This document shows positions 1-32,856 of a stretch of DNA of 32,856 nt, one piece after another; the first letter of the stretch is position 1; the number at the start of each line of letters is the position of its first letter. A program made the position numbers and the translations under genes. The notes under the pieces were generated by a model. The model saw only the letters and a program-made list of their open reading frames with translations, did no database searches and was not told where the DNA came from. Source of the DNA: Savitreella phatthalungensis. Lineage: Eukaryota. The DNA lies in NCBI GenBank assembly GCA_051599415.1, contig AP039700.1:434001-466856 (forward strand), given 5' to 3'.

Positions 1-102
1 ATCCATGATCACAGGTCTACGTGCTTCTATTGTCAGTTAACCATCTGTACGCATAGACCATTATATCAACCCAAGTCAAGACCTTCAACAATCAGGCGTC
101 TA

Positions 103-1080
103 ATGAGCCTCGATCTAGGTCGATGGGACGCTGTCTGGCGCATACTAGAGGATGACTCAATCACCAAGAAGAACGACAAATCGTGCACTCCGGCTGCTGT
201 CGACTTTGTCTCAAAGCTCAGGCAAGACATGGGACGCGGCGTGCATGCAGTCAGACCCAGCTCGCTAGACACACCACCACAGCTCAATGACTGTGCCAGC
301 GCCTCCGAAGACGACATTGTCACGTCGTCCGATGAGGATACGTCTGACCGTCTGCGTCGTCTCCGGGACCAGATGGACAAAGCCATGCTAAAGTATTCCA
401 CACAGCATGAGCGATTGGAACCGCGAGTGCGCGCCATGCGAACTCGCCAAAAACTTGCAAACATGGCGGTGTCAAGCGATGCAAGACCACATGTCTTCGT
501 TGACTCCTCAAATCTTTACCTAGGATTTCAGCAAACACTGCAGGATCTCCATCCGAAGGAATATCCGGCATTCGCGCCACCACACCGGAGACCGAAGATG
601 GACTTGGCAGTGCTGGCAACGATCCTTGAGCGCGACCGAAAATGCGAGAGACGTGTCCTTGTCGGTAGTACTCCATTGCTTCAGCGTTGGACACCTGCCG
701 AACGCTTAGGCTACGAGATCTCCCTGCTTGAGCGACTACCCGGGATCGGACAATCGCCAAGCCGCGCTTCTGGCGGGACGCGCAAAGAACAGGGTGTCGA
801 CGAATTGCTTCATCTCAAGATGCTCGAATCTGTACTCGACGCAGAGCCGGGTGTTATGGTTCTGGGAACGGGTGATGCTCGACAAGCACAGTTTTCCGCC
901 GGTGGATTTTTCGCCTGCGCTCTCAGGGCTCTCGCGCGAGGATGGTCTGTCGAGGTAGTCGCATGGTCCTCAGGCTGTGGACAGGCCTGGTTCGAGCTCA
1001 AACGGCAATATGAGCGACTAGGCGATGCCCATTTCCAGCTCATATTGCTTGACGACTTCGTTCATGAACTCGAAGCTTGA
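103..1080 (+). CDS. NYN/LabA-DUF88 (PIN-like fold) domain protein, putative RNase
   Basis: 325-aa ORF with the acidic motifs typical of NYN domains: VFVDSSN, KEQGVDELLHLKM, MVLGTGDA, then a GW.VEV..W strand. The start is uncertain because it lies close to the window edge. Confidence 0.75.
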   Translation: MSLDLGRWDAVWRILEDDSITKKNDKSCTPAAVDFVSKLRQDMGRGVHAVRPSSLDTPPQLNDCASASEDDIVTSSDEDTSDRLRRLRDQMDKAMLKYSTQHERLEPRVRAMRTRQKLANMAVSSDARPHVFVDSSNLYLGFQQTLQDLHPKEYPAFAPPHRRPKMDLAVLATILERDRKCERRVLVGSTPLLQRWTPAERLGYEISLLERLPGIGQSPSRASGGTRKEQGVDELLHLKMLESVLDAEPGVMVLGTGDARQAQFSAGGFFACALRALARGWSVEVVAWSSGCGQAWFELKRQYERLGDAHFQLILLDDFVHELEA

Positions 1081-1226
1081 GCTATCACGATGATGTGCAT
1101 ATGCAGTGACGTAGAAAATGTTGATGATAATGATAATGATGTCTCTGTCTGAAGCGTACAAATGCTGGTGGTCGTTACGTGTTCATCAAGGGCAAGTCCC
1201 TACGTTTGAATTCCTCAACACAAGCC

Positions 1227-2606
1227 TCAAAGCCTTAGGGTGCTCCGTAAGGCATCCAGAGCTCTCGTCTCCTCACCCCAACGTACCGCAGCTGCGAGTG
1301 ATCCGACAGGTTGAAGGTGCATGTGGGGAACCTGAGACGAGGAATGCTGCTGCTGTGCTCGAGATAGATCTGTCGGAGTGTCCGCGATATCGAGATCCCG
1401 GAGCGAAGGCAAGCGTTGTGTGCGCGAATCGTTTCGATTGGCCGTCTTGTCCGTGCCCGGACTCGGTATGCGCGGAGCCACTGCTGGCGGACTTGGTCGC
1501 CGCCCTTTGTCGCCATTCACGGAGATGCGACCGCTCCCGGGGCCTGCTGAATGACGACGGTAATATGCCACATCCGGGTCCATGTATGCAGTCGAGGTCG
1601 ATTGGCGACGGTGGACATCCGGCGAACTTGCGCCTCGGCGGCCCGGGGACACTGGCGAACCATACGAGTCGGTTTGCGGAGAGACCGTACTCGGCGCTGC
1701 ACCCAATTTGAAGTGGCTGTAGTCGGGACGTTCAAAATGCTGGTGATTATGCTGCGCATAATGCTGGTGCGCGTGAAGCTGCGACTGATAGGGATGAAAG
1801 TGGGAAGGCGGGGTGTGATAGCCTGCCGGACGGCCAGAAAGATGGGAGCCCGCGTACCGGCCATCTACAGAGGGTCGGCGGCTATCGCTGAATGTCTGTC
1901 GCGACTCTGTGGACTGTCGACGGTCAAGTGACCAGTCCCGCGAGAAGTGCCCGTGCTGATTTGAGAGTGAGCTATGATATGACATATCGCGCGGCTGCAG
2001 CGGCGGGGCTTTGTCTCCGCTTGATCGCCTGACGTCACTTACGTGTCGATGCTCGGGCGACTCATGAGATGAGACCTCTGGATACAAGCCTCGCGGTATT
2101 GTGATATGAGCTAATGCTGAATCGGTTGAAGGCGCCTGCAGCTGTGCACTTGCAGGATCTGACCGTGCAAAGTATGAGATGAGATGCAGCTTCTGGTCTT
2201 CGCTGGTTGTGATCGAAAAGGACTGTTTGACTAGACCATCAGCTTTATACTTATAGCCATCGATGTCGACACCTTCATGCATGTCATCAGAGTCCTCTGA
2301 GCCAGATTGAGAGCCTTTCGAGATCCGTACGCCGTTACTGTTCGGCCCGCTCCGCTTGCCTTCCATCTCGCGGTAGGTCAGGAAAGAGCCAGAGACCCGC
2401 GAGGCTGACCACGATTTGCCATCGGTCCAACGTCTCATGCCTGCTTCCTTCTCGTCCCACACAAAGACGCTGCCAGTCCGAATGGCAGCTCTTTCTCTGT
2501 CGCTCAGCCTACGCTGTATTCTGGGCAGAATGCCCAGGCGGCACGCCTCAAACAAAAGAGTTGCGTCTTGCGGTGTACGCACATGTCCCAAGTACGTGTG
2601 AGCCAT
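1227..2606 (-). CDS. Gti1/Pac2 family (WOPR domain) transcriptional regulator, Pac2-like
   Basis: N-terminus TYLGHVRTPQDATLLFEAC...RRLSDRER..IRTGSVFVW.E...GMRRWTDGKSWSASRVSGSFLTYREM, and second half-domain YKYKADGLVKQSFSI...HLISYF, followed by a low-complexity tail. Start placed at the ATG at 2606 (the ORF track extends to 2768 from a non-ATG codon). Confidence 0.9.
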   Translation of the reverse strand: MAHTYLGHVRTPQDATLLFEACRLGILPRIQRRLSDRERAAIRTGSVFVWDEKEAGMRRWTDGKSWSASRVSGSFLTYREMEGKRSGPNSNGVRISKGSQSGSEDSDDMHEGVDIDGYKYKADGLVKQSFSITTSEDQKLHLISYFARSDPASAQLQAPSTDSALAHITIPRGLYPEVSSHESPEHRHVSDVRRSSGDKAPPLQPRDMSYHSSLSNQHGHFSRDWSLDRRQSTESRQTFSDSRRPSVDGRYAGSHLSGRPAGYHTPPSHFHPYQSQLHAHQHYAQHNHQHFERPDYSHFKLGAAPSTVSPQTDSYGSPVSPGRRGASSPDVHRRQSTSTAYMDPDVAYYRRHSAGPGSGRISVNGDKGRRPSPPAVAPRIPSPGTDKTANRNDSRTQRLPSLRDLDIADTPTDLSRAQQQHSSSQVPHMHLQPVGSLAAAVRWGEETRALDALRSTLRL

Positions 2607-4846
2607 TTTTGTGTCGCGCTGCCCACTCGAAGATACTAGCAGCGCGACCTTTTTTGAACGAGGCAGTACTTTTGTCGAATGCTGTCTGTTGTTCTGAAGC
2701 CTATATGCTATGTGCCTGGCGTAGCCAAGGTCAGAATAATGCGTCTTTCTATTGTAAGCCTCTCCCAAGATTAAGCCGACGAAGACTCAGAGCTTCCTTT
2801 ATTCGATGCGATGCTTTGCTTGCTTGTGTCTGTGCGTGTTCTATCAGACTCGTGACATATTGTCGCCTCGCATTGCCTTTCCGCCGAGTTGGCAAACGCG
2901 TGGTGTGGCCACAAACGCTACCACCGACACAGCCTTCCGCTCTCAGATTCTCCGGCGTAGCGCTGACAGTCATAGATTTTCGGGATGGAAAACTTTATTA
3001 CTAACAACTCATGGGCAAATTGTACACCGCTCAGATCGGACAGTCCTGAATTACGACTCCAACTTCCGAACACAGTATCAAAACACAATCAACTAGTTTC
3101 AGCAGACGCAGTATTGTATTCCTCGGGGATGCTTAAGCTCCGACATGGCTTAGATATGAATCTTGCAAAATGAAATCATTCCACCTAGTCAAGCTGAATT
3201 CACACATCGGCTCTTTTTCCCTTTGGTTGACGGCCAACACACATCTGCTGAGGGGATATCCGATACTCCTAGACATACCGAAACCATCTTGGCAAACTTT
3301 TAGGTTTCTATGGTTCGAGAAATTGGTACAAGTACATCAGTGGCGCAGCCTTCCGTCCGGGATACAATTATTCCACTGGTCAGTCAATAAGATGTTCGGC
3401 GGCAAGATTTAGCGATGACCTTGATCCGAAGTCAGCCGGCGGAATTTCCTCTCGCTGCGCCGAAAATTTACCAGCTGCCTCACAGCCAAGAGACCGGTAA
3501 AGCCTCAAATGATTTCGATTACTTGAGATTGTACGTACTTCAGGCTCCCCTGGCACTTGCCAACTTGAGCAGGATGAAGGCGCGGGTGCCAACTCGAATT
3601 GAAACTCCCGCCACAGCCACATATTGAAGAGGTTATTCGTTTGGAAGAGAATTACATAGAGTGAGACCCAGAAAACCTTGCTCGGCCTGCACGGCGAAAT
3701 AAGAACTTACATGATCGCCGAACCTCCTGCCCGTTTGAGTTCACTTCCATCCGCGAAAAGGTCCAAATGTCAATCGAGAGGTCGCATCGCGTGCTTACTG
3801 GACAGCCTCGCCGCCCCTTATGAGGCCACAGCTAGTAAGTTACTCGAAGTGTAAAAATTGGGATTATACACGATTCAAGTATACTGCCTGTCCTAAACCT
3901 CTGTTCAGCAAGGTCAAACGATAAAGCTTAATTTCGCAGAAGCAAGTCTTGGCGATATCTAGCCTAAGCACTATCGGTAGAAAGAAGTTGCCTCTTGCAG
4001 AGTAGGTCTGTAGATACAGGCAGCAACAAGTCTGGCCATGGGGTGGAGAGGTTGTACACCCTTAACATCGCCCCAAAGCACGAATACATGAGTCAGGCGT
4101 CTCAACATGCATGATTCGGCAAGCCCAGTGGCCGCGTGGGACTCATCTGCACTTTGAAACATACGCGGCGTGTACTCTGCAGGTAGATACATGCCGTCAT
4201 CACGAGCATCATGCGCCTGAAGTCCGCAATATGTTATATGCTTGGTCCAATCTCCGTGAATGGGTGGCGCTATGGACATTCCTTGTCTACTGTTCTTGAC
4301 CGGAGGACATTTGTCAGACCGTGAGCGAACGAGGGGCGACAGTGTAGGACAGCAAATTAGAGGTGTGTAGCACATATGAATACCCGACTGCATTGCCACA
4401 TATGGCAGTTGAGCTAGAATCGACTTCATGAGCTCGCTACAAGCCGACGAGGATATCGTACAATATCACACGATGAAGGGGGAATTGTGCACATCGTGTT
4501 TACTCCCCTGGCACCTGTCGGCAGACTTTGTGCATATAACTTGAGGCTGGCAAAGGATGCGGCCAGCTTCAGCATGGTCAACTGCGATCAACCTTGGACA
4601 ACATGACCGTGGGTAAGCCAACCTATTCAATGAACAGCTAGCTACCTGAACCTTCGGGAACGGGAACCGGGAACGGGAATGGGCTGGACTCACTAGCCAC
4701 GAATTTGGCGCGCAATTCTATCGATTGATTTGTCGATCGTGCAAGATAATATCGCGATGCACAGATCATGCGTATGCACCGGCAAGATCAAAAGCCAGAT
4801 CAGGCACATAAGTTATTCTTCTACAGCTCCTGATATACAACCTGCC

Positions 4847-6091
4847 ATGAGCGACGAAGAGGATATCCGTGCCCGGCTTGAAGCGCATGGTCAGGCATTT
4901 CAAGGGCTACTGGAGCTAATACCAGCGAAGTTCTACAATCCGGAACACCACGATGCGCCTGATGGTCAGTGGAACAAGCGCAAGCAGACAAAGGAGGAGG
5001 CAAAGCAGGCAAAGCGCGCCAGACTAGACCCTGAACAATTCGGGCTGACAACGACTCCCAAGAACGTCTCTCAACAGACGGAAACGACGCTCGGTCCGAA
5101 ATCTCGCGCACCTCGGAAAAGCTCTGTACCTGCGCCAGCTAAGAAAACCGAGAGCCAGCGCTCAGAGGCAGTCGCTCCCGCGGGGTCAGAACCCAAGGCA
5201 AGCCAGGAAGTGAGTGAGCAAGAGATCACCGCAGCCGGAGTCAATAAAACGAATCGAGCAAAGGAGGTCAGTGAAATGCGAGCACGCCTCGCCGCCAAAA
5301 TCGAGAGTCTGCGCGCGAAAAGGAAGGCTCTGGGCTCCGGTGCAGAAGGCGCGCCGTCCTCTCGGCAGGCGATCCTTGAAAGCCGACGGAAAAAGGATCA
5401 GTTACGGCAGGAGCGTAAGAGAGTCGAGCGGGAGGACGCCAAACGGACGGAAGTCCTGAAGCTGTCTGAGACGAATCCAGAAGTCGTGGACGAGGTCCGC
5501 GATGTTAAGAGCGATTCCGATCCAGAAAGAGGAGAAGAGGACGAAGCGTTGGCTAAACCGGCGGATGGATTATCCTTCGGTCGTATTGCAACGCTCGATC
5601 GCCGTGAGTCTCGTGAAGCCAAGCAACGCGACCCGAAAACGGCTTTAGCTCACGCACTCGCCAAGAGAGCAAGAATCAGTGGCATGCCCACAGAGCAACG
5701 TGACAAAATTGGTGAGTCGGATGCCTGGCATAAAGCGCTATTATTGGCGGAAGGCGATAAGCGTGGAGCAAAATCCGTCGTCCGCACTCAGCGAACACGG
5801 CGAGGCAGCTCATTCTCCAAGAGTGCTAATGAAGACGACGTCGCGGGCTTGCGGAAAGCTGTGAAGCGTCAAGAGGCGCAGAAGAAGAAATCAGAGAAGG
5901 AATGGCGCGAACGTCTCGCGAATATCGCGAAGGCCAAGGCAGCGAAGCAGCGCAATCGTGAACAGAACCTCAAGGACCGCCGCGACTCGAAAGGCAAGAA
6001 AGGTGGACACAAGAGAGGGCCACAGGTCGGCCATCATAATAGCGGCAAGAAGGGTGGAAAGAAGCGTCCTGGATTTGAGGGAAGAAGATAG
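4847..6091 (+). CDS. RRP14: Ribosome biogenesis protein Rrp14 / SURF6 family
   Basis: N-terminal RLEAHGQAFQGLLELIPAKFY and K..K.ARLDP motifs. C-terminal Lys/Arg-rich SURF6 domain (W.KAL..AEG.K ... KKKSEKEWRER ... REQNL) ending KRPGFEG. ATG at 4847. Confidence 0.9.
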   Translation: MSDEEDIRARLEAHGQAFQGLLELIPAKFYNPEHHDAPDGQWNKRKQTKEEAKQAKRARLDPEQFGLTTTPKNVSQQTETTLGPKSRAPRKSSVPAPAKKTESQRSEAVAPAGSEPKASQEVSEQEITAAGVNKTNRAKEVSEMRARLAAKIESLRAKRKALGSGAEGAPSSRQAILESRRKKDQLRQERKRVEREDAKRTEVLKLSETNPEVVDEVRDVKSDSDPERGEEDEALAKPADGLSFGRIATLDRRESREAKQRDPKTALAHALAKRARISGMPTEQRDKIGESDAWHKALLLAEGDKRGAKSVVRTQRTRRGSSFSKSANEDDVAGLRKAVKRQEAQKKKSEKEWRERLANIAKAKAAKQRNREQNLKDRRDSKGKKGGHKRGPQVGHHNSGKKGGKKRPGFEGRR

Positions 6092-6094
6092 TTC

Positions 6095-7045
6095 TCAACA
6101 CTTGCACTTCCTTCTAAGTGCGTCTAATTCATCGTACAAATGCAGCAGGAGCCGAGTCAAATCGGCATTGTTCAACGCGGATATCCGAGCCCTATCGAGT
6201 AAAGCGTCCGTTCGTTCGTTGGTGCTTGTATTGCTCGATATGATCACCTCTGCCGAATCTAGTACATCTGTGTCGTTGGGAAGCGGACTCACGGGTGGAA
6301 GCATGATTTTGCTCGCACGGGTTGCTGCCAAGGCTAGATCGTGTCTCGGGGGTGAAGTGGTTCTTCGACGTTTTGATGGTGGCGGGGTCATTATTGTTCT
6401 TTGCCTCTCCGGCGCAATGGTATGCTCGTCGTCAGTTGTGTCGTCACTCAGGACATCGTCCATATGTGCACGTTCAGAAGCGTGAACGAGCGCTGATCCC
6501 TGGAGATCAGGTCGATAAAGCGCCATCGGCGAATCGAACGAGTCGCTAGCAGCTTCGCTGCGTGTTCCGGACTCTAGTGCACGAAATTCTGACGGCGCTC
6601 CAAAGTAACGATCATGCTGACTCTGCAGCTGCAGATCGATCCTGCGTAGGTCTCCTCCGTTGATGGTGCCATTTTGTTGTCGTACGAGTTCTCGCACGAG
6701 CCTGAATCTCTCGCCCTCACGTGCTTGTTCCTCAACACCCCGGCACTCGGCCAGAGAAGCTTTGATAGCCTCTGTCTCGCCACATTGGGTCTCCTCGTCC
6801 TCGCACCACGCCCAGAAGTCGCAGCGCCGCCCCTCTGGCGCTTTCGGATGCGCATTGCAGGTGAAAAACCATTTCCCCTTGTTTCGTCCAGCCTTTCGGG
6901 TCTCGCGGCGCGCAGCCTTACGAGAGCATCCACACAGCCACCCCTGCCCAGGATCGTAGCGCCCAAGAGCGCGTAAACATGCCTTATCTACATGCGAGTC
7001 AAGCTGTTGTGGCATGCTGCTTTCACTGACATCAGCGTAATGCAT
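6095..7045 (-). CDS. GRF-type zinc finger protein
   Basis: CGC...G.NKGKWFFTC...RCDFWAW matches zf-GRF spacing. The remainder is low-complexity or short coiled-coil. Start 7045 or 7015. Confidence 0.75.
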   Translation of the reverse strand: MHYADVSESSMPQQLDSHVDKACLRALGRYDPGQGWLCGCSRKAARRETRKAGRNKGKWFFTCNAHPKAPEGRRCDFWAWCEDEETQCGETEAIKASLAECRGVEEQAREGERFRLVRELVRQQNGTINGGDLRRIDLQLQSQHDRYFGAPSEFRALESGTRSEAASDSFDSPMALYRPDLQGSALVHASERAHMDDVLSDDTTDDEHTIAPERQRTIMTPPPSKRRRTTSPPRHDLALAATRASKIMLPPVSPLPNDTDVLDSAEVIISSNTSTNERTDALLDRARISALNNADLTRLLLHLYDELDALRRKCKC

Positions 7046-7271
7046 CCACTTTAACTATCAATGGCATTGACTGGAACATGCTGTCTGGGGCTCCTTGGAA
7101 TTCAAATGACTGCATTTCGAACGATACCTGATCAGTCGACTCACTATACAACTTCGAATGGGTACCAGGTTTCATGGGTATGAATATTGAATTTTAAGTG
7201 CAATATGCATACATGCGCACATACAGCACGCTGCACCGGCACCATCGAAGTGTCATACACTATTCCATATG

Positions 7272-9713
7272 CTACTTCAGCTTGATGCCCTGCGAAAACC
7301 AAATGAGGCCTGTGTCGCGCTTTACAACCTCTGCCCACTCTGGTAGCTCGCGTTGAACAGTCTCGAAGGCTTCAATCTGTCCCTCGCGTCGATCGTCGAG
7401 GAAGCAAGTGATCCTGCCAGACGTACCGGCAGCGTCCTCGTCGAAGATGATTTCGAAAGGCTTATTCCAGTCGCGCCTGTACAGACGAAGATGTGACTCC
7501 CGTGCATGTACCTTGTGGTCATTGATCTTGCATATCTGCAGCGCAGATTCGAACTGCAGGTCGCAGATTCGAGAGTTCGTCGTGTCAACCGTTAAGCGCA
7601 GCTGGCCCGTTCGATTGTCTTCCTTTACATGGGAAGTGATGCCGGCACGAAGGAGACGCTTGTCAATTGACGTTTTGAAGTTGCAGCTGTCGAGCCCACG
7701 CTTCGATGCGTCTCGAGTGCAATTCAGCCCCTCCTGCGCAAGAGCCAATTGGCCCACGGCTTGACTCAAAAATCCTGGAACTCCTTCAATGACGACCTCC
7801 GAAGTTTTCGCGTCGAGGTCAACAAATTGTCGGAAATAGAGCTTGAGAGGAGCCTTCACATCGAAGGGAGCTTTAAGCACTGTCGTTGCACTGAGAATGC
7901 AGAGAAGCAACAAGAATGCAGGTAGTGCAGTACTAAGGCTGGTTGAAAGGAAAAAAGGTGCGAGGTTGAAGAATGTGAGGACGGCAAAGACGCTCACGAT
8001 TGCGTAGACAATGCCAGGACTCGATGGGTCGGACAAAGTCTGTGATAAACCCGGAAGGACATTACTGAAAAGCAACCATAACGCAACAAGCGCCGGTAGT
8101 GGCACAAAGATGAGGTACTTTACAATCCATGTCGTTCCCGATCGATAATCGCGCGAGCGCTTATCGCGCAGTATTGACTCTTCGATCTCAGGTGCCAAAG
8201 GCTCGCGTCGCAACAGTGGCGAAGATTCATGGGACTGTCTGTCGTCTTCTGCAAAATGTGAGGATTCGAAATGCTCTCGCGGCGGAACATACGCGCTTCG
8301 CTCGAAGAGAGAAACGAGTGCGACAGCCAGTGACGCGATGAAATTGAGCGTGATAACATATGTTGAGCCGAGACCTTTCACCAGACTGATTACGGTGGAA
8401 ATGAATAACAGCACGTACCAGATGATGCATAGTTCCCATGACATGACTCGAGAGAGATCGTGCTGGTCGCGAATACGAGAGATGAAGATCCTGGTCGCCA
8501 CCATGCTTGCCGTGAATGAACCCAACAATAAAGTGGCTGATACCAGCAACGGGGATGAATACACAATGTAAGGGTTGCACAGGTTGATCAAGATGGCCAG
8601 TCCAGCGACCATGCTGGCCTGGACAATGAGCGCGCCAAAGGTGCGACCAAGGCCCACAATCTTGATTCGTGCCACGTAGCTCCGTACTGCAAAACTCGCT
8701 CCTAGCAACACAGGAGCTGCGAGAAGGAGAATGAGATCCAGCACCAGTAATTTGGTCAAGGTGGTCGAAAAGAAGAAGAGCCCGAGAAAGTCGAAATAGA
8801 ACGGACGCGAAGAGTGCGTGCCTTTGGGTTGACCTGACAAGTTCAGCATGGTCTGCTCCGCGGCGCTAAGCATGTGCTCAATCGAGTACGCACTTGTCGT
8901 TTTTGTCGAGTCGCGGCGTGTATGATATAGTGAGCGAGGAGCGAAGAATGCAATGTCCAGACCCGGGACCACAGGATCATATACCACAAAGTCAGTCTCG
9001 CTTCGGATAAATCGCTGTCGGAAGAAGTCGTTTCCCGCGATAGATGCTAGCGGTAGTTTGCTACCCCGGTATGCCTTGGCGACTTCTGCGTTTGAGACCC
9101 GGAACAAGACAGCCTTACCACCAGCACCGGCGCCCTCGAGATTAACGAAAGCCTTTACATTCTTCATGCGATCGTGCCTCAGAAAAGCCTGCGCGCCAAA
9201 AAGACCGTCTTCCTCTGCATCGTTGATGTTGAACACCAAATTGGCTGGAAGCGAGTGCTTGCAGTACTTCTGGATCAAAGCAAGCAGCACCGTTATTCCT
9301 ACACCGTCGTCTGTCGCACCGTTACCAGAGCTCACGCTGTCGTAGTGCGCAGACAACAGAATGGATTCGTTGACCTTGTCTCTATTCGACGGTAGATATA
9401 TGACGAGGTTGCGCTGCTCAAAGTAGGTCGATACTTTGACATCTCGATTGTCGCCATGAGAAATCCAAGTCGTGGAGTTGTCGCTATCATCAATGGCACT
9501 TGGACAGTCGCGTGAGATGATATGGCGGAGATAGTCGAGCACTTCGTCGTTCCGTCTGCTGTTGTACGGATGTGGCTCCTTGGCGATCTCTTGCAGTCGC
9601 GTATATGCGATGCGACTCGCCTTAGAGGGCTTTGGCAGACGACCATTCTGCACGAGTACCACGAAGAAGACAGCCACCAAGGCTACGAGCGACGTAGCCA
9701 GTGGCAAGCGCAT
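7272..9713 (-). CDS. PFF1: M28-family multi-pass membrane zinc metallopeptidase (vacuolar Pff1 / ERMP1-like)
   Basis: N-terminal TM segment; metal ligand motifs SAHYDS, GATDDG.G, AEE.GL.GA, NLEGAGAGG, SETDF, YHT; then about 8 hydrophobic segments and a soluble C-terminal domain; 813 aa. Confidence 0.88.
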   Translation of the reverse strand: MRLPLATSLVALVAVFFVVLVQNGRLPKPSKASRIAYTRLQEIAKEPHPYNSRRNDEVLDYLRHIISRDCPSAIDDSDNSTTWISHGDNRDVKVSTYFEQRNLVIYLPSNRDKVNESILLSAHYDSVSSGNGATDDGVGITVLLALIQKYCKHSLPANLVFNINDAEEDGLFGAQAFLRHDRMKNVKAFVNLEGAGAGGKAVLFRVSNAEVAKAYRGSKLPLASIAGNDFFRQRFIRSETDFVVYDPVVPGLDIAFFAPRSLYHTRRDSTKTTSAYSIEHMLSAAEQTMLNLSGQPKGTHSSRPFYFDFLGLFFFSTTLTKLLVLDLILLLAAPVLLGASFAVRSYVARIKIVGLGRTFGALIVQASMVAGLAILINLCNPYIVYSSPLLVSATLLLGSFTASMVATRIFISRIRDQHDLSRVMSWELCIIWYVLLFISTVISLVKGLGSTYVITLNFIASLAVALVSLFERSAYVPPREHFESSHFAEDDRQSHESSPLLRREPLAPEIEESILRDKRSRDYRSGTTWIVKYLIFVPLPALVALWLLFSNVLPGLSQTLSDPSSPGIVYAIVSVFAVLTFFNLAPFFLSTSLSTALPAFLLLLCILSATTVLKAPFDVKAPLKLYFRQFVDLDAKTSEVVIEGVPGFLSQAVGQLALAQEGLNCTRDASKRGLDSCNFKTSIDKRLLRAGITSHVKEDNRTGQLRLTVDTTNSRICDLQFESALQICKINDHKVHARESHLRLYRRDWNKPFEIIFDEDAAGTSGRITCFLDDRREGQIEAFETVQRELPEWAEVVKRDTGLIWFSQGIKLK

Positions 9714-9951
9714 CTAATATGTCTCGACGAGCTGATATGATGGGCTAGATGATGTTTAGTGCTCTCGATGTCGTGCTCGGTCGATGCACATTCTATCATC
9801 ATCACGCACACCGCCGTGGCCTTTTGTGCACATGTCGATTCATCTCAATGAGCCAAGCAATTTGATTGGCTGCCACGTCACAGGGCACAGCGCAATTGAA
9901 GGCCACGATCTTATGGACATCAATTATGAGGGTCCCAGGACGAGGAAGAAG

Positions 9952-10872
9952 ATGGGTTGTTTCTTCTCTTACTGTCTACCAACGCGCTTGACGACGCTCC
10001 CAGATTTGCAGAGAGTACCTGTCGGGCGCAGTGGCGTGCAAACACTGGAGGAGCGACTGATCCCGACACGCGCCAATGCTCGTCGCATAATCTTTATCGG
10101 TGATGTTCACGGCTGCATAAGATCCTTGCACGAGCTACTCAAAAGCTGCTCCTGGGACGAGACTAGAGATCATGTGGTGTTCGTCGGTGATCTCGTGGCA
10201 AAGGGCCCACGATCGCTCGAAGTCCTCGACTACGTGACCGCGCTGCGTCATCGCAAGGCTTGCACAATTATTCGTGGTAATCACGATGACAAGCTGCTGC
10301 GATGGTACCTCCTGTTGCAATCCCTGACAGACCCCCATAATCACCTTCAGGAGATCAATGCTGCAAGTCTGCCCCCTGATCTCAAGCCTGGGGATGAGCA
10401 TCGTCGAATCGCTGCCAGCCTCAAAGAGGAGCATGTGAATATGCTGGAAGCACTGCCATACGTCATCCGGATTCCGCTGACGGAACGACCAACGCGTCTA
10501 CTGGTAGAAGCCAAGTTCAACGAATACATTGTCGTTCATGCGGGTCTACTGCCAGGCGAACGCCTGGAGGCGCACTCGAGGTGGGTTGTGACGCATATGC
10601 GCGAAATCCGCCGAGGCAAAGCGTCTGATGGCAAGGACACGCGAAAGGGACCAAACAGGGATCGATTCTGGTGGGCGAGCATCTACTCCGCACAGAAAGG
10701 CCGATCTTGCGTGGTCTACGGCCATGATGCATCACGGCTTCTCCGCATCGGCCAAGAAGCTCGTCTGGTCCGTGGCCTCGATACCAAATGCTACGCGGGG
10801 AACAAATTGACCGCTTTGGTAGTCGACATCGCTGAGGGGGAGACGCTCGTGCAGGTCGATTATTGCGGCTAG
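9952..10872 (+). CDS. Calcineurin-like metallophosphoesterase, ApaH/Ppn2(YNL217W)-like
   Basis: Motifs IGDVHG, VGDLVAKGP, RGNHD, VHAG, YGHD, GLDT.C...LTA. Start chosen at MGCFFS (9952); upstream in-frame ATGs exist at 9913 and 9784. Confidence 0.85.
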   Translation: MGCFFSYCLPTRLTTLPDLQRVPVGRSGVQTLEERLIPTRANARRIIFIGDVHGCIRSLHELLKSCSWDETRDHVVFVGDLVAKGPRSLEVLDYVTALRHRKACTIIRGNHDDKLLRWYLLLQSLTDPHNHLQEINAASLPPDLKPGDEHRRIAASLKEEHVNMLEALPYVIRIPLTERPTRLLVEAKFNEYIVVHAGLLPGERLEAHSRWVVTHMREIRRGKASDGKDTRKGPNRDRFWWASIYSAQKGRSCVVYGHDASRLLRIGQEARLVRGLDTKCYAGNKLTALVVDIAEGETLVQVDYCG

Positions 10873-10877
10873 AGCGG

Positions 10878-13373
10878 CTAGAGAAAGCCATCTGTCCCAG
10901 GGATCCAGCCTTTACCGGCATCGAGCGTGCTTTCTCGCAAACCCTGCTGGATACCTCGGTGCAAGGTCTCAAGGAAGCGAGATAACTCGACTGCATCGGC
11001 GTTGCGGTCTTCGATGAGAGCCCCGGCGAACAGAATTTCCGTTCCGTCCAGGCCCTGCCGCGCTAGATATGGCTGGGCAAGTGCACGCGACGGCAGGAAG
11101 CTCGACAGCCAGGCTAGCATATTTCGCAGCTGGATGCTCAATATGCTGCTCGACCCATCGAGCGCAGGCAGATTGCGGACGCGTGATTCTTCAAGCTCCA
11201 CCAGTTGTCCAGACAGGTCGTCGCCAAGTAGGTCTTTGATCGTCTTTGGAGAAACGTCGTTTCGCAACCAGAGGACGGACCACTGACCGTTCACGACAAG
11301 GACTGCGGCGCCCGGCGGAATGGCTCCAAAACTGTTGGCCAAAGCTGGTGGAACGTGAATTTGATCTCCAGCATCGTCTGGAAAGGCCATATGAGGTTTC
11401 AAGCTCGTGAGATCGTAGATACGAGGGCGCAGCAGAAACAGCAGCTCCTTAGTTGGGCTTGTTTGCAACTGGCGCAGATTAGCGACGCGCATGTCGGAAT
11501 TGATTACGTCGGTGCGCAAGGCGTGTTGCTTCTGTAGACCGAGGGCATACAGCGGTAGCTGACGTAAGCTTTCAGGCATCACGAGCAAGCTTTTGTCTGA
11601 GCTGGTGCCACCGTGGCGACGGAAGGCCGTGAGAATCTTGATGCAACGCGCAGTGATGGCAGACTTGATTTCCTTGAGCGTCTTGCGATGTACGTCTGCG
11701 GCAGAGACCCTGGTCAAGTATGTGACAAGTCCGCCCATGTCCGCAGCACGAAGCGCCTCTCCGGGATTGTCAGTGATGGGCAACCTCTTGTGAATCACAC
11801 GGAGGCGGCGACTCCCATCATTAGTCGTGTACAGCACTGCTGCCTGGAGATCTACGCTCGAGCCAGCTGCAACCTTGCCCTCTAGCTCGAGATGGAAGAG
11901 TATGCTCTTGTCCGCATGCAACACACCCATTTCCAGGCTAGATGATGTGCGCGGAATACAACCACCGTAAATTGTCTGCACGGAGACCTTCTCTGAGGTT
12001 CGCAGCTTGATCAGCACATTGTTGCCTTGCTCCCGGCTGCATGCTCGCGTTAAATCGAAGGCGAGACGGCCGGTATCTCTATCCGCGACAAAGTTTGGAT
12101 AGTACAGCGTATCGCCACCAGTCATCGACGGTATGGTTGAGATAGTGGCGACGTCGACATATGCCGCGGGCATGACGAAGATGTCGACACCAACTCCCTT
12201 GCTGACGTATTCCTCCGCCATGTTTTTCCACAAGACGTGTGCGCTGTCGAGCATGGTCTTTTCCTCTGACGTGCCGTACAAGCTCGCGTTCTCCCGCATT
12301 CGCAGCTTTTCGGGGCCCCAAGTTGCCAATGACGACAGGCCAATACAAAGCTTACCACCTGTGCTTTCCAAGCAATGGAGACCTGCTCTCATCATCGCGT
12401 GAAACGCAGGCTCCGGGACAGGGTCTGACACAAAAGCCGACTCGATGCATTGGAGTGTGGCCTCGATGACGTTGGAGTGAACTCCTGGCTCAACAAACAA
12501 ACCATCGTAGAAGGGGAGAAACATGTCCTCCAGATCGCCGACATCGCACATCACAGCGGTCGTGCGGTTCGGGTCGGAGAGATTATAAAACTGGCAGTGT
12601 CGATCGAAGCTGAGAAGGCCGATCTTGCCGGCGAGCCCATTCTCAGCGAGCAGTTTCCGAATTGCAGCGACCATTGAGCGTGTCACGCCCCGTTCAACCG
12701 CTTGTTGGGAGACATCGATCGCGAACAGAGTGTGAAGGGGATGCGGCGCTTTCTTTGCGGTCCAGAAGTCCGGACCCACCAAGTATTCTACAGCGCCATA
12801 GCGGAGCTCTGGGCGGCTTTCAAGATCCTGCCGTAGCCCGGCATAATCTGTCGGCGTGAAGAAATCAGGTGGAGTAACGTTCGAGAAACTGCAGAGGTGA
12901 CAAACAAACCTCGCTCCGCCGTCGATAAACCGCGTGCGCGGGCTGACAAACCCTAGACATCTCGTGCAGCGTACTGGCGATGATTGTGTGACATCTACCA
13001 GGGGAATAGGTTCATCGTCATGACGCAGAGTTGCGAATGGTTGTAACTCCACTGAGAACGGTAATCCGCAGGCTTGCAGGCCGTCGTTGGAGCTTAAGAG
13101 CAGATTCAGCGAGCTGCGGAGCAGCTTCGGATTCGCACAGCCCCCATCGACTGCAGCGAAATCGACGTCTGCAGGTGGTTGTATCGCTGCTGAATCGCCT
13201 GAGACGAAGGGATTCAGACGATAATACGCTTCAAGTCCAATCTCTTCGGCAGGATCTGCCGGCGTCTCATCAACTTCCAGGGCCGCCACCTGCCCGACGA
13301 CAGAATGAACAGATGCGTCAATCAGGTATTGAGCTCTCCGTCTCCCGCGTACGGGTCGATTGTCTGTTGTCAT
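10878..13373 (-). CDS. COPII coat Sec24-family protein (Sfb3/Lst1/SEC24C-D-like)
   Basis: Zinc finger RCTRC...FVCHLC, RPELRYGAVEY, vWA trunk (LFAIDVS, GGK, TGG...YY), beta-sandwich (QAAVLYT..G.RRLRV), helical domain (LVMPESLRQLPLY) and gelsolin-like end. First ATG at 13373 (the ORF track starts at a GTG at 13454). Confidence 0.9.
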   Translation of the reverse strand: MTTDNRPVRGRRRAQYLIDASVHSVVGQVAALEVDETPADPAEEIGLEAYYRLNPFVSGDSAAIQPPADVDFAAVDGGCANPKLLRSSLNLLLSSNDGLQACGLPFSVELQPFATLRHDDEPIPLVDVTQSSPVRCTRCLGFVSPRTRFIDGGARFVCHLCSFSNVTPPDFFTPTDYAGLRQDLESRPELRYGAVEYLVGPDFWTAKKAPHPLHTLFAIDVSQQAVERGVTRSMVAAIRKLLAENGLAGKIGLLSFDRHCQFYNLSDPNRTTAVMCDVGDLEDMFLPFYDGLFVEPGVHSNVIEATLQCIESAFVSDPVPEPAFHAMMRAGLHCLESTGGKLCIGLSSLATWGPEKLRMRENASLYGTSEEKTMLDSAHVLWKNMAEEYVSKGVGVDIFVMPAAYVDVATISTIPSMTGGDTLYYPNFVADRDTGRLAFDLTRACSREQGNNVLIKLRTSEKVSVQTIYGGCIPRTSSSLEMGVLHADKSILFHLELEGKVAAGSSVDLQAAVLYTTNDGSRRLRVIHKRLPITDNPGEALRAADMGGLVTYLTRVSAADVHRKTLKEIKSAITARCIKILTAFRRHGGTSSDKSLLVMPESLRQLPLYALGLQKQHALRTDVINSDMRVANLRQLQTSPTKELLFLLRPRIYDLTSLKPHMAFPDDAGDQIHVPPALANSFGAIPPGAAVLVVNGQWSVLWLRNDVSPKTIKDLLGDDLSGQLVELEESRVRNLPALDGSSSILSIQLRNMLAWLSSFLPSRALAQPYLARQGLDGTEILFAGALIEDRNADAVELSRFLETLHRGIQQGLRESTLDAGKGWIPGTDGFL

Positions 13374-13498
13374 AAGTCCATGTTGCAGGTGGTGTCGCTT
13401 TTGCGTGCGCACAAAAAGGACACGTCGCGAAACGGGAGCCACAATAATGTGCACACTGCGTCACTCATCCGTTTAATTAACCTACAGGATCACTCCAG

Positions 13499-13810
13499 CT
13501 ACTTAGTCTTGGACTTTCCAGCCTGTTTTCGGGCCGTGCGGATCATCACCATCGATATGAAGGACCCAACGAGGCCGCCTCCGACGAGAATGAGGACAAC
13601 AGGTATTCTGATGGCCCACTCGCGCGGCGGAAACAGCTCGTGCAGCGGATGTCCCTGGTCGACGAATGGCATTACAAGCACCCAGGCCGTGTAATAAGCA
13701 AACACAGCCGTAGCGATGAGCAGCATGAGGAGACCAATGAATTTCTGTATGTCAGATATCGAATCCGCCATTTCCCTGGGTCATCAACTTACATCAATAC
13801 CACTCGCCAT
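13499..13810 (-). CDS. DPM2: Dolichol-phosphate mannosyltransferase regulatory subunit DPM2; exon 1 13810-13793, exon 2 13744-13499, 87 aa
   Basis: Two TM helices with F.YYT.W...PF...HP...FPPREWAI.IP. The spliced N-terminus MASGID|KFIG resembles known DPM2 N-termini better than the unspliced ORF start at 13771. Confidence 0.9.
13745..13792 (-). other. 48-nt spliceosomal intron in DPM2
   Basis: On the minus strand: GTAAGT donor, CTGAC branch site, ATACAG acceptor; phase 0. Confidence 0.85.
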
Positions 13811-14206
13811 GTCTAATCATAGACTCTCGGCGATGTGTCTCTGTTGTGCAAGAGCAAATAACTTGCAAATCGCTGTATTGAATGTGCTGCGACGGCCTCT
13901 ACGAGCCTCGAGACGTACGGATGTATGCGTCTGCTGAACCGCGCACAGTGGCGCAACTGCATGTTCGGATTTACTATTTGATCGTCGCTCGAACGTGCAT
14001 CCATGACTGAAAAGCTAGTGGAACCGGAACTAGCATCACTACACAGGACAAAGATTCCTGGCCACGAGAGCACTGGAGCTCGCCTAGGATTGTTGGTGCT
14101 GAGTGAAGACACCCAAAAACTGCTCGGGAGCTCTTCATCGCTGGTGCTCATCATTCGAGAACTCGCAAGTGATCCGCGAGCGTCAGGGACGCCTCAAATC
14201 GCACGA

Positions 14207-15109
14207 ATGAGTGACCTCGACCTAGACGCGATCCGAGACTTCGCTGTTGAGCTTGCAAAACATGCCGGACGGATGATTACGTCTGCGAGAGCGGAGCAAA
14301 GATCTACAGCGAATGCGGCGGAGAAGAAGAATTCCGTAGATCTGGTCACTGAGGTTGATCAGGCCGTCGAGCGCTACGTCACCGATACAATTCGTCAGAA
14401 GTATCCGAATCATCGGTTCATAGGTGAAGAGACTTACTCCGCGTCCGGTGAGACTGCATCCGTGCTGGACAACAGTCCCACCTGGATCGTAGATCCTATT
14501 GACGGCACGACAAACTTCATCCACGGATTTCCATTTGTGGCTATCTCGATTGGCTTCGCCGTCAATCAGCGTCCGACAGTCGGCGTTGTTTACAATCCGT
14601 TTCTAGACTGGATGTATACCGGAATCCTCGGCAGAGGCTCTTTCTTGAATGGCGACCGTTTACCATTGCAGCAACCCGTGCAGCCAATCGGACAGCTCGG
14701 GAATTGCGTCGTCGCCGTCGAGTGGGGAAGTGAAAGAGAAGAGTCAGGTAATCTCAGGGTGAAGTCCGACACGTACTGGAATCTTGCCCGACTGAATGGA
14801 GGTATGGTCCACTCGATTCGCTCCCTAGGTTCGGCAGCGCTGAATCTATGTCAGGTTGCCACGGGAGCAATTGATCTATACGTCGAAGGAGGCATGTGGG
14901 AGTGGGACATTTGTGCCGGGTGGGTGATTCTTATCGAAGCTGGTGGCATAATGACGACGGCGAATCCAGCTGAGCAGGTGGCTGAACCCGGACTGTGCGA
15001 CCGTATGATCCTCGCCTGTCGGGGCAGCACGTCATTAGAGGATCAGCACAATGTGATCCGCGAATACTGGGCACAAAGCGCTGGCAGACTTTCATATCCG
15101 ACCCGCTAG
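14207..15109 (+). CDS. Inositol monophosphatase
   Basis: DLVTEVD, FIGEE, WIVDPIDGTTNF, RSLGSAALNLC.VA.G..D, WEWDICAG..IL.EAGG. Likely ATG at 14207 (ORF extends to 14003). Confidence 0.93.
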   Translation: MSDLDLDAIRDFAVELAKHAGRMITSARAEQRSTANAAEKKNSVDLVTEVDQAVERYVTDTIRQKYPNHRFIGEETYSASGETASVLDNSPTWIVDPIDGTTNFIHGFPFVAISIGFAVNQRPTVGVVYNPFLDWMYTGILGRGSFLNGDRLPLQQPVQPIGQLGNCVVAVEWGSEREESGNLRVKSDTYWNLARLNGGMVHSIRSLGSAALNLCQVATGAIDLYVEGGMWEWDICAGWVILIEAGGIMTTANPAEQVAEPGLCDRMILACRGSTSLEDQHNVIREYWAQSAGRLSYPTR

Positions 15110-15567
15110 CTAGCACGAATGAGAACCTGACCACCTATTCGGCGACTGATGGCCTCTTGAATCTCCATGATCCCTTGATCGGTGCTGATGAAGCAGACCT
15201 CTCCGGGCAGAAGACCTCGCACCATCTCCTTGCCCTTCTTCCCTGCGGCTAGCTCCTCGAGCTCCATGACAGACATCCAGATGCGTCGGGATGGCTTGGA
15301 AACGACGTGACACTTATTCAAAACAGGACGCGCGTCCCGGTATTTGAGTCCAAGCCAGATGCGCCGAGTTGCGATGTTCTCAGGCGTGGTCGCCGTGTAC
15401 ACCTCGTCTGGTCCCTTAAGATCGCCGCGTTGAACAGAAGAAAGGAGCCCCTGCTTATACAGTCCGATAGCGACAGCGAGGTTCATTTTCGAAAGTGGTA
15501 TGCTTGTCATAGCATTACGCGCGCGAGAGGCGTTTTGAAGGTGCGAGGCAACGTGGTGAAGAGGCAT
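15106..15567 (-). CDS. MRPS8: Mitochondrial small ribosomal subunit protein uS8m
   Basis: SHLQNASRA..TSIP, N.ATRR.WLGLKY, VSKPSRRI, ISTDQGIME..EA..R.IGG.VL.R. ATG at 15567, 153 aa. Confidence 0.92.
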   Translation of the reverse strand: MPLHHVASHLQNASRARNAMTSIPLSKMNLAVAIGLYKQGLLSSVQRGDLKGPDEVYTATTPENIATRRIWLGLKYRDARPVLNKCHVVSKPSRRIWMSVMELEELAAGKKGKEMVRGLLPGEVCFISTDQGIMEIQEAISRRIGGQVLIRAS

Positions 15568-15715
15568 TGCTGCACGAACGTCAAGATGGCTTGCTCGTGT
15601 GTCTTGAGCTTGTGCGAGAAAAGAAAAATTGCACACCCGAAATACTGCTGCATGTCTTTCTGCCAACGAAAAAAAGCTACACATCGCGAGACGTCATTGA
15701 CACCACTGAAACAGC

Positions 15716-16912
15716 ATGCGGATATCGAGATCCTGCTGCTTTCGCAAGGCTTTCAGTCCGCGGTTCTCCAGCTCTTTCTCAGCTGCAGTCAGCCATGCGG
15801 CAAGGCTTGTCGAGCACGAGGCTCCCTCGATCAATGATCCTTTGTCGCTCGTTAGAGATGAAATGGGCCTCCTCACCAAGGGCATTCATTCGCTACTTGG
15901 CAGTAAGGATGTGAATCTCGACAGCATAGCAAAATATTACGTGCGAGATGACGGTGCAAAAAGACTGCGTCCGTTGATGGTGCTACTCATATCCAAAGCC
16001 TTGGCCCGAACGCAACAACCCGGCGAGACTGGCCTTGAGAACACCGCAATAACACCGAACGATGTCCTGAACGACAGCAATCCATCTGCTCCGGCTGCTT
16101 CGAGGGCAACGACTAGATTGAATGGTATTTCTGCATCGCAGAACAGGTTGGCGGAGATTACAGAAATGATTCATGCGGCATCTCTACTACACGATGACGT
16201 GATAGATGATTCGCCGACTCGCAGGTCCGCGGCCTCTGCTCATATCGCCTTTTCGCCGAAGATGGCTATCTTGTGTGGCGACTTCATGCTCGGGCGCGCG
16301 TCCGTGGCCTTGGCCCGTCTGCGGCACCCAGAGGTTGTGGAACTCCTCGCTACTGTTATTGCAAACCTGGTCGAGGGCGAATTCATGCAGCTGCGCAATG
16401 AAATCGAACATGGATTCGAGCACACCATGGAGTACTACTTGCAAAAGACATACCTGAAGACCGCTTCTCTGATGGCGAAGTCGTGTCGAGCCGCCGCGAT
16501 TCTCGGAAGCGCAACAGCAGAGCAGATCGACGCAGCCTACTTGTTCGGCAAGAATCTAGGCCTTGGCTTCCAGATCGTGGACGATATGCTCGATTACACA
16601 GCGGGCAACGGCGATCAGCTTGGCAAACCTGCTGGAGCAGATCTGAAGCTAGGTCTGGCGACCGCGCCCGTGTTGTTCGCCTGGCAGGAGCACAGAGAGC
16701 TTGGACCACTAATAGCTCGGAAGTTCTCCAAGCCAGGAGATGTCGAACTGGCGCGTGACCTCAGCGTCAGAAGCAACGGAGTTGCTAAAACTCAGGAGCT
16801 GGCCAGTGGCTTCACGCTGCAGGCCATTTCCCAGCTACGACGACTACCTGAATCAGCAGCACGAGATGCGCTCGAAAGCATTGCACAGAAGCTTCTCACT
16901 CGCACACGGTAG
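15716..16912 (+). CDS. COQ1: Trans-polyprenyl diphosphate synthase for the ubiquinone side chain (Coq1/Dps1)
   Basis: Arg/Ser-rich mitochondrial presequence, KRLRP, EMIH.ASLLHDDVID..RR, YLKTASL, FQIVDDMLD, GKP.GADL.LG.ATAP. Confidence 0.93.
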   Translation: MRISRSCCFRKAFSPRFSSSFSAAVSHAARLVEHEAPSINDPLSLVRDEMGLLTKGIHSLLGSKDVNLDSIAKYYVRDDGAKRLRPLMVLLISKALARTQQPGETGLENTAITPNDVLNDSNPSAPAASRATTRLNGISASQNRLAEITEMIHAASLLHDDVIDDSPTRRSAASAHIAFSPKMAILCGDFMLGRASVALARLRHPEVVELLATVIANLVEGEFMQLRNEIEHGFEHTMEYYLQKTYLKTASLMAKSCRAAAILGSATAEQIDAAYLFGKNLGLGFQIVDDMLDYTAGNGDQLGKPAGADLKLGLATAPVLFAWQEHRELGPLIARKFSKPGDVELARDLSVRSNGVAKTQELASGFTLQAISQLRRLPESAARDALESIAQKLLTRTR

Positions 16913-16926
16913 ATAAGTGTATATAC

Positions 16927-18063
16927 CTACGGCAGAACGTCGTACTTTTCGTCGTCAAGGATCATGGTCTTGATCGCTCCGCTCGCTGGGGTGCTGGCCG
17001 TGTGAAGGGCATCCACGGCTTGCTCGAGCGCATAGCGATGTGTTACGAGAGGCTTGAGGTTGATCAGACCCTCCGATACTAGTCTGATTGCGCGCGGCCA
17101 GGTCTCGTGGTATCTATACTGGAATCGTAGCTCAATTTCGTGCGCCGAAAGGTGCATGAACGGGACGTCCATACTGTCTTTGCCGACGCCAATGACGAAG
17201 ACACGGCCACCGAAACGGCACGAGTAAATCGCAGTATGTACTGAGCTTTGAATGCCGGTACAGTCGACTGCAAGCTTGACTCCGAGCGCGCCCTCCTCGT
17301 TGCCGGGGCCGAGGTAGCTGCGAATCTCTCCCGCAACGTCCTGAGGCACTGCGTCATGGCTGACAAGCACGGTTTTAGCCTGCGGCACGAGCTTCTTGGC
17401 GAATTCTAGACGGCCTTTATCAATGTCGGTGATGATGATCGGACACGCGCCTGCAGCTCGGCAGCATAATAAAGTGACAAGCCCGATAGGTCCGGCACCA
17501 CAGATGAGGACTTCGTCGCCGAGCCTCACCTCGGCACGCTCAAGGCCAGCAAGAGCGACACTAAGAGGCTCAAGCATGGAGCCTTCTTCATACGAGATGT
17601 TGTCGGGAATTTTGTGAAGCCACCCTTGAGGGTGCAAGTGGTACCTCGTCAAAAGTCCGTGCACCGGAGGAGTAGAGTAGAACGTCACATCTGGACAAGC
17701 ATTGTATCGTCCCGTCCGACAGAAATGACAAGTCGCCTTACCGCAAGGCACTCCTGGCTCTATTGCGACTCGATCACCTGCCTGGAAAGCAGTCACTTCT
17801 GGACCTACAGCGAGAACGATGCCCGAAGACTCGTGACCGAGACCGTGGTCGCCTCTGACTACCATGGTCGGACCGATCTGTCCGTGCTTCCAGAAGTGTA
17901 CGTCGGAGCCGCACACGCCAGTTGCACGTACGTGGACCAAGACCTGTTCGCCCTGCGGCATGGGAACCTCGTTCGTAACCATCTTGAGTTTGTGATCGAC
18001 CGTAGTATAGCATGCTGGGGATGTCAGCGTTTCCGTGGTTGCCATATTGTCAGTATCTGACAT
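16927..18063 (-). CDS. Zn-dependent polyol dehydrogenase, L-arabinitol 4-dehydrogenase-like (MDR family)
   Basis: GVCGSDVHFW, GHES, structural Zn C..C..C...C (PCGKATCHFC...NAC), GAGPIGL, FQYRY..TWPRAIRLV. Exact substrate cannot be determined from sequence. Confidence 0.85.
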   Translation of the reverse strand: MSDTDNMATTETLTSPACYTTVDHKLKMVTNEVPMPQGEQVLVHVRATGVCGSDVHFWKHGQIGPTMVVRGDHGLGHESSGIVLAVGPEVTAFQAGDRVAIEPGVPCGKATCHFCRTGRYNACPDVTFYSTPPVHGLLTRYHLHPQGWLHKIPDNISYEEGSMLEPLSVALAGLERAEVRLGDEVLICGAGPIGLVTLLCCRAAGACPIIITDIDKGRLEFAKKLVPQAKTVLVSHDAVPQDVAGEIRSYLGPGNEEGALGVKLAVDCTGIQSSVHTAIYSCRFGGRVFVIGVGKDSMDVPFMHLSAHEIELRFQYRYHETWPRAIRLVSEGLINLKPLVTHRYALEQAVDALHTASTPASGAIKTMILDDEKYDVLP

Positions 18064-18268
18064 GTTGGTCTTGCGACACTTCTAGCTTAAATCATGTCTG
18101 ACAGATCGAAGATCAGCATTATCCCGCATTTTTCTCTCATGCACAGGCGGATCCTAAATAAGTGCAATTTAGCCGGTGGCGGCCTGCGTGGGGAATTGAT
18201 TGGTGTGTGCAAATTTCCTGAGCTCCTAGACTTTAATTACGATTGCTGGGATGATTCGTCTGGCTACG

Positions 18269-19858
18269 CTAGGTAATCAAAGAGTTAACACTCATCGAGT
18301 GACCAGACGGACTGTCTGCAGTTTTGCCTGGTAAGTTATACCTCCGCTGGGTGGCATCAAAGACTGGTAGTGACCTGACCGGCACACCGGGCAGAGGATC
18401 GCCTTTCTCGAGCGCCTCGCGCTCCTTCTCCACGAGCTCGGACCTCAATTCCTCCACAGCGTCGTGTACCTGATCTGTGATAGGGATCCTGGAGGTGTCT
18501 ATGGCGGGATTGAGTATAGCCTTAGCGAGCAATTTTGCCCGATGCAGCTCGTCCTGGGGTCCCGATTGAGCGGCCCTGTTCAACTTGTAGCGCTCACGGC
18601 GGCGCCGAGCCGCAGCCTTTTGTTCCTCCGTCTGTGGTCGACGCTTTGCGTGGCCTGGTGTATCGCCAGCAGTGCTCGAGGGCGCGGGAGAGTCTGCCGG
18701 TACAGGTTCCGGTGTGGGCGTGCTCGGGATTGCTAAAGATACAGATTGAGAGACTCCCGGAGACGATGGTCTGCTGGGCGCAGCGACACTTGCCGATGGT
18801 GAAGATGTTGCGGCAGCTGCCAAGAGGGCCTTCGCCTTTTTTGCTGCCCTCTGCTCGCGCCGCATAGCCGCGCGGCGAGCCAAAACCTCAGGTGGCGCCC
18901 GTGGTCGGACTCGTTTGGCTTCATTCGAGGTAGTCACAGAGAGGTTTGCATCGGTCGGCGTAGCCGGCGCTGAGCTCACGGGTGGAAGCTCATGGGCATT
19001 GTCATGCGCAATGACCGCTGTCTGGGAGGCAGGGCGTTCTATAGAGGCGACGTTCGACGTAGGCGTGTGCTGTTTCGCCGAGGGTGTAGTCGGAGTGGTC
19101 AAAGAAAGTACTGGTGCAGTGTTTGCCGCTACTGTCTCGTCTGCCGATGTCTCTTGTCGCTGGTCTGTAGCTTCGACTATGGCAGCACGATGCTCTACTT
19201 CTCGTGCCCGACGCTCTGCTTCTTGTGCCCGTCGCTTGTTCTCCTCATTTTCTTCGAGCTCTTTCTGACGCTCGATCTCTTTTTGTCGCTCTGCAATGCT
19301 TGCAGCACGCTCTGCCGTCGCTTTGACCCTCGAAGATGGCAACCTGGGAGGACGCTTGCGCTTCCTCGTCGAACGCCCAGGAGCTTTTTCGACCTTGGCG
19401 CGTTCACCCTCTGGGACAAGAGGACCGTGCCAGACGAAGAATCCGTCTTTGGCAGTCGCAGCTGTCGCTTGCAAATTAAGCTCGTCATCATCAATAAAAG
19501 GATCCTCGGTGTCATAGTACTCAATATCAGTTCTTCTCTTCTTCTTCTTTGGTCGTCGCGGCTGCCGACCTAATTCGTGCGCGGATGATTCCGCACCGGC
19601 CTCCTCTCCAGATCCAGCATCGCGCTCGCTCTCAGAACCACCTTCATCTTCGTCACTGTCTAGTCGGTTGAGGGCACGAAAGCGCGCTTCCACTGGGTGC
19701 ACGGCAGCCCAGCCATACTGGCGTTCGGCAAGCTGCATAAAATCCACACTGACAGAGTCGTTATTGAGCGGGATGTCGATGACAATGGTCGGCAAACGCT
19801 TCTTGCCCCCTGAAGCCCCATTCGTGGAAGCAGTACGGCTGCTGGACAGGAGCTCCAT
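18269..19858 (-). CDS. HPC2: HIR histone chaperone complex subunit Hpc2/Hip4 (HUN/HRD domain)
   Basis: YD.EDPFIDD.EL......KDGFFV..GPL HUN motif, preceded by the IVIDIPL...F..LAE..YG motif; long disordered C-terminus. Confidence 0.82.
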   Translation of the reverse strand: MELLSSSRTASTNGASGGKKRLPTIVIDIPLNNDSVSVDFMQLAERQYGWAAVHPVEARFRALNRLDSDEDEGGSESERDAGSGEEAGAESSAHELGRQPRRPKKKKRRTDIEYYDTEDPFIDDDELNLQATAATAKDGFFVWHGPLVPEGERAKVEKAPGRSTRKRKRPPRLPSSRVKATAERAASIAERQKEIERQKELEENEENKRRAQEAERRAREVEHRAAIVEATDQRQETSADETVAANTAPVLSLTTPTTPSAKQHTPTSNVASIERPASQTAVIAHDNAHELPPVSSAPATPTDANLSVTTSNEAKRVRPRAPPEVLARRAAMRREQRAAKKAKALLAAAATSSPSASVAAPSRPSSPGVSQSVSLAIPSTPTPEPVPADSPAPSSTAGDTPGHAKRRPQTEEQKAAARRRRERYKLNRAAQSGPQDELHRAKLLAKAILNPAIDTSRIPITDQVHDAVEELRSELVEKEREALEKGDPLPGVPVRSLPVFDATQRRYNLPGKTADSPSGHSMSVNSLIT

Positions 19859-19938
19859 TCGTCCCCGGCCACGGCACTCTAGTCTGCACTTATCCCGATA
19901 AAACTCGACTCATCGTCCCGTAAATTCATATCTTTTTT

Positions 19939-21078
19939 TTATACACGCTGACGCTTGCTTTTTCCCGGACGATGTGCACCACGGCCTCCGCCACGGCGGC
20001 TGAATCCGCGTTCCCCGCGACCTGCACCCATGCCGCCTCGCCGAGCTCCGCCAAAGTCTAGTGTACTCTCAGAAGTGTTGCTCTTGGAGAATCGCTTTTT
20101 CCCGCCGTAGCCGAATTTAGCATTCCGCTGGTCGCGCGAGCGTGAACCCTTCTTGTCGCCCTTGTTCGCGACTGCCTCGTCCAGAGCGATGTCAAAATCA
20201 TCGTTCCCCTCCAGCGCAATGTCGCTGCCAGCCCCGCGCTTCCGCTTTAACTGCTTGAGCTTGTCATCTAGCTCACGCTTCTGCTTCTGCCGTTGCAGCT
20301 GTTTATCAACCTGGACCTGCTTGCCGAACTTCTTCAGCTCACGTTGACGTTTTGCCTCAGCGGACAGCTTCTTCGATGTCGCTTCCTTGACCAACTCGCG
20401 CTGAACCTTCTCCATGTGCGCGTCGCTCTTCACCATCTCGGCAAAGTAGTCGGCCGGCCGAGACCAAGGAGCGCCCTCGTCCAGGACCAGTTGACGTGCC
20501 TTCCGGGCGTGCAAAAGACCCTGTTTGTAGAACGCAAGCTCGCGGTTCAGGTCGTCATTCACATCTTGGATCTCTACAGCCTCGTCTGTGGTCAAGACCT
20601 GATGCAAGCTGAACTCAGCTGGCGGCAGGATACGAATACGATCAAGCGCAGCCTGCAATGCCCTCGTGTTGTTGATTGTCTCACGTATGCGTGTCTGCAC
20701 GTCTCCAGCATCCCGGTCAAGAGACTCCACGTCGGAAAGCGCAACCTCGTCAGCCTCAGCTTCCTCATCTGAGAGAGCCTCGAGAGCGTCCACATCGGCC
20801 ATGCTCGCTAGAGATGCCACGTTTACCTCATCGACACTGCTATCTGAGTCATCCGACACAAGCAGGTCACTGTCGTCCTCATTCAATATCTCTGCAAGCT
20901 CGCTGTAGTCTTCCTCAGACGACGCTTCATCGAATCCGCCGACGTTCTCCAGACTTGCGCCGGTGATCAAATGCGCGCTCGTCGGCCGATCAACCGCTTC
21001 GTCCACGTCTGCGTCAACGAAGGCTTCGGCAACCTTTCGCGAAGTTGCATTTGGGCCTTTGCCCCGTCTGCCAACCAT
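19939..21078 (-). CDS. EBP2: rRNA-processing protein Ebp2
   Basis: Acidic N-terminus, DVNDDLNRELAFYKQ, RP.DYFAEMVKSD.HM.K, KKFGKQVQ, K(F)GYGGKKR..KSN, RPGKS.R. Confidence 0.95.
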   Translation of the reverse strand: MVGRRGKGPNATSRKVAEAFVDADVDEAVDRPTSAHLITGASLENVGGFDEASSEEDYSELAEILNEDDSDLLVSDDSDSSVDEVNVASLASMADVDALEALSDEEAEADEVALSDVESLDRDAGDVQTRIRETINNTRALQAALDRIRILPPAEFSLHQVLTTDEAVEIQDVNDDLNRELAFYKQGLLHARKARQLVLDEGAPWSRPADYFAEMVKSDAHMEKVQRELVKEATSKKLSAEAKRQRELKKFGKQVQVDKQLQRQKQKRELDDKLKQLKRKRGAGSDIALEGNDDFDIALDEAVANKGDKKGSRSRDQRNAKFGYGGKKRFSKSNTSESTLDFGGARRGGMGAGRGERGFSRRGGGRGAHRPGKSKRQRV

Positions 21079-21398
21079 TTATGTCGCTGGTGTTGCCCGT
21101 CAGGTACAGATCACACTTGTACTGATATACTGGAACACTATAATTATTGTTTTCTACTGCATGCAGACGCGCGTACGTCAATGTGTGATCGAAACCGAAC
21201 CACATTGGAACCTCCGACCGGTCAAACGGACGCTCAGACGAAGATATTTGATCAACGGCAGCAAAACGAATCCAGTGTCGGTGAGAAGGATCATGGAAGT
21301 GGGATAGAGAGCTAGTCTAATTCATTTGAAGTGGAGGTAGGAAGCCAGTCGCTATAAGAGCAGAATCGTGATGCGTGCGTGGATCGTTGAATTGAATG

Positions 21399-22943
21399 CT
21401 AGACCGGGACGGAATCGTGGAAAGTCCACCTTTCTTCGGCAAGGCCGCGTGCTGTGTCGGTCAGGAACACCTCTCTGCGTTTTGCTACGTAGACAGTCCT
21501 ATCGAGGACGTCTCTCTTCAGCCTGGCAATCTGATCAGCGATGATTGGCTTTTCGCAGAGCTCCGACAGGTGCTCGACTGCCATCTCTAGGTCTTTTTGA
21601 TTGTCCTCAAACAATTCTGTGGCGTTACTGCGTTCGAGGTAGAAGGCGAACGCGTAGGTCCACTTGAGAGTGCGCCTACAGGCTGAGAGTGTCTCCACAG
21701 CATTCTTCAGGAACTGAACCTCGATCCACGACATATCGCTCGTGTTTTGAAGCTCTGCCATCTTGCGCTCCGTCCGCGCGAAAAGCTCCCGATCCAGCTT
21801 GGCACTGCGCTCGTGATTGTCGAAGCGGTTGAAATAGTGTAAATAGCGCTCTAGTGAGGCACGGGACTTCTGTTGTGCGTCACGCGCTGCAGACGAATCC
21901 TTCTCTTCGAATCGGTTGCAATTGTACCAAGACTGCCCATGCTCCGCCCAAGGTCCCATGCAGACCCAACAGAACTCGTAGCGACATTTGCGGCAAGTCA
22001 TATGGTTGCAACCGCCATTCTTCTCGATTGTGCTGGAGCATTTGGGGCACTCTTTCGTGTGCGCGGAGATCCAATTGCTCGTCTCGCTGTCGTCGGCGCA
22101 TTTTTTTAGCCAGATCTTTACAATCGAGCACAGACATGGCTGATGCTCGTCCAGCCCACATCCAAAGCAGAACATGTGTCCGGCAGCGCAAGTCACGGAC
22201 GGAATCGTCTGAGCAAGCTGTGCAGGCTGCACCACACTGCAACGGACAGCGTTGTCGCATTCTGGCGCTGGGCACCATCTTATGGTGTCTCGGTCGTCGA
22301 CGTAGGCGCGATCCAGAAGTTCTAAGTATCGCCGAAAGGTTTCCGGGTTGGACAGCATCTGCACGCTCGGTTCGTCCAGCACCATGTTGCAGTCTCCGGC
22401 CATACACACCAGTCTCCGCACCTCGCCTTCGCCAAAAACCTTCTCTTCAATGTACCTCGAGTAGCAAAACCGGCAGAAGCGATGAGCGCAAGCAAGCGCG
22501 AATGTCTCTATTGGATCATCGTCGTCACAGCATACAGGACATTCGAATCCCGTGGAATGCTCAATCTGGGCCTGAAAGCTCTCGACCGGAAGGCCGACTT
22601 TCTGAAAAGTCTCGTCGTGTTTCTCAAGCAGATCATCGATAAGTCGCTCTTTCCTCCATCGGAAATGGCGAAGGAGGACGAGCGCCTGTGCATGCGAAAC
22701 TGCAACGAGAGCTGCGATCTGGTCTGCCGTATTCTGCTGAGCGCATCGAAGCTCCATGGCGCTGACATTACTATGTTCCACCTCGTACGGCTTCCGCTGC
22801 TCCTCAATGATTTCTACGTCGAGTGTGCCTTGCGACTCGACATCGTCCTCATCCATGTCAAAGTCTGCATAAGAAACCTGATCGTCGCTGAAGTCATCCT
22901 CCACGATCGAGCCATCAGAATAGTCAGACATGCCTGACGACAT
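21399..22943 (-). CDS. Ariadne-family RING-IBR-RING E3 ubiquitin ligase (Hel1/Ari1/Dbl4-like)
   Basis: Acidic N-terminus, RING1 (CPVC...C.H.FC..C), IBR (WCPAP.C...C..GH.FCF.C), RING2 (TKECPKC...IEKNGGCNHMTC..C...FCWVC), Ariadne domain (L.RYLHY..R..NH). Confidence 0.94.
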   Translation of the reverse strand: MSSGMSDYSDGSIVEDDFSDDQVSYADFDMDEDDVESQGTLDVEIIEEQRKPYEVEHSNVSAMELRCAQQNTADQIAALVAVSHAQALVLLRHFRWRKERLIDDLLEKHDETFQKVGLPVESFQAQIEHSTGFECPVCCDDDDPIETFALACAHRFCRFCYSRYIEEKVFGEGEVRRLVCMAGDCNMVLDEPSVQMLSNPETFRRYLELLDRAYVDDRDTIRWCPAPECDNAVRCSVVQPAQLAQTIPSVTCAAGHMFCFGCGLDEHQPCLCSIVKIWLKKCADDSETSNWISAHTKECPKCSSTIEKNGGCNHMTCRKCRYEFCWVCMGPWAEHGQSWYNCNRFEEKDSSAARDAQQKSRASLERYLHYFNRFDNHERSAKLDRELFARTERKMAELQNTSDMSWIEVQFLKNAVETLSACRRTLKWTYAFAFYLERSNATELFEDNQKDLEMAVEHLSELCEKPIIADQIARLKRDVLDRTVYVAKRREVFLTDTARGLAEERWTFHDSVPV

Positions 22944-23217
22944 GCCTGCGCGCGCGCTGACGATGTCCTAGTCTGCTTTGTAACGATAGAGCTTTTAAGT
23001 ACTTCCTTGGGGTGGTATTTCATCGATCGTGTGCATGCAGTACATATATGTGATGCCCACGCTGCATAGAGCTAGCTTTGTCAAACAATGATACGACTCT
23101 CCACACACATTTCCAGTGGAATCAATCAGACCTTGGGAGTCTGAGCGGGGGCCGCCCACCTACATCAGGCGCAGGGGAATTAAGTGCATTTTTGCCTCGC
23201 TGTGGCGGAATACAAAT

Positions 23218-24819
23218 TTATACAAACTCTTGCATGGCTCGACGGCATTGCTTGAGCCTGGTCTTGACCTCTCTGGGGAGCTTAACACCTGCCTTGAGCG
23301 CAAACGTTTTCGAAGGTTGCAAACCTTCCGTAAGAATAGCTTCGCATTCCACCGTCCGTAATTCGAGAGACACGCCGTCAAGGAACAGAAAATGCCAAAT
23401 TCCACCCTCTGTCTCGCACCAGCCAATCTCCCGGACAAAGCGACGCACAGAAGAGGGATGAACAGTTGATGTGTAGTCTTGCTTACAGCCGCTCGCCTCG
23501 CAACATCGGCCATGCCAAATCATAGCCTGTCTGACAGGATCTAGGTGCCCCCTGGGCACGTCATCTAGGCAGCCACGCCACAGCACCTTTTCCCGGTTCG
23601 CTAATTTGACCTTCCGTGACGCGGATCCGAATGAGACCTTGAAGCCGTCGCTGATCAGAACGCACTCAAATCGACCGTCATTGAACAACCTACATTTGCA
23701 AGATGCAGACTCGAGCGCTATCAATACTGCGCGTTTTTGTAGCTGGGAAATCGCCTTGGCAGCTGCGCGATACGTCGGCAAATATCGGGCAGGCAAATCA
23801 TCAAGAGTGTAGCTTGTGCTGCCTGTGCTAATTTGTGAACCGTCTGCTGAGATATCGAGAGAGTGATTCTCGCGCTCGACTGTGAGGTTGCCATCTGCGG
23901 AGACGGTAATTTTCCCGCCTTTGATACGCTGTTTGGTCGGCTTCACACCCTCAGTCGAAAACCGATATTTCTCGATAAAGCTGTCAGATACTCGGTTCAC
24001 CTCTGTAATGCGTGAAGCTTCGTCGACGAAAGCGTGCTTCAATACCTCAGCGGCGGTCGGCCGAGCAGAAGCATCCAGCGAAAGCAATGCGTGGACAAGC
24101 ATCTTCGCTTTCTTCGTGGATGCTCTAGGTAATGGTCGGTACGCCGCTTTTGAAACGAGATGCAGTGTCTCAGCAACCTGCTCCCCTTGAAAGGGCGGCT
24201 TGCCAGTTAAGAGGGCCACCATGACGCATCCCAGAGACCAGCAATCCGCAGCTTGCGTGTACGGCGCCTGTGCGAGAATCTCGGGCGCAATGTAGTTCGG
24301 CGTGCCACATGCCAGTGGACTTGTAGCGGCGTCTTTTGCACGGATTGCCAGGCCGAAATCGGCAATCTTCACTTGTCGGTCATCGTCGAGCAGCAGATTG
24401 CTCAGCTTCAGATCCCGATGTAGAACCCCATGAGCGTGGAGAAAGCAGAGTGCGTCAGCCAGATCAGCTATGATTGGTCTTGCGTCCATCTCGATCATGC
24501 CTGTTGGACAATTATGGAGAAGATACGAGAAGAGCGTCGAGCCTGAACAGAGCTCGGTGACGATGAAATCCAGACCATCATCTTGGAATGATCTAATGAA
24601 GCGCAAAATACGTCGATGACAGCCTATCGAGCGGTGGATATCAACTTCTCGACTGATCAATGCCATGCGCGATTTGTCGGCAACGACCTCGCGACGAAGC
24701 ACCTTGACTGCCACCTTTTCCTGTGTCGCCAAGTCGCGACATCTGTAAACCTGGCCCGTCGCTCCTGAGCCGATGCTGGTCTCAAACGCATAGCCACCAA
24801 CCCGCGCGCCGGCTTGCAT
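23218..24819 (-). CDS. Polo-like Ser/Thr kinase with PLK4/SAK-type C-terminus (cryptic polo box PB1-PB2 plus PB3)
   Basis: Kinase motifs GSGATGQVY, VAVK, HRDLKLSNLLL, KIADFGLA, CGTPNYIAPE, D.WSLG. C-terminus has KP.KQ..K, ISADG..I, YTLDDLP..Y..Y..A, KC.L, H..C and FV..IGW....F.DG..L...KLP..VK.RL, matching my recollection of PLK4 polo boxes. Start chosen at ATG 24819 (alternative 24885). Confidence 0.8.
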   Translation of the reverse strand: MQAGARVGGYAFETSIGSGATGQVYRCRDLATQEKVAVKVLRREVVADKSRMALISREVDIHRSIGCHRRILRFIRSFQDDGLDFIVTELCSGSTLFSYLLHNCPTGMIEMDARPIIADLADALCFLHAHGVLHRDLKLSNLLLDDDRQVKIADFGLAIRAKDAATSPLACGTPNYIAPEILAQAPYTQAADCWSLGCVMVALLTGKPPFQGEQVAETLHLVSKAAYRPLPRASTKKAKMLVHALLSLDASARPTAAEVLKHAFVDEASRITEVNRVSDSFIEKYRFSTEGVKPTKQRIKGGKITVSADGNLTVERENHSLDISADGSQISTGSTSYTLDDLPARYLPTYRAAAKAISQLQKRAVLIALESASCKCRLFNDGRFECVLISDGFKVSFGSASRKVKLANREKVLWRGCLDDVPRGHLDPVRQAMIWHGRCCEASGCKQDYTSTVHPSSVRRFVREIGWCETEGGIWHFLFLDGVSLELRTVECEAILTEGLQPSKTFALKAGVKLPREVKTRLKQCRRAMQEFV

Positions 24820-24927
24820 CGGGCAAATGGTCGCACAAATCTTGAGCGCAGTCGTGCGAGAATGCGCGTACGTCAAAATAAACATTGGGATAATCACTCG
24901 TCAAATTTACCTTTTCGACAATATGCA

Positions 24928-25617
24928 TTACATCCTGGCTGCAGCCTGCTGAGCTGCGATCACTGTGGACCGGAGTCCATCGATGGCGCGCCGAGTGTCT
25001 GCTGCCTTGAATATGCCCGTACCGGCTACAATGACGTTCGCGCCAGCATCTGCGGCTTTGTCAATTGTCTTTTCTGAGAGTCCTCCGTCGACCTGAATCA
25101 ATTTGCTTGGGTAGCGCTTGCGTAGCTCTTGCACCTTGGGCATCATATCCTCCATGAACTTCTGTCCACCGAAGCCGGGCTCGACGGTCATGACAAGAAT
25201 CATGTCAAGCATATCTGCGTATGCAGCGACCGCTGAGGCTGGAGTACTTGGCTTCAGGGCGGCTGCGACCTTCATTCCCTTCGCATGAATCGCTTTGATG
25301 AGCTCGATCGCGTGAGCGTCGCTTGCCACCGCCTCGACGTGAAAGGTGTATGAGTCTGCTCCGTTGTCGCTCATGAGATCAACCCATTTCTCCGGATTAC
25401 TGACCATCATATGAAGGTCTAACACCTTGCCCGTTGACTTTGGAAGATGTTCGCGTATCATGGCGACGTCGAAGAAGCTCAGGTTCGGCACGAAGTGGCC
25501 GTCCATGATGTCAATGTGCAGCCAGTCAGCCCCCGCATCTATGACCCGGCCACACTCACATCGTAGCTTCCCTGCATCAGCAGCAAGCAGCGACGGAGCG
25601 ACAAGAGCGTCCAGCAT
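24928..25617 (-). CDS. RPE1: Ribulose-phosphate 3-epimerase
   Basis: APSLL.AD, LHIDIMDGHFVPNLSF, DLHMMV..PE, FH.E, MTVEPGFGGQKFM, IQVDGG, AGANVIVAG. Confidence 0.96.
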   Translation of the reverse strand: MLDALVAPSLLAADAGKLRCECGRVIDAGADWLHIDIMDGHFVPNLSFFDVAMIREHLPKSTGKVLDLHMMVSNPEKWVDLMSDNGADSYTFHVEAVASDAHAIELIKAIHAKGMKVAAALKPSTPASAVAAYADMLDMILVMTVEPGFGGQKFMEDMMPKVQELRKRYPSKLIQVDGGLSEKTIDKAADAGANVIVAGTGIFKAADTRRAIDGLRSTVIAAQQAAARM

Positions 25618-25729
25618 GCTCTACTGCCGTGACGTATGTCAGAATTGACTACATATTTGGGTACCAAGATCAAGATCGATATACTGCATAATTTGACTTC
25701 GATATATATTCCCAGTCACGTTCACATGA

Positions 25730-27409
25730 TCAGAATTGGGACGGTCGCCGGCTGTGGCGCAGCTGGGCGGCGGTCTCTGCAGCAGAAGTTCCCTGGAGGG
25801 CAAATCGGATCTGTTGCGCTAGACCGAGCGTGTACTCTTCCTGCAGACGCCGTCCCACTACTTGGACAGCGGTAGGAGCGCCTGCGTACATCTCTGGGTC
25901 GTAGGTCTCCTGTATGCGGCCGTCGAGCTCGTTCACAGGGGAGAAGTCGACAATTCTCTTGTCCTGCTGGGGATCAGCTTTTCCGACCCGCACTACCACT
26001 GAGGGATAGTCCAACAGATTTGCGAGGTAGGTGTAGCCGTAGTACAGATACTTGTGTGGCTCGACTGCTGCATGTGGAGCGACAGGCATTATAAGTCCAT
26101 CGACCACGCCGTGCTGGCGGTTGACAGCATTCCAATGCTCCATGAAGAGGCGTTCAAATTCGCGTTTGCGCTTCTGAAGATCCCAAGCGCCGTTGAGAGT
26201 GAGGCTTTGACGATCTCGGATGATTGATTCAATCCCAGCGACCGGTTCCTCCCCTTCGACTGCAGAACGCAAGTCGAGTCCGCCATCGGCTGAGAAAATG
26301 GCAAGGACAAGCTGTACCATCTCCTTGACGCGGTAGTTTGGCCAGGGCACGACGCGATGGCCTGCACGTTCGAGAGCTCCTCGAACCTCGCGGAGCGCCC
26401 TTTGAACTGGGGGATGCGGTGTGCACTCTCCGTCCGAATCGATCACGGCGAAGGTTTTGACGCCTACGATACCTTCGAGCATTTTATCCGATCGCCAAGG
26501 CATCTCAATCACCTTTGGATCATGATACCATGGCTGCTGAGCGAGCACGGCTTTGACAAAGTAGCCAAGATCCTCGGGTGTGTGGCCGAGCGGTCCACAT
26601 ACAGAATGAATCGTTTCCTGTCCGTCCATGCTGTTGGCTGCAAGTGCGTAGGGAAGTCGTCCATGTGAAGGTCGGAGTCCATAGAGTGAGCAGAATGCGG
26701 CCGGAATTCGAATTGAACCCCCAATGTCAGTGCCGACCCCAACGACGGCCCCGCGCATAGCTAGCAGTGCGCCTTCGCCACCCGACGAGCCACCACATGA
26801 CAGTGCACGATTGAACGGATTTCTAGTTTCCCCAAAGATGTTGTTGCGCGTCTCGCCGAGCATGAGCGTTTGAGGAACGTTCGTCTTCACGTATAGGATT
26901 GCGCCGGCCCGCCGCAGCAGATCCACGAGTACTGAATCCATCGTATCCTTTTTGCCAATCCAACGAACGTAGCCCATCGTCGTCTCCACACCTGTCACAC
27001 GAAATTGATCTTTGAGCGAGACAGGTACGCCGTGCAATGGTCCAATAGGTTTGCCATTCGTACGAAAGTGCTCGTCCGCAGCCTCTGCTTGGGCAAGGGC
27101 CACATCGAAGAATACCTCGACTAAGCAATTCACTAGTTGATGTGCAATGGCAGCACGGTGACAGAATGCTTCAGTCACTTCTCGAGCTCTCCATTCACCG
27201 GTCTGTAGTTTTCGGGCAAGAGGAATCAGGTCAGTCTCTGTGATCTCGAGCTCACGCGCGCTGAGCAATCCACTTTCTCTGGGAAATGCTGTTACATCGC
27301 GAACATGTTTGCCAGGGAGTTGATCCGCGGGAACGAGCCACTTCGGAGGGATACAACTTTCAGTCAATGCCTTCTTGGCTGCAGCCCGCACCTTCCACTC
27401 GTCCGACAT
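25730..27409 (-). CDS. Amidase-signature family enzyme (acetamidase/FAAH-like)
   Basis: GPLHGVPVSLKD, KTNVPQ, GGSSGGEG, GTDIGGSIRIP (Lys-Ser-Ser triad), LDYP, QVVGRR..EE. First ATG at 27409. Confidence 0.93.
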   Translation of the reverse strand: MSDEWKVRAAAKKALTESCIPPKWLVPADQLPGKHVRDVTAFPRESGLLSARELEITETDLIPLARKLQTGEWRAREVTEAFCHRAAIAHQLVNCLVEVFFDVALAQAEAADEHFRTNGKPIGPLHGVPVSLKDQFRVTGVETTMGYVRWIGKKDTMDSVLVDLLRRAGAILYVKTNVPQTLMLGETRNNIFGETRNPFNRALSCGGSSGGEGALLAMRGAVVGVGTDIGGSIRIPAAFCSLYGLRPSHGRLPYALAANSMDGQETIHSVCGPLGHTPEDLGYFVKAVLAQQPWYHDPKVIEMPWRSDKMLEGIVGVKTFAVIDSDGECTPHPPVQRALREVRGALERAGHRVVPWPNYRVKEMVQLVLAIFSADGGLDLRSAVEGEEPVAGIESIIRDRQSLTLNGAWDLQKRKREFERLFMEHWNAVNRQHGVVDGLIMPVAPHAAVEPHKYLYYGYTYLANLLDYPSVVVRVGKADPQQDKRIVDFSPVNELDGRIQETYDPEMYAGAPTAVQVVGRRLQEEYTLGLAQQIRFALQGTSAAETAAQLRHSRRPSQF

Positions 27410-27480
27410 CGCGGTGATCAATCGATCTATATTCGTCTCTATGGGCAATTGGCTAAATACAAAAATGTTTCGGTCCCACT

Positions 27481-30255
27481 CTATGCAGTGGTCGGAATTC
27501 CAGACCTTCTGAAAAGCTGACGAACGCCCTTCCGTGAAGTTTCCTCTGATTCGTCGCTGCTCTCGCGGAAGATCTTACTAGCTGAGCGGCGGATATTCGA
27601 TGCAATCGAGTTCCGTCGATGATCACTTGGCGCGAGCGAAGCCGAATCCTCCACAATCGAGTTTGCTTTCGAAGGAATCTCTTTCAGAGCTACGCGCTGA
27701 TCGTCAAGAACGCTAGCACGTCGATTAGTCCGTTCGATTGAGTCAAAGATCGCGTCAATATCATCTGGATCGCTCATCGGAGGAGTCGCTGGCTGCTTGG
27801 CAGGGGTCTCAGCAATCGAATCGAGCTTCTTCTGCAGCATGTCTGACTTCGCTGGACTCGGCGGTGTGGTCTGCTTGACAAGTTGTGGGGTTGTGCGTGC
27901 CTGCTCGAGCTCTTGGCTGAGACTCCGCATCTTCTGCTCGGCTGCAGAGTGATGCTCTTCGAGCTGTCTTCGGAGCGATAAGATCAGAGCCTCATGGTGC
28001 ACTGCCGAAGTTGTCAAACGCTCGTGAACAGCTTTCGCGTCCTCAACTGCGCGCCTATGCTGCTCCTTAGAGTCTTGTAGCTCAGCCTGTAATTGCTGTT
28101 GAGCAATCCGTGACTCCTCCGATACGCTCCTCTGGCGACTCTCAAGGTCCGTTTCGCGCTTGCGGGATCCAGCGAGTGCCTTTGTCAGGTCCGCCAGCTT
28201 GGCCTCGGACGAAACATCCCTGGCTCTTGCTGTATCCAGTTCAGTGACTAGTGCGCTGAGTTGCGATTCGAGGTCTTTGCGTGCCTGGTCATGTACGGCA
28301 GCCGCTTGCTGTGCAGTCGATAGATCCTTCTGAGCGGACACGAGTGTCTGCTCTCGGCTCTCGACGTCAGCTCGAAGAGCCGCGAGCTGCTTTGCATGCT
28401 CGAGCTTCATCTCCTCCCGAGAACTCAGCTCAGCAGTGAGCCGCCTCTCCGCTTCTTCGCCGACAGACTTATGGTTCGCCAACTCGCCTTGCAAAGTCTC
28501 GAGTTGGCGCGACTGCTCTGCTTTCACCGTCTCCAGCTGTGCAGTTCGCTGACCGGCTTCCTTGGCGCTCGATCTCAATTGCTCCATCTGTGCCATTAAT
28601 GACTCCAGCTCGGCCTTGTGCATGTCATTCGAGCGTGTGCTCTCAGCCTCGACCTTTTGCGCAGCAGCGTTTCGTTCTGCGGCATGCTGCGAAAGAGCAT
28701 CCTCCAAGGATCGAGCCTGAGCAGCGAATGATGCAGTGTGCTTTGCGTCATTGGCAGCTAGCGCTTCTTCGTGGTCTGACTTAAGCTGACGAATGACCGA
28801 CTGGTGTTCGGATGCGAGAGCAGCCAGCTCTTGCTCACCAGCTTCTTTGGATGTTTTCCTGCTCAACTCGTATTCTGCGCGCATCTCCGCAAGCTCCTTT
28901 TCCTGCTGCTTGCGTAAATTTGACAACTGTGATTCATGCTCAGAGCGTAACCTCGAAATCTCATGGTCAGACTGCTCAACTTTTTGCGTGATTTCTTCTT
29001 GCAGCGCTTCAACTTCTTTTGCGGCGGTGGCCTTTTGCCGTTCGGCTGCGTCGCGCTCCTCTGTCAACCGCGCCACGACTTCGGTTTCCCGCTCGATGCG
29101 CATCACGAGCTCACTCTTGTTTTCTTCATGGGTCTTCTGCATGAGCTCTAGTTCGTCCTTTGCGCGCCGCAGCACACCTTGCTGTTCAGCTGTGCGCTTC
29201 TCAAGTTCTGTAGCATGGTCTCGCTTGCAGGATTCACGCTCCTGTTCCGTCGCTTTCGTCAGCGCACTGCGATGTGCTTCTTGAAGTTGCTCGAGGTTTG
29301 CCTTGTGCTCTGAGACCAGGCCGGCAATCTTGTGCTGGAGCACGGATACCTCATTCGTCTGTCGTTCGGCTTGTGCATCGTTTTCACTCTTCAGCTTCGA
29401 TAATTGGGTGGCAAGCGAGCCCTCTCGAGCTTTGCGTTCTTCGAGTTGGCTTTCCAGCGCCTGGCACTGTTGTGTTAGGCTCTCGGTCTTTGTCGATCCT
29501 TCCGCCGCCTGGGCCTGTAGCGTTGCTACGACCGACGCGTGTCTTGCGGCAGCACCATCGTGCTGTGCCAACTTCTCCCGAAACGACGCAATGGCTGTTT
29601 CGGCCTCAGTGAGGCGATCCTTTGCCCTGACAAGATCCTCTTCGAGCTCCTGTGAGCGTTGTTGCGACGCGCTCGCTGTGCTTTCGGCCGTTTTCAGCTG
29701 AGTCTGAAGAGCTACTACTTGCTGTTCCGAGAGGAGCTTCTCTTTCTCAATAGCTGTGCGCTGACTTCTGAGATTCCCGAGCTCCGCAGCATGATTTTGT
29801 GCAAGTTCGCGAAGTCCCCGCAGCTGCTCAATCTCCACGTCACGCTCGAGAATTTCCTTTTCAAATGCGAGCATCTCTGCTCGGAGCTGTTCAGCCATGA
29901 CTTTAGTCCTCTTGGCTGCTTCGCGCTCGGCGTCCAGCTGTTGAGCGAGCGACGTGGACTTTGCGTCTGAAGCGCGCTGTGCTAGGTGATGCGCTTCTGC
30001 AGCCTCCCTCGCACGCTCGGCAGTGAGTTTCTGTGCATCCTCGAGCGCAGCCGTTTTTTCTGCCAGCAGTGCCTCAACTTCTGAGAATCGCGCCTGCAGC
30101 TCTTCAATCGTCTCCGTGTGCTCAAGTTTTCGCTCTCCTGAGCGGATCACGTCATGATAACCATACTCTTGCCCTGCAGCATGGCTCGTGATTGCTAGAC
30201 CGCCAATTGCAGCTACTGCCAAAAGCAAAGCTTTGCCGCCATTCATGTAGTCCAT
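27481..30255 (-). CDS. Long coiled-coil protein with N-terminal hydrophobic segment; function unknown
   Basis: 924-aa uninterrupted ORF from ATG 30255. ALLLAVAAIGGLAIT hydrophobic stretch, then roughly 750 aa of E/A/L/Q/K/R-rich, proline-free heptad-like sequence and a Ser/Pro/basic tail. Confidence 0.8.
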   Translation of the reverse strand: MDYMNGGKALLLAVAAIGGLAITSHAAGQEYGYHDVIRSGERKLEHTETIEELQARFSEVEALLAEKTAALEDAQKLTAERAREAAEAHHLAQRASDAKSTSLAQQLDAEREAAKRTKVMAEQLRAEMLAFEKEILERDVEIEQLRGLRELAQNHAAELGNLRSQRTAIEKEKLLSEQQVVALQTQLKTAESTASASQQRSQELEEDLVRAKDRLTEAETAIASFREKLAQHDGAAARHASVVATLQAQAAEGSTKTESLTQQCQALESQLEERKAREGSLATQLSKLKSENDAQAERQTNEVSVLQHKIAGLVSEHKANLEQLQEAHRSALTKATEQERESCKRDHATELEKRTAEQQGVLRRAKDELELMQKTHEENKSELVMRIERETEVVARLTEERDAAERQKATAAKEVEALQEEITQKVEQSDHEISRLRSEHESQLSNLRKQQEKELAEMRAEYELSRKTSKEAGEQELAALASEHQSVIRQLKSDHEEALAANDAKHTASFAAQARSLEDALSQHAAERNAAAQKVEAESTRSNDMHKAELESLMAQMEQLRSSAKEAGQRTAQLETVKAEQSRQLETLQGELANHKSVGEEAERRLTAELSSREEMKLEHAKQLAALRADVESREQTLVSAQKDLSTAQQAAAVHDQARKDLESQLSALVTELDTARARDVSSEAKLADLTKALAGSRKRETDLESRQRSVSEESRIAQQQLQAELQDSKEQHRRAVEDAKAVHERLTTSAVHHEALILSLRRQLEEHHSAAEQKMRSLSQELEQARTTPQLVKQTTPPSPAKSDMLQKKLDSIAETPAKQPATPPMSDPDDIDAIFDSIERTNRRASVLDDQRVALKEIPSKANSIVEDSASLAPSDHRRNSIASNIRRSASKIFRESSDESEETSRKGVRQLFRRSGIPTTA

Positions 30256-32856: not shown

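Follow-up and report, generated by a model that had tools for sequence, protein, structure and literature searches.

PLK4, known as SAK in Drosophila, is a polo-family kinase which, in animals, sets off the duplication of centrioles. It localises to centrioles and binds STIL/Ana2 via its third polo box (PB3) and CEP152/CEP192 via its cryptic polo box (CPB), and a DSGxx[ST] motif located just after the kinase domain is the SCF-Slimb/β-TrCP degron. The activation-loop Thr found two residues before CGTPNY is its autophosphorylation site. In Plk1, Cdc5 and Plo1, a polo-box domain (PBD) of two boxes forms a phosphopeptide clamp. Ascomycetes possess spindle pole bodies (SPBs) and are devoid of centrioles and flagella. 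PLK4 is taken as a centriole marker in reviews and phylogenetic profiles. One source states that centriole-biogenesis proteins have not been identified in fungal genomes, chytrids excepted (PMC6559791), and another predicts an acentriolar MTOC where Sas6 and Plk4 are missing (PMC11153136).

The gene described here lies in a 32.9-kb stretch of DNA, called the window below. It is probably a vertically inherited PLK4/SAK orthologue, kept by an ascomycete lineage without centrioles.

Gene model and kinase domain

A reverse-strand frame is open from stop to stop at positions 23218-24900 of the window (560 aa). From the ATG at 24819, it encodes a 533-aa product with no break in frame. A 555-aa database gene model uses an in-frame upstream ATG; both ATGs are candidate starts, and the kinase domain begins at residue 10 of the 533-aa form. 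The PLK4-like ORF reported in a preliminary description of this DNA is real and correctly placed. Every string quoted there is present in the translation (GQVY, within the G-loop IGSGATGQVY; HRDLKLSNLLL; YTLDDLPARYLPTYRAAAKAISQLQKR; FVREIGW; FLDG; KLPREVKTRL). The kinase span proposed, 24792-24025, corresponds to residues 10-265, exactly the Pfam Pkinase envelope. The CPB span, 23961-23494 (residues 287-442), agrees with the predicted PB1 and PB2, and the PB3 span, 23445-23221 (residues 459-533), with the third β6-α module of the model (458-532). From the N- to the C-terminal end, the features are:

24820..24885, minus strand: candidate 22-aa N-terminal extension, from the in-frame upstream ATG
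23218..24819, minus strand: complete single-exon CDS of the PLK4-type kinase, 533 aa; stop codon at 23218-23220
24025..24792, minus strand: polo-family Ser/Thr kinase domain, residues 10-265; Pfam Pkinase E 1.4e-63
23950..24024, minus strand: very short kinase-to-PB1 linker without DSG degron, about 25 residues; pLDDT dips at 274-278
23731..23949, minus strand: polo box 1 of the CPB, residues ~291-363; six strands and a helix (344-363) carrying LPARYLPTYRAAAKAI
23491..23730, minus strand: polo box 2 of the CPB, residues ~364-443; six strands and a helix (423-443)
23449..23490, minus strand: short flexible PB2-PB3 linker, residues 444-457; pLDDT <50 at 448-456
23221..23448, minus strand: polo box 3, residues 458-533; six strands and a C-terminal helix (516-532)

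The AlphaFold model of the whole protein has a mean pLDDT of 92.2, with values above 90 at 452 of the 533 residues. The PDB sequence matches of the kinase domain are PLK1, PLK3 and PLK4, with E-values from 2.8e-46 to 2e-45. Its catalytic motifs are all present: G17-x-G19-x-x-G22, K39, E58, HRD (134-136), N141, DFG (154-156) and APE (178-180). With the G-loop, the VAVK Lys, the αC Glu, HRD, DFG and APE kept, the kinase is predicted to be catalytically competent. An alignment of 51 family members has nine columns conserved at 90% or more, and the window protein matches every one of them.

The region between the kinase domain and PB1 is unusual. The linker counts 25 residues, as compared to 30-424 in all other aligned rows holding both kinase and tail, and D[ST]G occurs nowhere in the window protein. 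A DSG is found at 287-306 in the five animal rows. None of the rows examined from chytrids (3), zygomycetes (2) or named Taphrinomycotina (6) has it at the same place, while the two rows nearest to the window protein carry DSGREV at 285. In the activation loop, the position two residues before CGTPNY is occupied by Leu169. Thr or Ser stands there in 30 of the 33 aligned rows with CGTPN[YF], the exceptions being the window protein and the two relatives closest to it. Leu169 is preceded by T166 and S167, at distances of three and two residues. Because the long DSG-bearing linker is missing and the T-loop Thr is replaced by Leu169, regulation must, judging from the sequence, differ from that of animal PLK4.

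The three-box tail

The 260-aa tail following the kinase domain is of the PLK4 kind and not of the Plk1/Cdc5 kind. In the predicted structure, PB1 comprises strands at 295-338 and a helix at 344-363, PB2 comprises strands at 365-417 and a helix at 423-443, and PB3 harbors the motifs FVREIGWC and FLFLDG. On the window protein alone, the Pfam model Plk4_PB1 scores 17.6 bits, below its cut-off of 26.4, and Plk4_PB2 is not reported; the POLO_box model finds no match even at E≤10, and the PLK matches of the tail profile in the PDB are all PLK4. The Plk1 signature W.DYS is absent from the tail when read in translation, as already noted in the preliminary description.

A profile built from the window tail and 14 relatives, with no animal PLK4 among them, was run against 177,635 PDB sequences. 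At E≤1 it retrieves twelve sequences, namely eleven from the CPB or PB3 of PLK4 and an unrelated one (E 0.16), with no chain of the PLK1 PBD among them. The human CPB is matched at E 1.3e-20 and the fly CPB at 1.2e-7, the match extending over PB1 and PB2, with profile positions 289-470 aligned to chain residues 13-215. The PB3 chains 4yyp, 2n19, 5lhy and 1mby follow at 6.7e-7 to 2.6e-6. The human PLK4 string quoted in the preliminary description does occur in the HMMER alignment with chain 6w38_B, where it pairs with the family block LPxxxxxYRYASRFV.

The AlphaFold model of the tail (pLDDT 93.3), predicted from an alignment that included true PLK4s, displays three β6-α modules. With this model, the ten best Foldseek matches are all PLK4 CPB (E 6.6e-8 to 9.1e-6). 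VIA-align superposes it on human PLK4 CPB with a Z of 12.8 and an rmsd of 3.8 Å over 168 residues, and on human PLK4 PB3 (5lhz_A) with a Z of 12.6 and an rmsd of 1.7 Å over 77 of 78 residues. For fly PB3 (7rl3_A) the rmsd is 1.6 Å, and 4yyp and 5lhx are similar. The prediction and its Foldseek search agree with the polo boxes proposed by eye. Many PLK1 PBD chains also reach a Z of ~12 but with an rmsd of ~15 Å; therefore, the single boxes match while their arrangement does not. A complex prediction with two CPB copies (tail residues 1-176), in which the alignment was not used, scored 0.01 against a mark of 0.32, a value that speaks neither for nor against dimerisation. The family profile and the predicted structure support the membership of the tail in the PLK4 family and, together with the kinase tree, they support a PLK4/SAK identity for the putative protein.

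Relatives, kinase tree and host

A word-index search with the tail gave its own protein only, and an exhaustive HMMER search was needed. Run with residues 270-533 against 1.84 billion representative proteins, phmmer returns 37 proteins at E≤0.001 (36 besides the window's own), 24 of them at E≤1e-10; the resemblance of the tail is therefore not due to chance. Two tail matches, a bacterial MBG-repeat protein and an Olduvai-repeat protein, were set aside as unrelated. The Plk4_PB1 cut-off is reached in 13 of the 36 non-self relatives. A protein atlas provided no usable match to the tail and, for the whole protein, generic polo-kinase clusters only, driven by the kinase domain.

The nearest relatives, 44-56% identical to the window protein, are metagenome or run-assembly proteins. 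Named orthologues exist in Neolecta irregularis (OLL24386.1, tail E 2.6e-18), Saitoella complicata (SAICODRAFT_26747, 3.1e-17), five Pneumocystis species (T552_01101 and PORY_001682 among the identifiers, 1.6e-11) and S. japonicus (SJAG_03129, 1.2e-9). The Saitoella and S. japonicus homologues are devoid of HRD and DFG, so that in ascomycetes the family may be moving away from a catalytic role. The kinase region of the S. japonicus protein matches PLK kinases at an E of 4.5e-6 only. Proteins of Pezizales and Kockiozyma have polo-box-like tails, without a kinase domain in their gene models. In the broader scenario given below, these would be intact copies in the window lineage, Neolecta and Pneumocystis, a pseudokinase in S. 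japonicus, and polo-box remnants in Pezizales and Lipomycetaceae.

An ascomycete PLK4 is not unique to the window, as orthologues are already present in databases; the Neolecta protein even bears the GenBank product name “Serine/threonine-protein kinase PLK4”, given by automatic annotation. Literature searches, including by locus tag and accession, found no paper describing the Taphrinomycotina relatives. Those pairing PLK4 with Ascomycota or Dikarya found nothing about a fungal PLK4; “pLK4” in the Ascomycota literature is the name of a plasmid and was discarded, and another mention stands in a reference list.

The kinase-domain phylogeny sides with the preliminary description. In a careful IQ-TREE analysis (52 rows, 259 columns, fungal Plo1/Cdc5 rows not included), the window protein belongs to a PLK4 clade of 33 rows (support 99/93) and lies outside the PLK1/2 clade (100/99). 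Within the former, an ascomycete subclade (100/98) assembles the window protein, seven further rows, Neolecta and the five Pneumocystis. A quick tree of 55 rows agrees. The window branch is long, with 0.68 changes per column. The PLK4 clade branches as the species tree does, with animals, then chytrids and zygomycetes, then ascomycetes; because of this order, retention of PLK4, as first proposed, is supported over transfer by the phylogeny.

The neighbourhood had been said to look ascomycete, and this is supported. The gene is embedded among fungal genes of even G+C, encoding WOPR, PFF1, HPC2, Ebp2, Ariadne RBR and Sec24-like proteins. A Sfb3/Sec24C tree locates the window inside Ascomycota (100) and outside a clade of Pezizomycotina and Lipomyces (97), the closest named Sfb3 homologues being 37-38% identical. 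This one-gene tree and the gene content support a host that is probably an ascomycete near Taphrinomycotina.

Alternative readings, function and comparison with known systems

Could the protein be a strongly diverged Plo1/Cdc5 kinase, of PLK1 type, with a polo-box domain that merely looks like that of PLK4? The best PDB kinase match is marginally PLK1 (2.8e-46 versus 2e-45 for PLK4), PLK1 PBD chains are numerous at the Z cited above, and POLO_box clusters top the protein atlas list. This identity is nevertheless largely refuted by the position outside the well-supported PLK1/2 clade, the tail profile free of PBD matches, the missing POLO_box and the presence of three boxes instead of two, to which the poor PBD superposition can be added; we find it hardly credible. 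Another reading is that the gene is foreign to the ascomycete, through contamination or horizontal transfer with a chytrid or animal as donor, or that the host is itself a flagellated fungus. The host taxonomy indeed derives from one gene tree and gene content, with rather distant Sfb3 homologues. However, the gene sits within a continuous run of fungal genes of even composition, the Sfb3 tree places the window inside Ascomycota, and the kinase groups with Neolecta and Pneumocystis rather than with chytrids or animals, making this explanation very improbable.

A third reading accepts PLK4 ancestry and sees in the gene a relic, on its way out or converted, acting as a non-catalytic scaffold or evolving under weak constraint, with no MTOC role. 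It draws on the long terminal branch, on the loss of the L1 linker, of the DSG degron and of a T-loop Thr kept in most kinase-bearing relatives, and on the state of the family elsewhere: the S. japonicus and Saitoella homologues without HRD and DFG, the faint kinase match of the former, and the kinase-less models of Pezizales and Kockiozyma. Against it stand the unbroken 533-codon frame, the complete catalytic motifs, the nine near-invariant columns kept without exception and the confidently predicted fold; we consider it improbable.

For the preferred reading, a retained PLK4, a function can be proposed. The window protein would be an active kinase, anchored through its polo boxes to a scaffold of the SPB or of another acentriolar MTOC. 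There, it would phosphorylate a coiled-coil partner bound by PB3, and this phosphorylation would license MTOC duplication or assembly, in mitosis or in meiosis and ascospore formation. An intact PLK4 gene in a centriole-less fungal group is what leads us to infer work at other MTOCs. There is a precedent for PLK4 acting without centrioles: acentriolar spindle assembly in mouse embryos and oocytes reportedly depends on PLK4, and the kinase also promotes the formation of MTOCs de novo (PMC3898710, PMC5674873, PMC6398482). Given the PLK4 identity, an MTOC/SPB role is conceivable, although we hold it slightly less probable than its absence. A broader scenario, tentative and rather unlikely, is that PLK4 outlived the centriole in the ascomycete stem and persisted in early-diverging Ascomycota as an SPB or meiotic-MTOC kinase. 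Were it true, PLK4 would originally have served to license the duplication of MTOCs in general, SPB duplication would be partly derived from the pathway that duplicates centrioles, and forms of this pathway would function without the degron and T-loop controls of animals.

An intact ascomycete PLK4 orthologue would break the link between PLK4 and centrioles, and would offer a handle on the replacement of the centriolar centrosome by the SPB. Homologues are available in culturable and partly tractable fungi, Saitoella complicata and S. japonicus (SJAG_03129). The compact form found in the window, without degron and T-loop Thr, may also tell which controls of PLK4 are animal additions.

Compared to animal PLK4/SAK (human PLK4, Drosophila SAK), the window protein has its kinase domain in the same clade, the same order of kinase, PB1-PB2 cryptic polo box and single PB3, and the PB1 helix motif LPxxYxxxYxYAxxF in common. 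It differs by its size (533 aa versus 754-858 aa in the animal rows), its linker (25 residues versus 133-230), the lack of the DSG degron common to all five animal rows, the substitution of Leu169 for the T-loop Thr, and a host without centrioles.

Among fungi, the PLK4 of the chytrid Chytriomyces hyalinus (KAJ3235998.1) is a tail homologue of the same PLK4 clade, and is also devoid of the DSGxx[ST] motif. In contrast to the window protein, it reaches the Pfam cut-offs by itself (PB1 35 bits, PB2 74 bits) and keeps the T-loop Thr. It belongs to a flagellated, centriole-bearing fungus (PMC6070874).

The Taphrinomycotina homologues share the same tail family, those of Neolecta and Pneumocystis being in the ascomycete subclade, but their tails are 27-35% identical to that of the window and their linkers are far longer (139-308 residues). 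The Neolecta and Pneumocystis proteins, 34-39% identical to the window protein over the kinase domain or the whole alignment, keep the T-loop Thr that is Leu169 here. Conversely, Saitoella and S. japonicus miss the HRD and DFG that the window protein keeps. Finally, Plk1/Polo/Cdc5/Plo1 belong to the same kinase family, and their single polo boxes share the β6-α fold. They form a separate clade, however, with two boxes versus three, and their PBD matches the tail neither by profile nor in its arrangement.

Reading frame, kinase domain and phylogeny

The PLK4-type gene lies in a stop-to-stop open frame (window 23218-24900, minus strand); read from the ATG at 24819, this frame gives 533 uninterrupted residues. 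The public model is 555 amino acids long and starts further upstream:

24820-24885, minus strand: 22-residue N-terminal extension (MFILTYAHS...) ahead of the kinase domain, from an in-frame ATG used by the public model

Either ATG is possible, since the relatives start 13-26 residues N-terminal to their kinase domains. Pfam assigns residues 10-265 to a protein kinase domain (E 1.4e-63), whose catalytic motifs are all intact: G17xG19xxG22, K39, E58, HRD134-136, N141, DFG154-156 and APE178-180. Every string quoted in the preliminary description is found in the translation, and its three spans agree with the kinase domain as delimited by Pfam and with the three polo boxes predicted. In the PDB, the sequences of PLK1 (2.8e-46), PLK3 (1.2e-45) and PLK4 (2e-45) match the kinase domain equally well, with CaMK1 trailing at 5.6e-40.

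The kinase alignment comprises 55 proteins, drawn from the tail search and from kinase relatives and trimmed to window residues 8-268. A quick tree of these rows groups the window with the ascomycetes (99), within a 36-row clade that also holds chytrid, zygomycete and animal PLK4 rows (SH-aLRT 94). A more careful tree (52 rows, 259 columns) leaves out P0018, which has a long branch, and two short fragments, P0005 and P0011. It places the window kinase in a 33-row PLK4 clade (99/93), apart from a 12-row PLK1/2 clade (100/99); the PLK1 side of both trees consists of animals and one alveolate, fungal Plo1/Cdc5 not being among the rows. Groups recovered within the PLK4 clade are those of animal PLK4 (98/89) and of fungi (83/82), together with an ascomycete subclade (100/98), which assembles the window, Neolecta irregularis, five Pneumocystis species and seven other rows. 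This order mirrors the species tree, which argues for vertical descent and orthology and against transfer. The PLK4 identity of the gene, proposed from the sequence alone, is thus supported by the kinase phylogeny.

The C-terminal tail

The region following the kinase domain (residues 270-533) is a PLK4 tail. On the window protein alone, the one further relevant Pfam match is Plk4_PB1 at residues 303-357, with 17.6 bits and thus below its cut-off of 26.4; POLO_box has no match even at E<=10. A word-index search with the tail returns the window's own protein as sole match, while phmmer, run exhaustively on 1.84 billion representatives, yields 37 proteins at E<=0.001 (24 at E<=1e-10, 11 at E<=1e-30). 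Plk4_PB1 reaches the Pfam gathering score in 13 of the 36 non-self matches and E<=0.01 in 12 further ones; the remaining 11 have no PB1 match, two of them being clearly unrelated repeat proteins. The chytrid relative also scores 74 bits on Plk4_PB2.

A family profile was built from the window tail and 14 non-animal relatives whose gene models have no recognisable kinase domain. Against 177,635 distinct PDB sequences it retrieves 12 at E<=1: five of the human PLK4 cryptic polo box (CPB; 1.3e-20 to 1.1e-18), two of the Drosophila CPB (1.2e-7), four of PLK4 PB3 including mouse Sak 1mby (6.7e-7 to 2.6e-6), and one unrelated chain at E 0.16. The polo-box domains of PLK1, PLK2 and Cdc5 are not found at E<=1 in this set. 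In the printed profile alignment, the 27-residue human PLK4 block quoted in the preliminary description indeed aligns to the family LPxxxxxYRYASRFV block.

An AlphaFold2 model, computed with a 51-row alignment, has a mean pLDDT of 92.2 (93.3 for the tail alone). The tail is predicted to fold as three beta6-alpha modules:

residues 295-363: PB1
residues 365-443: PB2
residues 458-532: PB3

The ten best Foldseek matches of the tail model in the PDB are all PLK4 CPBs (E 6.6e-8 to 9.1e-6, TM by target 0.55-0.64), in line with the proposed assignment, and the PLK1 and Cdc5 polo-box domains (PBDs) rank below them with TM <=0.35. VIA-align superimposes the tail on the CPBs of human (6n45_A, Z 12.8, rmsd 3.8 Å, 168 residues) and fly (4g7n_A, Z 12.1, rmsd 3.7 Å, 165 residues), and on the PB3 of human (5lhz_A, Z 12.6, rmsd 1.7 Å, 77/78 residues) and fly (7rl3_A, Z 11.5, rmsd 1.6 Å). 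The PLK1 PBDs give similar Z but an rmsd of ~15 Å, indicating that single boxes fit while their mutual arrangement differs. Genuine PLK4s were part of the alignment behind the model, which therefore depends on them; the family-profile search is independent.

The host and relatives in other fungi

The flanking ORFs of the window are typical fungal genes:

Gti1/Pac2 (WOPR)
PFF1-type M28 vacuolar protease
HPC2/ubinuclein
Ebp2
Rrp14/SURF6
Ariadne-type RBR ligase
ribulose-phosphate 3-epimerase
amidase
10878-13460, minus strand: Sec24-like protein of the Sfb3/Sec24C kind

The best named matches of the Sec24-like protein are from Saitoella (37% identity) and Pneumocystis (38%), and one run-assembly protein reaches 51%; such low identity to the nearest named fungi places the host in a sparsely sampled lineage. 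In a 32-row Sfb3/Sec24C tree, the window falls within Ascomycota (100), outside Pezizomycotina and Lipomyces (97), and adjoins Pneumocystis (83). The host, rightly taken for an ascomycete from its gene neighbourhood, is a deep-branching one from a poorly sampled lineage, probably of or near Taphrinomycotina. Dikarya are known to lack flagella and centrioles. To note, a 944-amino-acid open frame (27481-30315, minus strand) matches no Pfam family at E<=0.01, and the plus-strand AT skew of its region is strongly negative (-0.26 to -0.38 at 28-30 kb).

Databases contain members of this family from several ascomycetes, one of them automatically named PLK4. The Neolecta irregularis relative (OLL24386.1) bears the product name "Serine/threonine-protein kinase PLK4", and those of six Pneumocystis species or isolates are labelled hypothetical protein or "Polo kinase". 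The Saitoella complicata relative (SAICODRAFT_26747; working labels P0016 / P0269) is devoid of HRD and DFG, and its Pfam kinase match covers the N-lobe only (positions 3-139 of 263), which may reflect real decay or a gene-model error. In Schizosaccharomyces japonicus, the tail of SJAG_03129 (P0027) matches the family profile over 238 columns (hhalign probability 99.2%, E 9.9e-20). With HRD and DFG missing from its kinase region, and a weak PLK kinase match there (E 4.5e-6), this PLK4-derived protein of a fission yeast is probably a pseudokinase; it offers a tractable model for the family.

Weaker tail matches come from gene models without a kinase domain in three Pezizales, Tuber borchii, Wilcoxina mikolae and Tricharina praecox, and in Kockiozyma suomiensis, of the Lipomycetaceae (P0032, P0033, P0035 and P0273); in the latter, the match is confined to PB1 (hhalign 95.4%, E 1.9e-8). 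PLK4-like polo-box segments thus reach early-diverging Pezizomycotina and Saccharomycotina. These proteins may represent remnants, or their gene models may be truncated; some "kinase-less" models open with the last kinase subdomain, so the pattern is at least partly due to truncation. Beyond ascomycetes, relatives occur in chytrids and in non-flagellated zygomycete fungi, with PLK4-clade kinases in Basidiobolus ranarum, Calcarisporiella thermophila and Endogone sp. (P0054, P0063, P0084). Precomputed Plk4_PB1 and Plk4_PB2 matches exist for the first two, but not for the Endogone protein, which is partial and limited to the kinase domain. PLK4 retention in the absence of flagella therefore seems to extend beyond ascomycetes.

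Possible role and comparison with known PLK4s

The preliminary observation of a PLK4/SAK-type kinase in an apparently centriole-less fungus is confirmed: an ascomycete carries an intact PLK4-type gene with catalytic motifs and a three-box tail. By analogy with the PLK4 family, the CPB would dimerise and dock on an acidic scaffold, PB3 would bind a coiled-coil partner, and the kinase would license the assembly or duplication of a microtubule-organising centre (MTOC), which in this host would have to be a meiotic MTOC or the spindle pole body. The main rival reading, in which the gene is drifting as a relic or serves as a scaffold, draws on the pseudokinase-like relatives, but sits poorly with the unbroken frame and intact motifs of the window copy. 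Action of PLK4 without centrioles is already known in animals, where it is reportedly required for de novo MTOC formation and, in mouse embryos and oocytes, for the assembly of acentriolar spindles (PMC3898710, PMC5674873, PMC6398482).

Centrosome-evolution papers confine PLK4 and centriole proteins to chytrids among fungi (PMC6070874, PMC6559791), and PLK4 is taken as a centriole marker (PMC11153136). The literature search returned no paper pairing PLK4 with Dikarya or naming the family's locus tags, and no relevant one for PLK4 and Ascomycota, a mention in the supplements of PMC6559791 or in subscription journals being possible; papers found with PLK4 and zygomyc* include the two centrosome papers (PMC6070874, PMC6559791). 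As primary survey, the centrosome-evolution papers cite Carvalho-Santos 2010, where an earlier mention is possible.

Animal PLK4 is controlled by SCF-mediated self-destruction and T-loop autophosphorylation. All five animal rows of the family alignment of kinase and tail display a DSG at 287-306, whereas the window protein has no D[ST]G anywhere; the DSG is likewise missing at the animal position from the chytrid, zygomycete and named Taphrinomycotina rows. Two residues ahead of CGTPNY, 30 of 33 rows carry Thr or Ser, but the window protein has Leu169, with T166 and S167 as the closest hydroxyls, and the two relatives nearest to it have Val. Neither control can operate in this protein as it does in animals. 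The kinase-to-PB1 linker, with 25 residues, is the shortest among the rows holding both parts, as compared to 30-424 in the others (133-230 in animals, 247-308 in Pneumocystis). The window gene represents a known kinase in compact fungal form, in a cellular setting where it was not expected.
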